This document shows positions 1 through 64,000 of a stretch of 64,000 nucleotides of DNA, piece by piece. The position numbers were made by a program, and so were the translations under genes. The DNA comes from Escherichia coli. GTDB taxonomy: Bacteria > Pseudomonadota > Gammaproteobacteria > Enterobacterales > Enterobacteriaceae. Location: the NCBI RefSeq assembly GCF_001677475.2, contig NZ_CP015229.1; one strand, given 5' to 3'. The notes under the pieces were generated by a model that saw nothing but the letters and a program-made list of their open reading frames with translations, had not been told where the DNA came from and did not search any database. How positions within the stretch are numbered: position 1 is the stretch's first letter; the number at the start of each line of letters is the position of its first letter.

Positions 1-480
1 GACACTTTGTTGTGCCGGGCGGTTTTGCAGAGAAGCGATCACTTCTTCGGTATCCAGATAATGGTAAGCCAGCATATAGGTGAGCTCATCAAGCACCACT
101 AAGTCGTAACGCTTGTCAGCCAGCATCCGTTTGCTTTCCGACCAGACCTCTTTCGCCGCGTCGATATCCGCTTGTCGGTTCTGTGTTTCCCAGGTAAAAC
201 CGGTTCCCATAATATGAAACTCAACCCCCAGCGGCTGGAGAAGGTTGTATTCGCCGTTGTCCCATTGCCCCTTGATGTACTGCGCAACCCCCACCGTTTT
301 GCCATGACCCACCGCGCGCGTCACAGTACCAAACGCGGCAGTGGATTTCCCTTTGCCGTTGCCGGTGAAAACAATCAAGATCCCTTTTTTCTCTATCGCC
401 GCCGCGACGCGCGTATCGACCTGTTCCTTCAATTTCTGCTGGCGCTGCACATGCCGTTCTGTTGAAATTCGCGCTTCCAT
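1..480 (-). CDS. ATP:cob(I)alamin adenosyltransferase paralog (BtuR/CobA/CobO family), N-terminal part; gene continues past window start
   Basis: Minus-strand frame from ATG (complement 478-480) with AGGA Shine-Dalgarno upstream; translation MEARISTERHVQRQQKLKEQVDTRV...GILIVFTGNGKGKSTAAFG...VVLDELTYM matches BtuR P-loop and motifs. Not in ORF track because it runs off the window. Confidence 0.8.
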   Translation of the reverse strand, partial: MEARISTERHVQRQQKLKEQVDTRVAAAIEKKGILIVFTGNGKGKSTAAFGTVTRAVGHGKTVGVAQYIKGQWDNGEYNLLQPLGVEFHIMGTGFTWETQNRQADIDAAKEVWSESKRMLADKRYDLVVLDELTYMLAYHYLDTEEVIASLQNRPAQQSV

Positions 481-489
481 TCATTTTCC

Positions 490-2142
490 TTAATGTCCCG
501 CAGGGCAACTGGCGCAGCGGTGTTGCTGCTCAAACTGACTAAAGAAATTATTGCCTTTATCATCTACCAGGATGAATGCGGGCAGATTTTCCACTTCCAT
601 CATCCACACCGCTTCCATACCCAGCTCCGGGTATTCAAGGCAACGCAGACTTTTGACATATTCTTGCGCCAGTAACGCAGCTGCACCGCCAATACTTCCC
701 AGATTGAAGCCGCCATGTTTGTGACAGGCATCGGTGACCTGCTGGCTGCGGTTACCTTTCGATAACATCACCAGACTGCCGCCAGCCGCCTGGAAGGTAT
801 CGACATAACCGTCCATTCGACCGCCCGTGGTTGGACCCAGTGAACCGCAGGCCATGTTCTCCGGTGTTTTCGCCGGGCCAGCGTAATAGACAATATGATG
901 CTTCAGGTAATCCGGCATCGGTTCGGCGCTATCCAGCCGCGCTTTTATTTTGGCGTGGGCGATATCGCGTGCCACTACGATGGGACCACTTAACGACACG
1001 CGGGTGCCTACCGGTAATCTGGCGAGATCCTGCATCACGTCACGCAACGGACGGTTTAGATCCAGATGTACATGTTGCGCGTGATTTTCTTCCCGCAGTG
1101 AGGCTGGAATATATTGCCCCGGATTGTGTTCGAGTTTTTCCAGCCAGATACCGTGCTTGTTAATTTTTGCTTTGATATTGCGATCGGCAGAACAGGAGAG
1201 CGCCATAGCTATCGGACAAGAGCCACCGTGACGCGGCAGACGAATGACGCGAATATCATGAGCGAAATATTTACCCCCAAATTGCGCACCAATACCAAAT
1301 TGCTGACTGGCCTCGAGCAACACTTTTTCCAGCTCAATATCACGGAATGCTTGTCCCTGCTCGTTTCCGCTGGTGGGCAAATTGTCGTAATATTTCGTTG
1401 AGGCCAGCTTGGCAACTTTTAAGGTTTGATCGGCTGAAAGCCCTCCGACGACAAAGGCGATGTGGTAAGGCGGGCAGGCAGCGGTGCCCAGCGATTTCAT
1501 TTTTTCGATTAAAAATGCGGTCAGTTTTTCTGGTTGCAATAAGGATTTGGTTTCCTGATAAAGTGCGGCTTTATTGGCGGAGCCGCCCCCTTTATTAACA
1601 CAGAGAAAATGGTACTCATTACCAGCGACAGCGTTGATATCAATCTGCGCCGGGAGATTGGTTTGCGTATTGACTTCGGTATACATATCCAGCGGCGCAT
1701 TTTGTGAAAAGCGCAGATTATTTTCCTGGAAAGTGGTGTAAATGCCTTTGCTTAAGGCTTCAGCGTCGTTACCTCCGGTCCATATCTGTTGCCCTTTACT
1801 GGCAACAATAGTTGCGGTGCCGGTATCCTGACAGTTGGGTAATACCCCTTTTGCTGAGACTTCAGCATTACGTAATAACTGCAACGCAACGTATTTATCA
1901 TTACTACTGGCCTGCGGATCGTTAAGAATGCTGGCGACCTGTTGCAAATGAGCGGAACGTAAGAAAAAAGAAGCTTCATAAAATGCCTGCCGGGCAAGCA
2001 GCGTTAATGCTTCAGGTGCGATTTTTATCACTTCTTCGCCGTCTAATTCCGTTACTGTAATATGCTGATCGCTAATTAATGTATATTCTGTACCGTCTTT
2101 ATTTTGTAGAAATGGTTCTTGCCAGATAAATGGTTTGGACAT
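490..2142 (-). CDS. fumD: Class I (Fe-S) fumarate hydratase family; probable mesaconase/fumarase
   Basis: 550-aa ORF, length and sequence typical of FumA/FumB-type hydro-lyases; sits in a glutamate mutase/methylaspartase cluster. The fumD symbol is from my recollection of the E. coli O157:H7 locus. Confidence 0.8.
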
Positions 2143-2249
2143 ATTTCACTTTTCACCTTAAACGTTAGTGTTACTTAATTGCCGTCTAACTTCATGATCC
2201 GGCTTATAAAAATGCATAGTCATTGGCTTCTGATTGCTTAAGATCCCCC

Positions 2250-3530
2250 TCAGGGCAGAGCAACGTTCGATTCATTGGGTTTTAATGCTTTACCCCGACA
2301 GCCCTCGCCGAAATGTTCGCCTTCCCACCGACTCACCATCGCAGCGCCCATTGCGTTGCTCATGACGTTTGTCGCGGAACGCCCCATATCAAGGAACGGA
2401 TCAACGCCCATCAGCAAGATCAGCCCCGCTTCCGGAATATTGAACTGGTTGAGCGTGGCGGCGATAACCACCATTGAAGCGCGTGGTACGCCAGCCATTC
2501 CTTTCGAGGTCAACATCAGGATCAACAGCATGGTGATTTGCTCACCGATGGATAAATGGATATTGCAGGCCTGGGCGATGAAAACTGTGGCGAAGGAGCA
2601 GTAGGCCATTGATCCAACGAGATTAAATGAGTAGCCAATGGGTAAGACAAAGCTGGCAATTTTGGGGGAAACGCCAAATTGCTCCAGTTTTTCAAGCGTT
2701 CCTGGAAAAGCCGCTTCAGAACTGGATGTGGTAAATGCCAGCAGGGCGGGTTCCGAAAGGGCGCGGGTCAGGCGTCTGATGCAGGGGCCGACATAAACGA
2801 TGGCCAGACCGATAAGCAGCACCCAAAGTAACAACATGGTGAAATAAAATTCACCCATAAAGATCCCGGCGCTCACCATAACTGCCAGTCCTCGTTCAGC
2901 AATCAATGCTGAAATAGCGGCGAATACGGTCAGGGGAGCGAAGAGCATGACGTAGCCAGTGAGCTTTAACATGGCATGTGCCAGCGAATCTAAGGCGTGA
3001 ACGATGGCGCTGCCTTTCTCGCCAATCGCCGTCAGGCTACAGCCGAGGAAAATTGAGAACACCACGATTTGCAAAATTTCATTGTGCGCCATGGCATCGA
3101 CAATGCTGGTGGGGAAAGCATGCGAAATAAATACTTTTAGCGTGAAGGGTTCTGACGCGACCACTCCAGTGGTTTCGGCACCGTGTGCAACAAAATTAAT
3201 TCCTGTACCTGGCATGAAGAAATTTACTGTTATTAAGCCTAAGGCAATTGACAGCAATGAGGCGCAAATAAATAAAAAGAGTGTTTTAGAAAAAATACGA
3301 CCAAGGGCTTTGGCATCGCCCATTTTAGCAATACCTACCACCAGGGTAGAGACCACTAACGGAGCGATAATCATTTTTATCAGTCGTAAGAAAATCGTCG
3401 TGAATATCGATATTTCTTGCGCATAGAGTTTTGCGGTTTCCGGTGAAGCAGTGTTATTGAGCACTACGCCGATAACCATTCCAAGTACCAGCGCCAAAAG
3501 AATCATCGTGGTTAAACTTATTTTCTTCAT
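2250..3530 (-). CDS. Dicarboxylate/amino acid:cation symporter (GltP/DctA-like), possible glutamate or C4/C5-dicarboxylate transporter
   Basis: Hydrophobic multi-TM ORF with DAACS-like motifs; start chosen at MKKISL (complement ATG 3528-3530) preceded by GGAGG; ORF-track start at 3551 rejected. Confidence 0.75.
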   Translation of the reverse strand: MKKISLTTMILLALVLGMVIGVVLNNTASPETAKLYAQEISIFTTIFLRLIKMIIAPLVVSTLVVGIAKMGDAKALGRIFSKTLFLFICASLLSIALGLITVNFFMPGTGINFVAHGAETTGVVASEPFTLKVFISHAFPTSIVDAMAHNEILQIVVFSIFLGCSLTAIGEKGSAIVHALDSLAHAMLKLTGYVMLFAPLTVFAAISALIAERGLAVMVSAGIFMGEFYFTMLLLWVLLIGLAIVYVGPCIRRLTRALSEPALLAFTTSSSEAAFPGTLEKLEQFGVSPKIASFVLPIGYSFNLVGSMAYCSFATVFIAQACNIHLSIGEQITMLLILMLTSKGMAGVPRASMVVIAATLNQFNIPEAGLILLMGVDPFLDMGRSATNVMSNAMGAAMVSRWEGEHFGEGCRGKALKPNESNVALP

Positions 3531-3580
3531 TTTTTCCTCCATCAGGTGCACGGCGATAAATCAGAATCAGGAGAAGTAGA

Positions 3581-3602
3581 TGCCTGAATAGAGATTCAGG
3601 CA
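3581..3602 (-). other. Perfect hairpin (tgcctgaat-aga-attcaggca) in intergenic gap inside the island operon
   Basis: Inverted repeat read directly between the DUF4387-like gene stop and the transporter start. Confidence 0.4.
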
Positions 3603-3690
3603 TCTACCTGCTATTACAACCTTACAAATAGCTGAAGTGTTGAACTGCAATAAGTGACGGGATGTCAGTTGGCTAAAAGTGTTCGGATTT

Positions 3691-4008
3691 TTACAAATCG
3701 AAACTCATATTTAATAAAGGTGCATGTTGCTGTGCACCATAGACATCATTGTCACCTACATTCCCGGAGATAATATCTCGTGGCATGACGATTTTTACTG
3801 CGTTAGAAGGATCAAACCAGACAATACGATGAATAAAGTCAGGTTCAACATGATATAAGCGCGCAATCAGTTCTGGGGTTAATTGCCCTGATGATTTAAC
3901 TCGCTCATAGTTTTCTTTGGTTTTAAATAAAATATCTAAAACCAGTTCGTAAGGTCCGGCATTTTTCGAACGAATGACTTGCGCCAGTGAGACAATTGAC
4001 TGTTTCAT
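3691..4008 (-). CDS. Small conserved protein of unknown function (DUF4387-like), partner of upstream AtuA-like gene
   Basis: 105-aa ORF; start overlaps upstream gene stop by 4 bp; family assignment from memory of DUF1446/DUF4387 pairing. Confidence 0.6.
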   Translation of the reverse strand: MKQSIVSLAQVIRSKNAGPYELVLDILFKTKENYERVKSSGQLTPELIARLYHVEPDFIHRIVWFDPSNAVKIVMPRDIISGNVGDNDVYGAQQHAPLLNMSFDL

Positions 4009-5375
4009 GCCTGAACTCCTTCTGGCGTCACCTGTTCAATATGGAAATCAAAACGCAGAGCGTCGTTGGCTTCAATCAGGTGATATATGGAAAATTCGTA
4101 TACTGGCCCGCCCTGGATATCAGAAGGGGAGAACGGGAACGCCAGGTTGCCTGCGGTAGCGATGCGGTTTTCATAGCCGTAGTGCAGCATAGTAGAGCGC
4201 ACCAGCGAGCAAACGCTGTTGGCAATTTCCTGGGTCGATGCAACTACATCTAGCACAATCCCCAGCTCATGCCCGGCAGTTTGCATCGGTTCATGGTCGC
4301 CCATCACCCCGTTTTTGCCGTACAGGTGGAAATTGATGCGAATGCTGTCATCGTCGAGCGACAGGTTACGCGAAACGCTGGTTTTGACTTCATCGATGAT
4401 TTTATCGATCCCGGCGATCATGATCGGGTCGCGCGTTCCTGCGATGGTCAGACAGCGGAAGCCCACTCGTCGCGCACCTTCCAGTTTCAGGGCATACGGC
4501 GTTCCTTCATGCTTAGAACCGCTGACGTACACTTCGCCGTCATTGACCGCTTTAAATGTGCAGCCTTTCAGGTTCAACACGCCGCCAGGTCCAGGCAGGA
4601 AGTAGGGATCGGATTTCTCATACAGTGTGTGTGCAGCCGCTGACGTTTCGGTAAATTTACGCTTCGGATTAAATGTCTTCAGCGTAAAGCCGTTGTCATC
4701 AATGATGCCCATCGCACAGTCAGAGCCTGAGCCGGGCGTTGCGGCGATTGCCGCGCATTCAAGGATTTTCCCACAATGCAGCGCCAGACCTTCATCAAAG
4801 CCTTGCATGATCGGTAGCGCAGCAAAGCAGGCCGGGTCGTAAGCGCGCCCGCCCAGCACCACTTGCGCGCCTTCTTTCAGCGCCTGCTGGAAGGGTTCGA
4901 TGCCCATTTGCGCGACGATATACGTACTTTCGTCAATCGCGTCGTGGGTTAACGGCGGGACAAAATCCAGCGCCGTGATTTTGCCGTTATCCAGCGCCTG
5001 GTGGACGATGGCTTTGTCAACGTCTGCCGGGATCAACGCCATCGAGAACGAGAGGTGCTCTTCCCGGGCAATCTCATGAATTATTTCTCGGCACCACTCC
5101 AGGTGTGGTGCGGCACCAGAACCGCCAGCCGTTCCGATCACCACCGGTATATTATTTTGCACGCCTGCGGTGATCATATAGCGCAGATCGCGCTTGACCC
5201 CTGCGCGATCGGTAAACGGTTTGCCTGCCCCGAGGTAGTGGGGGCCTGGATCGGAAGAGCCTGCATCAACGGCGATCAGATCGGGCGATTCTGCCATCGC
5301 TTTGCGGAAGCTCTCTTCCGGGAATCCATACCCGAGGATTGCCGTTGGCGATAAGACTTTAAAAGAACGAGCCAT
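4005..5375 (-). CDS. AtuA-like (DUF1446) family protein of unknown function
   Basis: 456-aa ORF, in-operon between methylaspartase and the DUF4387-like gene; family call from sequence feel, not a search. Confidence 0.6.
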   Translation of the reverse strand: MARSFKVLSPTAILGYGFPEESFRKAMAESPDLIAVDAGSSDPGPHYLGAGKPFTDRAGVKRDLRYMITAGVQNNIPVVIGTAGGSGAAPHLEWCREIIHEIAREEHLSFSMALIPADVDKAIVHQALDNGKITALDFVPPLTHDAIDESTYIVAQMGIEPFQQALKEGAQVVLGGRAYDPACFAALPIMQGFDEGLALHCGKILECAAIAATPGSGSDCAMGIIDDNGFTLKTFNPKRKFTETSAAAHTLYEKSDPYFLPGPGGVLNLKGCTFKAVNDGEVYVSGSKHEGTPYALKLEGARRVGFRCLTIAGTRDPIMIAGIDKIIDEVKTSVSRNLSLDDDSIRINFHLYGKNGVMGDHEPMQTAGHELGIVLDVVASTQEIANSVCSLVRSTMLHYGYENRIATAGNLAFPFSPSDIQGGPVYEFSIYHLIEANDALRFDFHIEQVTPEGVQA

Positions 5376-5378
5376 TTG

Positions 5379-6620
5379 TTAATCCTTAGCCTGCAACAGC
5401 GCGATAGTACGATTCATTTCGTTGAAGACAATATCGAGGCCTTCGTCAAAGCCCATCCCAGGTTTTACCAGCATACGCATAGGGCGAGCGGCAAGGGCGA
5501 CGTGGACACAGGTGCGTGCACTGACATCAGTTTCATTGCAGGTGCCGCCCTGGTACGCTTCCATGTTGTGGCTGTTGCAATAAAGAACTGCATCGACGAT
5601 GTTGTGAATACTGCCCAGATCCGGGGTTTTGATTTGCACCATGTGGCAACTGGCGGCATCAGTGAAATCAACAATATCCTGGTAGGTGTTACACCATTCA
5701 TCGGCCACAATTTTCACGCCGGAACCGAGGCGCATCAGCTCTTTGGTAATCGCGGTCAGCAGGCGAATTTGATCGGGCTTGTTACCGGCATCGACCGGCC
5801 CTTCAATGTAGAGCGGCAGGCCTTGCGCTTCTTTTTCCAGGCTGGCGATGTATTGCGCACAGCGAAGCGGATCCATATCGAAGATCAGACCGATAGTGCC
5901 GTATACATCGATGTGCAGGGTTGGGTGGTAGCGTGCGCTGGTGCGCTTGCTCAGAATGCGATCCGACAGCCAGCGGACATATTCGCGCAGTTTTTCACCT
6001 TTAAAGCCCAGCTTCTCTTCGACGTTATTAATCAGCGCATGGGGCAGCACGTCGATGCCTTTAAGGATCATCTTATCGACGGCGATATATCGATCGTCGC
6101 CGCTCTGACCAAATAATGGAATGGATTCCGCCACGCGTGGCAACTGCCATTCATCACAGACCACTTCAGTTTTCAGACGGCCGGTTGCCAGCGCGGCAGC
6201 ATCAAGCAGCGCCTGTGATAATCCGTAGCGCACGGCGGTATGCAGCAAGTTGCCGTCAATACGCAATTTGTCGAAGAAACGGGCATTCGGCAGGAAAGCA
6301 TCCACATCGCGGCCTACCAGTAATGGCTTAATATGGTCGTTGAGGAACGGAATAAAGTGCTCTGCGAGGAACAGTGGATCGCGACCACCTGCCCCGGAAT
6401 ACTGTACGGCAGCACAGTCACCTACAGCGACCGCGCCGTTTTCCAGAATCAACTGTACCGATACGCACTCCCCAGCCTGACGTACGGCGTTAAACCCTTG
6501 TGTTACTGGCTCCCCGGTATAAAAAAAGCCGTCGTGACCCGCTCCGTTTTTTATCGCCTGCTGGTCATCGAAATAGAATGAGGAATAGCCAGCGGTGAAC
6601 AGGGCCTGTTTTATTTTCAT
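5379..6620 (-). CDS. 3-methylaspartate ammonia-lyase (methylaspartase)
   Basis: 413-aa ORF with blocks CAAVQYSGAGGRDPLF, HIDVYGTIG, HMVQIKTPDLG, KPGMG.DEG matching clostridial methylaspartase; enolase-superfamily length. Confidence 0.9.
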   Translation of the reverse strand: MKIKQALFTAGYSSFYFDDQQAIKNGAGHDGFFYTGEPVTQGFNAVRQAGECVSVQLILENGAVAVGDCAAVQYSGAGGRDPLFLAEHFIPFLNDHIKPLLVGRDVDAFLPNARFFDKLRIDGNLLHTAVRYGLSQALLDAAALATGRLKTEVVCDEWQLPRVAESIPLFGQSGDDRYIAVDKMILKGIDVLPHALINNVEEKLGFKGEKLREYVRWLSDRILSKRTSARYHPTLHIDVYGTIGLIFDMDPLRCAQYIASLEKEAQGLPLYIEGPVDAGNKPDQIRLLTAITKELMRLGSGVKIVADEWCNTYQDIVDFTDAASCHMVQIKTPDLGSIHNIVDAVLYCNSHNMEAYQGGTCNETDVSARTCVHVALAARPMRMLVKPGMGFDEGLDIVFNEMNRTIALLQAKD

Positions 6621-8065
6621 TATGGTCTTCCTATTAATTTACTGTGGGATACAGCATTGATGTCATCTACAACCATCTGGAATGTCGGTTGGCGTCCTTC
6701 AAAGCGTGCGCGTTCCGCAACGTAATCGTGGTGGAGGTCGAGAATATCTTTTGGCAATGGAACGGCTCCGGCTTCCAGTACGCGTATCGCGCCGGTGTTG
6801 TCACGGACCGGAAGAATTTTGCCCGCGTTGCAGGCGGCTGGCGCAAATGGCACATCCAGTACGCCCGCTTCAAATGCCAGCACCGTTCCGCGCGCAATAT
6901 CATCATTACCCAGTTCGAACACTTTATTCAGTACTGCGCGAACCTCGCTCTTAATCAGTTCAATTTCCAGTTCAACCGCAGGGCACGGCGGAAATTTCTG
7001 CTCATTGACCATGTTGAGCATCTGGCGGGAGGCTTTTAGCCCCTGAATGTTGGCAGCGGCAGTCGGGATGCCCCAGGCTTCGTGCGGACTTTTGGTGATG
7101 ACTTTGGTGGCACCAGACATCCCCGCGACGGCTGCGCCCCAGGAGATAATAGCGAACGCTTTCGATTCGTCTTCCGGAAAGCCGCCCATCCACTGGTGAA
7201 ACACGGTACTTAATTCATAGTCGGTATAGCCATAGCTCTGAAAGTAGTCATGTGCAAGTTCACGCAGAGACTGGATCGCCGCAACATCCTGCGTCAGGCT
7301 GCCGACCTGTCCATAACCAACGGTGATAGATTTCACACCCTGTTCCAGTGCCAGCAATCCTTCGATTATCGCGATAGAGTGCGAGATAAACGGCGGGATC
7401 AGCGTACCCGTTAGTGGGCCAAACGGTTCGCGGTTGATGCGGATCCCGTGTTCTTCATACATCCCCATTAAACGGTCGCAGTACTGCCAGTCGCGGATCG
7501 ATTTTTCCAGCGTTACGCGTTTGGCATACGGAATGTTGTAGGAAATGCCGCCGCCTTCATAACTGGTAAAGCCGCTGGACATCGAGATTTCAGCCAGCAG
7601 ACGTGCATCTGGCGTGCCGTGGCGGATCTGTAGCGGTTTTTGCAGGGTTTCGGTGAGGCGACGGCAAGCAGCGACACCATGGTTAACTACCGGTAAACCG
7701 TTCAGTTTAGAGGTTCCGGCTTCGATGGATTTTTTAATCCCTACAGCCGCTTCTTCGTACCGATTCAGACGGGTATATGCATCGATGGTGCTTGGCAGCA
7801 GATCGCACTCTTCTTGTAGTGTTTTCAGTAGTTCGATGTGTTCGTCCATCAGCGCCACACCTGCGCGTGGTTGGCTAAGGGTTTTTCCTTCCTTGTCTGC
7901 TTTCAGCAGCGCAAGAGAGAAGCGTTTATGCTCAGGAATGGTTTGTTGGTATTTAACGCCATCTTCAAAGTTTTCAACATCCTTGCCGGTTTCCCAGGTT
8001 TTCAGTACCTGTTGCCGCTCGGTCATGAATTCGTCATGGGTTAATTTCTTATTTCGAAGTTCCAT
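6620..8065 (-). CDS. Glutamate mutase epsilon (E, catalytic) subunit
   Basis: 481-aa ORF; MELRNKK..., PRAGVALMDEHIELL, HGTPDARLLAEI, FHQWMGGFPEDESKAF match GlmE/MutE; 1-bp overlap with downstream methylaspartase gene. Confidence 0.9.
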   Translation of the reverse strand: MELRNKKLTHDEFMTERQQVLKTWETGKDVENFEDGVKYQQTIPEHKRFSLALLKADKEGKTLSQPRAGVALMDEHIELLKTLQEECDLLPSTIDAYTRLNRYEEAAVGIKKSIEAGTSKLNGLPVVNHGVAACRRLTETLQKPLQIRHGTPDARLLAEISMSSGFTSYEGGGISYNIPYAKRVTLEKSIRDWQYCDRLMGMYEEHGIRINREPFGPLTGTLIPPFISHSIAIIEGLLALEQGVKSITVGYGQVGSLTQDVAAIQSLRELAHDYFQSYGYTDYELSTVFHQWMGGFPEDESKAFAIISWGAAVAGMSGATKVITKSPHEAWGIPTAAANIQGLKASRQMLNMVNEQKFPPCPAVELEIELIKSEVRAVLNKVFELGNDDIARGTVLAFEAGVLDVPFAPAACNAGKILPVRDNTGAIRVLEAGAVPLPKDILDLHHDYVAERARFEGRQPTFQMVVDDINAVSHSKLIGRP

Positions 8066-8083
8066 TGATTGCAGCCTTAATTG

Positions 8084-9472
8084 TTATAGGGTTAAGCATT
8101 GAATACTGGTGCGCGCGGCGGCCAGCGGATCGACTCTGGCGACGTTTGCCAGCAGTGGTAATAGCCCCCGGGAATCGCGGTAATATTCAAATTCGGTCGG
8201 TAAGAGAATGCGTTTACCGTCGTCGTTTAACTCGCGGTATTTCAACCAGTGATGCATATCGAACTGACTGGCACGCGAGAGCCATCCGCCGGAACCCACG
8301 ACTTTACGCACGGTTGTCAGGTCACGTCCCATCTGTAAATCGACATTGCCGACGCAGGTGCAGACCTCTTTTTTGGTGCCCGCATGTCTTTCGGTGGCAT
8401 AACCCACACACAGTCCGGCCAGGACGGTATCGAAATATTTCTCTTCTGCATTTGCGGGTAAGTAGTCGGGATGAGCGACTAAATGACGGAGATAATGATA
8501 AAAAGCGTCCAGCTGTGCGGGTTGCTGAGCAAAATTCACATTGACTAACTCTTTCGCACTTTCACCAACCACCACTGCCGAGACGCGCATTCCCAGATCG
8601 CCTTCCACCGTCCGTTTTACGAAGGGTTCCGGTACGCCGTGTAAAACGGTGTCGGGCGAGAGCGTGTTGGCACAGGCGGAATAGACATCGGTGGTTGCGC
8701 CGCCCATGTCGATCAGCATGAACTCTTTCCAGCTGTGATCGACGTTACTGATTGCCTTAACCAGTTCAAAGACCGTCCATGGTGTCGGCCTTGGTTCTTC
8801 GCCTGTTTTATCAACAATGACATCCAGCCCTTTCCCTTTAACGATGCGTTTAAGGAATATGTCGCAAATAGCCTGGCGTGCGGCTAAAGGGTTCGGATGG
8901 TCAAGATCGGGCAGAACGTTGTCGACGATGGTCAGGTCTTTATGCCCGAGGAGCTCCTGCACCTCGTCCTGAATATCCCGGTTTCCGGCATAAATAATGG
9001 CGCAGTCGAGTTGGGATTCTGCCAGCACACGGGCGTTATTCAGTCCGTAACTTTCTTCTCCGCCGTCGGTGCCGCCGGTGAACAAGAGAATATCGGGCTG
9101 CGTTTCTTCCAGTGCCTGGATATCACGGCGGTTCAGCTTGTAGGAGTAATATTGCGCAATTTTAGCCCCCGCAGAGTGAGCGGTTACTTTCGCGGTTTCC
9201 AGGGTGATAGAAGGCACCAATCCCATTGCGGCAACCGCCAGCCCACCTTTGGCAGAGGAGGAATACTTTAATGCAACCTCACCACTGTTTAACAGGGGGA
9301 GGGCATCATCTACGTTTAACACCTGGTCCAGGCTGGAGAAAAACCCCTTCGCCAGATGATGGGTGGTGGTTGGGGTCAGAACGTGGTTAACCAACGTTAA
9401 CGCGTCCCCCTCCCGGGTGAAGAGGGCTGCTTTGGTCCACGTCGAACCAATATCGACAGAGACGATTTGCAT
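8084..9472 (-). CDS. Glutamate mutase component L (MutL/GlmL-type putative reactivating chaperone)
   Basis: 462-aa ORF between the S and E subunit genes, the position GlmL occupies in clostridial operons; N-terminus [18 protein letters not shown] is actin/hsp70-fold like. Confidence 0.8.
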   Translation of the reverse strand: MQIVSVDIGSTWTKAALFTREGDALTLVNHVLTPTTTHHLAKGFFSSLDQVLNVDDALPLLNSGEVALKYSSSAKGGLAVAAMGLVPSITLETAKVTAHSAGAKIAQYYSYKLNRRDIQALEETQPDILLFTGGTDGGEESYGLNNARVLAESQLDCAIIYAGNRDIQDEVQELLGHKDLTIVDNVLPDLDHPNPLAARQAICDIFLKRIVKGKGLDVIVDKTGEEPRPTPWTVFELVKAISNVDHSWKEFMLIDMGGATTDVYSACANTLSPDTVLHGVPEPFVKRTVEGDLGMRVSAVVVGESAKELVNVNFAQQPAQLDAFYHYLRHLVAHPDYLPANAEEKYFDTVLAGLCVGYATERHAGTKKEVCTCVGNVDLQMGRDLTTVRKVVGSGGWLSRASQFDMHHWLKYRELNDDGKRILLPTEFEYYRDSRGLLPLLANVARVDPLAAARTSIQCLTL

Positions 9473-9921
9473 CAGATTGCCTCTTCAAGAATGCGAGTAT
9501 CAACGTCATGACGTTGGTTGATATCGTGGGCCATCAGCTGACAAACATCTTCTAAGTCATGACTTGGGGAAAAGACGCGATCAAATCCCATCTCTTTGAA
9601 CTTGGTTTCCACGTCAGCGAAGTCATGTTTTCCGACCACCAGGTTACCGCCCACATAGAGCAGGATGTTACCCAGCCCACGCTCGATGCAGCGTTCGCGC
9701 ATGCCCAGACAATCGATATCGCCATGCCCATAGATAGAAGAGACGACAATCGCGTCAGCGCCAGTTTCAATAGCAGCATCAATATATTCGTCCTGGCTGA
9801 CCATTACGCCCAGATTAATGACTCTGAAGTCGTGGTTGCTAAAAACGCGGTCCAGAACTTTATTGCCTACTGCATGGCAGTCCGCGCCAATAACGCCAAT
9901 CACAAGTGTTGCTTTCTTCAT
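9472..9921 (-). CDS. Glutamate mutase sigma (S, B12-binding) subunit
   Basis: [24 protein letters not shown] carries the DxHxxG cobalamin-binding motif; start moved to internal ATG (complement 9919-9921) with AAGGA SD; ORF-track start 9984 rejected. Confidence 0.9.
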
Positions 9922-10468
9922 GGGTAATCCTTTGTAAGACAGAGAGTAAAATAAGTTACACACGTCGTATTTATGGCCGCTCATAACGGCACAGGTTTAA
10001 TATCACAGGAGTGTCTTTATCTGACCGTAATGTTGCAATTGATCTATTTTCAAAATGTCTTTCGGGAAATGATTGTTTAAAGTGTGTTTTCAAATTCTCA
10101 TTTTAATTCAGTGTGTTATGTCAACTAATGTCATGAATGTTAAATTTTTAAAATTAACTTGATTTGATGTATTGAGATAATTGTGATCAACTTCTAATTT
10201 GCATTTTTGTGACGTGGCTTTAGCCATGAGTAAATGCATTTCATAAAAGTTAAGTCGAATTTCACTGCAATTCATCTCTGCTTAATGTAAAAATAATGTT
10301 GAAAATAACAAATAATTAATGATTCATGCGAATTATGACCTTTGTTAGCTCTTTTGATTTTTCGTAAAAAAGAAAAGCACATGAAGGTGCTACCAGTACG
10401 AGAAACGTTAATCAAAAGTTTTATTACGTCTGGCAATAACGCAGGCCATTTTTCGCGACAGGAGGGAT
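9922..10468 (-). promoter_or_regulatory. AT-rich leader/promoter region of the glutamate mutase operon
   Basis: About 550 bp non-coding, very AT-rich, directly upstream of the first operon gene; no specific sites identified. Confidence 0.4.
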
Positions 10469-10891
10469 TTAATCAGTATAATCCTCATACAATAGGTCAG
10501 GATTTACAGAACCGTTAACGGGGTTTTGGTGTTGAAATTTAGAAATGGTGGAGTCAATCAATGAAGACAGTATCGAAAAAATGACTGTGTCAGAACTAAT
10601 TTCAATTAATCCTTCTCGTTGTTGATCAAAAAAGATATTTATCTTGATTTCATTTGTACTACGGCAATCAATATGTAGTAATTTTTGATCGCTGAGATTT
10701 TCTGTTTCATAAATGTTTTTGGCGATAGTCGGATGTATTGATGCCAGACATCTGCTCAGATAAGCCATATCCTTTAAGGAACTCCCCGCTGAGTAGAGGA
10801 TGTCAGAGAATTTTTGTGTGTCAACTGTTGTCTCTGAAGCGTATGTTGCATTGACAGGAAGAGTATTGAAAGAGATCTGAGATGGTATCAT
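10469..10891 (-). CDS. Hypothetical acidic small protein (140 aa), second gene of AT-rich two-gene module
   Basis: Complete ORF in AT-rich DNA; Asp/Glu-rich, no motif I recognise. Confidence 0.55.
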   Translation of the reverse strand: MIPSQISFNTLPVNATYASETTVDTQKFSDILYSAGSSLKDMAYLSRCLASIHPTIAKNIYETENLSDQKLLHIDCRSTNEIKINIFFDQQREGLIEISSDTVIFSILSSLIDSTISKFQHQNPVNGSVNPDLLYEDYTD

Positions 10892-10972
10892 TATTTAAAT
10901 CTTTCCGTGAGTAATAAAAATTAATCCCCAGGCATTGTTTAGCAATATTTGCCATAGGGGATATATAGAAAA

Positions 10973-11917
10973 TTAAAGTATTTTATTGGCTTCGGTTAAC
11001 TGATCTATAACCAGTGCCAGATTGGTAAACATTTTGAAAAAGCGATACTGGCTCGGAATATCTCTTTCAAAGACGAAACATTCAAGGTCATTGTTTGAAA
11101 AATAAAGGACTAGTGTTGCTGATTCGTCAGGGAAAACATGGAAATGTATCTGGTTACCAGAAGGAGGATAGTCCAGAAGAAGGGTATCTTTGCCCGTCAC
11201 ATACCTGTTGTTGTCGTGGACGCTACGCTCACACTTCATCAGAGGTGTCAGGATACTCATGTATTCATCTGATGTTAATTTATTAAAATCATCATTCATT
11301 TTAAAGAAACGATAAAGTAACAGTACATCCTCTTGCGTAACCGGTTCGTTTGTTTTTAGAGGGAAATAAGCGGGAACCAGAAGATGAGGTTCTAATCTAT
11401 TTTGTTGAGCGCTATAACTGAATTTGAACATAAATTCTGGATCGCTCATCAATTGAGCGACATAATTATGCCTGGCTTCAAAAATTTTAATTTTTATCAG
11501 GTTGAATAAGTCTGTTTCGTCATCCTGTATTAAAAGACATTGGCCATAGCAGCCTGGATTTTTTTCATTATAAGCAGAAACGGTTATTCTGTCAGAGGTG
11601 TCAACGTTATATTCAAAAGCCAGATAGTGACCTTCTTCATCGCGATTTGTTTCCAGGTTATTTAAATTCATCACATGAAGTGTTTGCAATGCTGATTCAA
11701 TGAGTTGTTGACTCTCTGAGGTAAATGTTTTGCGCTGCGTTGTATAAAGTGTATCAATTCCAACGACTATCCGATGTGGATCAAGGATGGCGGCAATCAT
11801 CTTTATTACCTGCACAGTCACGGGTGATGTCATTGATTCTTCATCTGTTTTTAGAGGATCATTAGATGGCCAACCTGAGAAGCGATTGACAGCCGAACCG
11901 ATATTATCTGGACTCAT
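10973..11917 (-). CDS. Hypothetical protein (314 aa), first gene of AT-rich two-gene module
   Basis: Complete ORF, same strand and 81 bp upstream of the 140-aa ORF; no TM segments or known motifs recognised; spot-checked 60-bp lines are about one-third G+C. Confidence 0.55.
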   Translation of the reverse strand: MSPDNIGSAVNRFSGWPSNDPLKTDEESMTSPVTVQVIKMIAAILDPHRIVVGIDTLYTTQRKTFTSESQQLIESALQTLHVMNLNNLETNRDEEGHYLAFEYNVDTSDRITVSAYNEKNPGCYGQCLLIQDDETDLFNLIKIKIFEARHNYVAQLMSDPEFMFKFSYSAQQNRLEPHLLVPAYFPLKTNEPVTQEDVLLLYRFFKMNDDFNKLTSDEYMSILTPLMKCERSVHDNNRYVTGKDTLLLDYPPSGNQIHFHVFPDESATLVLYFSNNDLECFVFERDIPSQYRFFKMFTNLALVIDQLTEANKIL

Positions 11918-12722
11918 AGCAGCAACCTCATTGTAATCAAGCGAGGCGCTGAGCGTACTCGGCTATAGAAAAACTAACTTGCAAAAATCGCTCATTTTTC
12001 ATTTATCAGGCGAAAGTGGCCTCTGTTCACTCAGAAACAATCACTCCCGCTAAGTCATACCTGTTTCATCGATACATTTAAGTGATTATTACTAATGAAA
12101 CAATAACATAACGGGCTTACGGTCGGTGCTCATAAAGGCAACAATCAATTAACTTTGATAAAAATATGTTATGTAAAATAGCAACAAATTGGCTACTCTA
12201 ATCAATTGGTATTATAAAAAGAGGATAAGGCGGTTCTGTTAAATAAAACACTGGTTTTTTATCTATACCTTTTCATTGTAATAATTGTGTTGCATAAATA
12301 TTTCACAATAAATTAACAATAAAATCACCAATGATCTATGGTTTATACATAATTAACATATTTGGTTGGTTTTGATATAAATCAATTTTTAATTCTTGAA
12401 AAAAATCTGCAAAACACGATAAATTGTCGTAGATCAAATTGGTGAGATCGTGACAATTTCGCTATAAATTGATCACTGTCGAAAAATGCAAATTTGCTCA
12501 ATAAAAACCTGTTTATTGTAAGGATTTTGCGGCGTAATATAATTACGGGATCAATTTGGTTTATTCATTAACATATTTGTAACTTTTTTATCATTGTCTT
12601 TTCCTCTTTTGATGAAATGGCAACGATAGAGGCGAGCAAATAATTTTGTATTGGGGCATGCGTGTGACCCTTTCTAACGGGGTTCACTCTCGGAGTCTTC
12701 ATGCGATGAGCAAGGAGTCATG
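11918..12722 (+). promoter_or_regulatory. cydAB upstream regulatory region, AT-rich
   Basis: Long AT-rich non-coding region before cydA; in E. coli the cydAB promoters are controlled by ArcA, FNR and H-NS (established knowledge); individual sites not resolved by eye. Confidence 0.5.
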
Positions 12723-14291
12723 ATGTTAGATATAGTCGAACTGTCGCGCTTACAGTTTGCCTTGACCGCGATGTACCACTTCCTTTTTGTGCCACTGACG
12801 CTCGGTATGGCGTTCCTGCTGGCCATTATGGAAACGGTCTACGTCCTTTCCGGCAAACAGATTTATAAAGATATGACCAAGTTCTGGGGCAAGTTGTTTG
12901 GTATCAACTTCGCTCTGGGTGTGGCTACCGGTCTGACCATGGAGTTCCAGTTCGGGACTAACTGGTCTTACTATTCCCACTATGTAGGGGATATCTTCGG
13001 TGCGCCGCTGGCAATCGAAGGTCTGATGGCCTTCTTCCTCGAATCCACCTTTGTAGGTCTGTTCTTCTTCGGTTGGGATCGTCTGGGTAAGGTTCAGCAT
13101 ATGTGTGTCACCTGGCTGGTGGCGCTCGGTTCAAACCTGTCCGCGCTGTGGATTCTGGTTGCGAACGGCTGGATGCAAAACCCAATCGCGTCCGATTTCA
13201 ACTTTGAAACTATGCGTATGGAGATGGTGAGCTTCTCCGAGCTGGTGCTTAACCCGGTTGCTCAGGTGAAATTCGTTCACACTGTAGCGTCTGGTTATGT
13301 GACTGGCGCGATGTTCATCCTCGGTATCAGCGCATGGTATATGCTGAAAGGTCGTGACTTCGCCTTCGCTAAACGCTCCTTTGCTATCGCTGCCAGCTTC
13401 GGTATGGCTGCCGTTCTGTCTGTTATTGTTCTGGGTGATGAATCCGGCTACGAAATGGGCGACGTGCAGAAAACCAAACTGGCTGCTATTGAAGCTGAGT
13501 GGGAAACGCAACCTGCGCCTGCTGCCTTTACTCTGTTCGGCATTCCTGATCAGGAAGAGGAGACGAACAAATTTGCGATCCAGATCCCTTACGCGCTGGG
13601 CATCATTGCAACGCGTTCCGTGGATACTCCAGTTATCGGCCTGAAAGAACTGATGGTGCAGCATGAAGAACGCATTCGTAACGGGATGAAGGCGTACTCT
13701 CTGCTCGAACAACTGCGTTCTGGTTCTACCGACCAGGCGGTTCGTGACCAGTTCAATAGCATGAAGAAAGACCTCGGTTACGGTCTGCTGCTGAAACGCT
13801 ATACGCCAAACGTGGCTGATGCGACTGAAGCTCAGATTCAACAGGCAACCAAAGACTCCATTCCGCGTGTAGCGCCGCTGTACTTTGCGTTCCGTATCAT
13901 GGTGGCGTGTGGCTTCTTGCTGCTGGCAATCATCGCGCTCTCTTTCTGGAGTGTCATCCGCAACCGCATTGGCGAGAAAAAATGGTTGCTGCGCGCCGCG
14001 CTGTACGGTATTCCGCTGCCGTGGATTGCTGTAGAAGCGGGCTGGTTCGTGGCTGAATATGGCCGCCAACCGTGGGCTATCGGTGAAGTGCTGCCGACAG
14101 CTGTGGCAAACTCGTCACTGACCGCAGGCGATCTCATCTTCTCAATGGTGCTGATTTGTGGCCTGTATACCCTGTTCCTGGTGGCAGAATTGTTCTTAAT
14201 GTTCAAGTTTGCACGCCTCGGCCCAAGCAGCCTGAAAACCGGTCGCTATCACTTTGAGCAGTCTTCCACGACTACTCAGCCGGCACGCTAA
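12723..14291 (+). CDS. cydA: Cytochrome bd-I ubiquinol oxidase subunit I
   Basis: Translation [28 protein letters not shown]... recognised as CydA; start at second ATG to give 522 aa. Confidence 0.97.
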
Positions 14292-14306
14292 GACAGGAGT
14301 CGTCAA

Positions 14307-15446
14307 ATGATCGATTATGAAGTATTGCGTTTTATCTGGTGGCTGCTGGTTGGCGTTCTGCTGATTGGTTTTGCAGTCACTGACGGTTTCGACATGGGGG
14401 TGGGCATGCTCACCCGTTTCCTCGGTCGTAACGACACCGAGCGTCGAATTATGATTAACTCCATTGCTCCACACTGGGACGGTAACCAGGTTTGGCTGAT
14501 CACCGCGGGCGGCGCACTCTTTGCTGCCTGGCCGATGGTCTATGCTGCTGCGTTCTCCGGCTTCTATGTGGCGATGATTCTCGTGCTGGCGTCTTTGTTC
14601 TTCCGTCCGGTCGGTTTTGACTACCGCTCCAAGATTGAAGAAACCCGCTGGCGTAACATGTGGGACTGGGGCATCTTCATTGGTAGCTTCGTTCCGCCGC
14701 TGGTAATTGGTGTAGCGTTCGGTAACCTGTTGCAGGGCGTACCGTTCAACGTTGATGAATATCTGCGTCTGTACTACACCGGTAACTTCTTCCAGTTGCT
14801 TAACCCGTTCGGCCTGCTGGCAGGCGTGGTGAGCGTAGGGATGATCATTACTCAGGGCGCGACTTATCTGCAGATGCGCACCGTGGGCGAACTGCACCTG
14901 CGTACCCGTGCAACGGCTCAGGTGGCGGCACTGGTGACACTGGTCTGCTTCGCACTGGCTGGCGTATGGGTGATGTACGGTATCGATGGTTATGTCGTGA
15001 AATCGACAATGGACCATTACGCAGCCTCTAACCCGCTGAATAAAGAAGTGGTTCGTGAAGCTGGCGCATGGCTGGTTAACTTCAACAACACGCCAATTCT
15101 GTGGGCTATTCCGGCACTGGGTGTGGTTCTGCCGCTGCTGACCATCCTGACTGCACGTATGGATAAAGCCGCATGGGCGTTTGTGTTCTCCTCCCTGACG
15201 CTGGCCTGCATCATCCTGACTGCCGGTATCGCAATGTTCCCGTTTGTGATGCCGTCCAGCACCATGATGAACGCAAGTCTGACAATGTGGGATGCAACTT
15301 CCAGCCAGCTGACACTTAACGTCATGACCTGGGTTGCGGTGGTTCTGGTACCGATCATTCTGCTCTACACCGCCTGGTGTTACTGGAAAATGTTCGGTCG
15401 TATCACCAAAGAAGATATTGAACGTAACACCCACTCTCTGTACTAA
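14307..15446 (+). CDS. cydB: Cytochrome bd-I ubiquinol oxidase subunit II
   Basis: 379-aa [36 protein letters not shown]... immediately after cydA. Confidence 0.97.
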   Translation: MIDYEVLRFIWWLLVGVLLIGFAVTDGFDMGVGMLTRFLGRNDTERRIMINSIAPHWDGNQVWLITAGGALFAAWPMVYAAAFSGFYVAMILVLASLFFRPVGFDYRSKIEETRWRNMWDWGIFIGSFVPPLVIGVAFGNLLQGVPFNVDEYLRLYYTGNFFQLLNPFGLLAGVVSVGMIITQGATYLQMRTVGELHLRTRATAQVAALVTLVCFALAGVWVMYGIDGYVVKSTMDHYAASNPLNKEVVREAGAWLVNFNNTPILWAIPALGVVLPLLTILTARMDKAAWAFVFSSLTLACIILTAGIAMFPFVMPSSTMMNASLTMWDATSSQLTLNVMTWVAVVLVPIILLYTAWCYWKMFGRITKEDIERNTHSLY

Positions 15447-15460
15447 GTAAGGAGCTAAAA

Positions 15461-15574
15461 ATGTGGTATTTCGCATGGATTCTGGGAACGCTTCTTGCCT
15501 GTTCGTTTGGGGTAATCACCGCGCTGGCGCTTGAGCACGTCGAATCAGGCAAAGCCGGTCAAGAAGACATCTGA
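15461..15574 (+). CDS. cydX: Cytochrome bd-I small subunit CydX (37 aa)
   Basis: ATG at 15461 after GGAG SD; translation MWYFAWILGTLLACSFGVITALALEHVESGKAGQEDI; absent from ORF track because under 60 aa. Confidence 0.9.
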   Translation: MWYFAWILGTLLACSFGVITALALEHVESGKAGQEDI

Positions 15575-15867
15575 TGAGTAAGATTATCGCAACCTTGTAT
15601 GCGGTAATGGACAAGCGCCCCCTGCGGGCGCTTTCCTTCGTGATGGCGCTTCTGTTAGCAGGATGTATGTTTTGGGACCCATCACGTTTTGCCGCGAAGA
15701 CCAGTGAACTGGAAATCTGGCATGGTTTATTGCTGATGTGGGCCGTCTGTGCTGGTGTGATTCACGGCGTGGGCTTTCGTCCGCAGAAGGTTCTTTGGCA
15801 AGGGATTTTTTGCCCATTGCTTGCCGATATTGTTCTCATTGTCGGGCTGATTTTCTTCTTCTTTTAA
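15574..15867 (+). CDS. ybgE: Cyd operon protein YbgE
   Basis: 97-aa hydrophobic ORF overlapping the cydX stop. Confidence 0.9.
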   Translation: MSKIIATLYAVMDKRPLRALSFVMALLLAGCMFWDPSRFAAKTSELEIWHGLLLMWAVCAGVIHGVGFRPQKVLWQGIFCPLLADIVLIVGLIFFFF

Positions 15868-15888
15868 ATCAGAATTCTCTTTAAAAAA

Positions 15889-15918
15889 TTATGGGCCGCT
15901 CCAGGCCCATAAATTTTT
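15889..15918 (+). terminator. Rho-independent terminator after cydABX-ybgE
   Basis: Hairpin atgggccgctccaggcccat followed by a T-rich run. Confidence 0.6.
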
Positions 15919-16016
15919 ACGCTCCCTTAACTTGCCCTCATTCCCAAACCTCAATCGCGCGCGTATAGTAGCAGCGTTTAAAAGCTCTAACTTTTGTTGC
16001 ATTACCGGGATGTAAA

Positions 16017-17110
<1,094 letters not shown>

Positions 17111-17113
17111 GCC

Positions 17114-17542
17114 ATGGCCAGAGCGCGTGGACGAGGTCGTCGCGATCTCAAGTCCGAAATCAACATTGTACCGTTGCTGGACGTACTGCTGGTGCTGTTG
17201 CTGATCTTTATGGCGACAGCGCCCATCATCACCCAGAGCGTGGAGGTCGATCTGCCAGACGCTACTGAATCACAGGCGGTGAGCAGTAACGATAATCCGC
17301 CAGTGATTGTTGAAGTGTCTGGTATTGGTCAGTACACCGTGGTGGTTGAGAAAGATCGCCTGGAGCGTTTACCACCAGAGCAGGTGGTGGCGGAAGTGTC
17401 CAGCCGTTTCAAGGCCAACCCGAAAACGGTCTTTCTGATCGGTGGCGCAAAAGATGTGCCTTACGATGAAATAATTAAAGCACTGAACTTGTTACATAGT
17501 GCGGGTGTGAAATCGGTTGGTTTAATGACGCAGCCTATCTAA
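17114..17542 (+). CDS. tolR: Tol-Pal system protein TolR
   Basis: 142-aa ExbD-like ORF. Confidence 0.97.
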   Translation: MARARGRGRRDLKSEINIVPLLDVLLVLLLIFMATAPIITQSVEVDLPDATESQAVSSNDNPPVIVEVSGIGQYTVVVEKDRLERLPPEQVVAEVSSRFKANPKTVFLIGGAKDVPYDEIIKALNLLHSAGVKSVGLMTQPI

Positions 17543-17606
17543 ACATCTGCGTTTCCCTTGCTTGAAAGAGAGCGGGTAACAGGCGAACAGTTTTTGGAAA
17601 CCGAGA

Positions 17607-18872
17607 GTGTCAAAGGCAACCGAACAAAACGACAAGCTCAAGCGGGCGATAATTATTTCAGCAGTGCTGCATGTCATCTTATTTGCGGCGCTGATCTGGA
17701 GTTCGTTCGATGAGAATATAGAAGCTTCAGCTGGAGGCGGCGGTGGTTCGTCCATCGACGCTGTCATGGTTGATTCAGGTGCGGTAGTTGAGCAGTACAA
17801 ACGCATGCAAAGCCAGGAATCAAGCGCGAAGCGTTCTGATGAGCAGCGCAAGATGAAGGAACAGCAGGCTGCTGAAGAACTGCGTGAGAAACAAGCGGCT
17901 GAACAGGAACGCCTGAAGCAACTTGAGAAAGAGCGGTTAGCTGCTCAGGAACAGAAAAAGCAGGCTGAAGAAGCCGCAAAACAGGCCGAGTTAAAGCAGA
18001 AGCAAGCGGAAGAGGCGGCAGCGAAAGCGGCGGCAGATGCTAAAGCGAAGGCCGAAGCGGATGCTAAAGCTGCGGAAGAAGCAGCGAAGAAAGCGGCTGC
18101 AGACGCGAAGAAAAAAGCAGAAGCAGAAGCCGCCAAAGCCGCAGCCGAAGCGCAGAAAAAAGCCGAGGCAGCCGCTGCGGCACTGAAGAAGAAAGCGGAA
18201 GCGGCAGAAGCAGCTGCAGCTGAAGCAAGAAAGAAAGCGGCAACTGAAGCTGCTGAAAAAGCCAAGGCAGAAGCTGAGAAGAAAGCGGCTGCTGAAAAGG
18301 CTGCAGCTGATAAGAAAGCGGCAGCAGAGAAAGCTGCAGCCGACAAAAAAGCAGCAGAAAAAGCGGCTGCTGAAAAAGCAGCAGCTGATAAGAAAGCAGC
18401 GGCAGAAAAAGCCGCCGCAGACAAAAAAGCGGCAGCGGCAAAAGCAGCAGCTGAAAAAGCCGCTGCAGCAAAAGCGGCCGCAGAGGCAGATGATATTTTC
18501 GGTGAGCTAAGCTCTGGTAAGAATGCACCGAAAACTGGGGGAGGGGCGAAAGGGAACAATGCTTCGCCTGCCGGGAGTGGTAATACTAAAAACAATGGCG
18601 CATCAGGGGCCGATATCAATAACTATGCCGGGCAGATTAAATCTGCTATCGAAAGTAAGTTCTATGACGCATCGTCCTATGCAGGCAAAACCTGTACGCT
18701 GCGCATAAAACTGGCACCCGATGGTATGTTACTGGATATCAAACCTGAAGGTGGCGATCCCGCACTTTGTCAGGCTGCGTTGGCAGCAGCTAAACTTGCG
18801 AAGATCCCGAAACCACCAAGCCAGGCAGTATATGAAGTGTTCAAAAACGCGCCATTGGACTTCAAACCGTAA
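17607..18872 (+). CDS. tolA: Tol-Pal system protein TolA
   Basis: 421-aa ORF with N-terminal TM segment, long Ala/Lys/Glu-rich helical domain II and C-terminal domain III. Confidence 0.97.
   Translation: MSKATEQNDKLKRAIIISAVLHVILFAALIWSSFDENIEASAGGGGGSSIDAVMVDSGAVVEQYKRMQSQESSAKRSDEQRKMKEQQAAEELREKQAAEQERLKQLEKERLAAQEQKKQAEEAAKQAELKQKQAEEAAAKAAADAKAKAEADAKAAEEAAKKAAADAKKKAEAEAAKAAAEAQKKAEAAAAALKKKAEAAEAAAAEARKKAATEAAEKAKAEAEKKAAAEKAAADKKAAAEKAAADKKAAEKAAAEKAAADKKAAAEKAAADKKAAAAKAAAEKAAAAKAAAEADDIFGELSSGKNAPKTGGGAKGNNASPAGSGNTKNNGASGADINNYAGQIKSAIESKFYDASSYAGKTCTLRIKLAPDGMLLDIKPEGGDPALCQAALAAAKLAKIPKPPSQAVYEVFKNAPLDFKP
17980..18480 (+). repeat. Low-complexity tandem repeat DNA encoding TolA domain II (A/K/E-rich)
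   Basis: Visible reiterated gcggc(a/t)gc(a/t)gaaaaagc units; generates spurious antisense ORFs. Confidence 0.85.
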
Positions 18873-19004
18873 TCGCGATGTTGACTGTTCCGACGGTCAA
18901 CATCAGGCACCGGTTGCCACGGGGTTCTGGTAGTTTTGTGTATTTTAGTTTGTTAACATTCTGCTAAATTATCGTGGGCCATCGGTCCAGATAAGGGAGA
19001 TATG

Positions 19005-20297
19005 ATGAAGCAGGCATTACGAGTAGCATTTGGTTTTCTCATACTGTGGGCATCAGTTCTGCATGCTGAAGTCCGCATTGTGATCGACAGCGGTGTAGAT
19101 TCCGGTCGTCCTATTGGTGTTGTTCCTTTCCAGTGGGCGGGTCCTGGTGCGGCACCTGAAGATATTGGCGGTATCGTTGCTGCTGACTTGCGTAACAGCG
19201 GTAAATTTAATCCGTTAGATCGCGCTCGTCTGCCACAGCAGCCGGGTAGTGCGCAGGAAGTTCAACCAGCTGCATGGTCTGCGCTGGGTATTGACGCTGT
19301 GGTTGTCGGCCAGGTCACTCCGAATCCGGACGGCTCTTACAATGTTGCTTATCAACTTGTTGACACTGGCGGCGCACCGGGTACTGTACTTGCTCAGAAC
19401 TCGTACAAAGTGAACAAGCAGTGGCTGCGTTATGCTGGTCATACCGCTAGTGACGAAGTATTTGAAAAACTGACCGGCATTAAAGGTGCGTTCCGTACCC
19501 GTATTGCCTACGTTGTTCAGACCAACGGCGGTCAGTTCCCGTATGAACTGCGCGTATCTGACTATGACGGTTACAACCAGTTTGTCGTTCACCGTTCACC
19601 ACAGCCGCTGATGTCTCCGGCGTGGTCACCGGATGGTTCTAAACTGGCTTATGTGACCTTCGAAAGCGGTCGTTCCGCGCTGGTCATCCAAACGCTGGCA
19701 AATGGCGCTGTACGTCAGGTGGCTTCATTCCCACGTCACAACGGCGCACCTGCATTCTCGCCAGACGGCAGCAAACTGGCATTTGCCTTGTCGAAAACCG
19801 GTAGTCTGAACCTGTACGTAATGGATTTGGCTTCTGGTCAGATCCGCCAGGTGACTGATGGTCGCAGTAACAATACCGAACCGACCTGGTTCCCGGACAG
19901 CCAGAACCTGGCATTTACTTCTGACCAGGCCGGTCGTCCACAGGTTTATAAAGTGAATATCAACGGCGGTGCGCCACAACGTATTACCTGGGAAGGTTCG
20001 CAGAACCAGGATGCGGATGTCAGCAGCGACGGTAAATTTATGGTAATGGTCAGCTCCAATGGTGGGCAGCAGCACATTGCCAAACAAGATCTGGCAACGG
20101 GAGGCGTACAAGTTCTGTCGTCCACGTTCCTGGATGAAACGCCAAGTCTGGCACCTAACGGCACTATGGTAATCTACAGCTCTTCTCAGGGGATGGGATC
20201 CGTGCTGAATTTGGTTTCTACAGATGGGCGTTTCAAAGCGCGTCTTCCGGCAACTGATGGACAGGTCAAATTCCCTGCCTGGTCGCCGTATCTGTGA
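19005..20297 (+). CDS. tolB: Tol-Pal system periplasmic protein TolB
   Basis: Recognised TolB sequence with signal peptide; start at second ATG (430 aa). Confidence 0.97.
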
Positions 20298-20307
20298 TAA
20301 TAATTAA

Positions 20308-20853
<546 letters not shown>

Positions 20854-20862
20854 GAGAATTGC

Positions 20863-21654
20863 ATGAGCAGTAACTTCAGACATCAACTATTGAGTCTGTC
20901 GTTACTGGTTGGTATAGCGGCCCCCTGGGCCGCTTTTGCTCAGGCACCAATCAGTAGTGTCGGCTCAGGCTCGGTCGAAGACCGCGTCACTCAACTTGAG
21001 CGTATTTCAAATGCTCACAGCCAGCTTTTAACCCAACTCCAGCAACAACTCTCTGATAATCAATCCGATATTGATTCCCTGCGCGGTCAGATTCAGGAAA
21101 ATCAGTATCAACTGAATCAGGTCGTGGAGCGGCAAAAGCAGATCCTGTTGCAGATCGACAGCCTCAGCAGCGGTGGTGCAGCGGCGCAATCAACCAGTGG
21201 TGATCAAAGCGGTGCGGCGGCATCAACGACGCCGACAGCTGATGCTGGTACTGCGAATGCTGGCGCGCCGGTGAAAAGCGGCGATGCAAACACGGATTAC
21301 AATGCAGCAATTGCGCTGGTGCAGGATAAATCCCGCCAGGATGACGCAATGGTGGCATTTCAGAATTTCATCAAAAATTACCCTGATTCAACTTACCTGC
21401 CAAACGCCAATTATTGGCTGGGTCAGTTAAACTACAACAAGGGTAAAAAAGATGATGCGGCGTACTATTTTGCTTCGGTAGTAAAAAACTATCCGAAGTC
21501 ACCAAAGGCTGCAGATGCGATGTTTAAAGTCGGTGTCATCATGCAGGACAAAGGTGACACCGCAAAAGCGAAAGCCGTATACCAGCAGGTTATCAGTAAA
21601 TACCCTGGTACTGATGGCGCTAAACAGGCACAAAAACGTCTGAACGCGATGTAA
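20863..21654 (+). CDS. cpoB: Cell division coordinator CpoB (YbgF), TPR protein
   Basis: 263-aa ORF with signal peptide, coiled-coil region and C-terminal TPR repeats. Confidence 0.95.
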   Translation: MSSNFRHQLLSLSLLVGIAAPWAAFAQAPISSVGSGSVEDRVTQLERISNAHSQLLTQLQQQLSDNQSDIDSLRGQIQENQYQLNQVVERQKQILLQIDSLSSGGAAAQSTSGDQSGAAASTTPTADAGTANAGAPVKSGDANTDYNAAIALVQDKSRQDDAMVAFQNFIKNYPDSTYLPNANYWLGQLNYNKGKKDDAAYYFASVVKNYPKSPKAADAMFKVGVIMQDKGDTAKAKAVYQQVISKYPGTDGAKQAQKRLNAM

Positions 21655-21663
21655 TGCATAACA

Positions 21664-21695
21664 CACGACCAGAAGTCGCATTATTTCTGGTCGTG
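21664..21695 (+). terminator. Stem-loop after cpoB (11-bp perfect stem cacgaccagaa/ttctggtcgtg)
   Basis: Inverted repeat read directly; lacks a strong T-run, so terminator role uncertain. Confidence 0.4.
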
Positions 21696-21818
21696 TCGTG
21701 CGAATCATAAGCAGTTGAGTGATCTACATCGAAATTTTTGTTGCGCTCAAGTCTGAAATCAGTAATATATGCCGCCGTTGCCACGGGATATCAAACAAAC
21801 CGAAAGCAACGAAAAAGT

Positions 21819-21894
21819 GGGTCGTTAGCTCAGTTGGTAGAGCAGTTGACTTTTAATCAATTGGTCGCAGGTTCGAATCCTGCACGACCCACCA
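21819..21894 (+). tRNA. lysT: tRNA-Lys (anticodon UUU)
   Basis: 76-nt gggtcgttagctcagttggtagagcagttgacttttaatcaattggtcgcaggttcgaatcctgcacgacccacca, anticodon loop cTTTTaa, CCA encoded. Confidence 0.97.
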
Positions 21895-21922
21895 ATCGCT
21901 AAGGTGGAAGCGGTAGTAAAAC

Positions 21923-21994
21923 GTGAAGGATAACGTTGCGTCAGCAACGGCCCGAAGGGCGAGACGAAGTCGAGTCATCCTGCACGACCCACCA
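21923..21994 (+). repeat. Spacer repeat ending in a tRNA-Lys 3' fragment (tcctgcacgacccacca)
   Basis: gtgaaggataacgttgcg.cagcaacggcccg.agggcgag..gaag.cgagtcatcctgcacgacccacca recurs three times in the array. Confidence 0.7.
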
Positions 21995-22029
21995 CTAACA
22001 TAGTTAGTTGTAGTATCCAGCGTAGTATC

Positions 22030-22105
22030 GGGTGATTAGCTCAGCTGGGAGAGCACCTCCCTTACAAGGAGGGGGTCGGCGGTTCGATCCCGTCATCACC
22101 CACCA
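22030..22105 (+). tRNA. valT: tRNA-Val (anticodon UAC)
   Basis: 76-nt gggtgattagctcagctgggagagcacctcccttacaaggaggg...cacccacca. Confidence 0.97.
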
Positions 22106-22107
22106 CC

Positions 22108-22183
22108 GGGTCGTTAGCTCAGTTGGTAGAGCAGTTGACTTTTAATCAATTGGTCGCAGGTTCGAATCCTGCACGACCCACCA
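22108..22183 (+). tRNA. lysW: tRNA-Lys (UUU)
   Basis: Identical to the first tRNA-Lys copy. Confidence 0.97.
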
Positions 22184-22234
22184 CTAATTACGGTGGGTTC
22201 GGTGGAAGTAGTTTGTAGTATCCAGCGCAGTATC

Positions 22235-22310
22235 GGGTGATTAGCTCAGCTGGGAGAGCACCTCCCTTACAAGGAGGGGGTCGGCGGTTCGATCCCGTCA
22301 TCACCCACCA
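22235..22310 (+). tRNA. valZ: tRNA-Val (UAC)
   Basis: Identical to the first tRNA-Val copy. Confidence 0.97.
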
Positions 22311-22313
22311 CTC

Positions 22314-22389
22314 GGGTCGTTAGCTCAGTTGGTAGAGCAGTTGACTTTTAATCAATTGGTCGCAGGTTCGAATCCTGCACGACCCACCA
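22314..22389 (+). tRNA. lysY: tRNA-Lys (UUU)
   Basis: Identical tRNA-Lys copy. Confidence 0.97.
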
Positions 22390-22417
22390 ATTTTAACATC
22401 AAACTCAGATGTTAAGC

Positions 22418-22487
22418 GTGAAGGATAACGTTGCGCCAGCAACGGCCCGTAGGGCGAGCGAAGCGAGTCATCCTGCACGACACACCA
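22418..22487 (+). repeat. Spacer repeat with degenerate tRNA-Lys 3' fragment (tcctgcacgacacacca)
   Basis: Second copy of the spacer element, with one substitution in the acceptor-stem fragment. Confidence 0.7.
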
Positions 22488-22535
22488 ATTTTAAAGATTG
22501 GTTCCGAGTAGAAATCTTTCAGGTAACACCCGTAT

Positions 22536-22611
22536 GGGTCGTTAGCTCAGTTGGTAGAGCAGTTGACTTTTAATCAATTGGTCGCAGGTTCGAATCCTGC
22601 ACGACCCACCA
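22536..22611 (+). tRNA. lysZ: tRNA-Lys (UUU)
   Basis: Identical tRNA-Lys copy. Confidence 0.97.
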
Positions 22612-22644
22612 TCCTGAATGATTAAAGCAGCATAATCCCGCAAG

Positions 22645-22720
22645 GGGTCGTTAGCTCAGTTGGTAGAGCAGTTGACTTTTAATCAATTGGTCGCAGGTTC
22701 GAATCCTGCACGACCCACCA
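22645..22720 (+). tRNA. lysQ: tRNA-Lys (UUU)
   Basis: Identical tRNA-Lys copy, last gene of the array. Confidence 0.97.
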
Positions 22721-22724
22721 ATGT

Positions 22725-22751
22725 AAAAAAGCGCCCTAAAGGCGCTTTTTT
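22725..22751 (+). terminator. Rho-independent terminator of the tRNA operon
   Basis: aaaaaagcgccctaaaggcgctttttt: GC stem flanked by A- and T-runs. Confidence 0.85.
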
Positions 22752-22775
22752 GCTATCTGAGATATTCAAAGATTC

Positions 22776-22876
22776 GAACCTGCAGCAGGTTCGAGTTGAG
22801 CGCAGCGAAACAACGGAGCCGCTCGCGGCGACGGCCCGAAGGGCGAGCGAAGCGAGTCATCCTGCACGACCCACCA
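22776..22876 (+). repeat. Third spacer repeat with tRNA 3' fragment, downstream of the terminator
   Basis: gattcgaacctgcagcaggttcgag...cggcccgaagggcgagcgaagcgagtcatcctgcacgacccacca; T-arm-like and acceptor-like fragments without a full tRNA. Confidence 0.65.
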
Positions 22877-22880
22877 ATGC

Positions 22881-22907
22881 AAAAAAGCGCCCTAAAGGCG
22901 CTTTTTT
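22881..22907 (+). terminator. Duplicate copy of the tRNA-operon terminator hairpin
   Basis: Exact repeat of aaaaaagcgccctaaaggcgctttttt. Confidence 0.8.
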
Positions 22908-23063
22908 GCTATTCAGGCATCTCTCAATTTCAATTCTTGACCCTGATGACATACTCCGCGCTTGCTGCGTAAACAACTCTACGTCGGAGGAATAAGACGC
23001 AAAGTGTGGCATTCGGCATCTCATACGTAATTCGAGTGACTTTTCCCCACCATTCGACTATCT

Positions 23064-23081
23064 TGTTTAGCATATAAAACA
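23064..23081 (+). promoter_or_regulatory. Possible NadR operator (NAD box-like palindrome) upstream of nadA
   Basis: tgtttagcatataaaaca inverted repeat about 70 bp upstream of the nadA start; nadA is a known NadR target, exact box boundaries uncertain. Confidence 0.35.
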
Positions 23082-23153
23082 AATTTCACCGATAACAGCG
23101 AATATTACGCTCATGTCGGTTTTAACGTTAAGCCTGTAAAACGAGATGGTAAG

Positions 23154-24197
23154 ATGAGCGTGATGTTTGATCCAGACACGGCGATTTATCCTTTCCCCCC
23201 GAAGCCGACGCCGTTAAGCATTGATGAAAAAGCGTATTACCGCGAGAAGATAAAACGTCTGCTAAAAGAACGTAATGCGGTGATGGTTGCCCATTACTAT
23301 ACCGATCCCGAAATTCAACAACTGGCAGAAGAAACCGGTGGCTGTATTTCTGATTCTCTGGAAATGGCGCGCTTCGGTGCAAAGCATCCCGCTTCTACGT
23401 TGTTAGTCGCTGGGGTGAGATTTATGGGAGAAACCGCCAAAATTCTCAGTCCGGAAAAAACAATTCTGATGCCGACACTTCAGGCTGAATGTTCACTGGA
23501 TCTCGGCTGCCCTGTTGAAGAATTTAACGCATTTTGCGATGCCCATCCCGATCATACTGTCGTCGTCTACGCCAACACTTCTGCTGCGGTAAAAGCGCGG
23601 GCAGATTGGGTGGTAACTTCAAGCATTGCCGTCGAACTTATTGATCATCTGGATAGTTTGGGTGAAAAAATCATCTGGGCACCCGACAAACATCTGGGAC
23701 GTTACGTGCAAAAACAGACGGGCGCAGACATTTTATGCTGGCAGGGTGCCTGCATTGTGCATGATGAATTTAAGACTCAGGCGTTAACCCGCTTGCAAGA
23801 AGAATACCCGGATGCTGCCATACTGGTGCATCCAGAATCACCGCAAGCTATTGTAGAGATGGCGGATGCGGTCGGTTCCACCAGTCAACTGATTGCTGCT
23901 GCGAAAACATTGCCACATCAGCGACTTATCGTGGCAACCGATCGGGGTATTTTCTACAAAATGCAGCAGGCGGTGCCAGATAAAGAGTTACTGGAAGCAC
24001 CAACCGCGGGTGAGGGCGCAACCTGCCGCAGCTGCGCGCATTGTCCGTGGATGGCCATGAATGGCCTTCAGGCCATCGCAGAGGCATTAGAACAGGAAGG
24101 AAGCAATCACGAGGTTCATGTTGAGGAAAGGCTGCGAGAGAGGGCGCTGGTGCCGCTCAATCGTATGCTGGATTTTGCGGCTACACTACGTGGATAA
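23154..24197 (+). CDS. nadA: Quinolinate synthase A
   Basis: 347-aa [21 protein letters not shown]... recognised as NadA. Confidence 0.96.
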
Positions 24198-24234
24198 CGA
24201 ATAATAAGGCGTAACGTTACGCTTTGGGGGAAAG

Positions 24235-24954
24235 ATGGATTTTTTTAGTGTGCAGAATATCCTGGTACATATACCAATAGGGGCAGGCGGTTATGATCTC
24301 TCATGGATCGAAGCGGTAGGCACGATCGCCGGGTTGCTGTGTATTGGCCTTGCCAGTCTGGAGAAGATCAGCAACTACTTCTTTGGCCTGATCAACGTCA
24401 CCTTGTTTGGCATTATTTTCTTTCAGATTCAGCTGTATGCCAGCCTGCTATTACAGGTGTTTTTCTTTGCCGCGAATATTTACGGTTGGTATGCGTGGTC
24501 GCGACAAACCAGTCAGAACGAGGCGGAGTTGAAAATTCGCTGGTTGCCATTGCCGAAGGCGCTAAGCTGGTTGGCGGTTTGCGTTGTTTCGATTGGTCTG
24601 ATGACGGTATTTATCAATCCGGTGTTTGCATTTTTGACCCGCGTGGCAGTCATGATCATGCAAGCATTAGGATTACAGGTTGTGATGCCTGAACTGCAAC
24701 CGGACGCTTTCCCGTTCTGGGATTCATGCATGATGGTGTTATCTATCGTGGCAATGATTCTGATGACGCGTAAGTATGTGGAAAACTGGCTGTTGTGGGT
24801 GATTATTAACGTAATTAGCGTCGTTATTTTTGCACTTCAGGGCGTTTACGCCATGTCTCTGGAGTACATCATCCTGACCTTTATTGCCCTTAACGGCAGC
24901 CGGATGTGGATCAACAGCGCACGCGAAAGAGGTTCACGCGCGCTGTCCCATTAA
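24235..24954 (+). CDS. pnuC: Nicotinamide riboside transporter PnuC
   Basis: 239-aa multi-TM ORF downstream of nadA. Confidence 0.95.
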
Positions 24955-25892
24955 TGGTGATGATGTGAATGGCCAGACACCCCTTCATTCAGGTGGCAGT
25001 CTGGCCCATGACAAGGTTGATATTCCATCTGAATAGTGGCGTGCTCAATCTGATAGTGATCCATCAGGTAGTGTTGGATCTGATCTAACAAGGCATCGTG
25101 ATCGTGTGGCGGGATCACCTGCACATGCAGCGTCATCACCGGCTTCTCGCCTACCATCCATACATGTACATGGTGCACATTGCGGACTTCCGGGATTTCC
25201 CGGCACATACGACGCTTCAGTTCAGCGATATCCAGCGATACCGGTGCACCTTCAAGTAATTCATTCACGCTATCTTTCAACAGTCGCCACGCGCTACGCA
25301 GAACCAGAAGCGACACCAGTATTGAGAGAATGGGGTCAGCAGGTGTCCAGCCGGTCCAGATAATAATCAACGCGGCAATAATAGCCCCAACCGAACCCAG
25401 CAGGTCCCCGAGCACATGCAGTGCCGCTGCTCGCACGTTGAGGTTTTTCTCTTCGCTGCCGTGATGAAGTAACCAGAAAGAAAGTATATTTGCCAGCAGC
25501 CCAGCCACGGCAATTGCCATCATCATGCCGCCCTCGACCGGACGCGGAGTGCGGAAGCGTTCTATCGCCTCCCAGACAATCAAAATAGTAATCACCACCA
25601 GGGCGATGGCATTCACAAACGCCGCGAGCGTGGTCAATCTTAGCCAACCGAAAGTGTGGCGAATGGTGGGAGGACGACGGGAAAATTGTACTGCGAGTAG
25701 GGCGAAAAGCAGGGCGGCAGTATCGGTCAACATATGACCCGCATCGGCCAGCAATGCCAGAGAACCGGAAAGAAAACCACCAATGACTTCTACGAGCATA
25801 AACCCGGCAGTCACGCCGAAAGCATACAACAAGCGACGAGCATTATTATCTTCTGGCAGGTGTGAGGACGTGTGTGAGTGTGAGTGCGCCAT
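24951..25892 (-). CDS. zitB: Zinc/cation diffusion facilitator ZitB
   Basis: 313-aa CDF-family ORF with His-rich termini ([11 protein letters not shown]..., ...SGHSHHHH). Confidence 0.95.
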
Positions 25893-26005
25893 GACGAGTC
25901 ATCCCTTAATTATTCTCACTTAACTTTATGACATCATACTGCTTTTAGAAGGGAAAAATTAAAAGGGAGAGACTCCGCTCTCCCATTATTGGCTATTTCG
26001 CAGGG

Positions 26006-26386
26006 TTACTGCGTGGTACCGTCGGTTTTGGTATCGACATCATTGTTGATGCCATCACCGGTTTGGACTTTTTTATTGATATCCGGGCAGCGACCATCTT
26101 TGCACATGGTGTTCTTGTGCTCTTCATCTTTGGTCATGCCGTCATTGTTCATTGAAGAACCATCCGGATGCAGCATTGTGCCGCCAGAACCGGTATTTAC
26201 CCCGTTATTGTCGACGTTATTTGGCGCGACATTTTCACGGGCATCAGGGGCTACCTGGCCCGCATCAGCTGCGGCGTTTGCCTGGCCGTTATTGCTTTGC
26301 GCTCCGCTATCGGCAGCCAGTGCGGCACCGCTGGCAAGGCTTAGAGTGGCAGTCAAAAATAGTGTGGCCAGTTTTGTCATTTTCAT
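26006..26386 (-). CDS. ybgS: Secreted protein YbgS (unknown function)
   Basis: 126-aa ORF with signal peptide [24 protein letters not shown] and Asn/Asp/Gly-rich mature part. Confidence 0.9.
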
Positions 26387-26613
26387 AGGATGCTCCTGTT
26401 ATGGTCGTTATGTCGGATAACCTCTTCCAACAGTGCATTTGCAGGTGAATATAAGGCAATGGTTTAAGATTTCAGCCAGGCAAAGATACCCAGCAGAGAA
26501 TCTTGAAATAATTAACAAACAAAGGAGTTACAGTTAGAAATTGTAGGAGAGATCTCGTTTTTCGCGACAATCTGGCGTTTTTCTTGCTAATTCCAGGATT
26601 AATCCGTTCATAG

Positions 26614-26631
26614 TGTAAAACCCCGTTTACA
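26614..26631 (+). promoter_or_regulatory. TyrR box upstream of aroG
   Basis: tgtaaa-accccg-tttaca fits TGTAAA-N6-TTTACA; aroG is a TyrR-regulon gene (established knowledge). Confidence 0.6.
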
Positions 26632-26701
26632 CATTCTGACGGAAGATATAGATTGGAAGTATTGCATTCACCAAGATAAGTATGGCAACACTGGAACAGA
26701 C

Positions 26702-27754
26702 ATGAATTATCAGAACGACGATTTACGCATCAAAGAAATCAAAGAGTTACTTCCTCCTGTCGCATTGCTGGAAAAATTCCCCGCTACTGAAAATGCCGCG
26801 AATACGGTCGCCCATGCCCGAAAAGCGATCCATAAGATCCTGAAAGGTAATGATGATCGCCTGTTGGTGGTGATTGGCCCGTGCTCAATTCATGATCCTG
26901 TCGCGGCTAAAGAGTATGCCATTCGCTTGCTGGCGCTGCGTGAAGAGCTGAAAGATGAGCTGGAAATCGTAATGCGCGTCTATTTTGAAAAGCCGCGTAC
27001 CACGGTGGGCTGGAAAGGGCTGATTAACGATCCGCATATGGATAACAGTTTCCAGATCAACGACGGTCTGCGTATTGCCCGTAAATTGCTGCTCGATATT
27101 AACGACAGCGGTTTGCCAGCGGCGGGTGAGTTTCTTGATATGATCACTCCACAATATCTCGCTGACCTGATGAGCTGGGGCGCAATTGGCGCACGTACCA
27201 CCGAATCGCAGGTGCACCGCGAACTGGCGTCTGGTCTTTCTTGTCCGGTCGGCTTCAAAAATGGCACCGACGGTACGATTAAAGTGGCTATCGATGCCAT
27301 TAATGCCGCCGGTGCGCCGCACTGCTTCCTGTCTGTAACCAAATGGGGGCATTCGGCGATTGTGAATACCAGCGGTAACGGTGATTGCCATATCATTCTG
27401 CGCGGCGGTAAAGAGCCTAACTACAGTGCGAAACACGTTGCTGAAGTGAAAGAAGGGCTGAACAAGGCGGGTTTACCGGCGCAGGTGATGATCGATTTCA
27501 GCCATGCAAATTCGTCCAAACAGTTCAAAAAGCAGATGGAAGTTTGCGCTGACGTTTGCCAGCAAATTGCCGGTGGCGAAAAAGCTATTATTGGCGTGAT
27601 GGTTGAAAGCCACCTGGCGGAAGGGAACCAGAGCCTGGAAAGCGGTGAGCCGCTGGCCTATGGCAAGAGTATCACCGACGCCTGCATTGGCTGGGAAGAT
27701 ACCGATACTCTGTTACGTCAACTGGCGAATGCAGTAAAAGCGCGTCGCGGGTAA
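26702..27754 (+). CDS. aroG: DAHP synthase, Phe-sensitive
   Basis: 350-aa ORF MNYQNDDLRIKEIKELLPPVALLEKFPA... recognised as AroG. Confidence 0.97.
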   Translation: MNYQNDDLRIKEIKELLPPVALLEKFPATENAANTVAHARKAIHKILKGNDDRLLVVIGPCSIHDPVAAKEYAIRLLALREELKDELEIVMRVYFEKPRTTVGWKGLINDPHMDNSFQINDGLRIARKLLLDINDSGLPAAGEFLDMITPQYLADLMSWGAIGARTTESQVHRELASGLSCPVGFKNGTDGTIKVAIDAINAAGAPHCFLSVTKWGHSAIVNTSGNGDCHIILRGGKEPNYSAKHVAEVKEGLNKAGLPAQVMIDFSHANSSKQFKKQMEVCADVCQQIAGGEKAIIGVMVESHLAEGNQSLESGEPLAYGKSITDACIGWEDTDTLLRQLANAVKARRG

Positions 27755-27785
27755 TTTATAGTCGAATCGCATGACTGTAAGTTTG

Positions 27786-27818
27786 TAGCCTTGATAAGAC
27801 GCGCAGCGTCGCATCAAG
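27786..27818. repeat. REP-like palindromic element between aroG and gpmA
   Basis: gccttgataagacgcgcagcgtcgcatcaagc imperfect palindrome resembling REP. Confidence 0.5.
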
Positions 27819-27845
27819 CAATGTGCTCCATTGTTAGCAACGACA

Positions 27846-27887
27846 AACAAAAAAGCCGACTCACTTGCAGTCGGCTTTCTCATTTTT
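27846..27887. terminator. Bidirectional rho-independent terminator between convergent aroG and gpmA
   Basis: aaaaaagccgactcacttgcagtcggctttctcattttt: stem with A-run and T-run on either side. Confidence 0.75.
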
Positions 27888-27900
27888 AAACGAATGACGT

Positions 27901-28653
27901 TTACTTCGCTTTACCCTGGTTAGCCACCGCCGCTGCTTTCGCTGCGATCTCGTCAGCATTACCCAGATAATAGCGTTTCAGCGGTTTGAAGTTCTCGTCA
28001 AACTCATACACCAGCGGCACGCCAGTCGGGATATTCAGCTCAAGAATCTCTTCTTCGCTCATGTTGTCGAGATATTTCACCAGCGCACGCAGGGAGTTAC
28101 CATGAGCGGCGATGATGACGCGCTCACCGCTCTTCATACGCGGCAGAATGGTTTCATTCCAGTAAGGGATCACGCGATCAATGGTCAGCGCTAGACTTTC
28201 AGTCAGCGGCAGTTCTTTCTCGCTCAGCTTCGCGTAACGCGGATCGTGACCCGGATAACGCTCATCATCTTTAGTCAGCTCCGGCGGAGTCACCGCAAAA
28301 CCACGACGCCACTGTTTCACCTGCTCGTCGCCATACTTTTCAGCGGTTTCTGCTTTGTTCAGACCCTGCAACGCACCGTAGTGACGTTCGTTCAGTTTCC
28401 AGGATTTCTCAACGGGCAGCCATGCCTGATCCAGTTCGTCCAGCACATTCCACAGGGTATGGATAGCGCGTTTCAGCACAGAGGTGTAAGCAAAGTCAAA
28501 GCTGTAACCTTCCTCTTTCAGCAACTTACCTGCTGCTTTTGCTTCGCTTACGCCTTTCTCAGACAGATCCACGTCGTACCAACCGGTGAAACGGTTTTCT
28601 TTGTTCCACTGACTTTCGCCATGACGAACCAGAACTAGCTTAGTTACAGCCAT
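27901..28653 (-). CDS. gpmA: 2,3-bisphosphoglycerate-dependent phosphoglycerate mutase
   Basis: [25 protein letters not shown] catalytic-His motif; internal start chosen (250 aa). Confidence 0.96.
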
Positions 28654-28855
28654 ATACTTACTCCTCAAATCATCTTTTAATGATAATAATTCTCATTATA
28701 TTGCCGTAACGAAGCAACAGCAATGCTTACGCATAACCATAGCGAAAATAGTGTCGCAGTGTAAGGTTGTTGTGAATATTGAGTTGCAAATATGTCGGTG
28801 TTTGCTGGTGATTTGAACAATATGAAGATAAAGCCCTCATGACGAGGGCTTAACA

Positions 28856-29896
28856 TTACTCAGCAATAAACTGATATTCCGTCAGGCTGGAATACTCTTC
28901 GCCAGGACGCAGGAAACAGTCCGGTTGCGGCCATTCAGGGTGGTTCGGGCTGTCCGGCAGAAACTCGCTTTCCAGAGCCAGCCCTTGCCAGTCGGCGTAA
29001 GGTTCGGTTCCCCGCGACGGTGTGCCGCCGAGGAAGTTGCCGGAGTAGAATTGCAGAGCCGGAGCGGTGGTGTAGACCTTCAGCTGCAATTTTTCATCTG
29101 CTGACCAGACATGCGCCGCCACTTTCTTGCCATCGCCTTTGGCCTGTAACAAGAACGCGTGATCGTAACCTTTCACTTTGCGCTGATCGTCGTCGGCAAG
29201 AAACTCACTGGCGATGATTTTGGCGCTGCGGAAATCAAAAGACGTTCCGGCGACAGATTTCAGGCCGTCGTGGGGAATGCCGCCTTCATCAACCGGCAGA
29301 TATTCGTCCGCCAGAATCTGCAACTTGTGATTGCGCACGTCAGACTGCTCGCCGTCAAGATTGAAATAGACGTGATTAGTCATATTCACCGGGCAAGGTT
29401 TATCAACTGTGGCGCGATAAGTAATGGAGATACGGTTATCGTCGGTCAGACGATATTGCACCGTCGCGCCGAGATTACCCGGGAAGCCCTGATCGCCATC
29501 ATCTGAACTCAGGGCAAATAGCACCTGACGATCGTTCTGGTTCACAATCTGCCAGCGACGTTTGTCGAACCCTTCCGGGCCGCCGTGCAGCTGGTTAACG
29601 CCCTGACTTGGCGAAAGCGTCACGGTTTCACCGTCAAAGGTATAACGGCTATTGGCGATACGGTTGGCATAACGACCAATAGAGGCCCCCAGAAACGCGG
29701 CCTGATCCTGATAGCATTCCGGGCTGGCACAGCCGAGCAGCGCCTCGCGGACGCTGCCATCGGAAAGCGGAATACGGGCGGAAAGTAAAGTCGCACCCCA
29801 GTCCATCAGCGTGACTACCATCCCTGCGTTGTTACGCAAAGTTAACAGTCGGTACGGCTGACCATCGGGTGCCAGTGCGGGAGTTTCGTTCAGCAC
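28856..29896 (-). CDS. galM: Aldose 1-epimerase (galactose mutarotase)
   Basis: 346-aa ORF, last gene of the gal operon. Confidence 0.96.
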
Positions 29897-31038
29897 TGTC
29901 CTGCTCCTTGTGATGGTTTACAAACGTAAAAAGTCTCTTTAATACCTGTTTTTGCTTCATATTGTTCAGCGACAGCTTGCTGTACGGCAGGCACCAGCTC
30001 TTCCGGGATCAGCGCGACGATACAGCCGCCAAATCCGCCGCCGGTCATGCGTACGCCACCTTTGTCGCCAATCACAGCTTTGACGATTTCTACCAGAGTG
30101 TCAATTTGCGGCACGGTGATTTCGAAATCATCGCGCATAGAGGCATGAGACTCCGCCATCAACTCGCCCATACGTTTCAGGTCGCCTTGCTCCAGCGCGC
30201 TGGCAGCTTCAACGGTGCGGGCGTTTTCAGTCAGGATATGACGCACGCGTTTTGCCACGATCGGGTCCAGTTCATGTGCAACAGCGTTGAACTCTTCAAT
30301 GGTGACATCGCGCAGAGCTGGCTGCTGGAAGAAACGCGCACCGGTTTCGCACTGTTCACGACGGGTGTTGTATTCGCTGCCAACCAGGGTACGTTTGAAG
30401 TTACTGTTGATGATGACGACAGCCACACCTTTCGGCATGGAGACTGCTTTGGTACCCAGTGAGCGGCAGTCAATCAGCAAGGCATGATCTTTCTTGCCGA
30501 GCGCGGAAATTAGCTGATCCATGATCCCGCAGTTACAGCCAACAAACTGGTTTTCTGCTTCCTGGCCGTTAAGCGCGATTTGTGCGCCGTCCAGCGGCAG
30601 ATGATAAAGCTGCTGCAATACGGTTCCGACCGCGACTTCCAGTGAGGCGGAAGAACTTAACCCGGCACCCTGCGGCACATTGCCGCTAATCACCATGTCC
30701 ACGCCGCCGAAGCTGTTGTTACGCAGTTGCAGATGTTTCACCACGCCACGAACGTAGTTCGCCCATTGATAGTTTTCATGTGCGACAATGGGCGCATCAA
30801 GGGAAAACTCGTCGAGCTGATTTTCATAATCGGCTGCCATTACGCGAACTTTACGGTCATCGCGTGGCGCACAACTGATCACGGTTTGATAATCAATCGC
30901 GCAGGGCAGAACGAAACCGTCATTGTAGTCGGTGTGTTCACCAATCAAATTCACGCGGCCAGGCGCCTGAATGGTGTGAGTGGCAGGGTAGCCAAATGCG
31001 TTGGCAAACAGAGATTGTGTTTTTTCTTTCAGACTCAT
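29890..31038 (-). CDS. galK: Galactokinase
   Basis: 382-aa GHMP-kinase ORF; overlaps galM start. Confidence 0.97.
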
Positions 31039-31041
31039 TTC

Positions 31042-32088
31042 TTACACTCCGGATTCGCGAAAATGGATATCGCTGACTGCGCGCAAACGCTCTGCTGCCT
31101 GTTCTGCGGTCAGGTCTCGCTGGGTCTCTGCCAGCATTTCATAACCAACCATAAATTTACGTACGGTGGCGGAGCGCAACAGAGGCGGATAAAAGTGCGC
31201 GTGCAGCTGCCAGTGTTGATTCTCTTCGCCATTAAATGGCGCGCCGTGCCAGCCCATAGAGTAGGGGAAGGAGCACTGGAAGAGGTTGTCATAACGACTG
31301 GTCAGCTTTTTCAACGCCAGCGCCAAATCGCTGCGCTGGGCGTCGGTCAAATCGGTGATCCGCAAAACGTGGGCTTTGGGCAGCAGTAGCGTTTCGAACG
31401 GCCAGGCAGCCCAGTAAGGCACAACGGCTAACCAGTGTTCGGTTTCGACAACGGTACGGCTACCGTCTGCCAGCTCGCGCTGAACATAATCCACCAGCAT
31501 TGGCGATTTCTGCTCGGCAAAATATTCTTTTTGCAGGCGGTCTTCGCGCTCAGCTTCGTTAGGCAGGAAGCTATTTGCCCAAATCTGTCCGTGCGGATGC
31601 GGGTTAGAGCAGCCCATCGCCGCGCCTTTGTTTTCAAAGACCTGCACCCACGGGTATGTTTTCCCCAGTTCTGCGGTTTGCTCCTGCCAGGTTTTGACGA
31701 TTTCCGTCAATGCCGCAACGCTCAGTTCTGGCAACGTTTTACTGTGATCCGGTGAAAAGCAGATCACCCGGCTGGTACCGCGCGCGCTCTGGCAACGCAT
31801 TAGCGGATCGTTGCTTTCTGGCGCATCTGGCGTGTCAGACATCAAGGCCGCAAAGTCATTAGTGAAAACGTAAGTCCCGGTGTAATCGGGGTTTTTATCG
31901 CCTGTCACCCGCACATTACCTGCGCAGAGGAAGCAATCTGGATCGTGCGCAGGTAACACCTGTTTGGCTGGCGTTTCCTGCGCCCCCTGCCAGGGGCGCT
32001 TAGCGCGGTGCGGTGAAACCAGAATCCATTGCCCGGTGAGCGGGTTGTAGCGGCGATGTGGATGATCAACGGGATTAAATTGCGTCAT
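31042..32088 (-). CDS. galT: Galactose-1-phosphate uridylyltransferase
   Basis: 348-aa ORF with HPHGQ active-site motif. Confidence 0.97.
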
Positions 32089-32097
32089 GGTCGTTCC

Positions 32098-33114
32098 TTA
32101 ATCGGGATATCCCTGTGGATGGCGTGACTGCCAGTGCCAGGTGTCCTGCGCCATTTCATCGAGTGTGCGCGTCACGCGCCAGTTCAGTTCACGGTCGGCT
32201 TTGCTGGCGTCCGCCCAGTAGGCCGGAAGGTCGCCCTCGCGACGCGGTGCAAAATGATAGTTAACTGGTTTGCCGCAGGCTTTGCTGAAGGCATTAACCA
32301 CGTCCAGCACGCTGCTGCCTATGCCAGCGCCGAGGTTGTAGATGTGTACGCCTGGCTTGTTCGCCAGTTTCTCCATCGCCACGACGTGACCGTCCGCCAG
32401 ATCCATTACGTGGATGTAATCGCGTACGCCAGTACCGTCTTCGGTCGGATAATCGTTACCAAAAATCGCCAGAGAATCGCGACGACCTACAGCAACCTGG
32501 GCGATGTATGGCATCAGGTTATTCGGAATGCCTTGCGGATCTTCGCCCATATCGCCCGACGGATGTGCGCCAACCGGGTTGAAGTAGCGCAGCAGGGCAA
32601 TGCTCCAGTCCGGCTGGGCTTTTTGCAGATCGGTGAGGATCTGTTCAACCATCAGTTTGCTTTTGCCGTAAGGGCTTTGCGGTGTGCCGGTCGGGAAGCT
32701 TTCAACGTATGGAATTTGGGGCTGATCGCCATAAACGGTGGCGGAGGAGCTAAAGATAAAGTTTTTGACGTTAGCGGCGCGCATGGCGCTAATCAGGCGC
32801 AGAGTGCCGTTGACATTGTTGTCGTAATATTCCAGCGGTTTTTGTACCGATTCGCCAACGGCTTTCAGCCCGGCGAAGTGGATCACGGTGTCGATAGCGT
32901 GATCGTGCAGGATCTCGGTCATCAACGCTTCGTTACGAATATCGCCTTCAACAAACGTTGGATGTTTGCCGCCTAAACGCTCGATAACAGGCAGTACGCT
33001 GCGCTTACTGTTACAGAGGTTATCAAGAATGATGACATCATGACCGTTTTGCAGTAATTGCACACAGGTATGACTTCCAATGTAACCGCTACCACCGGTA
33101 ACCAGAACTCTCAT
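32098..33114 (-). CDS. galE: UDP-glucose 4-epimerase
   Basis: MRVLVTGGSGYIGSHT Rossmann motif; internal start (338 aa) chosen over the ORF-track extension. Confidence 0.97.
   Translation of the reverse strand: MRVLVTGGSGYIGSHTCVQLLQNGHDVIILDNLCNSKRSVLPVIERLGGKHPTFVEGDIRNEALMTEILHDHAIDTVIHFAGLKAVGESVQKPLEYYDNNVNGTLRLISAMRAANVKNFIFSSSATVYGDQPQIPYVESFPTGTPQSPYGKSKLMVEQILTDLQKAQPDWSIALLRYFNPVGAHPSGDMGEDPQGIPNNLMPYIAQVAVGRRDSLAIFGNDYPTEDGTGVRDYIHVMDLADGHVVAMEKLANKPGVHIYNLGAGIGSSVLDVVNAFSKACGKPVNYHFAPRREGDLPAYWADASKADRELNWRVTRTLDEMAQDTWHWQSRHPQGYPD
33080..33095 (-). promoter_or_regulatory. gal internal operator OI (GalR/GalS site) inside galE 5' end
   Basis: Plus-strand atgtaaccgctaccac is the reverse complement of GTGGTAGCGGTTACAT. 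Confidence 0.75.
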
Positions 33115-33250
33115 AATTCGCTCCATTAGGCTTATGGTATGAAATAACCATAGCATAACAAAGATGCGAAAAGTGTGACATGGAATAAATTAGTGGAATC
33201 GTTTACACAAGAATTTAGCCGTTTTTTATGCGCGATTAAGTGATTATAAA
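33115..33250 (-). promoter_or_regulatory. gal operon promoter region (P1/P2, CRP site)
   Basis: Minus-strand reads ...TTATTCCATGTCACACTTTTCGCATCTTTGTTATGCTATGGTTATTTCATACCATAAGCC, the classical gal promoter. Confidence 0.8.
33193..33208 (-). promoter_or_regulatory. gal external operator OE
   Basis: Plus-strand gtggaatcgtttacac is the reverse complement of GTGTAAACGATTCCAC. Confidence 0.8.
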
Positions 33251-33375
33251 ACAGAGGGTTTATGAATGATTGCGCTTTTTATCTGAAAAAAAGACGCGGT
33301 TTCATGCCTGGATGTGTCTGACCGTGAGCCGGATAACACGTTTACGCCACATCCGGCACGGTCAGCACTACCGAC

Positions 33376-34848
33376 TCAATTTATTTTTGTCAGCACATAG
33401 CGATAGAGTCCACCGTCCGGCACGAACTCCAGACGATGTGTAATACAGGCTGGCGCATCTTCGGCGTGGTGCGAAACAAACAATAACTGCGTTTCACCTT
33501 CGCTAATCAGCACATCAACAAATCTACGGATAAGCTGGCGATTCAGCGGATCAAGCCCTTGCAATGGTTCATCAAGAATAAGCAAGGTCGGATGCTTCAC
33601 TAGTGCGCGGACGATCAATGCCAGACGCTGTTGTCCCCAGGAAAGACTATGGAAAGGAGCGTCAGCCGTGCGTTTATCAATGCCGAGAATATCCAGCCAC
33701 TGTTGCACCAGTTTTTGCTGGCGATCCGAAACGGCCTGATAAATGCCAATCGAATCAAAATAGCCAGAAAGGATCACATTACGCACAGTGGTGCTGACGC
33801 GGTAATCCAGATGCAAACTACTGCTGACGTAACCGATATGCTTTTTGATATCCCAGATGGTTTCGCCGCTGCCACGGCGTCGTCCGAAAAGCGTCAAATC
33901 GTTGCTGTAACCTTGCGGGTGATCGCCAGTAATCAGGCTTAATAACGTCGATTTTCCCGCGCCATTTGGCCCGATAATTTGCCAGTGTTCGCCTGGATTC
34001 ACCTGCCAGCTAAGGTTATTAAGAATGGGGCGATCGTTATAAGAAACTACGCCATTGTTCAGCACAATGCGCGGTTCGCTGGCGGGTAAGGCGTGACGCG
34101 CTGAAGGCTCATCCGGTTCCGGCAGTTGCACACCATCAAGTCGCTCGCTGTGCGCCAGTTGCGCGACGAGAGCTTGCTGGAGCAGTTCCTCTTTAGCGCC
34201 CGTTTCTGCTAACGTGCAATCCGCCAGCACTCCGGCAAACTGGACAAATTCCGGGATCTCATCGAAGCGATTGAGCACCAGTACCAGAGTAATACCGGAC
34301 TGATGTAACGAGGCGAGTAGCTCAGCCAGCTGCTGACGTGAGGCAACGTCAAGGCCATCGAACGGTTCATCAAGAATCAACAAGTCAGGCTCCGACATCA
34401 GCGCCTGACAGAGCAGGGTTTTTCGCGTCTCGCCAGTGGAAAGGTATTTAAAGCGTCGGTCGAGGAGTGCGGTAATACCGAACTGCTGTGCCAGTTGCAT
34501 GCAACGCGGTGCATCCTTTACTTCATCCTGAATGATCTCAGCCGTAGTGCGTCCGGTGTCATCTTCGCCAGGGCCGAGCATATCGGTGTTATTCCGCTGC
34601 CATTCGTCGCTGACGAGCTTTTGCAATTGCTCGAAAGAGAGACGAGTGATGTGGGAAAACTGGCTTTGCCGTTCACCTTTCAAAAGCGGAAGTTCCCCCG
34701 CCAGCGCGCGGGCCAGCGCCGACTTTCCACTTCCATTCGAACCGACAAACGCCCAACTATCACCCGCGTTTAACGTTAGCTGAGGCAATTGCAGCGTTTT
34801 TGTGTCGCTAAGACGAAACGTGCCTTGCAAAATTTGCAACGATGACAT
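33376..34848 (-). CDS. modF: ABC-family ATPase ModF (two ATP-binding domains)
   Basis: Two Walker A motifs (GSNGSGKS, GPNGAGKS); start at MSSLQIL (490 aa). Confidence 0.93.
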   Translation of the reverse strand: MSSLQILQGTFRLSDTKTLQLPQLTLNAGDSWAFVGSNGSGKSALARALAGELPLLKGERQSQFSHITRLSFEQLQKLVSDEWQRNNTDMLGPGEDDTGRTTAEIIQDEVKDAPRCMQLAQQFGITALLDRRFKYLSTGETRKTLLCQALMSEPDLLILDEPFDGLDVASRQQLAELLASLHQSGITLVLVLNRFDEIPEFVQFAGVLADCTLAETGAKEELLQQALVAQLAHSERLDGVQLPEPDEPSARHALPASEPRIVLNNGVVSYNDRPILNNLSWQVNPGEHWQIIGPNGAGKSTLLSLITGDHPQGYSNDLTLFGRRRGSGETIWDIKKHIGYVSSSLHLDYRVSTTVRNVILSGYFDSIGIYQAVSDRQQKLVQQWLDILGIDKRTADAPFHSLSWGQQRLALIVRALVKHPTLLILDEPLQGLDPLNRQLIRRFVDVLISEGETQLLFVSHHAEDAPACITHRLEFVPDGGLYRYVLTKIN

Positions 34849-34915
34849 TTTATATCCCATTTTGTGCAGCGATTACTGACAGGGATACGTGTTTCATAAC
34901 AAATTGTCAACACGC

Positions 34916-35704
34916 TTAGCACAGCGTGGCGATAATCACGCTGTCGGCATTAAAGTAGGCCGTGACATTCTGTCCTTGCTGAAGAGAAGTCGCTTCATTT
35001 ACCGGCACTGTGGCGCACAGTGTTTGCCCGTCGGGTAGCGCCATTAATACTTCGCACTGCTCTGCGCCGCGCTCAATATGACTAATAATACCCGGTAATT
35101 GGTTGTCGGCGTTTTGTGCGACCGCTTCGTCCTGAGTAATGCCTACCCACGGCGCTTTTAGCAATATCAACACTTCTTTGCCTTCATCCAGCCCCAGACG
35201 TGCGCCGCTTTGTGCGGTAATTGCGACTTTCAGGCGTGTTTTTCCGTCAGCCAGTAAGACATCAACATGCTGTTGAACGTCATCATGATCGCGGGCGGTG
35301 ATGGTGCCGAACCACTGGTTACGGGCGCTGGTTTGCAGTGAAAAACGTGAGATCGCGGCCAGCAGGCTGTTCAGCGGCAGGGCGTCATCGTCACTTAACA
35401 CATCAAAGGCTTTTTGCTGGATTTGCGCCAGTAAGTCATAGAGCTGAATCAGTCGCTGACCATAGCGGGTCAGAACTGCGCCGCCGCCACCTTTACCGCC
35501 TGTTGCGCGCTCGACCAGAATATGCTCACTTAACTGATTCATTTCGTTAATGGCATCCCAGGCACTTTTATAGCTGATACCGGCATCTTTCGCTCCCTGG
35601 CTAATGGAACCGGAAAGCGCAATGTGTTTTAGTAGCGAAATGCGGCGCGGGTCGGCGAATAATTTTTGTTGGAGCTTAAGGGTGAGAAGGATTTCGGCCT
35701 GCAT
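34916..35704 (-). CDS. modE: Molybdate-responsive transcriptional regulator ModE
   Basis: 262-aa ORF with N-terminal HTH and C-terminal di-Mop domains. Confidence 0.95.
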   Translation of the reverse strand: MQAEILLTLKLQQKLFADPRRISLLKHIALSGSISQGAKDAGISYKSAWDAINEMNQLSEHILVERATGGKGGGGAVLTRYGQRLIQLYDLLAQIQQKAFDVLSDDDALPLNSLLAAISRFSLQTSARNQWFGTITARDHDDVQQHVDVLLADGKTRLKVAITAQSGARLGLDEGKEVLILLKAPWVGITQDEAVAQNADNQLPGIISHIERGAEQCEVLMALPDGQTLCATVPVNEATSLQQGQNVTAYFNADSVIIATLC

Positions 35705-35814
35705 AACAATGTCCTGACAAAAGTCTTATTGTGACGGAAAACGAACGCCACGCAAAGCTGACAGCACAAAAGGGGAGTGCTTTTCTGTGCTTAGCGGTTA
35801 GAATAGTCTCATGA

Positions 35815-35982
<168 letters not shown>

Positions 35983-36105
35983 TTCCCTGAATGCCCGCTT
36001 AGTCGGGCATTTTCTTTTTCTCAACTTCCTGCTTTTCCTGCCGATATTTTTTCTCATCTACCTCACAAAGGTTAGCAATAACTGCTGGGAAAATTCCGAA
36101 CTTGC

Positions 36106-36130
36106 CGTTATATTGACGCCTACATAACGT
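36106..36130 (+). promoter_or_regulatory. ModE operator in modA promoter
   Basis: cgttatattgacgcctacataacg with CGTTATAT / TACATAACG half-sites about 20 bp upstream of modA. Confidence 0.6.
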
Positions 36131-36148
36131 TAGATTAAGGGGTTACCA

Positions 36149-36922
36149 ATGGCTCGTAAATGGTTGAACTTGTTTGCCGGGGCGGCACTCTCTTTCGCTG
36201 TTGCTGGCAATGCACTGGCAGATGAAGGGAAAATCACGGTGTTCGCCGCCGCATCACTGACTAACGCAATGCAGGACATTGCTACGCAGTATAAAAAAGA
36301 GAAAGGCGTGGATGTGGTTTCTTCTTTCGCTTCGTCATCTACTCTCGCCCGTCAGATTGAAGCGGGAGCCCCTGCGGATCTGTTTATTTCTGCCGATCAG
36401 AAATGGATGGATTATGCGGTTGATAAAAAAGCGATCGATACAGCTACGCGTCAGACACTGCTCGGCAATAGCCTGGTCGTTGTAGCACCGAAAGCCAGCG
36501 AGCAGAAAGATTTCACCATCGACAGCAAAACCAACTGGACTTCGCTGCTGAATGGCGGTCGCCTCGCGGTTGGCGATCCGGAACATGTCCCTGCTGGCAT
36601 TTATGCAAAAGAAGCACTGCAAAAACTGGGCGCATGGGATACGCTCTCCCCGAAACTGGCTCCGGCGGAAGATGTTCGTGGCGCGCTGGCGTTGGTCGAA
36701 CGCAATGAAGCGCCGCTGGGCATTGTTTACGGTTCTGACGCAGTTGCCAGCAAAGGGGTAAAAGTGGTCGCCACCTTCCCGGAAGATTCACATAAAAAAG
36801 TGGAATATCCGGTTGCTGTTGTGGAAGGGCATAACAATGCGACAGTGAAAGCATTTTATGATTATTTGAAAGGGCCGCAGGCTGCGGAAATCTTTAAACG
36901 TTACGGATTTACAACCAAGTAA
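36149..36922 (+). CDS. modA: Molybdate ABC transporter periplasmic binding protein
   Basis: 257-aa ORF with signal peptide. Confidence 0.96.
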   Translation: MARKWLNLFAGAALSFAVAGNALADEGKITVFAAASLTNAMQDIATQYKKEKGVDVVSSFASSSTLARQIEAGAPADLFISADQKWMDYAVDKKAIDTATRQTLLGNSLVVVAPKASEQKDFTIDSKTNWTSLLNGGRLAVGDPEHVPAGIYAKEALQKLGAWDTLSPKLAPAEDVRGALALVERNEAPLGIVYGSDAVASKGVKVVATFPEDSHKKVEYPVAVVEGHNNATVKAFYDYLKGPQAAEIFKRYGFTTK

Positions 36923-37611
36923 TGATACTGACCGATCCAGAATGGCAGGCAGTTTTATTAAGCCTGAAAGTTTCTTCCCTGGCTGTGCTGTTTAGCCTGC
37001 CGTTTGGGATCTTTTTTGCCTGGTTACTGGTGCGTTGCACGTTTCCGGGCAAAGCTCTGCTCGACAGCGTACTGCATCTACCGCTGGTGTTACCGCCCGT
37101 GGTCGTCGGTTACTTATTATTAGTTTCGATGGGACGGCGCGGATTTATCGGTGAACGTCTGTATGACTGGTTTGGTATTACCTTCGCCTTTAGCTGGCGC
37201 GGCGCGGTTCTCGCTGCCGCCGTCATGTCGTTTCCGCTGATGGTGCGGGCAATTCGTCTGGCGCTGGAAGGGGTTGATGTCAAACTGGAACAGGCCGCAA
37301 GAACACTGGGGGCCGGGCGCTGGCGCGTTTTCTTTACTATCACGTTACCGCTGACCTTACCGGGAATTATTGTTGGTACGGTACTGGCTTTTGCTCGTTC
37401 TCTCGGTGAATTTGGCGCAACCATCACCTTTGTGTCGAACATTCCTGGTGAAACGCGAACCATTCCTTCGGCCATGTATACCCTGATCCAGACCCCCGGC
37501 GGGGAAAGTGGCGCAGCGAGACTGTGCATTATTTCTATTGCGCTGGCGATGATCTCCCTGTTGATTTCAGAATGGCTGGCCAGAATCAGCCGTGAACGGG
37601 CGGGGCGCTAA
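36922..37611 (+). CDS. modB: Molybdate ABC transporter permease
   Basis: 229-aa multi-TM permease. Confidence 0.96.
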
Positions 37612-37613
37612 TC

Positions 37614-38672
37614 ATGCTGGAACTGAATTTTTCCCAGACGTTGGGCAACCATTGCCTGACTATTAATGAAACGCTGCCCGCCAATGGCATCACTGCTATC
37701 TTTGGCGTCTCCGGTGCCGGAAAAACTTCGCTGATTAACGCCATCAGTGGACTGACGCGCCCGCAAAAAGGGAGGATTGTCCTCAATGGTCGGGTACTAA
37801 ATGACGCCGATAAAGGTATCTGCCTGACGCCAGAAAAGCGTCGCGTAGGCTATGTGTTTCAGGATGCGCGGCTGTTTCCGCATTATAAAGTGCGTGGCAA
37901 TTTGCGCTACGGCATGGCGAAAAGCATGGTCGATCAGTTCGATAAGCTGGTGGCGCTTTTAGGCATTGAACCGTTGCTTGACCGTTTACCGGGCAGCCTG
38001 TCCGGAGGCGAAAAACAGCGTGTGGCGATTGGGCGGGCTTTGCTGACAGCACCGGAATTGCTGTTGCTGGATGAACCGCTGGCGTCACTGGATATTCCGC
38101 GTAAACGCGAACTGTTGCCTTATCTGCAACGTTTGACGCGGGAAATCAACATTCCGATGTTGTATGTCAGCCATTCGCTGGATGAGATCCTCCATCTGGC
38201 AGACAGAGTGATGGTACTGGAAAACGGTCAGGTGAAAGCCTTTGGCGCGCTGGAAGAAGTCTGGGGTAGTAGCGTGATGAATCCGTGGCTGCCGAAAGAG
38301 CAACAAAGTAGCATTCTGAAAGTGACGGTGCTTGAGCATCATCCGCATTACGCGATGACCGCGCTGGCGCTGGGCGATCAGCATTTGTGGGTCAATAAGC
38401 TGGACGAACCGCTGCAAGCTGCGCTACGTATCCGCATTCAGGCTTCCGATGTTTCTCTGGTTTTACAACCGCCGCAGCAAACCAGCATTCGTAACGTATT
38501 GCGGGCAAAAGTTGTTAATAGTTATGACGACAACGGCCAGGTGGAAGTGGAGTTGGAAGTCGGCGGTAAAACGCTGTGGGCGCGTATCAGCCCGTGGGCC
38601 AGGGATGAACTGGCGATCAAACCTGGCCTGTGGCTGTATGCGCAAATTAAAAGTGTGTCGATAACCGCCTGA
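37614..38672 (+). CDS. modC: Molybdate ABC transporter ATPase
   Basis: 352-aa ORF with Walker [10 protein letters not shown] and signature LSGGEKQR. Confidence 0.96.
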
Positions 38673-39491
38673 TTAAATCAGGTGGCTATAAATGAACCGG
38701 GCAATGCTGTCGGTGGTGTTATCACCAATCACAATGTTGGCGCGCGCTTTTACTGCGTCATCGGCGTTGCCCATCGCTACACCCGTTCCGGCGGCTTCCA
38801 GCATACTGATATCATTAAAGTTATCGCCGAACGCCACGACGTTTTCCATCGACCAGCCTTGCGCCTCAACCCATTTCATCAAACGTTTACCTTTGCTGTT
38901 GCCGCCGCGTGCAATATCAACCTGATCGTGCCAGGACCATTCGCACTCCAGTCCTAATTCATGTTCAACATGCTTACCAAAATGCTGCAATTGCGGCAGG
39001 TCATCGTGCGTCAGGGCGAACTTCCATACGGCGTTAACTTGTTGCGCCGTTTCAGCCAGAGAAGCGACTTGTGTGAAAGTCGGACGCTGTTCCGGCGGCA
39101 GGGTTTGCGCCCAGTTAGACGTGCGAATGACATGCCCGGTCGGGTGCTCATAGACCATTGCATCATCGACATACATCAGACCGTGAATGTGGTGTTCATT
39201 CAGCATCTCAATGAGTTGCAGGGCTTTATTAACGGGCATTGGGTCCGCTTCCAGCACGGTTTTTGCATGATAATCATACAAATAGGTGCCATTACAGCAA
39301 ATAGCAGGTGTATCCAGCGCCAGCGCCTGATAAAAAGGATGAATAGCGACGTGATGGCGACCTGTGACGATGATTAATTGATAGCCTGCTTCGCGAGCGC
39401 GGGCCAGGGCTTCTATCGATGATGGAAGCAAGGTCTTTTTCGGGGTCAATAAGGTGCCGTCTAAGTCGAGAGCAATCACGCGTGTGGTCAT
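38673..39491 (-). CDS. ybhA: HAD-family sugar/pyridoxal phosphate phosphatase YbhA
   Basis: MTTRVIALDLDGTLL HAD motif; internal start chosen (272 aa). Confidence 0.92.
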   Translation of the reverse strand: MTTRVIALDLDGTLLTPKKTLLPSSIEALARAREAGYQLIIVTGRHHVAIHPFYQALALDTPAICCNGTYLYDYHAKTVLEADPMPVNKALQLIEMLNEHHIHGLMYVDDAMVYEHPTGHVIRTSNWAQTLPPEQRPTFTQVASLAETAQQVNAVWKFALTHDDLPQLQHFGKHVEHELGLECEWSWHDQVDIARGGNSKGKRLMKWVEAQGWSMENVVAFGDNFNDISMLEAAGTGVAMGNADDAVKARANIVIGDNTTDSIARFIYSHLI

Positions 39492-39609
39492 GGCGTATTC
39501 CAGATTAAGGTTAAGAATTTTCGTCTGTGCGAATGGTACACCGATACCACTATCGGACAAAATTCTGCGTTTTAATTCAGCATTCACCGCCAAAAGCGAC
39601 TAATTTTAG

Positions 39610-40641
<1,032 letters not shown>

Positions 40642-40681
40642 CCGCTGATTTACCCGGCGCAGTCTCTCCTGCGCCGGTGTA

Positions 40682-41635
40682 TTAACCTATCTCCTGTAAC
40701 GCATGTCTCTGGCGTTCGACGATATTGGTCCACAAGTTATCTTTATCGTCGGTCCATAAATTAATCAGCAAGGCAAAAAAGCGTTCTGCAGCCGGAGAAA
40801 GCACGGCATCTTTGCGGCGAATAATCCCCAATGTCCGACGTATAACCGGTTCCACCAGCGGGATACCAATAATCGAAGAATAGGGTGCATGGGGCATTGC
40901 CAGACCAGGAAGCGCCGAAATCCCCAGTCCCGCCTCCACCAGTCCTAATGACGTCGAAAGATGACGCACTTCGTAAAACCAGTCCAGCTTCCAGGGCTTG
41001 TCGGCCAGCTGTTGTTCTATCAACAGTCGGTTGCCGCTGGAGGAGCGCACGCCAATCATTTTGTAACCCACTAACTCCTGCCATTCTACAAGCTGCTTTT
41101 TGGCCAATGGATGGTCACGCCGACAGGCCAGCACGAACGGCTCGTTGACCAGTGGGGTAAAATCAATGGATGAATTTGTGACGTTGTTCATGTTTATGCC
41201 AAAGTCTGATTCGTTACACAGCACCGATTCCATGCAATTATTCGTGCCTTGTTCCAGAATCCGCACTTTAATATTGGGATACAGCTCATTAAATTTACCA
41301 ATTGCCAGTGGTAAAAAATAAAATACTGCGGTCGGAATACACGCTAACGTCACCATACCACGATGATAAGCATTCATATCACGAATGCTAAAAAGCGTTT
41401 CATCGAATTTCTTTATTAATTCCCGCGCCTCCGGGAGCAACCTTTTTCCTGCTTTTGTTAACGTAACCTTGCGAGTTGTACGCTCAAAAAGTTGTATGTG
41501 TAAATCTTCTTCCATCTTTTTTATTCTTCGCGTTAATGCAGGTTGCGTAATATTGAGTAATTTAGCGGCATTGTTAAATGAACTGGACTCTGCCAGTATG
41601 ACAAATGCCTTCATACTTGATAATTCATGCTTCAT
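40682..41635 (-). CDS. ybhD: LysR-family transcriptional regulator YbhD
   Basis: HTH segment SSFNNAAKLLNITQPALTRRIKKMEEDL; start at MKHELSSMKAF (317 aa) is my choice and is uncertain. Confidence 0.88.
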   Translation of the reverse strand: MKHELSSMKAFVILAESSSFNNAAKLLNITQPALTRRIKKMEEDLHIQLFERTTRKVTLTKAGKRLLPEARELIKKFDETLFSIRDMNAYHRGMVTLACIPTAVFYFLPLAIGKFNELYPNIKVRILEQGTNNCMESVLCNESDFGINMNNVTNSSIDFTPLVNEPFVLACRRDHPLAKKQLVEWQELVGYKMIGVRSSSGNRLLIEQQLADKPWKLDWFYEVRHLSTSLGLVEAGLGISALPGLAMPHAPYSSIIGIPLVEPVIRRTLGIIRRKDAVLSPAAERFFALLINLWTDDKDNLWTNIVERQRHALQEIG

Positions 41636-41818
41636 TATTACTCCGGAAAATGGAAGCGACGATTTTGGGTGGCTGGCCGTTAAAAATTTTAACTGCATTT
41701 AGCCAACTTAAATTAATGAAAAAATGTTATTAATCGTTGAGCTAAAGTCATTAGAGATGCTTTGCCCTTAATGTAACCATATCGCAATAAGTTATGTTTT
41801 TAAATTGAGGGCATTATT

Positions 41819-42871
41819 ATGAAAAAAATACCCTGCGTGATGATGCGAGGTGGAACCTCGAGGGGCGCGTTCCTGTTAGCGGAACATCTACCCGAAGATC
41901 AAACGCAGCGCGATAAAATATTGATGGCAATTATGGGTTCCGGTAACGATCTGGAAATTGACGGTATTGGCGGCGGTAATCCGCTGACCAGTAAAGTCGC
42001 CATTATTAGCCGCTCCAGCGATCCGCGTGCAGATGTCGATTATCTGTTTGCTCAAGTTATCGTCCATGAGCAATGTGTCGATACCACGCCTAACTGCGGC
42101 AATATGCTGTCTGGCGTTGGGGCATTCGCCATTGAAAATGGTTTGATTGCAGCGACTTCGCCAGTTACCCGCGTACGTATCCGCAACGTCAATACTGGTA
42201 CGTTCATCGAGGCTGATGTGCAAACGCCAAATGGTGTTGTCGAGTACGAGGGTAGCGCCAGAATTGACGGCGTACCGGGTACTGCCGCACCGGTTGCGCT
42301 CACTTTCCTGAATGCCGCCGGAACCAAAACCGGAAAAGTCTTCCCGACTGATAATCAGATTGATTATTTTGACGATGTCCCGGTGACCTGTATCGATATG
42401 GCGATGCCAGTTGTCATTATTCCTGCTGAATATCTGGGAAAAACAGGCTATGAATTACCGGCGGAGCTGGATGCCGACAAAGCATTATTAGCCCGCATTG
42501 AATCTATCCGTCTACAAGCGGGTAAAGCAATGGGCTTAGGTGATGTCAGTAATATGGTTATCCCTAAACCTGTGCTTATTTCTCCAGCGCAGAAAGGCGG
42601 GGCAATTAATGTGCGTTATTTTATGCCGCATTCTTGCCATCGCGCGCTGGCGATAACCGGTGCTATTGCTATTTCCAGTAGTTGTGCATTGGAAGGCACC
42701 GTCACCCGACAAATCGTCCCTTCTGTTGGATACGGCAATATCAATATTGAACACCCCAGTGGTGCGCTTGACGTTCATTTAAGCAATGAGGGTCAGGATG
42801 CCACGACGTTACGCGCATCTGTTATTCGGACGACCAGAAAAATATTTTCCGGTGAAGTTTATCTTCCCTGA
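41819..42871 (+). CDS. ybhH: PrpF/AcnD-accessory family isomerase YbhH
   Basis: 350-aa ORF, divergent from ybhD. Confidence 0.9.
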   Translation: MKKIPCVMMRGGTSRGAFLLAEHLPEDQTQRDKILMAIMGSGNDLEIDGIGGGNPLTSKVAIISRSSDPRADVDYLFAQVIVHEQCVDTTPNCGNMLSGVGAFAIENGLIAATSPVTRVRIRNVNTGTFIEADVQTPNGVVEYEGSARIDGVPGTAAPVALTFLNAAGTKTGKVFPTDNQIDYFDDVPVTCIDMAMPVVIIPAEYLGKTGYELPAELDADKALLARIESIRLQAGKAMGLGDVSNMVIPKPVLISPAQKGGAINVRYFMPHSCHRALAITGAIAISSSCALEGTVTRQIVPSVGYGNINIEHPSGALDVHLSNEGQDATTLRASVIRTTRKIFSGEVYLP

Positions 42872-42946
42872 AAAAATTCTTTGTCGTGATAAGGACAATC
42901 AATAAAGGACTTCTGTATGAGTCATACAGAAAGAACAGGATTTTAA

Positions 42947-44380
42947 ATGAATAAGAAATCGTTATGGAAGCTAATTCTGATATTAGCGATCCCATGTATT
43001 ATTGGCTTTATGCCAGCTCCGGCAGGATTAAGCGAACTGGCGTGGGTACTGTTTGGTATCTACCTTGCGGCAATTGTGGGTCTGGTTATTAAGCCATTCC
43101 CGGAACCTGTCGTACTGTTAATTGCGGTTGCCGCTTCAATGGTCGTCGTGGGTAACTTATCCGACGGTGCGTTTAAGACCACCGCCGTATTAAGCGGTTA
43201 CTCTTCAGGTACCACCTGGCTGGTGTTCTCGGCGTTCACCTTAAGCGCCGCATTTGTGACCACCGGCTTAGGCAAACGTATAGCCTATCTGCTGATTGGT
43301 AAAATCGGTAACACCACGCTGGGTCTGGGTTACGTTACGGTATTCCTCGATCTGGTACTGGCTCCGGCAACACCGTCTAACACCGCGCGTGCGGGCGGCA
43401 TTGTGTTACCGATCATCAACAGTGTGGCGGTGGCTTTGGGGTCCGAACCGGAAAAAAGTCCGCGTCGTGTCGGACATTACCTGATGATGTCCATTTACAT
43501 GGTCACCAAAACCACCAGCTATATGTTCTTTACCGCAATGGCGGGGAACATTCTGGCGCTGAAAATGATTAACGACATTCTGCACCTGCAAATTAGCTGG
43601 GGTGGATGGGCGCTGGCCGCCGGATTGCCGGGCATCATTATGCTGCTGGTCACCCCGCTGGTGATTTACACCATGTATCCGCCAGAAATTAAGAAGGTGG
43701 ATAATAAAACCATCGCCAAAGCGGGCCTTGCCGAACTGGGACCGATGAAAATCCGCGAAAAAATGCTGCTCGGTGTCTTTGTGCTGGCGCTGCTGGGCTG
43801 GATTTTCAGTAAGTCCCTGGGGGTTGATGAATCCACCGTGGCAATCGTTGTTATGGCGACCATGCTGCTGCTGGGTATCGTTACCTGGGAAGACGTGGTT
43901 AAAAATAAAGGCGGCTGGAATACCTTAATCTGGTACGGCGGTATTATCGGCTTAAGCTCCTTATTATCGAAAGTTAAATTCTTCGAATGGTTAGCTGAAG
44001 TCTTTAAAAATAACTTGGCATTTGATGGTCACGGTAACGTTGCTTTCTTCGTTATTATTTTCCTCAGCATCATCGTTCGTTATTTCTTCGCTTCCGGTAG
44101 TGCCTATATCGTTGCTATGTTACCGGTATTTGCCATGCTGGCGAACGTCTCCGGCGCACCGTTAATGTTAACCGCGCTGGCACTGTTGTTCTCCAACTCC
44201 TATGGCGGCATGGTTACTCACTATGGCGGCGCGGCAGGTCCGGTCATCTTTGGCGTGGGTTATAACGATATTAAATCCTGGTGGTTGGTCGGTGCGGTAC
44301 TGACGATATTAACCTTCCTGGTGCATATCACCCTTGGCGTGTGGTGGTGGAATATGCTGATCGGCTGGAACATGCTGTAA
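42947..44380 (+). CDS. ybhI: DASS-family anion (di/tricarboxylate) transporter YbhI
   Basis: 477-aa multi-TM ORF. Confidence 0.92.
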   Translation: MNKKSLWKLILILAIPCIIGFMPAPAGLSELAWVLFGIYLAAIVGLVIKPFPEPVVLLIAVAASMVVVGNLSDGAFKTTAVLSGYSSGTTWLVFSAFTLSAAFVTTGLGKRIAYLLIGKIGNTTLGLGYVTVFLDLVLAPATPSNTARAGGIVLPIINSVAVALGSEPEKSPRRVGHYLMMSIYMVTKTTSYMFFTAMAGNILALKMINDILHLQISWGGWALAAGLPGIIMLLVTPLVIYTMYPPEIKKVDNKTIAKAGLAELGPMKIREKMLLGVFVLALLGWIFSKSLGVDESTVAIVVMATMLLLGIVTWEDVVKNKGGWNTLIWYGGIIGLSSLLSKVKFFEWLAEVFKNNLAFDGHGNVAFFVIIFLSIIVRYFFASGSAYIVAMLPVFAMLANVSGAPLMLTALALLFSNSYGGMVTHYGGAAGPVIFGVGYNDIKSWWLVGAVLTILTFLVHITLGVWWWNMLIGWNML

Positions 44381-44562
44381 ATATACTCGTCATACTTCAA
44401 GTTGCATGTGCTGCGTCTGCGTTCGCTCACCCCAGTCACTTACTTATGTAAGCTCCTGGGGATTCACTCGCTTGTCGCCTTCCTGCAACTCGAATTATTT
44501 AGAGTATATCCATTTATTATCTTTCTGCGCACTTCACGGTGCGCAGATATCTGGAGCATTTG

Positions 44563-46824
44563 ATGATCAAGTTATCTGAAAAAGGCGTGTTTCTCGCCAG
44601 TAATAACGAAATAATTGCCGAAGAACATTTCACCGGCGAAATTAAAAAAGAAGAAGCAAAAAAAGGCACTATTGCCTGGTCTATTCTCTCTTCTCATAAT
44701 ACGTCCGGAAATATGGATAAACTTAAAATTAAGTTTGATTCATTAGCCTCTCACGATATTACCTTTGTTGGTATTGTACAGACCGCTAAAGCGTCCGGTA
44801 TGGAACGTTTCCCGCTGCCGTATGTGCTGACCAACTGCCATAACTCACTCTGCGCCGTCGGCGGCACCATTAACGGTGATGACCATGTTTTTGGTTTATC
44901 GGCGGCTCAGCGTTATGGCGGTATTTTTGTGCCTCCGCATATTGCGGTCATCCATCAATATATGCGTGAGATGATGGCAGGCGGCGGCAAAATGATCCTC
45001 GGGTCAGACAGCCACACCCGTTACGGTGCATTAGGGACAATGGCAGTCGGTGAGGGTGGCGGTGAGTTGGTAAAACAGCTGCTTAATGACACCTGGGATA
45101 TCGACTATCCGGGAGTTGTTGCGGTGCATTTGACCGGAAAACCTGCGCCGTATGTGGGGCCACAGGATGTGGCGCTGGCTATCATCGGTGCCGTGTTCAA
45201 AAACGGCTACGTCAAAAACAAAGTGATGGAATTCGTAGGTCCCGGTGTTGCTGCGCTCTCTACCGATTTCCGTAACAGCGTTGACGTTATGACCACTGAA
45301 ACGACCTGTTTAAGTTCTGTCTGGCAAACCGATGAAGAAGTCCATAACTGGCTGGCGCTGCACGGTCGCGGCCAGGATTACTGCCAGCTTAACCCTCAAC
45401 CGATGGCATACTACGATGGCTGCATCAGCGTTGATTTAAGCGCCATCAAACCAATGATTGCGCTGCCGTTCCACCCGAGCAACGTATATGAAATCGACAC
45501 GCTGAACCAGAACCTGACCGACATTCTGCGTGAGATTGAAATTGAGTCCGAACGCGTGGCGCACGGTAAAGCCAAACTCTCGCTGCTGGATAAAGTGGAA
45601 AATGGTCGCCTGAAAGTGCAGCAGGGGATTATCGCGGGCTGTTCTGGCGGTAACTACGAAAACGTCATCGCGGCGGCGAATGCACTGCGCGGTCAATCCT
45701 GTGGCAACGATACCTTCTCGCTGGCGGTTTACCCGTCATCACAGCCGGTGTTTATGGATTTAGCCAAAAAAGGCGTGGTAGCAGATTTGATTGGCGCAGG
45801 CGCAATCATCAGAACCGCGTTCTGCGGCCCATGCTTTGGCGCGGGCGATACGCCAATCAACAACGGTTTGAGTATTCGCCACACCACGCGTAACTTCCCG
45901 AACCGCGAAGGCTCTAAGCCAGCCAATGGGCAGATGTCAGCAGTGGCGTTGATGGACGCTCGTTCTATCGCTGCGACTGCGGCAAACGGTGGCTATTTAA
46001 CCTCTGCGAGCGAACTTGATTGCTGGGATAACGTGCCGGAGTACGCCTTCGATGTAACGCCGTATAAAAATCGTGTTTATCAGGGCTTTGTGAAAGGGGC
46101 GACCCAGCAACCGTTGATTTACGGACCGAACATTAAAGACTGGCCAGAATTGGGGGCGCTGACTGACAATATCGTCCTCAAAGTGTGCTCGAAGATCCTC
46201 GACGAAGTCACCACCACCGACGAACTGATTCCTTCCGGTGAAACCTCTTCTTATCGTTCAAATCCGATTGGTCTGGCGGAGTTTACCCTGTCACGCCGCG
46301 ATCCAGGTTATGTTGGCAGAAGTAAAGCGACTGCTGAGCTGGAAAATCAGCGTCTGGCGGGGAATGTCAGCGAGCTGACAGAGGTGTTTGCGCGCATTAA
46401 GCAGATTGCTGGTCAGGAGCATATTGATCCGCTGCAAACTGAAATTGGCAGCATGGTCTATGCGGTGAAACCAGGCGATGGTTCTGCGCGTGAGCAGGCG
46501 GCGAGCTGCCAGCGTGTGATTGGCGGTCTGGCGAATATTGCCGAGGAATACGCGACTAAACGCTACCGTTCTAACGTCATCAACTGGGGGATGTTACCGC
46601 TGCAAATGGCGGAAGCACCAACGTTTGAAGTGGGGGATTACATTTACATCCCTGGCATTAAAGCGGCGCTGGATAATCCGGGTACGACGTTTAAAGGTTA
46701 TGTGATCCATGAAGATGCGCCGGTAACAGAGATTATGCTCTATATGGAAAGTCTGACTGCTGAAGAGCGCGAGATTATCAAGGCGGGTAGTTTGATTAAC
46801 TTCAATAAAAACCGTCAGATGTAA
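44563..46824 (+). CDS. ybhJ: Aconitase-family protein YbhJ
   Basis: About 753-aa ORF with aconitase-like Cys/Gly-rich regions; start at MIKLSEKG. Confidence 0.9.
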
Positions 46825-46828
46825 AAAA

Positions 46829-46895
46829 AGGCGCTATGAAATATAGCGCCCAGTTTCATTAACCCGATGGTTCAGACTATCGGGTTTTCTTTTTT
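46829..46895. terminator. Two adjacent hairpins between convergent ybhJ and ybhC
   Basis: ggcgctatgaaatatagcgcc and aacccgatggttcagactatcgggtt followed by a T-run. Confidence 0.65.
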
Positions 46896-48177
46896 ACTTC
46901 TTCGCCTCTGCAACCACTTTGCTACCCACGCCGCGGTTATTGTACTCCCACATGCGGTTGTAGTTAGTGTCATTTAGATTACGCTGTACTTCGTCGTTAT
47001 CATCAACGTTGCCAGTATTACCCGCAAACGGACGATTGGAAATCACCGCATCGGCCCACGGTTTCGCCGTGTTAAAACCTTCGTTGATGGCGCTATCACG
47101 GATCACCACCTGACCGTTGGTATTGGCATCAACATCCAGCGAGCGACCCAGTTGCGCCACGCCATCACCGGAAGCATTGAAACGGCTGTTTACGGCGAGG
47201 AAACCGTAATAGATGTTAGACAGTGTTGCCGGTGCAAACACATACGCTTCTTGCTGAGTACGTGAGTTCACCACGCGGAACTCGGTATTATCGAACACCA
47301 CTGCGCCGCGACCAGAAACGATATCCACATCCCCTTCAATGTAACTGTTGGTCACCAGAGTACGCGGCTGACGGTTGGTTTCCAGACGGTTTTGCACACC
47401 ACTGTTGGTGACAAAGAAGGTATTCTGACGACCGAGAATGTTGACGTTATTGATCTGCACTTTGTCGCCATCAGTACGCAGTGCCACCGCCGGATGGTTA
47501 CCCGCATCTACGCTATCGCCCAGCGTGTTTTCGATAGTCAGGTTTTGCAGTTGCAGGCCATTGTTTTGTGACCAGAAGACCGCAGAGCAGAGAACGCCGA
47601 TACTGTCGCTGCGTTTGCTCTGGCAGCTATCATACATATACCACGCTGGTTTACCTGGCATATATTTGCCGCGCGGGTTGACGTCGTGACGCCAGTCGGC
47701 AGGGCTCATGCCCCCATCAAGGGAAAGCCCAATCTTCACATCAATCGGTTTTTCACCTGTACCGTACAGAGTAATTCCACCCGGAGTGGCAGGAACATAC
47801 ACCGTTCCCTGATACTCACCAGGCATCACGGCAATATACTGGCGCTTGTTGGTACGCTTGATAATTGCCGCATCTACCGCCGCCTGAATCGTGGTATGCG
47901 TTACACCTTGAGTACCCGCCGGGCCGACAACAAAGTCAGGTTGCGCAGGCAGGGTAATCGGGGAAGGATTCCATGCTGCAGCACCTGGTGTCAGGGACGC
48001 AAAATAGTGTTGAGCATCGAAATTCTGCGCTTCTTTTGCCGACAGAATCGGGCGAGAAGAGGTACCAGGCGCGGTTTGATCAGAAGGACGTTGATCGGGC
48101 GGTGTTGAGCTACAGGCGGTCAGCGTCACGCCAAAAGCCAATGCCAGCGCCAGACGGGAAACTGAAAATGTGTTCAC
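46894..48177 (-). CDS. ybhC: Outer-membrane lipoprotein YbhC (pectinesterase-fold, acyl-CoA thioesterase)
   Basis: 427-aa ORF with lipobox signal peptide ...GVTLTAC. Confidence 0.92.
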   Translation of the reverse strand: MNTFSVSRLALALAFGVTLTACSSTPPDQRPSDQTAPGTSSRPILSAKEAQNFDAQHYFASLTPGAAAWNPSPITLPAQPDFVVGPAGTQGVTHTTIQAAVDAAIIKRTNKRQYIAVMPGEYQGTVYVPATPGGITLYGTGEKPIDVKIGLSLDGGMSPADWRHDVNPRGKYMPGKPAWYMYDSCQSKRSDSIGVLCSAVFWSQNNGLQLQNLTIENTLGDSVDAGNHPAVALRTDGDKVQINNVNILGRQNTFFVTNSGVQNRLETNRQPRTLVTNSYIEGDVDIVSGRGAVVFDNTEFRVVNSRTQQEAYVFAPATLSNIYYGFLAVNSRFNASGDGVAQLGRSLDVDANTNGQVVIRDSAINEGFNTAKPWADAVISNRPFAGNTGNVDDNDEVQRNLNDTNYNRMWEYNNRGVGSKVVAEAKK

Positions 48178-48328
48178 AGGTTGCTCCGGGCTATGAAATA
48201 GAAAAATGAATCCGTTGAAGCCTGCTTTTTTATACTAACTTTAGCGAAACGGGAAGGTAAAAAGACAAAAAGTTGTTTTTAATACCTTTAAGTGATACCA
48301 GATGGCATTGCGCCATCTGGCAGAGTGA

Positions 48329-48805
48329 TTAACTAAACATCGCCGTAATCGAGGCGCTGGCCAGAGAGTGGAAATGAACGTTAAACCCGACCATCGCGCC
48401 GCTGGCACCTTCATCGACATCAATACGTTCTACATCCAGCGCGTGAACGGTAAAAATGTAGCGATGGGTTTCGCCTTTCGGCGGCGCTGCACCATCGTAC
48501 CCGGTTTTACCAAAGTCGGTACGCGTCTGCAAAACGCCGTCTGGCATTGCTACCAGACCAGAGCCAAACCCTTGCGGTAATACGCGGGTATCAGCGGGTA
48601 AATTAACAACTACCCAGTGCCACCAGCCGGAGCCGGTTGGCGCATCCGGGTCGTAGCAGGTGACGACAAAACTTTTCGTTCCCGCAGGAACATCATCCCA
48701 CGCCAGATGCGGTGAAATATTATCGCCATCGTAACCCATGCCGTTAAAGACATGACGATGCGGCAACTTATCGCCATCGCGCAGATCATTACTGATGAGT
48801 TTCAT
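48329..48805 (-). CDS. ybhB: PEBP/RKIP-family protein YbhB
   Basis: 158-aa ORF. Confidence 0.92.
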   Translation of the reverse strand: MKLISNDLRDGDKLPHRHVFNGMGYDGDNISPHLAWDDVPAGTKSFVVTCYDPDAPTGSGWWHWVVVNLPADTRVLPQGFGSGLVAMPDGVLQTRTDFGKTGYDGAAPPKGETHRYIFTVHALDVERIDVDEGASGAMVGFNVHFHSLASASITAMFS

Positions 48806-48863
48806 GAACCCTCCTTTCTAGTTTGCAGAAAGTGTAGCCAGAAACCCACACGCTGACTTCCCG

Positions 48864-50153
48864 TTATTGGCAAAAAAATGTTTCATCCTGCACCGCACGG
48901 TTAACCGCTGCGGTCAGACGCTGCAACTGTTGCGGGAGAATAATATAGGGCGGCATCAGGTAAATCAGTTTGCCAAAAGGCCGGATCCATACCCCCTGTT
49001 CGACAAAGAATTTTTGCAGCGCCGCCATATTCACCGGACGAGTGGTTTCGACCACGCCAATGGCCCCTAGCACGCGCACATCGGCAACCATTTCGGCATC
49101 ACGGACGGGGGCAAGTTGCTCGCGCAGCTGTACTTCAATATCCGCCACCTGTTGCTGCCAGTCGCCAGATTCGAGAATCGCCAGGCTGGCGTTTGCTGCC
49201 GCGCAGGCCAGCGGATTGCCCATAAAAGTTGGCCCGTGCATAAAGCAGCCGGCTTCGCCGTTACTGATGGTTTCTGCAACCTCGCGCGTGGTGAGTGTGG
49301 CGGAAAGGGTCATTGTGCCGCCGGTTAAGGCTTTACCGAGGCACAAAATGTCCGGCGCGATTTCTGCATATTCACAGGCAAACAGTTTGCCGGTACGACC
49401 AAATCCGGTGGCGATCTCGTCGGCAATCAGCAAGATACCTTCGCGATCGCACATTTTGCGGATTCGTTTTAACCATTCCGGATGGTACATGCGCATCCCG
49501 CCTGCGCCCTGGACAATCGGCTCAATGATCACCGCCGCGATTTCATGACGATGCGCCGCCATCAGGCGGGCAAAACCAACCATATCGCGTTCATCCCATT
49601 CACCATCCATGCGGCTTTGCGGGGCTGGAGCAAACAAGTTTTCTGGCAGATAGCCTTTCCACAGGCTGTGCATTGAGTTGTCCGGATCGCACACCGACAT
49701 CGCGCCAAAGGTATCGCCATGATAACCATTGCGGAAGGTCAGAAAACGCTGGCGCGCTTCGCCTTTGGCTTGCCAGTACTGCAACGCCATTTTCATCGCC
49801 ACTTCCACCGCTACGGAACCGGAGTCCGCGAGAAAAACGCACTCCAGCGGTTGCGGCGTCATCGCCACCAGTTTGCGGCACAGCTCAATGGCTGGCGCAT
49901 GAGTGATACCGCCAAACATCACATGCGACATGGCATCAATTTGCGACTTCATCGCCGTATTAAGCTGCGGGTGATTGTAGCCGTGGATCGCCGCCCACCA
50001 GGACGACATACCGTCAACCAGGCGTCTGCCGTCAGACAAAATTAGCTCGCAACCTTCGGCGCTCGCCACCGGATAAACCGGCAGAGGGGAGGTCATGGAT
50101 GTGTAGGGGTGCCAGATATGGCGTTGGTCAAAGGCAAGATCGTCCGTTGTCAT
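48864..50153 (-). CDS. bioA: Adenosylmethionine-8-amino-7-oxononanoate aminotransferase
   Basis: [20 protein letters not shown]...; internal start (429 aa) chosen over 466-aa ORF-track extension. Confidence 0.96.
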
Positions 50154-50160
50154 AATCGAC

Positions 50161-50195
50161 TTGTAAACCAAATTGAAAAGATTTAGGTTTACAAG
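50161..50195. promoter_or_regulatory. bio operator (BirA binding palindrome) in the divergent bioA/bioBFCD promoter
   Basis: ttgtaaaccaaattgaaaagatttaggtttacaag imperfect palindrome between bioA and bioB starts. Confidence 0.8.
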
Positions 50196-50239
50196 TCTAC
50201 ACCGAATTAACAACAAAAAACACGTTTTGGAGAAGCCCC

Positions 50240-51280
50240 ATGGCTCACCGCCCACGCTGGACATTGTCGCAAGTCACAGAATTATTTGAAAAACCGTTGC
50301 TGGATCTGCTGTTTGAAGCGCAGCAGGTGCATCGTCAGCATTTCGATCCTCGTCAGGTACAGGTCAGCACTTTGCTGTCGATTAAAACCGGAGCTTGTCC
50401 GGAAGATTGCAAATACTGCCCGCAAAGCTCGCGCTACAAAACCGGGCTGGAAGCCGAGCGGTTGATGGAAGTTGAACAGGTGCTGGAGTCGGCGCGCAAA
50501 GCGAAAGCGGCAGGATCGACGCGCTTCTGTATGGGCGCGGCGTGGAAGAATCCCCACGAACGCGATATGCCGTACCTGGAACAAATGGTGCAGGGGGTAA
50601 AAGCGATGGGGCTGGAGGCGTGTATGACGCTGGGCACGTTGAGTGAATCTCAGGCGCAGCGCCTCGCGAACGCCGGGCTGGATTACTACAACCACAACCT
50701 GGACACCTCGCCGGAGTTTTACGGCAATATCATCACCACCCGCACTTATCAGGAACGCCTCGATACGCTGGAAAAAGTGCGCGATGCCGGGATCAAAGTC
50801 TGTTCTGGCGGCATTGTGGGCTTAGGCGAAACGGTAAAAGATCGCGCCGGATTATTGCTGCAACTGGCAAACATGCCGACGCCGCCGGAAAGCGTGCCAA
50901 TCAACATGCTGGTGAAGGTGAAAGGCACGCCGCTTGCTGATAACGATGATGTCGATGCCTTTGATTTTATTCGCACCATTGCGGTCGCGCGGATCATGAT
51001 GCCGACCTCTTACGTACGCCTTTCTGCCGGACGCGAGCAGATGAACGAACAGACTCAGGCGATGTGCTTTATGGCAGGCGCAAACTCGATTTTCTACGGT
51101 TGCAAACTGCTGACCACGCCGAATCCGGAAGAAGATAAAGACCTGCAACTGTTCCGCAAACTGGGGCTAAATCCGCAGCAAACTGCCGTGCTGGCAGGCG
51201 ATAACGAACAACAGCAACGTCTTGAACAGGCACTGATGACCCCGGATACTGACGAATATTACAACGCGGCAGCACTATGA
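50240..51280 (+). CDS. bioB: Biotin synthase
   Basis: 346-aa radical-SAM ORF with CPEDCKYC motif. Confidence 0.97.
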
Positions 51281-52431
51281 GCTGGCAGGAGAAAATCAAC
51301 GCGGCGCTCGATGCGCGGCGTGCTGCCGATGCCCTGCGTCGCCGTTATCCGGTGGCACAAGGCGCCGGACGCTGGCTGGTGGCGGACGAACGGCAGTATC
51401 TGAACTTTTCCAGTAACGATTACTTAGGTTTAAGCCATCATCCGCAAATTATCCGTGCCTGGCAGCAGGGGGCGGAGCAATTTGGCGTCGGTAGTGGCGG
51501 TTCCGGTCACGTCAGCGGTTATAGCGTGGCGCATCAGGCGCTGGAAGAAGAACTGGCCGAGTGGCTGGGTTATTCGCGGGCGCTGCTGTTTATCTCCGGT
51601 TTTGCCGCGAATCAGGCGGTCATTGCCGCGATGATGGCGAAAGATGACCGCATCGTTGCCGACCGGCTTAGCCACGCCTCCTTGCTGGAAGCGGCCAGTT
51701 TAAGTCCGGCGCAGCTTCGCCGTTTTGCTCATAACGATGTCGCTCATCTGGCGCGCCTGCTTGCTTCCTCCAGTCCAGGGTTGCGACTGGTGGTGACAGA
51801 AGGCGTATTCAGTATGGACGGCGATAGTGCGCCGCTGACGGAAATCCACCGTGAGACGCAGCAGCACAATGGCTGGTTGATGGTCGATGATGCCCACGGT
51901 ACGGGCGTTATCGGTGAACAGGGGCGCGGTAGCTGCTGGCAACAGCAGGTGAAGCCGGAATTGCTGGTGGTTACTTTTGGCAAAGGATTTGGTGTCAGCG
52001 GTGCGGCGGTGCTTTGCTCTGAAACTGTGGCGGATTATCTGCTGCAATTTGCCCGCCATCTTATCTACAGCACCAGTATGCCGCCCGCTCAGGCGCAGGC
52101 ATTACGTGCGTCGCTGGCGGTCATTCGCAGTGAAGAAGGTGACGCGCGACGCGCAAAACTGGCAGCACTCATTACGCGTTTTCGTGCCGGAGTACAGGAT
52201 TTGCCGTTTACGCTTGCGGATTCATGCAGCGCCATCCAGCCATTGATCGTCGGTGATAACAGCCGTGCGTTACAACTGGCAGAAAAACTGCGCCAGCAAG
52301 GCTGCTGGGTCACGGCGATTCGCCCGCCAACCGTACCCGCCGGCACTGCGCGACTGCGCCTGACTTTAACCACAGCTCATGAAACGCAGGATATCGACCG
52401 TCTGGTGGAGGTGCTGCATGGCAACAGTTAA
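51277..52431 (+). CDS. bioF: 8-amino-7-oxononanoate synthase
   Basis: 384-aa PLP-enzyme ORF overlapping bioB stop. Confidence 0.97.
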
Positions 52432-53173
52432 TAAACAAGCCATTGCAGCGGCATTTGGTCGGGCAGCCTCACAGTATGAGCAACACGCAGAGTTACAGCG
52501 TCAGAGCGCCGATGCCTTGCTGGCAATGCTCCCGCAACGCAAATACGCCCGAGTGCTGGATGCTGGCTGTGGACCTGGCTGGATGAGCCGCCACTGGCGC
52601 GAGCGCAGCGAGCAGGTGATGGCGTTAGATCTCTCGCCGCCAATGCTTGCCCAGGCACGCCAGAAGGATGCCGCAGATCATTATCTGGCGGGGGATATCG
52701 AATCCCTGCCGTTAGCGACTGCGACGTTCGATCTTGCATGGAGCAATCTCGCGGTGCAGTGGTGCGGTAATTTATCCACGGCATTAGGTGAGCTTTGCCG
52801 CGTAGTACGCCCCGGCGGCGTAGTGGCGTTTACCACGCTGGCGCAGGGTTCGTTACCCGAACTGCATCAGGCGTGGCAAGCAGTAGACGAACGCCCCCAT
52901 GTCAATCGCTTTTTACCGTCAGCAGATATTGAACAGGCGCTAAAAGGTTTTCGTTATCAACATAATATGCAGCCTGTCACGCTGTGGTTTGATGATGCGC
53001 TCAGTGCCATGCGTTCGCTGAAAGGCATTGGCGCAACGCATCTTCACGCAGGGCGCGATCAGCGAGTATTAACCCGTTCACAGTTACAACAACTGCAACT
53101 GGCCTGGCCGCAACAACAGGGGCGATATCCTCTGACGTATCATCTTTTTTTGGGAGTGATTGCTCGTGAGTAA
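52418..53173 (+). CDS. bioC: Malonyl-ACP O-methyltransferase
   Basis: SAM-MTase motif VLDAGCGPG; start at [13 protein letters not shown] (251 aa). Confidence 0.95.
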
Positions 53174-53843
53174 ACGTTATTTTGTCACCGGAACGGATAC
53201 CGAAGTGGGGAAAACCGTCGCCAGTTGTGCACTTTTACAAGCCGCGAAGGCAGTAGGTTATCGGACGGCAGGTTATAAACCGGTCGCCTCTGGCAGCGAA
53301 AAGACCCCGGAAGGCTTACGTAATAGTGACGCGCTGGCGTTACAGCACAACAGCAGCCTGCAGCTAGATTACGCAACGGTAAATCCTTACACCTTCGCAG
53401 AACCCACCTCGCCGCACATCATCAGCGCGCAAGAGGGCAGGCCGATAGAATCATTGGTAATGAGCGCCGGATTACGCGCGCTTGAACAACAGGCTGACTG
53501 GGTGTTAGTGGAAGGTGCTGGCGGCTGGTTTACGCCGCTTTCTGACACTTTCACTTTCGCGGATTGGGTAACACAGGAACAACTGCCGGTAATACTGGTG
53601 GTTGGCGTGAAACTCGGCTGTATTAATCACGCGATGTTGACTGCGCAGGCAATACAACACGCCGGACTGACTCTGGCGGGTTGGGTGGCGAACGATGTCA
53701 CGCCTCCTGGAAAACGTCACGCTGAATATATGACCACGCTCACCCGCATGATTCCCGCGCCGCTGCTGGGAGAGATCCCCTGGCTTGCAGAAAATCCAGA
53801 AAATGCGGCAACCGGAAAGTACATAAACCTTGCCTTGTTGTAG
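53166..53843 (+). CDS. bioD: Dethiobiotin synthetase
   Basis: GTG start giving (M)[17 protein letters not shown]-loop; 225 aa; overlaps bioC 3' end. Confidence 0.95.
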
Positions 53844-54002
53844 CCATCCTGTATTTGGTTAAATTGCGAGCGAGATCGCGTCTTCGATTGACTGCAATTT
53901 AACCAATTAAATTCTAAAATAATCACGAAAAAAATTTTACTTCCGCCTCATGCGGCGAATGTGGGAATTGCCCAGGCGGCGGGGGATAGGGGCTGGAGAC
54001 AG

Positions 54003-54026
54003 TTATCCACTATTCCTGTGGATAAC
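54003..54026. promoter_or_regulatory. Inverted pair of DnaA-box-like 9-mers (ttatccact ... gtggataac) upstream of uvrB
   Basis: Read directly; a DnaA site in the uvrB control region is established knowledge, assignment to this exact pair is inferred. Confidence 0.45.
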
Positions 54027-54329
54027 CATGTGTATTAGAGTTAGAAAACACGAGGCAAGCGAGAGAATACGCGGCTTGCACGCGAATTGGCGTTAAAGAC
54101 GGCTCAAAGAAATATCTTTTATTTTTTAACTGGTTAGATAAATGCAATGGCAGTCACTGAACAGGCATCTCTTGCCATAAAACTGTCATCACTCATCTTG
54201 ACAAATGTTAAAAAAGCCGTTGCTTTGGGGATAACCCGGTAAGGCCGGAGTTTTATCTCGCCACAGAGTAAATTTTGCTCATGATTGACAGCGGAGTTTA
54301 CGCTGTAACAGAAATATTATGGTGATGAA

Positions 54330-54345
54330 CTGTTTTTTTATCCAG
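54330..54345 (+). promoter_or_regulatory. LexA (SOS) box of uvrB
   Basis: ctgtttttttatccag fits CTGT-N8-ACAG-type SOS box; uvrB is LexA-regulated. Confidence 0.8.
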
Positions 54346-54421
54346 TATAATTTGTTGGCATAATTAAGTACGACGAGTAAAATTACATACCTGCCCGCCC
54401 AACTCCTTCAGGTAGCGACTC

Positions 54422-56443
54422 ATGAGTAAACCGTTCAAACTGAATTCCGCTTTTAAACCTTCTGGCGATCAGCCAGAGGCGATTCGACGTCTCGAAGAGG
54501 GGCTGGAAGATGGCCTGGCGCACCAGACGTTACTTGGCGTGACTGGCTCCGGGAAAACCTTCACCATTGCCAATGTCATTGCTGACCTTCAGCGCCCAAC
54601 CATGGTACTTGCGCCCAACAAAACGCTGGCGGCCCAGCTGTATGGCGAAATGAAAGAGTTCTTCCCGGAAAACGCGGTGGAGTATTTCGTCTCCTACTAC
54701 GACTACTATCAGCCGGAAGCCTATGTACCGAGTTCCGACACCTTCATTGAGAAAGATGCCTCGGTTAACGAACATATTGAGCAGATGCGTTTATCCGCCA
54801 CCAAAGCGATGCTGGAGCGACGTGATGTGGTTGTAGTGGCGTCTGTTTCCGCGATTTATGGTCTGGGCGATCCTGATTTATATCTCAAGATGATGCTCCA
54901 TCTCACGGTCGGTATGATTATCGATCAGCGCGCGATTCTGCGCCGACTGGCGGAGCTGCAATACGCTCGTAATGATCAAGCATTCCAGCGTGGTACTTTC
55001 CGCGTTCGTGGCGAGGTGATAGATATCTTCCCGGCAGAATCGGATGACATTGCACTTCGCGTGGAACTGTTTGACGAGGAAGTGGAACGATTGTCGTTAT
55101 TTGACCCGCTGACCGGGCAGATTGTTTCCACTATTCCACGTTTTACCATCTACCCGAAAACGCACTACGTCACACCGCGCGAGCGCATCGTACAGGCGAT
55201 GGAGGAGATCAAAGAAGAACTGGCCGCCAGACGCAAAGTGCTGTTGGAAAACAACAAACTGCTGGAAGAGCAGCGGCTGACCCAGCGTACCCAGTTTGAT
55301 CTGGAGATGATGAACGAGCTGGGCTACTGTTCGGGGATTGAAAACTACTCGCGCTTCCTCTCCGGTCGTGGACCGGGTGAGCCACCGCCGACGCTGTTTG
55401 ATTACCTGCCTGCCGATGGGCTGCTGGTCGTCGATGAATCTCACGTCACCATTCCACAAATTGGCGGCATGTATCGCGGTGACCGGGCGCGTAAAGAGAC
55501 ACTGGTGGAGTACGGCTTCCGCCTGCCATCAGCGCTGGATAACCGTCCGCTTAAGTTTGAAGAGTTCGAAGCATTAGCGCCGCAAACCATCTATGTTTCG
55601 GCGACGCCGGGTAATTACGAGCTGGAAAAATCCGGCGGCGATGTGGTGGATCAGGTGGTGCGTCCAACCGGATTGCTTGACCCGATTATCGAAGTGCGGC
55701 CGGTGGCGACACAGGTTGATGATCTTCTTTCGGAGATTCGTCAGCGAGCGGCAATTAACGAACGCGTACTGGTCACCACACTGACCAAGCGGATGGCGGA
55801 AGATCTTACCGAATATCTCGAAGAACATGGCGAGCGCGTGCGTTATCTTCACTCAGATATCGACACCGTCGAACGTATGGAGATTATCCGCGACTTGCGT
55901 CTGGGTGAGTTCGACGTGCTGGTAGGGATCAACTTACTGCGCGAAGGTCTGGATATGCCGGAAGTGTCGCTGGTGGCGATCCTCGACGCTGACAAAGAAG
56001 GCTTCCTGCGTTCCGAACGTTCGTTGATCCAGACTATTGGTCGTGCGGCACGTAACGTTAACGGTAAAGCGATTCTCTACGGCGATAAGATCACCCCATC
56101 AATGGCGAAAGCGATTGGCGAAACCGAACGTCGCCGCGAGAAACAGCAGAAGTACAACGAGGAACACGGCATTACGCCGCAAGGCTTGAACAAGAAAGTG
56201 GTCGATATCCTGGCGCTGGGGCAGAACATCGCCAAAACCAAAGCGAAGGGCAGAGGAAAATCGCGCCCGATTGTTGAGCCGGATAATGTGCCGATGGATA
56301 TGTCGCCTAAAGCGCTGCAGCAGAAAATCTATGAACTGGAAGGGTTGATGATGAAACACGCGCAAAACCTGGAGTTCGAAGAGGCGGCGCAAATTCGTGA
56401 CCAGTTGCATCAGTTGCGTGAGCTGTTTATTGCGGCTTCGTGA
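54422..56443 (+). CDS. uvrB: Excinuclease ABC subunit B
   Basis: 673-aa helicase-like ORF with Walker A GVTGSGKT. Confidence 0.98.
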
Positions 56444-56500
56444 CGAGATGAAAAAGCCGGAATATTTTTCTGGTTTGAGGCTGATGAGAAACGCGAAATT

Positions 56501-56598
56501 GCCTGATGCGCTACGCTTATCAGGCCTACATGCACTCTGCAATATATTGAATTTGCGCGATTTGTAGGCCGGATAAGGCGTTCACGCCACATCCGGCA
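56501..56598. repeat. REP/BIME palindromic elements downstream of uvrB
   Basis: gcctgatgcgctacgcttatcaggcctaca and tgtaggccggataaggcgttcacgccacatccggca are typical REP sequences. Confidence 0.85.
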
Positions 56599-56654
56599 TG
56601 AACAACGCGCACTTTGTCTGCAATCTGACGCCGGAATGTTCTTCCGGTTTTCCA

Positions 56655-57623
<969 letters not shown>

Positions 57624-57824
57624 TTAACCTGCCAATATTGAGGATACAAACTATTTTCTTCTACCTCTAAAGGACGATGTACGCTATGACTCCCTGATGA
57701 TGTATATCAAAGTAAAACCGCCATTTTCCCTTATTCTGTAGCGAAATAGCACGATCATGACGCTATATACATGATTACATAGCGAAAGTGTAGATGGTAA
57801 AAATCACATTTACACGCTAGTATC

Positions 57825-57959
57825 GGCTTAACCACTAAACACTCTAGCCTCTGCACCTGGGTCAACTGATACGGTGCTTTGGCCGTGACAATGCTCGTAA
57901 AGATTGCCACCAGGGCGAAGGAAGAAATGACTTCGCCTCCCGTATCTGGAAAGGTGTAC
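57825..57959 (+). promoter_or_regulatory. Molybdenum-cofactor (Moco) riboswitch-like leader of the moa operon
   Basis: Long structured leader (...gcctctgcacctgggtcaactgatacggtgctttggccgtgacaatgctcgtaaagattgccaccagggcgaaggaag...) directly before moaA; boundaries approximate. Confidence 0.55.
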
Positions 57960-58949
57960 ATGGCTTCACAACTGACTGATGCATTTGCGCGTAAGTTTTA
58001 CTACTTGCGCCTGTCGATTACCGATGTGTGTAACTTTCGTTGCACCTACTGCCTGCCGGATGGCTACAAACCGAGCGGCGTCACTAATAAAGGCTTTCTT
58101 ACCGTCGATGAAATTCGCCGGGTTACGTGCGCCTTCGCCAGCCTGGGCACCGAAAAAGTGCGCCTGACAGGCGGTGAGCCGTCTTTACGCCGCGACTTTA
58201 CCGATATCATCGCCGCTGTGCGAGAAAACGACGCTATCCGCCAGATTGCGGTCACCACCAATGGTTACCGTCTGGAACGCGATGTGGCGAACTGGCGCGA
58301 TGCTGGACTTACTGGCATCAACGTCAGCGTTGATAGTCTGGACGCCCGCCAGTTTCACGCTATTACCGGGCAGGACAAATTCAACCAGGTCATGGCAGGG
58401 ATTGATGCTGCATTTGAGGCCGGTTTTGAGAAGGTCAAAGTCAATACCGTGCTGATGCGTGATGTTAATCATCACCAGCTCGAGACCTTTCTGAACTGGA
58501 TCCAGCATCGCCCTATCCAGCTGCGTTTCATCGAACTGATGGAAACGGGCGAGGGCAGCGAGCTCTTCCGTAAGCATCACATCTCTGGTCAGGTTCTGCG
58601 TGACGAGCTACTGCGTCGCGGCTGGATCCACCAATTACGTCAACGCAGCGACGGGCCCGCGCAAGTCTTTTGTCATCCGGATTACGCCGGAGAGATTGGC
58701 CTTATCATGCCGTATGAAAAAGACTTCTGCGCCACTTGCAACCGCCTGCGCGTTTCCTCCATTGGTAAACTCCATCTCTGCCTGTTTGGTGAAGGCGGCG
58801 TTAACCTGCGCGATCTGCTGGAAGACGATACCCAGCAACAGGCGCTGGAAGCGCGTATTTCAGCGGCGCTGCGGGAGAAGAAACAGACCCATTTCCTGCA
58901 TCAAAACAACACCGGTATTACGCAAAACTTATCGTACATTGGCGGCTAA
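57960..58949 (+). CDS. moaA: GTP 3',8-cyclase (Moco biosynthesis, radical SAM)
   Basis: [31 protein letters not shown] radical-SAM cluster motif; internal start (329 aa). Confidence 0.97.
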
Positions 58950-58970
58950 AACGTCAAAAGGAGAGATCAG

Positions 58971-59483
58971 ATGAGTCAGGTAAGCACTGAATTTATCCCG
59001 ACCCGTATTGCTATTCTTACGGTTTCTAATCGTCGCGGTGAAGAAGACGATACCTCCGGTCACTATCTGCGCGATTCGGCGCAGGAAGCGGGCCATCACG
59101 TTGTCGATAAAGCCATTGTGAAAGAAAACCGCTACGCTATTCGCGCTCAGGTATCTGCGTGGATCGCCAGCGACGATGTACAAGTGGTATTGATTACGGG
59201 GGGTACTGGCCTGACGGAAGGTGATCAGGCTCCCGAAGCGCTGCTGCCGTTGTTCGACCGTGAGGTTGAAGGTTTTGGTGAAGTGTTCCGGATGTTGTCG
59301 TTCGAAGAGATTGGCACTTCCACGTTGCAATCTCGTGCGGTAGCGGGCGTCGCTAACAAAACGCTGATTTTCGCCATGCCAGGTTCGACCAAAGCGTGCC
59401 GCACCGCATGGGAAAATATCATCGCGCCGCAGCTGGATGCCCGTACGCGTCCGTGTAATTTCCATCCACATTTGAAGAAATAA
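58971..59483 (+). CDS. moaB: Molybdenum cofactor biosynthesis protein B
   Basis: 170-aa MogA/MoaB-fold ORF. Confidence 0.96.
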
Positions 59484-59485
59484 GT

Positions 59486-59971
59486 ATGTCGCAACTGACC
59501 CATATCAACGCCGCTGGCGAAGCGCACATGGTGGATGTCTCCGCCAAAGCGGAAACCGTGCGTGAAGCGCGCGCCGAAGCCTTTGTCACCATGCGCAGCG
59601 AGACGCTGGCGATGATTATTGATGGTCGCCACCACAAAGGCGACGTATTTGCCACTGCGCGTATTGCCGGTATTCAGGCGGCAAAACGCACCTGGGATCT
59701 GATCCCGCTCTGTCACCCGCTGATGCTCAGCAAAGTTGAAGTCAATTTACAGGCCGAGCCGGAGCACAATCGGGTACGTATAGAAACCTTATGCCGCCTG
59801 ACCGGGAAAACCGGTGTCGAAATGGAAGCGTTAACCGCGGCCTCCGTGGCGGCGCTGACCATTTATGACATGTGCAAAGCGGTGCAAAAAGATATGGTAA
59901 TTGGTCCGGTACGTTTGCTGGCGAAGAGCGGCGGCAAGTCGGGTGACTTTAAGGTGGAAGCGGATGATTAA
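59486..59971 (+). CDS. moaC: Cyclic pyranopterin monophosphate synthase
   Basis: 161-aa [22 protein letters not shown]... Confidence 0.96.
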
Positions 59972-60209
59972 AGTTCTTTTTTTCGCCCAGGTGCGCGAGT
60001 TGGTGGGAACAGATGCAACCGAAGTGGCTGCGGATTTCCCAACCGTTGAAGCGTTACGCCAACATCTGGCTGCGCAGAGCGATCGCTGGACGCTGGCGCT
60101 GGAAGATGGCAAATTGCTGGCTGCCGTCAACCAGACGCTGGTGAGTTTTGACCATCCGCTGACTGACGGCGACGAAGTGGCTTTCTTCCCGCCGGTAACC
60201 GGAGGTTAA
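59964..60209 (+). CDS. moaD: Molybdopterin synthase sulfur-carrier subunit
   Basis: [17 protein letters not shown]...FFPPVTGG with C-terminal Gly-Gly; internal start (81 aa), overlaps moaC end. Confidence 0.95.
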
Positions 60210-60210
60210 G

Positions 60211-60663
60211 ATGGCAGAAACCAAAATTGTTGTCGACCCGCAGCCATTCAGCGTAGGAGAAGAGTATCCGTGGCTGGCGGAGCGTGATGAAGACGGTGCG
60301 GTAGTCACCTTTACCGGTAAGGTGCGCAACCATAACCTTGGCGACAGCGTCAAAGCATTAACCCTCGAACACTATCCGGGGATGACTGAAAAAGCACTGG
60401 CAGAAATTGTCGATGAAGCGCGTAACCGCTGGCCGCTGGGGCGCGTCACGGTGATTCACCGCATCGGGGAATTATGGCCGGGCGATGAAATCGTTTTTGT
60501 CGGTGTCACCAGTGCGCATCGCAGCAGTGCGTTTGAAGCCGGGCAGTTTATTATGGATTATCTCAAAACCCGCGCACCGTTCTGGAAGCGCGAAGCCACG
60601 CCGGAAGGCGACCGCTGGGTCGAAGCTCGGGAGAGCGATCAGCAGGCGGCAAAACGCTGGTAG
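60211..60663 (+). CDS. moaE: Molybdopterin synthase catalytic subunit
   Basis: 150-aa ORF immediately after moaD. Confidence 0.96.
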   Translation: MAETKIVVDPQPFSVGEEYPWLAERDEDGAVVTFTGKVRNHNLGDSVKALTLEHYPGMTEKALAEIVDEARNRWPLGRVTVIHRIGELWPGDEIVFVGVTSAHRSSAFEAGQFIMDYLKTRAPFWKREATPEGDRWVEARESDQQAAKRW

Positions 60664-60799
60664 TTTTTTGTTAGCCGGATCAGGCACCGCTGCGTCCGGC
60701 AATTTCACCGCTCAGTACATGCGTTTACGCTGCGTCGATGCACAGCCTCATCATTTTGCAGTATCCTTAAGATATTCCTTATATCTTCAGGAGATCGTC

Positions 60800-61504
60800 A
60801 TGGACAGATTCCCACGTTCTGATTCAATTGTACAACCCCGGGCTGGCTTGCAAACTTATATGGCGCAAGTCTATGGCTGGATGACCGTTGGCTTGTTGCT
60901 GACCGCATTTGTTGCCTGGTATGCGGCTAATTCCGCGGCCGTGATGGAGCTGTTGTTCACTAACCGTGTCTTTTTAATCGGTCTGATCATCGCGCAATTA
61001 GCATTGGTTATTGTGTTATCAGCAATGATTCAAAAGCTGAGCGCAGGTGTAACGACGATGCTCTTTATGCTTTATTCGGCGCTGACGGGTCTTACGCTTT
61101 CCAGTATTTTCATTGTCTATACCGCTGCTTCTATCGCCAGTACTTTCGTCGTTACTGCCGGGATGTTCGGCGCAATGAGCCTGTACGGTTACACCACGAA
61201 GCGCGATCTAAGCGGCTTTGGCAATATGCTGTTTATGGCGTTAATCGGCATTGTGCTGGCATCGCTGGTCAACTTCTGGCTGAAAAGCGAAGCGTTGATG
61301 TGGGCGGTTACCTACATCGGCGTGATTGTCTTTGTCGGATTGACGGCGTATGACACGCAGAAACTGAAAAATATGGGTGAGCAGATTGATACCCGCGACA
61401 CGTCGAACCTGCGCAAATATTCCATTCTTGGCGCGTTAACCTTGTATCTGGACTTCATCAACCTGTTCCTGATGTTGCTGCGGATCTTCGGCAACCGCCG
61501 TTAA
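60800..61504 (+). CDS. ybhL: BAX inhibitor-1 family inner membrane protein YbhL
   Basis: MDRFPRSDSIVQPRAGLQTYMAQVYGWMTVGLL...; internal ATG at 60800 after GGAG SD; 339-aa ORF-track extension rejected. Confidence 0.92.
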   Translation: MDRFPRSDSIVQPRAGLQTYMAQVYGWMTVGLLLTAFVAWYAANSAAVMELLFTNRVFLIGLIIAQLALVIVLSAMIQKLSAGVTTMLFMLYSALTGLTLSSIFIVYTAASIASTFVVTAGMFGAMSLYGYTTKRDLSGFGNMLFMALIGIVLASLVNFWLKSEALMWAVTYIGVIVFVGLTAYDTQKLKNMGEQIDTRDTSNLRKYSILGALTLYLDFINLFLMLLRIFGNRR

Positions 61505-61523
61505 TTCTTTTTTCACCATCAAT

Positions 61524-61550
61524 ATCCCGGCCATGTGTCGGGATTTTTTT
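61524..61550 (+). terminator. Rho-independent terminator after ybhL
   Basis: atcccggccatgtgtcgggat followed by ttttttt. Confidence 0.7.
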
Positions 61551-61710
61551 CTTACGAAAAAACGACACTTAACAAGTACCAGGTATAAAATATGCCTTAT
61601 GAGCGAGCGGAAGCGTTTTCCGTATCCATAAATAAAAAAGTATTTTGTATGCGTGGCTTTAAATTTATTGATGATAAATATTAATGTTTTTTCTAAGGAC
61701 AACTAAAAGA

Positions 61711-62424
61711 ATGGAATCATACTCGCAAAACAGCAAAAAATTAGATTTTCAGCACGAGGCCAGGATATTAAACGGCGTATGGCTTATTACCGCTTTAGGT
61801 TTGGTGGCAACCGCAGGACTGGCCTGGGGAGCTAAGCATCTCGAAATTACGGCAACAAAATATGATTCACCGCAAATGTATGTCGCCATAGGATTATTAT
61901 TACTTTGTATGTATAGCTTAAGTAAGGATATCAACAAGATAAATGCCGCCATCACGGGCGTAATGTATTTGTTTTTAATCTCTTTGGTGGCGATTGTCGT
62001 TGCAAGTTTAGTTCCTGTACCTGCCATTATCCTTGTGTTCAGCACTGCGGGCGCGATGTTTTTTATCAGTATGCTGGCCGGTTTATTATTCAATGTTGAT
62101 CCTGGTTCTCACCGTTTTATCATTATGATGACGTTGACAGGGTTGGCCCTGGTAATCATCGTGAATGCGGCATTAATGAGTGAACGGCCCATTTGGGTAA
62201 TAAGTTGCTTAATGATTGTGTTATGGTCAGGCATTATCTCGCATGGACGAAATAAGCTCCTTGAACTGGCGGGGAAATGCCATAGTGAAGAGTTGTGGAG
62301 TCCGGTTCGTTGCGCTTTTACAGGTGCATTAATACTCTATTACTATTTTATCGGCTTCTTTGGGATACTTGCAGCAATAGCGATAACGCTTGTCTGGCAA
62401 AGGCATACGCGTTTTTTTCATTAG
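61711..62424 (+). CDS. ybhM: BAX inhibitor-1-like inner membrane protein YbhM
   Basis: MESYSQNSKKLDFQHEARILNG...; internal start (237 aa); AT-richer and hydrophobic. Confidence 0.9.
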   Translation: MESYSQNSKKLDFQHEARILNGVWLITALGLVATAGLAWGAKHLEITATKYDSPQMYVAIGLLLLCMYSLSKDINKINAAITGVMYLFLISLVAIVVASLVPVPAIILVFSTAGAMFFISMLAGLLFNVDPGSHRFIIMMTLTGLALVIIVNAALMSERPIWVISCLMIVLWSGIISHGRNKLLELAGKCHSEELWSPVRCAFTGALILYYYFIGFFGILAAIAITLVWQRHTRFFH

Positions 62425-62584
62425 TCGTAAAAAATAGGTAAGTTTCTCTTTTGGGAAAAATGCGTGTTAATGGTTTTTATATAACCTCATGAATAAAATC
62501 GTGAAGAAATGTAGTGAGGCTGATGCGCTATGCTTAGCCGGTACTGACTGGAATTGTAAACTATTAACTGAGTCCGGTTGTGTT

Positions 62585-62650
<66 letters not shown>

Positions 62651-62672
62651 ACCAAAAGAACTTAACTAAACT

Positions 62673-63629
62673 TCACATCGCCGCTTCATTTTTCGCCCGT
62701 AGCTTCTTCGCCTGACTTTCCAGTAGCAGGTAACAGATCAGCGCCAGCAGCAGTGGGATAAAGTAATACAGCACACGGTAAGCGAGTAGGGCGGCGATAA
62801 TTGTACCTTTGGAGGTATGCTCCCCAGCCAGTAGCGCGATAAATACCGCTTCCAGCACACCAATTCCCGCCGGAATATGCACGATGACGCCAGCAATACT
62901 ACTAACCAGCAACACGCCCAGTACAAAGAAATAGTTCACGCTTTGACCGAGTAACAGCCAGATAATCGCTCCCATTACCATCCAGTTAACGCTGGAAATC
63001 AGCATCTGGGCGAAGGCGAATTTCCATGAAGGCAGCACCAGCTTTTGTCCTTTGATGGTCATATGGCGGTGCTTCGCGAAAGCGCAAAACCACAAATAAA
63101 CCGCGATAATCATCAGTAAGCCAATGCCGAGAATACGTAGCGTAGTTTGATCGACATACCAGTGATCCGGCAACTCCACCACGCCCGCGGTAAAGATAAT
63201 CCCTGCCAGTAAAATATAGCCCAGCCAGTTGGTGGTAATACTGAGCGAGAAAATCCGCGTAATAGTGCTGCCCGGTAACCCTAGCCGGGAGTACAAACGA
63301 TAGCGCATACCAATGCCGCCGACCCAGGTACTGAGTGTCAGGTTGAAGGCGTAGCAGATAAACGACACCAGCATCACCTGGCGCTTCGCCAGTTTGTGAC
63401 CGCAGTAAAAGCGGGCGAGCAGGTCATAGCAGCCGTAAATCAGATAGCTGACGACCACCAGCCCGACCGCACTGAGCAGCGCAACGCGATTGTAGTCGCG
63501 GATGACCTTCCAGACCTCTTCCCAGTCCACTTTTTTGGCGTAGACCACCAACAACACAATCACCGCGATAAAAAACAGCCAGGTGAGGATCTTCTTTGCT
63601 AAGCGCCAGCGCGGGTGTGATTTACTCAT
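62673..63629 (-). CDS. ybhN: Inner membrane protein YbhN (UPF0104, flippase-like)
   Basis: 318-aa multi-TM ORF immediately downstream of clsB on the minus strand. Confidence 0.92.
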   Translation of the reverse strand: MSKSHPRWRLAKKILTWLFFIAVIVLLVVYAKKVDWEEVWKVIRDYNRVALLSAVGLVVVSYLIYGCYDLLARFYCGHKLAKRQVMLVSFICYAFNLTLSTWVGGIGMRYRLYSRLGLPGSTITRIFSLSITTNWLGYILLAGIIFTAGVVELPDHWYVDQTTLRILGIGLLMIIAVYLWFCAFAKHRHMTIKGQKLVLPSWKFAFAQMLISSVNWMVMGAIIWLLLGQSVNYFFVLGVLLVSSIAGVIVHIPAGIGVLEAVFIALLAGEHTSKGTIIAALLAYRVLYYFIPLLLALICYLLLESQAKKLRAKNEAAM

Positions 63630-64000
63630 CAGGGTTTTACCCCCGTGTTTTCAGTTTCTACCCGATCCTGAGTTTCCATTGTCGGTTGGGCGGGGGGATC
63701 AACCTGCGCCAGACGTGGCGTGTGTGCCGGAAGCCAGCCAACCAGCGCCGGGAAGTGGCGTAAAAAGTGGAACGCCAGCACGCTTTTGGTCAGGTTCCAC
63801 CAGGTGCGTTTGGGCAGCATGGTTTCATCCACCTGCTGGCAGTCTGCGGCGATAATGCCGTTCAGATTATCGCGCAGCGTCTGGTTAAAATGACGATCGT
63901 GGATGATGACATTTGCTTCGAGATTCAGTGACAAACTGAGCGGATCGAGATTACTGGACCCTACTGTCGCCCAGTGATCGTCCATCAATGCTACTTTGCC
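63629..64000 (-). CDS. clsB: Cardiolipin synthase B (phospholipase D family), C-terminal part; gene continues past window end
   Basis: ...HDRHFNQTLRDNLNGIIAADCQQVDETMLPK... with second HKD-region context (ATVGSSNLD); 1-bp overlap with ybhN start. Confidence 0.88.
   Translation of the reverse strand, partial: GKVALMDDHWATVGSSNLDPLSLSLNLEANVIIHDRHFNQTLRDNLNGIIAADCQQVDETMLPKRTWWNLTKSVLAFHFLRHFPALVGWLPAHTPRLAQVDPPAQPTMETQDRVETENTGVKP

Follow-up and report, generated by a model that had tools for sequence, protein, structure and literature searches.

TolA domain III is the binding partner of TolB, of the phage protein g3p and of colicins. Domain II, which precedes it, is made up of the repeat Lys1-2-Ala3-4-(Glu/Asp) (PMC10666116). 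A structured domain II is required for force from the TolQR motor to reach the outer membrane and for Pal to accumulate at septa, and it is needed for outer-membrane stabilisation and efficient import of ColE9 (PMC10666116). In the membrane anchor of TolA a Ser-His-Leu-Ser motif has been assigned a role, with His22 being essential (PMC10666116). The AlphaFold picture of the protein is a helical hairpin of ~220 Å, with CpoB binding at residues 280-313 (PMC8928145). Domain II of TonB has an analogous role, being likewise a repetitive and structured periplasm-spanning spacer (Glu-Pro/Lys-Pro dipeptide repeats) that transduces the force of a 5:2 motor and is partly interchangeable with TolA domain II (PMC10666116). 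In contrast to TolA, the TonB domain forms a polyproline II helix instead of an alpha-helix and has no sequence similarity to its TolA counterpart; when swapped into TolA it restores outer-membrane stabilisation only partially (PMC10666116). At the DNA level, tolA of Escherichia coli K-12 MG1655 carries "13 imperfect repeats of 15 or 18 bp" (Zhou, Michiels, Aertsen 2012; PMC3477136).

Here we analysed a stretch of 64,000 nucleotides from an E. coli genome (RefSeq assembly GCF_001677475.2, contig NZ_CP015229.1), referred to as the window. The initial annotation pointed to a tandem low-complexity repeat at 17980-18480 within domain II of tolA and described it as expected for TolA. Tandem Repeats Finder (TRF) arrays indeed overlap across 17994-18484, and repeats in domain II are published for this protein (PMC10666116, PMC3477136). 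The gene and its neighbours are arranged as follows.

16418-17110, plus strand: tolQ, motor partner of TolA (Pfam MotA_ExbB; RefSeq)
17114-17542, plus strand: tolR, motor partner of TolA (Pfam ExbD; RefSeq)
17607-18872, plus strand: tolA, cell envelope integrity protein TolA (GTG start, 1266 bp, 421 aa; from the list of open reading frames)
17784-18512, plus strand: domain II of TolA, predicted alpha-helical hairpin with helices at residues 60-200 and 204-302 and a turn at 201-203 (AlphaFold2)
18579-18863, plus strand: domain III, TolA C-terminal domain, residues 325-419 (Pfam PF06519, E = 2e-38)
19005-20297, plus strand: tolB, downstream tol-pal gene (Pfam TolB_N/PD40; RefSeq)
20332-20853, plus strand: pal, downstream tol-pal gene (Pfam OmpA; RefSeq)
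20863-21654, plus strand: cpoB/ybgF, downstream tol-pal gene (Pfam TolA_bind_tri/TPR; RefSeq)

The product matches the NCBIfam equivalog NF007065 over its full length with 554 bits (cutoff 213) and the equivalog TIGR02794 with 308 bits (cutoff 59.45), and solved structures of E. coli domain III (1tol, 2x9a, 3qdp, 1s62) match residues 292-421. The N-terminal anchor motif S18/H22/L29/S33 is present in the translation (IIIS18AVLH22VILFAAL29IWSS33) and falls into a helix predicted by AlphaFold2 at residues 3-34, in agreement with the single N-terminal transmembrane helix that bears the Ser-His-Leu-Ser motif in TolA. A further neighbouring open reading frame is a 4HBT thioesterase, ybgC, according to Pfam. 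RefSeq annotates tolA at the corresponding position in every matched genome that was listed or fetched, and in the collinear locus of E. coli NY1601 the same genes stand at the same coordinates. Thus, equivalog models, PF06519, anchor motif, helical domain II and neighbouring genes all identify the product as TolA: the gene is tolA and 17980-18480 corresponds to domain II's C-terminal two thirds.

Some further signals lie in or near the operon. A sigma-70-like promoter match is found inside the 3' end of tolA at 18767-18796 on the plus strand (TTGTCA, 18-nt spacer, TAAACT); situated ~200 bp upstream of tolB, it might be an internal tolB-pal promoter. Rfam recognizes the CpoB/ybgF intercistronic RNA thermometer between pal and cpoB (20754-20892, plus strand; 142 bits, gathering threshold 51). 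Downstream of cpoB follows a tRNA cluster (21819-22876, plus strand) with five genes for tRNA-Lys and two for tRNA-Val, among which three RtT-element matches are interspersed.

The domain II model was obtained with single-sequence AlphaFold2 (pTM 0.25), with block-mean pLDDT values mostly of 78-89 in the helices and lower values near the turn and the helix ends. The predicted hairpin agrees with the published AlphaFold description of a helical hairpin (PMC8928145). The repeat itself comprises the following elements, all on the plus strand.

17838-18500, plus strand: low-complexity segment rich in Ala, Lys, Glu, Asp, Gln and Arg, residues 78-298 (20-residue windows with at least 90% of these residues)
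17994-18278, plus strand: degenerate upstream repeats with periods of 12, 15 and 24 (TRF scores 31-68; 45-nt family D2)
18277-18460, plus strand: higher-order repeat with a period of 78 bp, 2.3 copies (TRF score 252, 83% matches)
18279-18485, plus strand: tandem-repeat tract of 13 units, residues 225-293 (parsed as 4 x 18 nt and 9 x 15 nt)

Residues 125-292, encoded by the initially annotated stretch, consist of 54% Ala, 24% Lys, 14% Glu and 4% Asp, and the compositionally biased segment (17838-18500) extends beyond this stretch. The 13 units read, in order, KKAAAE, KAAAD, KKAAAE, KAAAD, KKAAE, KAAAE, KAAAD (units 1-7) and KKAAAE, KAAAD, KKAAAA, KAAAE, KAAAA, KAAAE (units 8-13); all are imperfect and each has a unique nucleotide sequence. 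The primers used to delimit the tract in the 2012 study (PMC3477136) match exactly at 18273-18292 and 18458-18479.

The comparison with other tolA alleles proposed in the initial annotation shows that the unit count equals that of the reference K-12 allele (13), which, on the terms set in that annotation, makes this copy uninformative. MG1655 tolA (WP_000030637.1, '13TR') shares the length of 1266 bp/421 aa, the operon context and all 13 units, which follow one another in identical order. The two genes differ at 11 nucleotides, nine of them in domain II; as all 11 differences are synonymous, the proteins are identical. Because of this identity with K-12, the window allele is expected to function as reference TolA does. 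Among complete genomes strain 88-3493 comes closest, with 6 differing positions, of which one, in domain III, is non-synonymous. Judged by its sequence, the window allele is the majority K-12-type 13-unit form, ordinary and already known.

A tolA gene was detected in 5425 of the 5426 complete E. coli genomes. Allele lengths were taken from two evenly spaced samplings of the ranked hits, with 40 and 60 rows, in which 27/40 and 40/60 genomes, respectively, have a match of 1266 bp, the 60-row lengths being match spans. Other match lengths in the sampled genomes are 1185, 1188, 1203, 1215, 1224, 1251, 1254, 1263, 1275, 1281, 1290, 1299, 1305 and 1311 bp; all of them deviate from 1266 by multiples of three. 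In nine intact alleles that were fetched and translated, the differences in length are in-frame indels within residues ~211-303, and the unit counts range from 9 to 16. These natural alleles consist of the same gene and unit types and are near-identical outside the repeat tract; they differ from the window allele by in-frame indels of 15-81 bp, some of which reach degenerate units upstream of unit 1, whereas the window has none of these indels. The ST131 allele carries 16 units (436 aa, 1311 bp), and that of O157:H7 (394 aa, 1185 bp) has a 27-residue deletion extending upstream of unit 1. This is in line with a survey of 234 E. coli isolates, in which 8-16 units were found and 13 units accounted for 66% (PMC3477136). 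The claim that repeat number varies between strains is thus confirmed, with 9-16 units here and 8-16 published, and the share of ~67% at the 13-unit length in complete genomes independently reproduces the figure of 66% from 2012.

Beyond the complete E. coli genomes, a conserved 20-mer from the start of domain III, GATGATATTTTCGGTGAGCT, matched two Escherichia tolA loci in a species-representative genome collection (L013 and L019). One of them keeps 13 units and has four residues inserted in the degenerate zone upstream, and the other has several indels spread over domain II. Since indels thus occur in the degenerate upstream zone of these two representatives too, the whole region at 17980-18480 is, on this comparison, indel-prone over longer evolutionary distances. 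An exact 60-mer of the window repeat (18425-18484) is absent from the same collection. The 20-mer GATGATATTTTCGGTGAGCT also occurs in six metagenome-assembled contigs from Akkermansia, Melioribacteraceae, Rubritalea, Bacteroidales and Dehalococcoidia (L012, L014-L018); these are chance matches with no tolA homology by blastn. A separate case is E. coli NIPH17_0036 (L010, 601-1742): its tolA copy measures 1142 bp, a length not divisible by three, and carries a pseudogene annotation (frameshifted, internal stop), which may reflect either true inactivation within the repeat or a fault of the assembly.

With respect to the wider window, the best identity to a complete E. coli genome is 98.5% for 8000-32000, 98.4% for 1-12600 and 96.8% for 40000-64000, while tolA itself, at 99.1-99.5% identity to complete-genome copies, lies above the rest. 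Positions 1-12600, upstream of cydAB, hold an accessory gene cluster on the minus strand with cobO, a class I fumarate hydratase, a dicarboxylate symporter, methylaspartate ammonia-lyase and the subunits E, L and S of glutamate (methylaspartate) mutase. This part is covered to at least 80% in 1116 of 5426 complete E. coli genomes, and most of the others match only at 80-90% identity. From these identities the lineage of the window seems not to be represented among the 5426 RefSeq complete genomes.

Repeat number was further proposed to affect sensitivity to phage and colicins. For phage this has been demonstrated on engineered alleles: plating of phage fd at all other unit counts tested reaches 28-43% of the 13-unit level (PMC3477136). 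In the engineered strains deoxycholate tolerance rises with unit number, and high salt at pH 5 is tolerated best with 6-13 units (PMC3477136). The proposal for colicins holds for domain II as a whole, as deletion of the entire domain abolishes killing by ColE9 and a disordered linker in its place slows ColE9 import about ten-fold (PMC10666116). An effect of natural repeat number on colicins is not documented in these two studies (PMC10666116, PMC3477136); the repeat-number phenotypes in the 2012 study are those for deoxycholate, salt at pH 5 and phage fd, with colicins not among them (PMC3477136).

The tract is also known to be unstable. Contractions arise at a frequency of 6.9e-5 in the wild-type parent and 1.0e-5 in a recA mutant; they depend on RecA and are increased in uvrD mutants, and deletions of 5 units strongly predominate (PMC3477136). 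We therefore consider how such a tract may work and change. The Lys1-2-Ala3-4-(Glu/Asp) repeat forms a long alpha-helix, a rigid spacer that spans the periplasm and transduces force; it links the inner-membrane anchor, which couples to the TolQR motor via His22, to domain III, where TolB is engaged and which filamentous phage and group A colicins exploit. The reiterated coding DNA, with its units of 15 or 18 bp and its periods of 33 and 78 bp, is prone to expand or contract in frame by unequal recombination or slippage, and this gives rise to the length polymorphism among E. coli strains. Each unit of 5-6 residues is expected to lengthen the helix in the hairpin's second arm by ~7.5-9 Å; over the natural range of 8-16 units, domain III would accordingly be displaced by a few nanometres. 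The explanation that best accounts for all observations together is a K-12-type TolA spacer repeat that is polymorphic by expansion and contraction, with antisense open reading frames as passive by-products. We hold this with high confidence, and nothing in the data contradicts it.

The polymorphism could alternatively reflect an adaptive contingency (bet-hedging) locus, in which selection keeps the repeats for rapid switching of TolA length and thereby trades bile-salt tolerance against phage, osmotic or acid stress. In-frame length variants in about one third of the sampled genomes, their association with lineages (e.g. 1311 bp in ST131, 1185 bp in O157:H7), the measured contraction frequency and the opposing phenotypic effects of repeat number (PMC3477136) would fit such a locus. 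However, the 13-unit allele dominates at ~67% of the sampled genomes and 13 units are retained in the Escherichia genome E69, whose tolA is ~95% identical; together this suggests stabilising selection on length instead of frequent switching. In addition, imperfect and sequence-unique units lower the slippage rate, expansions were absent among 150 colonies (PMC3477136), and a spacer domain may simply tolerate variation in length. We consider selection for such switching to be rather unlikely.

A second possibility is that no true tandem duplication exists and that the repeats are a chance product of an Ala/Lys/Glu-rich composition. This bears on how far the array extends, and was addressed by the autocorrelation of the sequence at each lag relative to 2000 codon shuffles, which control for the Ala/Lys/Glu composition. 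At 18279-18485 the lags 15, 33, 48, 63 and 78 lie above all 2000 shuffles (z 4.2-5.5), with z = 5.4 for lag 15 and z = 5.5 for lag 78 and 0/2000 shuffles reaching the observed value. In contrast, lag 24 alone stands out at 17979-18278, and weakly (z = 3.4, 2/2000 shuffles), while lag 15 falls below the shuffle mean; at 17838-17981 no lag exceeds the codon shuffles. TRF likewise places a period of 15 with 12.3 copies at 18282-18475 (score 118) and a period of 33 with 2.8 copies at 18264-18357 (score 111), besides the 78-bp array with the highest score. The upstream copies of the 45-nt family share 64-73% identity. Since only 18279-18485 beats the codon shuffles strongly, the clear tandem array, at ~207 bp, is narrower than the 500 bp initially annotated, and the remaining ~300 bp are low-complexity sequence with degenerate repeats. 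As natural indels, moreover, take out or add whole units, composition as the sole origin is refuted for 18279-18485 and remains valid only in part, for the upstream 300 bp; as an account of the repeat overall it is very improbable.

Within the tandem array proper, the period of 78 bp corresponds to five units. The copy at 18279-18356 is identical to the next at 67 of 78 positions, and the longest exact direct repeat in the tract region, 17 nt, has a spacing of 78. We infer that this near-repeat (18277-18460) is the likeliest substrate for the 5-unit deletions, which would predominate because the higher-order period equals five units. In nature an allele occurs whose match, at 1188 bp, falls 78 bp short of the length in the window.

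On the opposite strand the initial annotation expected long spurious open reading frames. Two are indeed present, and codon shuffles reproduce frames of this kind.

17945-18619, minus strand: antisense open reading frame of 224 aa, TTG start, judged a by-product (list of open reading frames)
18064-18528, minus strand: antisense open reading frame of 154 aa, GTG start, judged spurious (list of open reading frames)

Each of the three antisense frames has an open stretch of 171-225 codons. When the codons of domain II are shuffled, an antisense stretch of at least 150 open codons appears in 78% of trials and one of at least 224 in 26%, so that long antisense frames are expected from composition; they are passive consequences of GCN/AAR/GAR codons. 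For the 154-aa frame the end point varies between alleles and 78 of 81 substitutions are non-synonymous, summed over six comparisons that are not independent. By these comparisons the frame behaves as non-coding.

The 224-aa frame deserves closer consideration as a genuine overlapping gene, as its start and stop are unchanged relative to tolA in 12/12 alleles examined, among them those of Escherichia genomes with nucleotide identities of ~95% and ~90%, and substitutions are almost all synonymous in it. Its third codon positions, however, coincide with those of tolA; the substitution pattern therefore cannot discriminate for this frame and was counted neither for nor against coding. A stop in this frame would need a Tyr, His or Gln codon on the sense strand, and the Ala/Lys/Glu tract is without these. 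Through the coinciding third positions, constraint on TolA alone accounts for both the openness and the synonymous pattern, and the shuffles reach the length of this frame as noted above. The predicted product is of low complexity (Ala, Phe and Ser) and its start is TTG. A search from either antisense start to 19100 found no minus-strand promoter-like site, eleven RefSeq tolA records examined carry no antisense gene annotation, an Rfam scan inside tolA gave no match on either strand, and an exact look-up of both antisense products, also as Met-initiated sequences, found neither in a collection of ~15 billion proteins. Expression signals, an independent selection signature and recognition by gene callers were thus all lacking, and an overlapping gene at this site is scarcely credible.

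The minus strand further contains eight terminator-like motifs (hairpin plus T-run) at 18122-18483 within the 224-aa frame, where shuffles give 3.0 ± 1.8; the motifs probably arise as a by-product of the GCN-GCN-AAA codons. That the 224-aa frame is expressed, or that the T-run hairpins terminate antisense transcription through tolA, is exceedingly unlikely; if either were true, the repeat would carry a second, strand-specific function.

For the window itself the spacer repeat of K-12 type is of little significance, as the tract belongs to the textbook picture of TolA, polymorphism and phenotypic effects have been published for it and the allele has the majority reference form. For annotation, the two long antisense open reading frames should not be recorded as genes. 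For the biology of tolA, the 78-bp period would provide a simple reason, at the level of the sequence, for the predominance of 5-unit deletions in the 2012 study (PMC3477136).

Follow-up and report, generated by a model that had tools for sequence, protein, structure and literature searches.

The lysT operon of Escherichia coli raises the question of why the spacers between its tRNA genes carry repeated copies of a tRNA end. The window studied here, i.e., the whole stretch of DNA that was analysed (64,000 nucleotides of contig NZ_CP015229.1), includes one such operon, for which an original prediction had described seven intact tRNA genes in the order Lys, Val, Lys, Val, Lys, Lys, Lys. ARAGORN finds exactly these seven:

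21819..21894, plus strand: tRNA-Lys(UUU), lysT position (ARAGORN; Rfam tRNA 79.2 bits)
22030..22105, plus strand: tRNA-Val(UAC) (ARAGORN)
22108..22183, plus strand: tRNA-Lys(UUU) (ARAGORN)
22235..22310, plus strand: tRNA-Val(UAC) (ARAGORN)
22314..22389, plus strand: tRNA-Lys(UUU) (ARAGORN)
22536..22611, plus strand: tRNA-Lys(UUU) (ARAGORN)
22645..22720, plus strand: tRNA-Lys(UUU), final operon gene, lysQ (ARAGORN)

The 18-mer ATCCTGCACGACCCACCA terminates all five tRNA-Lys genes of the window and occurs three more times in the spacers, with ends at 21994, 22487 (17/18, C to A at 22482) and 22876. Repeat comparison thus recovered all three of the spacer elements that had been predicted to end in the tRNA-Lys 3' end, including the substituted one. 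They also have in common 48-54 nt of non-tRNA sequence with 92-94% identity, so that they are related far beyond chance outside their tails as well, a relation that the prediction had left to be checked. The predicted size of 70-100 bp holds for the two in-operon copies (100 and 98 nt, from tRNA CCA to pseudo-CCA) and falls short for the post-terminator copy, which measures about 125 nt. The three elements are:

21895..21994, plus strand: TLR-1 (RtT, short form) at site 1 (RF00391 60.6 bits; structure and covariation)
22390..22487, plus strand: TLR-2 (RtT, short form) at site 3 (RF00391 51.6 bits; fold z -3.6)
22751..22876, plus strand: TLR-3 (RtT, long form) at site 5, 3' of terminator 1 (RF00391 51.5 bits at 22745-22876)

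These elements belong to a known and named family and are nothing new in kind. [quoted passage not shown] All three window elements exceed the gathering score of 45 bits of the Rfam covariance model RF00391, the full length of the model being reached by the TLR-1 and TLR-2 hits only because the T arm of the genuine tRNA preceding them supplies model positions 1-55. Their placement is that of the family, directly after a tRNA gene in an operon: TLR-1 and TLR-2 begin one base past the CCA of a tRNA-Lys, and TLR-3 follows lysQ and its terminator. So are the 18-nt tail and the conserved hairpin core, for which compensatory changes are found across the family, TLR-3 being without the closing stem. 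Compared with other TLR/RtT elements there is no difference of kind; K-12 has five RF00391 matches in the same operon, and the window fills three of these five sites, one tail carrying a C to A change. With high confidence, therefore, we read the window elements as TLR/RtT members in an ordinary variant of a strain-variable lysT locus, shaped by the loss and duplication of repeats.

A TLR consists of a compact hairpin core and, 3' of it, a tail that repeats the final 18 nt of the preceding tRNA. The core contains helix B (CGTTGC/GCAACG) and helix C (GCCC/GGGC), both partly imposed by the pattern that collected the relatives, and helix D, which is variable in sequence yet always paired. In the short form, to which TLR-1 and TLR-2 belong, the tail's first 10 nt pair with a 5' strand, which varies with the type of tRNA, to form a closing stem, P1. 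In TLR-1, this strand (21922-21931) pairs with 21977-21986, enclosing hairpins B, C and D, and the tail (21977-21994) is identical to the tRNA-Lys end at 18 of 18 positions. TLR-2 has a 5' hairpin; in its P1, 22417-22426 pairs with 22470-22479, and the tail (22470-22487) matches at 17 of 18 positions, its variant base being found also in E. coli W and two further strains. TLR-3 is built from a 12-bp hairpin (~22771-22797, made of inverted and direct T-arm halves), the core and a tail at 22859-22876 with 18 of 18 identities; it has no 5' strand of P1 and does not fold better than shuffled sequences (z -1.2).

The structure is supported by covariation. In an alignment of 52 different Lys and Arg TLRs of the short form, paired cells made up 94.9%, versus 28-50% when the partners were slid, and 52 double changes were counted versus 19 in shuffles. 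Pair 10/76 of P1 is U-A in Lys TLRs and G-C in Arg TLRs, pair 54/62 of hairpin D appears as GC, CG, AU or UA, and RNAalifold independently finds the same four helices in this short-form alignment (A1). For the long forms, pair 56/73 of hairpin A also varies (GC:27, UA:21, CG:15); hairpin D and P1 were too poorly aligned in the MAFFT alignment A2 for RNAalifold to call, and their support comes for this reason from A1. Such data bear on the simplest alternative, namely that unequal crossing-over left behind incomplete tRNA-Lys copies which are now decaying, the elements being inert debris with no identity of their own. The tRNA-derived tails, the clear unequal exchange at the locus, the dispensability of the copies (1133 of 5426 E. 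coli genomes, ~20%, have no match to the element) and single substitutions in 10 of 49 tails are all in line with decay. Beyond the 18-nt tail, however, lies a hairpin core which is not tRNA-like, carries compensatory changes and recurs beside five other host genes. Nor do the elements resemble tRNA pseudogenes: only the tail, plus GCAGGTTCGA in TLR-3, is tRNA-like, and neither ARAGORN nor the Rfam tRNA model made a call on the spacer elements. Covariation and homology across loci refute debris as a sufficient account, and we consider this reading very unlikely.

The same covariation speaks to the possibility that small basic peptides of the Tpr type are encoded in the elements. In K-12, the tpr frame (…RRQRPEGR…) does pass through the core, and kindred frames (RQQRPEGR, RRRPEGRAKR) can be read in each of the three window copies, but these begin at TTG and vary in length and termini, and the covariation of the stems preserves the pairing and not the protein sequence. 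Because the starts are not conserved and the stems covary, the small-ORF reading was rejected as extremely improbable.

The core is much more widespread than the operon. With the same covariation, it is found across genera attached to the ends of five types of tRNA (Lys, Tyr, Arg, Pro and Ser) and to that of 5S rRNA; it is common to tRNA and rrn operons across Enterobacterales and beyond, being kept from Escherichia to Gilliamella, Photobacterium and Amphritea (about ten chance matches of the core pattern in unrelated GC-rich genomes, including Shinella, Archangiaceae and a Clostridia MAG, were removed). The tail is identical to the 18 nt of the upstream tRNA in 95 of 115 elements linked to the five tRNA types, and nine more elements end in the 5S rRNA end, including one in the rrnB T1-T2 spacer. 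Three TLRs with a spacing of 156 nt are present in Klebsiella sp. L034 and in Pantoea sp. L058.

This distribution invites the idea that TLRs are, or were, a small non-autonomous mobile element that settles in the 3' portion of genes for stable RNAs. Its point of entry would be the T loop in tRNAs and the position ahead of the last 13 nt in 5S rRNA, the 3' end of the host gene being carried along or duplicated. One core found beside the ends of six kinds of host gene, long forms which read ..GGTTCGA | core | ATCC.., as if inserted into a T loop, and direct repeats which bound presence and absence in the manner of a target duplication all fit. On the other hand, only the same five sites are ever filled in 19 E. 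coli loci, flank-matched TLRs in other genera (for three sites, and more weakly for a fourth) point to loss and not insertion, and no transposase or recombinase is associated. The 13-nt T-loop sequence AGGTTCGAATCCT, common to Lys, Tyr, Arg and Pro tRNAs, could instead have permitted spread by rare gene conversion. As an account of origin, mobility is compatible with membership in the TLR/RtT family, and we regard it as doubtful. A broader version deserves the same reserve: TLRs would be a widespread lineage which repeatedly colonised stable-RNA 3' ends in Gammaproteobacteria (at least those of tRNA-Lys, Tyr, Arg, Pro, Ser and 5S rRNA), gained the last 18 nt of each host, adapted its closing stem, and at lysT would exert regulatory or fitness effects through a dosage of 0-6. 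Unlikely as this seems, the TLR would then in effect ride as a passenger on the machinery that processes the 3' ends of stable RNAs.

When an integrase inserts its element at a tRNA gene, it commonly leaves a second copy of the gene's 3' part, starting from the T loop. The original prediction had suggested that the fragments could serve as integration targets, and the repeated ends may be read as attL/attR-type scars of integrative elements at tRNA-Lys. The likeness to tRNA-gene att sites is that of direct repeats of a tRNA 3' part, and the window repeat does run from the T loop to CCA. The window differs in having neither integrase nor island: just 98-156 nt separate the repeats, the ORFs in them are only mechanical, and the interval is filled by the fixed, structured TLR core, in an arrangement found also at 5S rRNA genes. 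Since no cargo is present, we rejected this reading, to which we assign next to no probability.

Comparison between strains shows how the TLR/RtT elements come and go. The window has three TLRs versus five in the K-12 operon, and the two absent copies are missing exactly between 18-nt direct repeats. The corresponding spacers are:

22184..22234, plus strand: empty TLR site 2, 51-nt spacer (149 nt including a TLR in K-12; spacer comparison with K-12)
22612..22644, plus strand: empty TLR site 4, 33-nt spacer (132 nt including a TLR in K-12; spacer comparison with K-12)

At site 2, the difference between window and K-12 is exactly one TLR, with the 18-nt repeat as bounds. In 19 E. coli loci, any of the five sites can be filled or empty, with spacer lengths of 135/35, 149/51, 146/48 and 132/33 and boundaries exactly at the repeat; the tRNA-Lys count ranges from 4 to 6 and the unit made of TLR and terminator is present in 0, 1 or 2 copies. 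TLR copy number at lysT varies from 0 to 6 in natural strains, and 59 sampled genomes displayed 24 distinct locus lengths. Queries of 70 nt across the junctions, run over 5426 genomes, were dropped, because the search joins separate pieces up to ~535 nt apart and the ">=80% covered" counts therefore mix filled and empty alleles (4478 + 2311 > 5426). TLRs with flanks like those of sites 1, 3 and 5 exist in Citrobacter, Phytobacter and other genera, and the empty states of these three sites in E. coli are therefore losses. For site 4, a TLR of Citrobacter youngae L068 has a similar downstream flank, the match being weak (score 14).

The end of the operon has been shaped by a larger duplication:

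22723..22753, plus strand: intrinsic terminator 1, GCGCC/GGCGC stem lengthened by A6/T6 (fold -19.1 kcal/mol, z -5.75)
22879..22909, plus strand: intrinsic terminator 2, copy of terminator 1 (fold -21.1 kcal/mol, z -6.45)
22703..22912, plus strand: 156-nt tandem unit of tRNA end, terminator and TLR body, x1.35 (self-comparison repeat)

The predicted duplication of the terminator together with a tRNA-end fragment was borne out: positions 22703-22756 return at 22859-22912 (54 nt, 98%, spacing 156), terminator 2 differing from terminator 1 by one T-to-C change through which one G-C pair is gained. Terminator 1 is described as the Rho-independent terminator of the lysT operon and as identical to that of valU (PMC4176162). 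The two plus-strand terminators escaped a consensus scan, whose rule needs a T tail that is here taken up by the A6/T6 extension of the stem, and they were assessed by folding instead; a promoter scan found none.

The locus had been taken for a footprint of past recombination, and strain comparison sustains this with the precise loss of TLRs, 0-2 copies of the unit and 4-6 tRNA-Lys genes. The accompanying notion of mere partial tRNA duplication does not hold, since only the last 18 nt, plus the T-arm half in TLR-3, are tRNA-derived. Single TLRs would be lost through recombination or slippage between 18-nt repeats, and whole units would be lost or doubled through unequal exchange, with the identical 76-nt tRNA-Lys genes as partners, a mechanism that we infer from the end states. 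The locus could be used to gauge short-repeat recombination within an essential operon.

What becomes of the elements as RNA may be proposed from their position. TLR-1 and TLR-2 would be transcribed as part of the polycistronic tRNA precursor and excised by the tRNA maturation enzymes, RNase P cutting at the 5' end of the next tRNA, and RNase E and 3' exonucleases, halting at the CCA-ending tail, forming their 3' ends. Stem P1 probably keeps this pseudo-3' end from mispairing with the halves of real tRNAs. In this operon, RNase P takes off the terminator first and then proceeds from 3' to 5', and K-12 northerns with probes to the lysT spacers showed few intermediates in wild-type cells and did not report any discrete RNA from the spacers (PMC4176162).

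The founding member of the family is the rtT RNA (rttR) of the tyrT-tyrV operon, which has the same core and logic as the window TLRs. Each of its 178-bp repeats ends in the tRNA-Tyr 3' end ATCCTTCCCCCACCACCA, and the annotated RNA of 171 nt begins 7 nt past tyrV and stops exactly at the pseudo-CCA. Its tail and P1 strand are specific for Tyr (GGGGAAGGAT/ATCCTTCCCC), and the tyrT copies are long forms with the T-arm half, whereas TLR-1 and TLR-2 are short ones. Release of an RNA was demonstrated at tyrT, whereas the lysT TLRs are known from sequence. Small RNAs are described from these relatives, namely rtT RNA from tyrT and RrA/RrB/RrF from rrn operons, where they lie between T1 and T2 of rrnA, rrnB and rrnD, release of a discrete RNA being published for tyrT rtT and rrnB RrB only (PMC8144298). 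RrB and TLR-3 share a layout: the end of a gene is followed by a terminator, a TLR whose tail repeats that gene end, and another terminator, the window counterparts being lysQ, terminator, TLR-3 and terminator. TLR-3 nevertheless falls outside the RrA/RrB/RrF group, its host end being tRNA-Lys and not 5S rRNA; moreover, the two lysT terminators duplicate each other, unlike the rrn T1 and T2, whose sequences differ, and only the rrn copies are reported to have the CsrA-binding GGA motifs (PMC8144298). Other RNAs of tRNA spacers such as 3'ETS-leuZ (cited in PMC8144298) are likewise by-products of tRNA precursors that could persist; 3'ETS-leuZ has no sequence relation to TLRs and pairs with RyhB and RybB.

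The earlier idea that the spacers could yield small RNAs agrees, by analogy, with the published relatives. A stronger form holds that the lysT TLRs are regulatory small RNAs or sponges arising from tRNA maturation, comparable to 3'ETS-leuZ or RrA/RrB/RrF, with a copy number that tunes a regulon. An RNA structure under selection, rrn relatives that mature into stable forms and, in vitro, bind Hfq and CsrA (PMC8144298), and the position of TLR-3 between two terminators, as for RrB, argue in its favour. However, all 19 tRNA-operon TLRs score <0.01 for CsrA binding and the sole functional claim for rtT was withdrawn (PMC8144298), the northerns mentioned above reported no stable spacer species, and natural strains live with anything from 0 to 6 copies. 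A regulatory role thus seems possible, though improbable. The tRNA-operon TLRs have no known function (PMC8144298), and a search for rtT function in the literature returned passing mentions only. That all five copies are missing from roughly one in five E. coli argues against an important role, and we do not expect an essential function. After 45 years the family is still a loose end: its members are structured and conserved and share transcripts with essential tRNAs and rRNAs, but they are freely lost in nature. The natural lysT series of 0-6 copies would offer a handy system for testing whether they have any effect.

For annotation, such spacers are better labelled as TLR/RtT elements than treated as anomalies. 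Rfam-based pipelines under-call them, in-operon copies overlapping tRNA matches and Arg-linked and 5S-linked TLRs scoring below the Rfam threshold. The orthologue of TLR-3 in strain NY1601 already carries the PGAP (NCBI) annotation 'RtT sRNA'.

The tRNA operon of the window, flanked by cpoB and nadA, holds seven tRNA genes in 21819-22720, in the order Lys(UUU), Val(UAC), Lys, Val, Lys, Lys and Lys. Every tRNA-Lys gene in it ends with the 18-mer ATCCTGCACGACCCACCA, which was found three more times, ending at 21994, 22487 (with a C to A change at 22482) and 22876. These extra copies are the 3' ends of three elements, TLR-1, TLR-2 and TLR-3, which resemble each other over a further 48-54 nt outside the tRNA sequence (92-94% identity). 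A 54-nt block made of tRNA end and terminator (22703-22756) recurs at 22859-22912, 156 nt apart and 98% identical, and both terminator hairpins are predicted to fold, at -19 and -21 kcal/mol (z about -6). Because the tRNA set, the extra 18-mers and the duplicated block are all present, the original prediction of Lys/Val genes interspersed with three related tRNA-Lys 3' ends, one of them substituted, and followed by a doubled terminator plus fragment, was confirmed in every point. Five of the six tRNA-Lys genes of K-12 lie in the lysT operon, which makes it essential there (PMC11480407). Two other RNA features of the window are:

20754-20892, + strand: CpoB/ybgF thermometer RNA (RF02782), 142 bits, just upstream of cpoB
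57828-57972, + strand: molybdenum cofactor riboswitch (RF01055), 103 bits

The three elements score 60.6, 51.6 and 51.5 bits on the Rfam family RtT (RF00391), all above its curated threshold of 45, and K-12 has five such matches within the same operon. The family to which the window feature belongs has been known since 1978 and has its Rfam entry; the window contributes only one further architectural variant. The literature calls these elements tRNA-linked repeats (TLRs) and counts 22 of them in K-12, spread over ten loci with one to five at each, with credit to Egan and Landy (1978) and Rudd (1999) (PMC8144298). The founding TLRs, the tyrT copies, have the same anatomy as the window elements, and the annotated 171-nt rttR RNA there runs from 7 nt past tyrV precisely to the first repeat's pseudo-CCA. 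In many E. coli genomes the NCBI pipeline labels the TLR-3 orthologue "RtT sRNA"; the in-operon Lys copies overlap tRNA matches and PGAP retains only the post-terminator copy. Members linked to tRNA-Arg(ACG) and 5S rRNA, namely L027 99-221 and the two listed here, reach only 31.5 and 30.3 bits on RF00391, short of the 45-bit gathering score, and are therefore missed by Rfam-based annotation:

L070 2730-2857: TLR family member, E. coli serV-argV operon
L140 330-425: TLR family member, K-12 rrnB T1-T2

The short forms, TLR-1 and TLR-2, consist of a closing stem P1, three hairpins and an unpaired 3' tail, ACCCACCA. P1 pairs CGUGAAGGAU with AUCCUGCACG and includes one conserved A·G, hairpin B is CGUUGC/GCAACG, hairpin C is GCCC/GGGC and hairpin D is variable in sequence. 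Across 52 distinct short forms from many genera, linked to tRNA-Lys or tRNA-Arg(ACG), 94.9% of the cells were paired versus 28-50% with the partners slid, the search pattern having partly fixed helices B and C, and the observed covariation score was reached by none of 500 shuffles, a test inflated by the relatedness of the sequences. The P1 pair 10/76 is U-A in Lys copies and G-C in Arg copies, the hairpin D pair 54/62 occurs as four pair types, and RNAalifold recovered the same four helices unaided. The long forms, which are the Tyr and Pro copies, some Lys copies and TLR-3, have in addition a segment derived from the T arm and a hairpin A; in this hairpin, pair 56/73 is GC in 27, UA in 21 and CG in 15. 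TLR RNA is under structural constraint, and the view that the elements are pure debris is excluded by a core that covaries and is conserved across loci. The long forms read ...GGTTCGA, core, ATCC..., which looks as though a 3' tRNA half carried the core in its T loop. TLR-3 has lost its P1 strand and is predicted to form instead a 12-bp hairpin between an inverted and a direct T-arm half. In the minimum-energy fold of TLR-1, the spacer GGUGG (21903-21907) pairs with the tail CCACC (21989-21993) and closes the whole element; the AAGGTGG motif recurs in the site-4 copy of K-12 and in several copies from Citrobacter and Phytobacter, and is absent from copies of the site-2 or site-3 type.

A scan with the exact core pattern, using one genome per species, returned 120 loci in hosts including Enterobacterales, Orbaceae, Photobacterium, Marinobacterium and Amphritea. 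Among tRNA genes, the core is attached to the ends of Lys (44), Tyr (38), Arg-ACG (30), Pro (5) and Ser-UGA (3); a further 9 cases have it at the 3' end of 5S rRNA. TLR tails track the host gene: in 95 of the 115 elements with a tRNA upstream, the tail is identical to the last 18 nt of that tRNA. Of 49 E. coli tails, 10 have a single substitution each, and the C-to-A variant of the window is also found in E. coli W. The 5S-linked TLR is the K-12 rrnB T1-T2 spacer, the same as the RrB small RNA (PMC8144298). The layout of rrnB (gene end, terminator, TLR, second terminator) is that of the window, where lysQ, the last tRNA-Lys gene (22645-22720), is followed by terminator, TLR-3 and terminator. 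The rrnB T1-T2 spacer also serves as the terminator cassette of many cloning vectors. RtT elements from Marinobacterium (L032) and Amphritea (L092; 66.6 bits) have tRNA-Arg(CCG) upstream, and 6 of the 18 tail positions differ from the end of that tRNA; in these distant members, either the tail rule is relaxed or a change of host gene has taken place. In Pectobacterium (L061, L062, L136, L137), hairpins B and C occur within a 74-nt tandem repeat (…CATAAAAAAACGTCGGGAACGTTTTTCAACGTTGCGCAGCAACGGCCCGAAGGGTGACGGACAAGGATGTCCGT…) with neither tRNA nor 5S tail.

The in-operon spacers measure 135, 149, 146 and 132 nt in K-12 versus 135, 51, 146 and 33 nt in the window, and in both places where they differ, the difference amounts to exactly one TLR, its boundaries falling at the 18-nt repeat. 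Among 19 E. coli loci picked for differing lengths, the four in-operon sites each occur either with or without a TLR (filled/empty spacer lengths 135/35, 149/51, 146/48 and 132/33 nt), the terminator-plus-TLR unit is present in 0, 1 or 2 copies, and three loci have no TLR. Leaving aside L014 (strain P276M), these loci have 4-6 tRNA-Lys and 1-2 tRNA-Val genes. Both tRNA copy number and spacer content, whose comparison across strains had been proposed, vary. The presence or absence of TLRs is bounded by repeats, and a reading of the repeated tRNA ends as integration scars is excluded by the absence of cargo. In L014 (655-1300; architecture R-V-V-K-R-K-R-K-t) the first tRNA-Lys genes are uncalled, which could reflect an assembly error or real decay. 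We counted 24 locus lengths among 59 genomes, the window's length being seen once; these frequencies are rough since the genomes were drawn at even steps down the score ranking and not at random. Outgroup TLRs in Citrobacter, Phytobacter and others match the flanks of E. coli sites 1, 3 and 5, and the empty states there are therefore losses; site 4 has a weaker match and its empty state is probably also a loss, while no outgroup match was found for the flanks of site 2.

Single TLRs would be lost when the 18-nt direct repeats recombine or slip, and unequal exchange between identical tRNA-Lys genes or tandem units may remove or double whole tRNA-spacer or terminator-TLR units. In this operon, RNase P takes off the terminator and then parts the tRNAs from 3' to 5', with the help of RNase E (PMC4176162), and the repeated 3' end has been proposed as a determinant of RNase E processing (PMC8144298). 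TLR-1 and TLR-2 would be co-transcribed with the tRNAs and cut out by the same machinery, and TLR-3 would be produced only when transcription reads through terminator 1. We suggest that P1 shields the pseudo-3' end, which could otherwise pair with the 5' halves of genuine tRNAs; this may be why the 5' strand of P1 changes with tRNA type.

The sole functional claim for rtT, concerning the stringent response, has been withdrawn, and "TLRs have no known function" (PMC8144298). An important function is argued against by the loss of copies in a fifth of strains (an element match is absent from 1133 of the 5426 E. coli genomes searched), by K-12 northern blots with spacer probes, which report no discrete spacer RNA (PMC4176162), and by the CsrA-binder score of tRNA-operon TLRs, below 0.01 (PMC8144298). 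That the elements encode Tpr-like peptides is unlikely. A regulatory small-RNA role and a core that is mobile in origin or spread by conversion are compatible with each other and could each apply, with low probability; the window supports neither. The highest identity of the tRNA operon's flanks to any complete genome is 99.4%, and to K-12 it is 96.9%. Of 5426 complete E. coli genomes, only 1135 have the methylaspartate mutase cluster (glmS, mutase subunit E, glmL) that lies elsewhere in the window, at 8000-12000; the best identity is 98.1%.

Follow-up and report, generated by a model that had tools for sequence, protein, structure and literature searches.

The 578-bp interval at positions 53844–54421 of the window (by which we mean the whole stretch analysed, 64,000 nt of Escherichia coli contig NZ_CP015229.1, assembly GCF_001677475.2) is the bioD–uvrB intergenic gap of E. 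coli, as determined from the list of open reading frames and by genome matching. Its upstream boundary is bioD, the 3′ gene of the bio operon, an open reading frame on the plus strand (53160–53843) that is annotated as bioD in all E. coli matches and in K-12. Downstream, also on the plus strand, lies the uvrB coding sequence of 673 aa (54422–56443, with the ATG at 54422), assigned from the open reading frame and from annotation. Of the 5426 complete E. coli genomes, 5424 gave a match of 95–99.9% identity to an 801-bp query across the gap, and in every E. coli match the flanks were annotated as bioD and uvrB. The K-12 RefSeq annotation of the gap contains no gene and no RNA, in agreement with the earlier note, where some 580 bp ahead of uvrB had been described as non-coding. 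The same note had called the region partly AT-rich; indeed, the GC content is 34–36% in three stretches (53850–53949, 54100–54199 and 54250–54399) against ∼55% in the flanking genes.

When compared with K-12 MG1655 in the region around 813 kb, positions 53844–54421 show two substitutions and no indels. Both single nucleotide differences, at window positions 53848 and 54308, are outside the DnaA boxes and outside any described site. As the interval matches the bioD–uvrB gap and differs from K-12 by these two nucleotides only, we are dealing with one of the best-studied E. coli intergenic regions. We are nearly certain that it holds two known systems in one interval: the DnaA-reactivating sequence DARS1 and the three-promoter uvrB cluster with its LexA operator. 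Neither DARS1 nor the uvrB promoters nor the LexA box is new; all are textbook-level features of E. coli. In what follows, the activities of promoters, the release of ADP and the binding of DnaA and LexA come from published experiments with the same sequence, while the identity of the locus, motifs, statistics and conservation were established here.

The gap holds a cluster of three DnaA boxes. Box I, TTATCCACT, is on the plus strand at 54003–54011 and matches the consensus TTATNCACA in 8 of 9 positions; it corresponds to DnaA-box7 of Wurihan 2018 (PMC6015884). Box II, TTATCCACA, is on the minus strand at 54017–54025 with 9 of 9 matching positions (on the top strand it reads as the reverse complement, TGTGGATAA); this box, the DnaA-box6 that controls uvrBp3, is head-to-head with box I over a spacer of 5 bp. 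Box III, TAATACACA, again on the minus strand at 54029–54037 and with a score of 8/9, follows box II head-to-tail after 3 bp and corresponds to DnaA-box5. A head-to-head pair ttatccact/gtggataac matching the DnaA 9-mer had been proposed in the earlier note; the pair is real, with the second site placed 2 bp out of register. Its distance to the SOS box, given there as ∼330 bp, is close to the 303–327 bp that we measured upstream of the LexA box, while the two-site reading was incomplete, as the third box, TAATACACA, 3 bp past box II, had been missed.

The 64-kb window has a single perfect DnaA box, box II, and a single cluster of three boxes with at most one mismatch each within 40 bp, boxes I–III; the chance expectation for an inverted pair of the box I/II type with a 5-bp spacer is 0.01 per window of this size. 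The three boxes carry 1, 0 and 1 mismatches, and the spacers of 5 bp (I–II) and 3 bp (II–III) are those common to DARS1 and DARS2. The location, the E. coli bioD–uvrB intergenic region, is that of DARS1. The head-to-head pair together with the third box is the core of DARS1. According to published work, DnaA-box5-7 is DARS1 (PMC6015884), in DARS loci box I opposes boxes II and III (PMC6868365, PMC5742627), and DARS1 located upstream of uvrB is seen by DnaA ChIP-seq (PMC11317965). Sequence comparison showed no difference from K-12 DARS1 in any of the boxes. The K-12 element (bioD–uvrB, 17.5 min) thus has the same locus, boxes, orientation, spacing and flank, and the substitutions at 53848 and 54308 are the only differences.

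The length of DARS1 has been stated as 101 bp, made up of the core and a flank of ∼50 bp that boosts the reaction in vitro (PMC5742627); alternatively, the flank has been given as the 42 bp after the last box (PMC4585315). In the window this flank corresponds to 54038–54079, and the literature puts the start of uvrBp3 where the flank begins or close by. Both this start site and the exact limits of the 101-bp DARS1 are inferred here from secondary sources. DARS1 is said to have been defined by Fujimitsu 2009, and p3 reportedly by van den Berg 1985. In an alignment of nine Enterobacterales, we observed within the flank the conserved islands GTTAGAAAAC and AAGCGAGAG..ACGCGGCTTG.

The second system is the control region of uvrB. 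We judged the LexA (SOS) box by pattern statistics, conservation and a published footprint. It has the sequence CTGTTTTTTTATCCAG on the plus strand at 54330–54345 and begins 92 bp ahead of the uvrB ATG, as the earlier note had anticipated with an SOS box ∼90 bp before the start. The surrounding 20-mer AACTGTTTTTTTATCCAGTA (54328–54347) is exactly as published (PMC6015884). The loose pattern CTGTN9CAG is not rare in itself, with 11 matches in the 64-kb window versus 5.95 expected; among the 11, only CTGTTTTTTTATCCAG has an A/T-rich spacer (9 of 10 positions A or T), and it is the sole exact match to CTG-W9-N-CAG in 64 kb. Positions 54330–54345 thus carry CTG-N10-CAG with the A/T-rich spacer characteristic of a LexA operator. 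Also, the operator overlaps the promoter of a DNA-damage gene: it abuts TATAAT and lies 10 bp before the −35 of p1, upstream of uvrB. The box is conserved at orthologous promoters, as CTGnnTnnnTATCCAGTA in all nine Enterobacterales and as CTGTATATATATACAG upstream of uvrB in Vibrio bivalvicida; neither the two Pasteurellaceae nor V. mexicanus have it upstream of uvrB. In published experiments this site, LexA-box1, falls between the −35 and the −10 element of uvrBp2 and was protected from DNase I at the lowest LexA concentration tested; mutation data for it are available from the same study (PMC6015884).

Three promoters have been assigned to this region. The −10 element of uvrBp2, a perfect TATAAT read from the sequence at 54346–54351 (plus strand), directly adjoins the LexA box; p2, whose −35 and −10 elements enclose this high-affinity operator, is SOS-inducible. 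Promoter uvrBp1, ∼30 bp downstream of p2, was detected by the consensus scan with a score of 10/12 at 54355–54383 (plus strand): its −35 TTGGCA (54355–54360) and −10 TAAAAT (54378–54383) are separated by 17 bp, and TGGCA and TAnAAT are conserved in Enterobacterales. At the threshold used, the consensus scan missed both p2 and p3, and a promoter scan of 53990–54050 showed no recognisable −35/−10 hexamers at 16–18 bp spacing for p3. We therefore took the positions of p2 and p3 from the literature and from the TATAAT that the sequence shows. The existence of p3 is documented by published transcription and fusion data; this promoter overlaps the three DARS1 boxes, where DnaA leaves footprints and represses p3 (PMC6015884). 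In the resulting scheme, p3 is a DnaA-repressed promoter, with weaker DnaA boxes located between p3 and p2. The earlier note had left room for additional promoters; an extra promoter does exist, already known as uvrBp3, and with LexA-box1 in p2, p1 after it and the mapped p3 overlapping DARS1 this room is accounted for. In comparison with the published cluster of uvrBp1, p2 and p3 with LexA-box1 (Sancar 1982; van den Berg 1985; Wurihan 2018), the sequence is identical and we found no difference. The reading of the gap as a uvrB control region was correct in that the region controls uvrB and both motifs are bound experimentally; what it overlooked is the DARS1 role.

To characterize conservation of the core we used 13 gammaproteobacterial uvrB upstream regions, from nine genera of Enterobacterales, two Pasteurellaceae and two Vibrio. 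The three-box arrangement, with 5 bp between boxes I and II and 3 bp between boxes II and III, precedes uvrB not only in E. coli but also in Citrobacter, Klebsiella, Erwinia, Tatumella, Yersinia, Serratia, Dickeya and Photorhabdus, and likewise in the two Pasteurellaceae and the two Vibrio species. The DARS1 core is conserved without gaps in all 13, with box II invariant; a gapless alignment was obtained with DARS2 of E. coli and with the core of seven other species, and six more genera showed the same spacing. Across species the core is located 300–472 bp before the uvrB start codon. The gene upstream of the core varies (bioD, an ABC-transporter gene and others), indicating that the core travels with uvrB rather than with bioD. 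We saw that Klebsiella, Erwinia, Yersinia, Serratia and Tatumella have a gene for an ABC-transporter ATPase upstream of uvrB on the minus strand, and that the non-coding gap before uvrB in these genera, 700–950 bp, is longer than in E. coli. With the thresholds used, the uvrB upstream regions of Shewanella, Pseudomonas, Vreelandella and more distant bacteria showed no such core.

A scan of metagenomes with the pattern TATCCACN6TGTGGATAAN3TGT gave matches in at least 120 stretches. Among the stretches listed, seven had a UvrB match within 3 kb and only four had uvrB 419 bp away, as in E. coli; all four were close relatives of E. coli, so the scan added no new lineages with uvrB at this distance.

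The best-established role of DARS1 is regeneration of ATP-DnaA for replication initiation, a role that goes beyond control of uvrB. In this mechanism boxes I, II and III (54003–54037) bind DnaA, and ADP-DnaA molecules on the opposed boxes I and II form a head-to-head pair stabilised by a third protomer on box III. Release of ADP follows, and the empty DnaA departs and rebinds ATP, so that more initiation-competent ATP-DnaA becomes available; the 42 bp downstream of box III are reported to enhance ADP release in vitro. These steps follow published observations: the protomers at boxes I and II interact head-to-head and release ADP, while the box III protomer gives support and releases none (PMC6868365). 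Release of ADP by ADP-DnaA and a raised cellular level of ATP-DnaA have been published for the identical K-12 sequence (PMC6868365, PMC4585315, PMC5742627). Upon deletion of DARS1 the number of origins per mass falls and there is a fitness cost, chiefly in the mouse gut (PMC4585315).

It could be argued that the box pair is a transcriptional operator only, through which DnaA represses uvrBp3 and couples repair to replication, with no part in the nucleotide cycle. Repression of p3 by DnaA is a fact, and a TG-to-CA change in the consensus box (box II) derepresses p3 5.9-fold (PMC6015884); moreover, the element accompanies uvrB, not bioD, in all 13 species examined. Still, this restricted reading has to confront the published ADP-release assays, ATP-DnaA levels and initiation phenotypes of DARS1 fragments and deletions. 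It is largely refuted by the observations that a DARS1 fragment of 70–101 bp dissociates ADP in vitro and that cells with DARS1 deleted have fewer origins per mass. DARS2 has its three boxes in the identical layout and spacing without being a uvrB promoter, which also speaks against it, and the operator and reactivation roles are not mutually exclusive. We consider it very unlikely that the boxes are an operator and nothing else.

Slightly less probable yet is that the space between p3 and p2 (∼54040–54320) encodes an independent small RNA or small protein, the former of which the earlier note had thought there was room for. Transcription from p3 covers some 290 bp before p2, islands at 54133–54150 and 54198–54234 are conserved, and small open reading frames of 31–48 aa are present. 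However, no Rfam family matched in the region even at E ≤ 10, and the K-12 annotation is empty there. The folds of 54040–54110 and 54215–54265 are no better than those of shuffled sequences (z = −0.4 and −0.5); the region thus shows neither a family match nor a fold better than shuffled with conserved structure. A permissive Rfam scan of 53000–55200 produced two chance matches, to a trypanosome snoRNA and to a microRNA (E = 0.4 and 2), far below the gathering scores. The islands are short and resemble protein-binding sites (a DnaA box, an IHF-like site). In the nine-genus alignment conservation is limited to such short islands, with unalignable, indel-rich sequence between them, a pattern that suggests binding sites for proteins rather than an RNA or a small open reading frame. 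Given that the results on Rfam, annotation, folding and conservation are all negative, we rejected the small-RNA suggestion.

Least credible of all is the idea that the palindrome at 54002–54026 is an RNA hairpin, a terminator or attenuator of read-through from the bio operon, with the match to DnaA boxes secondary: it is listed by a scan for terminator-like structures (a stem of nine pairs with a loop of 7), folds with −13.9 kcal/mol (z = −2.3) and keeps its arms across species while the loop varies, but its tail, CATGTGTATT, has no U-run, 7 of 200 shuffles fold equally well, the arms are invariant and equal to the DnaA consensus with no compensatory changes, box III is outside the hairpin and yet conserved at a fixed spacing, and the palindrome has a DnaA footprint (PMC6015884). 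The terminator-like match at 54002–54026 was accordingly set aside as the DnaA-box palindrome. Another terminator-like match, at 54236–54248 (CCGGTAAGGCCGG + AGTTTTATCT), was discarded as well: the enclosing 51 nt fold no better than shuffled sequences, the stem is missing from the predicted structure, and it is not conserved beyond Escherichia and Klebsiella.

One exception among otherwise unremarkable local folds is a long hairpin on the plus strand at 53855–53906, with perfect 11-bp arms GGTTAAATTGC / GCAATTTAACC and a folding energy of −20.9 kcal/mol (z = −3.5; none of 200 shuffles was as stable). It is located just past the bioD stop codon, has a U-tract on neither strand, and its right arm is not conserved in Citrobacter. 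This hairpin might stabilise or end the transcript of the bio operon.

Returning to DARS1, we observed further DnaA boxes downstream of the core. A low-affinity box TTTTTAACA is located on the minus strand at 54206–54214 (8/9; +203 from box I). It overlaps the island TTGACAAATGTTAAAA, and it is probably one of DnaA-box2-4 of Wurihan 2018 (PMC6015884). The island itself (54198–54213), conserved in Enterobacteriaceae and Erwiniaceae, includes a perfect −35 hexamer; no matching −10 was seen at 16–18 bp. A second minus-strand box, the distal box TTATCCCCA, is at 54226–54234 (8/9; +223 from box I). A third box-like site, TTTTGCTCA, on the plus strand at 54273–54281 (8/9), is not conserved and was seen in E. 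coli only. That weak DnaA boxes exist between p2 and p3 of E. coli had been listed already (PMC6015884, Wurihan 2018).

All 13 species have a minus-strand DnaA box with 0–1 mismatch at +203 to +225 from box I. In eight of the nine Enterobacterales genera TTATCCCCA is at +222 to +225, and Tatumella has TTATCCACT (1 mismatch) at +223. While the distance from the distal box to the uvrB start varies (−94 to −248), the distance to the core is fixed. A coincidence of this kind was reached in 0–1 of 2000 dinucleotide shuffles, with four independent lineages and all offsets considered and with the window width chosen post hoc.

Between the core and the distal box there is a predicted degenerate IHF-type site, TTTTAACTGGTTA, on the plus strand at 54124–54136 (+121 from box I); a conserved island, GTTAGATAAATGCAATGG, comes after it at 54133–54150. 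A site matching the strict consensus WATCARNNNNTTR after an A/T tract was predicted on the plus strand at +121/122 in Klebsiella, Serratia, Dickeya, Rodentibacter and Haemophilus. Four more genera deviate from the consensus by a single mismatch at this position, whereas E. coli and Citrobacter deviate by two. The E. coli sequence, with two mismatches at 54124–54136, thus does not conform to WATCARNNNNTTR with a preceding A/T tract, and in both Vibrio, with three mismatches at +121/122, no IHF site is recognisable there. The coincidence of positions across species was reached by no shuffle. We found no description of the conserved distances or of an IHF-type site at DARS1 in the open literature surveyed. 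According to published data, E. coli DARS1 needs no IHF, as it works in vitro without this protein and in an ihfB mutant.

The geometry of core, IHF-type site and distal box at DARS1 appears similar to that of DARS2, located upstream of mutH. Both loci have a three-box core with box I opposed to boxes II and III and with spacers of 5 and 3 bp, though the core boxes of DARS2 are each one mismatch off the consensus, whereas box II of DARS1 is perfect. A further consensus DnaA box is at +211 from box I in DARS2, to be compared with +203 and +223 in DARS1. At DARS2 our scan detected two IHF-like 13-mers, one at +93 and the other at +109; the 3 bp between them agree with what has been published for IBS1-2. 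Both IHF sites of DARS2 are functional, Fis sites are present too, and the locus needs both IHF and Fis, while DARS1 needs neither in vitro and, in contrast to these functional sites, its IHF-type site at +121 in E. coli has two mismatches. A second triple resembling a DARS core is located ∼315 bp from the DARS2 core, at K-12 positions 2,969,451–2,969,485, inside ygdT and upstream of mutH. It consists of TTATCCCAG, 5 bp, TGTGGATAA, 3 bp and GGTGTAAGA, with the DARS spacing kept, and coincides with the strongest ChIP-seq peak of DARS2 (PMC11317965).

Similarly to DARS1, datA and oriC have clusters of DnaA boxes and, between sub-clusters, a bend (IHF) site. They act, however, on ATP-DnaA, with ATP hydrolysis at datA and origin unwinding at oriC. 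Unlike boxes I and II of DARS1, the boxes of oriC are head-to-tail (PMC6868365); the head-to-head arrangement of boxes I and II is specific to DARS loci (PMC6868365, PMC5742627).

ChIP-seq data on DnaA give for the DARS1 region a 16-fold enrichment with the centre at 813,331, in a table whose coordinates are stated as NC_000913.2 (PMC11317965, Table 1). When checked against sequence, the DARS2 rows of this table fit positions of NC_000913.3. The oriC and nrdA rows presumably fit NC_000913.3 as well. On the basis of the DARS2 rows and, presumably, of the oriC rows, we placed the centre in NC_000913.3 despite the stated version; by our mapping it is window position 54227, which falls on the distal box, some 200 bp downstream of the core. 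In K-12 the core is at 813,107–813,141 and the stretch with the distal boxes at 813,310–813,338. Nothing contradicts the identification of the locus, though the offset of the published centre from the core is a point to be set against it. Anyone reusing Table 1 of PMC11317965 should beware of the difference between the assembly version stated and the one that fits.

Taken as a whole, the layout of an IHF-type site and a distal box at DARS1, read from sequence comparison, is a lead rather than a result. We tentatively suggest, while thinking it rather less than an even chance, that functional DARS1 may extend over ∼230 bp instead of the 101 bp used in vitro, with three parts each kept at a fixed distance from box I: 0 to +35 for the core, +121/122 for an IHF-type bend and +203 to +225 for a distal box oriented like boxes II and III. 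The three-part layout is kept in Enterobacterales and Pasteurellaceae, and the core with the distal box also in Vibrio.

DARS1 matters as an element that helps to set the timing of chromosome replication. If the extended layout is real, studies with the 101-bp DARS1 fragment may miss regulatory parts of the element, and the contrast between a ‘factor-independent’ DARS1 and an ‘IHF/Fis-dependent’ DARS2 may be specific to E. coli. In that case the DnaA signal at the locus in vivo may centre on the distal box, and a looped architecture would be ancestral to both DARS1 and DARS2. In many species DARS1 would be under control by IHF or looping, with the bend site having decayed in Escherichia and Citrobacter.

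Follow-up and report, generated by a model that had tools for sequence, protein, structure and literature searches.

The structured leader upstream of moaA in this stretch of Escherichia coli DNA is, with high confidence, the molybdenum-cofactor (Moco) riboswitch known from E. coli and belongs to Rfam family RF01055. The whole 64-kb stretch analyzed here (the window) was scanned with Rfam 15 at gathering thresholds. RF01055, named "Molybdenum/Tungsten riboswitch aptamer, Moco RNA motif" in Rfam, matched at 57828–57972 on the + strand with 103.4 bits, about three times its gathering score of 36 (E = 1.2e-24). This was the sole Moco match within the window, and it covered model positions 1–135 of 135, so that the element is not truncated. 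The initial annotation had proposed a structured, Moco riboswitch-like leader before moaABCDE at this place and had set a covariance-model scan beforehand as its refuting test; what the scan returned was this significant, full-length match in the interval. Positions 57829–58000, comprising the aptamer, Shine-Dalgarno (SD) region, AUG, and the first 41 nt of moaA, are identical to K-12 MG1655, and RefSeq annotation agrees with the identification. Judged by its identity with the K-12 copy, the window element is the family's experimentally studied example. The riboswitch was described in 2008, is held in Rfam, and is routinely annotated in E. coli by the NCBI pipeline; as the moaA leader is identical to the studied K-12 copy, the finding is an ordinary one.

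Mapping the RF01055 pairs to the window placed the aptamer and expression platform at ~57830–57966 (+), with K-12 identity and covariation as further support, and 34 of the 41 consensus pairs are standard in the window sequence. The seven non-standard pairs comprise the outermost pair of the P1 core, the 3 × 3 internal loop of P2, one pair in P3, and two beside the P4 loop. All stems are on the + strand. P1 (57830–57844 with 57953–57966) encloses P2–P5. P2 (57847–57883) consists of a lower helix, in which 57847–57857 pair with 57873–57883 around the 3 × 3 mismatch, and a 3-bp distal helix (57861–57863 with 57868–57870) with the loop AACU. The P2 bulge lies at the expected place of the tetraloop receptor and reads CCUGGG/UACGG, whereas the model consensus and most relatives have CCUAAG/UAUGG, so that 3 of 11 positions differ; this bulge, a putative receptor of non-canonical sequence, reads the same in K-12. 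The P3 hairpin (57885–57910) is formed by five pairs, four of them standard, between 57885–57889 and 57906–57910, and has a 16-nt loop. The P4 hairpin (57913–57938) bears the GNRA tetraloop GAAA at 57924–57927, as reported for the Moco RNA motif, in which P4 is closed by a GNRA tetraloop that is almost always GAAA (Regulski 2008, PMC2408646). The P5 mini-hairpin, CC-N7-GG, occupies 57939–57949 within the junction core GCCUCCC...GGAAAGG, where GCCUCCCGUAUCUGGAAAGG at ~57935–57954 fits the upper-case consensus positions.

Three parts of the fold share the SD region GGAAAGGUG (57948–57956, +): P5 and P1, each through its 3′ strand, and the junction. By the pair map, the AUG at 57960–57962 falls between the inner and outer P1 pairs. 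The features of the motif present here are accordingly P1–P5 around a multistem junction, the conserved junction itself, GAAA on P4, P3, and a platform with the ribosome-binding site (RBS) in P1, which bears out the earlier impression that the sequence appears intact. On its sequence, the P3 hairpin marks the element as Moco-type and not as the proposed P3-less tungsten-cofactor (Tuco) type. GGA occurs exactly twice in the leader, at the top of P4 (57920–57922) and in the SD (57948–57950), as is typical of CsrA-regulated leaders, which have at least two GGA motifs, commonly one in a hairpin and another at the SD. The motif at 57920–57922 is a candidate CsrA site, and the two motifs may correspond to the two published sites.

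The element stands in the 5′ untranslated region (UTR) on the same strand as moaABCDE, directly upstream of the operon and overlapping the moaA start. The interval first marked, 57825–57959, is the 3′ part of a 396-nt intergenic region between moaA and the divergent yvcK/ybhK (56655–57563, −). It was placed correctly, but it ends too early to include the outer P1 pairs at 57963, 57965, and 57966, whose positions belong to the coding sequence. The description of the leader as GC-rich holds only locally, against the AT-rich promoter part of the intergenic region (57624–57827, 37.7% GC), and not against the window as a whole (51.9% GC for the interval versus 50.6%).

Downstream of the element, moaA, encoding the GTP 3′,8-cyclase, runs from an ATG at 57960–57962 to 58949 (+). 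Its 329-aa product scored 367.9 bits against TIGR02666 (cut-off 284) and is identical to K-12 MoaA at 325 of 329 residues without gaps. It is followed on the + strand by moaB (58971–59483), moaC (59486–59971), moaD (59964–60209), and moaE (60211–60663), each above its NCBIfam equivalog cut-off. The open reading frame track reads through the leader: a mechanical ORF of 356 aa spans 57879–58949 from a TTG and adds 27 codons before the true start. The annotation was right to call this N-terminal extension of moaA false, and the spurious codons (57879–57959, +) lie inside P2–P5 and P1. That the region is coding, with MoaA starting at TTG 57879 and the structure incidental, has next to no probability. 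The stretch from that TTG is open and in frame, but the match to the MoaA equivalog profile begins at residue 5 of the 329-aa product, no SD precedes 57879, and every E. coli annotation examined (K-12 and RefSeq) has the ATG start. MoaA homologues after related riboswitches in Shewanella, Psychromonas, Xanthomonadaceae, and others likewise begin at the equivalent Met, without the extension, and the conservation of the region is accounted for by the covariance-model match and covariation. An antisense ORF of 68 aa at 57755–57961 was also rejected as mechanical.

We then compared the intergenic region across E. coli. The 441 bases from 57560 to 58000 matched 5,424 of 5,426 complete E. coli genomes with 95–99.5% identity; in 5,417 genomes the match covered 80% of the query or more, and the features annotated under the matches were "riboswitch | moaA | yvcK". 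A 145-nt "molybdenum cofactor riboswitch" feature with the same coordinates as the RF01055 match was present in all five PGAP RefSeq records examined; in the K-12 MG1655 record, the moaA leader stretch is annotated with coding genes only. The K-12 moaA locus is otherwise alike, with the same operon, the divergent yvcK/ybhK, and FNR-like and ModE-like upstream sites. Five single-base differences from K-12 were found (57680, 57689, 57792, 57806, and 57828), all upstream of the proximal transcription start S1. The last of these is two bases before S1 and corresponds to model position 1, which is unpaired; only transcripts from the distal start S2 include it. Of the others, 57689A and 57806A are absent from the six other strains compared. 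The promoter differences from K-12 are probably without functional consequence. A comparison of seven divergent E. coli gave nine variable sites. The 264-nt promoter part holds seven of them, and the 145-nt element has the other two, both at unpaired positions. One of these two is 57828; the other, 57872, lies in the P2 bulge and varies in an O157:H7 strain. In this strain (2159, locus L125), a T for C at 57872 turns UACGG into the canonical receptor half UAUGG.

Several strain-level observations accompanied this comparison. In E. coli strain 774 (NZ_CP183138.1, match H15), the moa promoter match was split in two at query position 123 (window ~57682), which suggests an insertion upstream of the FNR site, possibly of an IS element. 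Two of the 5,437 matching places were on plasmids. The best match of the intergenic query among the 5,426 genomes was 99.5%, with none at 100%, and MoaA differs from the K-12 protein at four residues (R57C, R61S, S110N, and D175E). A single MoaA accession, WP_001295301.1, was found in five diverse E. coli genomes. The MoaA differences and the 99.5% best match indicate that the source strain is slightly off the common allele; it might belong to Shigella or to some unusual lineage.

To examine covariation, a genome collection was scanned for the pattern GCCTCCC-N5-9-GGAAAGG, and the 80 readable loci that it returned were searched with a covariance model whose only inputs were the window sequence, the K-12 sequence, and the mapped structure. 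Matches at E ≤ 1 were obtained for 25 of the 80 loci, 22 of them at E ≤ 0.01; the other pattern loci are presumably chance matches or were overlooked by this single-sequence model. The sources of the relatives include Gammaproteobacteria, Alphaproteobacteria, Firmicutes, Actinomycetota, Acidobacteria, Spirochaetes, and Nitrospinota. In the resulting alignment, which was fitted to the model structure, standard pairs filled 89.5% of cells, compared with 64.6% after column shuffling and 37–47% when partners were slid by 1–3 columns. Changes on both sides were seen in 32 of the 41 pairs, and in P4 in 7 of 11. The covariation score was 0.463, versus 0.146 for shuffled alignments (0 of 500 shuffles reached 0.463) and at most 0.098 for slid ones. 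The helices therefore have the covariation support that marks the family, as read from an alignment made to fit the model. De novo folding of the alignment with RNAalifold recovered the P1 core, P2, and P4, with compensatory changes in 19 of 28 pairs, and paired P5 one column off the mapped structure; P3, which many relatives do not have, was not called by this de novo analysis. As the members were pre-selected by the junction pattern, the invariance of P5 and of the junction is uninformative.

The gene context of the relatives is that of the class. Their first downstream ORFs encode MoaA, SBP_bac_11 proteins (molybdate/tungstate-type binding), Oxidored_molyb, xanthine-dehydrogenase-type MoCoBD, and aldehyde:ferredoxin oxidoreductase (AFOR), and association with Moco- and tungsten-cofactor-related genes is what defines the class (Regulski 2008, PMC2408646). 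Relatives in other phyla, among them L081 (Shewanella), L006 (Xanthomonadaceae), L013, L065, L020 (Firmicutes), and L034–L038 (Actinomycetota), resemble the E. coli element in the arrangement of P1, P2, P4, and P5, the GCCUCCC...GGAAAGG junction, the GNRA loop on P4, and the position upstream of Moco-related genes. Most of them differ from it in the tetraloop receptor, and many lack P3, as proposed for the tungsten-cofactor type, while the E. coli element has it. In some representatives, terminators serve as the platform instead of SD occlusion (PMC2408646). Family membership, architecture, K-12 identity, covariation, and gene context are direct observations of this study.

Absence of P3 was visible in L065, L071, L026, L020, L037, L036, L035, L046, L055, and L057, which have only 1–2 bases between P2 and P4. 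By Pfam assignment of the first downstream ORF, L071 and L020 are upstream of molybdate/tungstate-type binding proteins, L026 is upstream of a class III cytochrome c, and L035 is upstream of a NiFe hydrogenase small subunit; the genes after the P3-less relatives partly fit the proposed Tuco subtype. An Actinomycetota metagenome-assembled genome, STD1_74, had at least six copies of the element on separate contigs (L033–L038).

Secondary-structure prediction, which the initial annotation had offered as a further check, was not informative when used alone. The minimum free energy (MFE) of the 145-nt element was −42 kcal/mol, against −36.0 ± 3.8 for shuffled sequences (z = −1.57; 14 of 200 shuffles were as stable), and the MFE structure differs from the consensus structure. 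Single-sequence folding was dropped as a criterion for these two reasons and was not counted against the element; the significance of the structure is owed to the covariance model and covariation rather than to its folding energy.

The folding calculations also gave an alternative pairing for the SD. In the ViennaRNA ensemble of the S1 transcript (57830–58010), computed under a nearest-neighbour model that takes no account of tertiary contacts, Mg2+, or ligand, the SD core at 57953–57957 was 89% paired with the 5′ strand of P2 (57853–57857) and 7% with P1, and the aptamer fold lay 9.2 kcal/mol above the MFE. The alternative pairing region extends over 57852–57858 with 57952–57958. The simple picture in which an open P1 equals a free SD was thus not reproduced in silico for this transcript. 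In-line probing of ligand-free RNA had disagreed with the model across much of P2 (PMC2408646), and pairing of the SD with the 5′ strand of P2 may explain that odd result. The calculation also hints that absence of ligand would still leave the leader closed and that CsrA would open it. A leader with three states, shut unless CsrA opens it and locked in the shut form by Moco, is highly speculative when taken jointly, as we do, with the trans-acting fragment discussed below.

Two promoters have been described for moaA: S1 (+1), activated by molybdate-ModE, and S2 at −87, dependent on FNR; the leader from S1 to the AUG measures 131 nt (PMC2408646). The published leader length places S1 at 57830 ± 1 nt (+), giving an RNA 5′ end of AACCAC..., and the moaA 5′ UTR cloning primer of Adams 2021, which begins at AACCACTAAACAC, is consistent with S1 at ~57830. 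Mapped from S1 = 57830, the published −87 start places S2 at 57743 ± 2 nt (+). An FNR-like site, ATGATGTATATCAA, lies at 57697–57710 (+), has one mismatch to TTGAT-N4-ATCAA, and is centred ~40 bp upstream of S2. The FNR pattern is not enriched in the window (five matches versus 2.9 expected), and Regulski 2008 (PMC2408646), after Anderson 2000, placed the FNR site of S2 where ATGATGTATATCAA sits; we infer that ATGATGTATATCAA is this site. Upstream of S1, a ModE-like inverted repeat, CGCTATATA-N6-TACATAGCG (57761–57784), has 9-nt arms that are 89% complementary and 6 nt apart. A search of the sequence for the exact-consensus ModE palindrome gave 0 matches, the site being seen only as this imperfect inverted repeat, and the palindrome is putatively the ModE site. 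An exact 8-nt direct repeat, TAGCGAAA, was also noted at 57739–57746 and 57780–57787, 41 bp apart. The copy at 57780–57787 makes up the right-hand arm of the ModE-like palindrome, and the other falls close to the S2 start. The repeat may represent an additional ModE half-site or be due to chance.

A candidate −10 hexamer for S1, TAGTAT, is located at 57818–57823 (+), 6–7 nt upstream of the start, and is accompanied by a weak −35, in line with a promoter that needs an activator. A generic sigma-70 scan of 57400–58100 found no promoter, neither the S1 hexamer nor S2; with activator-dependent promoters, such a scan is uninformative. A terminator scan of the same region found none after the aptamer, and the sole terminator-like match (57548–57561) is in or beside the yvcK start, on the wrong side.

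From these positions and the published work, the most probable regulatory scheme is as follows. Transcripts from ModE-activated S1 (~57830) or FNR-dependent S2 (~57743) carry the five-stem aptamer. Its P5, its junction, and the 3′ side of its P1 together contain the RBS at 57948–57956, and outer P1 pairs flank the AUG at 57960. Plentiful Moco, or a very close late-pathway molybdopterin species, would stabilize the aptamer fold; the SD would then be sequestered and moaA translation repressed, providing end-product feedback on Moco synthesis. Two more layers of control have been published for this leader: CsrA is reported to bind two aptamer sites, which probably contain the GGA motifs, and to activate translation, and Rho to terminate within the poorly translated moaA ORF.

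Much of this scheme comes from work on the K-12 leader, in which the RBS is within the nucleotides that form P1 (PMC2408646). In that study, a translational lacZ fusion under a constitutive promoter was repressed when the moa operon was induced and was more than threefold derepressed otherwise; disruption of P3 (M1) abolished repression, and restoration of pairing (M2) rescued it. Knockouts of moaA, mogA, modC, and moeA derepressed the fusion, but a mobA knockout did not, suggesting Moco itself or a very late intermediate as the signal. Because Moco is unstable, direct binding to the RNA was not testable in 2008 (PMC2408646), and a 2024 paper still called the exact metabolite regulating the moaA leader unidentified. 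No solved structure of the Moco riboswitch was found in our literature search. Direct ligand binding and the SD-occlusion step are modeled parts of the scheme.

The moaA leader can be set beside other leaders in which a bound factor determines how stable the SD-containing helix is, such as the CsrA-activated leader of ymdA and the thiM TPP riboswitch. Like CsrA-activated leaders and translational OFF riboswitches, it has GGA motifs in or near the SD. It is unlike ymdA and thiM in that a metabolite-type aptamer and CsrA reportedly have opposing effects through one and the same RNA domain; in addition, the thiM ligand TPP binds in vitro, whereas for the moaA riboswitch ligand binding is predicted.

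The Moco signal might instead be read by a protein, either CsrA or a Moco-binding factor docked on the conserved leader, and not by the RNA. Direct RNA-ligand binding is not reported in the literature consulted, and CsrA is reported to bind two sites within the aptamer and to change SD exposure (review PMC7652899), which fits the exact count of two GGA motifs in the leader, the second lying in the SD. The same review, however, describes CsrA as activating translation, which is not the relay of Moco repression that such a reading needs. The covarying five-stem junction is moreover kept in Firmicutes, Actinomycetota, Acidobacteria, Nitrospinota, and other groups, a spread broader than a single enterobacterial protein partner predicts, and no protein factor was known for the region, while the size and complexity of the RNA were judged aptamer-like (PMC2408646). 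We consider a protein reader very improbable.

Slightly less improbable, though still unlikely, is that the main output of the leader is premature termination or processing, by Rho or through structure, with the SD in P1 secondary. A fusion of the moaA 5′ UTR and ORF was more than 2-fold higher in rho R66S (Adams 2021), and two K-12 positions from that study fall close by when mapped to the window: an abundant Term-seq RNA 3′ end (817052) is equivalent to 57968 (+), which the gap-free K-12 alignment puts 2 nt beyond the last P1 pair, and a Rho-dependent termination region in moaA (817336, Rho score 3.0) is equivalent by coordinate mapping to 58252 (+). The 3′ end at 57968 was nevertheless scored as not Rho-dependent (1.24), the scan described above found no intrinsic terminator after the aptamer, and repression was measured with a translational fusion under a constitutive promoter (PMC2408646). 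Rho termination in an untranslated ORF is in any case the expected result of translational repression, so that the two explanations do not compete, and we infer that the Rho effect is a consequence of that repression.

Other elements in the window were recorded during the same work. A full-length CpoB/ybgF ICR thermometer (RF02782) matched at 20754–20892 (+) with 142.2 bits against a gathering score of 51; this is a known element of the tol-pal-cpoB region. Seven tRNA genes at 21819–22876 (+), five identical at 79.2 bits and two at 65.9 bits, are interleaved with three RtT repeats (RF00391), and to us the array looks like the E. coli lysT-valT-lysW cluster. A perfect FNR consensus, TTGATATAAATCAA, at 12372–12385 (+) lies ~340 nt upstream of a 523-aa ORF (12720–14291). 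We presume that it is one of the known FNR sites of the cydAB promoter, the ORF being of CydA size and putatively cydA.

The RNA 3′ end equivalent to 57968 might also mark a stable leader fragment of ~139 nt, holding the whole riboswitch and the two CsrA-type GGA sites, with a trans function of its own. We regard this as a long shot, though trans function has been shown for some other 5′-UTR-derived fragments (Adams 2021); if true, the fragment could titrate CsrA or pair with another RNA. In practical terms, the moaA leader serves as a positive control for sequence-only reading: a real riboswitch was recognized from raw sequence, and the false extension of moaA that runs through it was correctly flagged.
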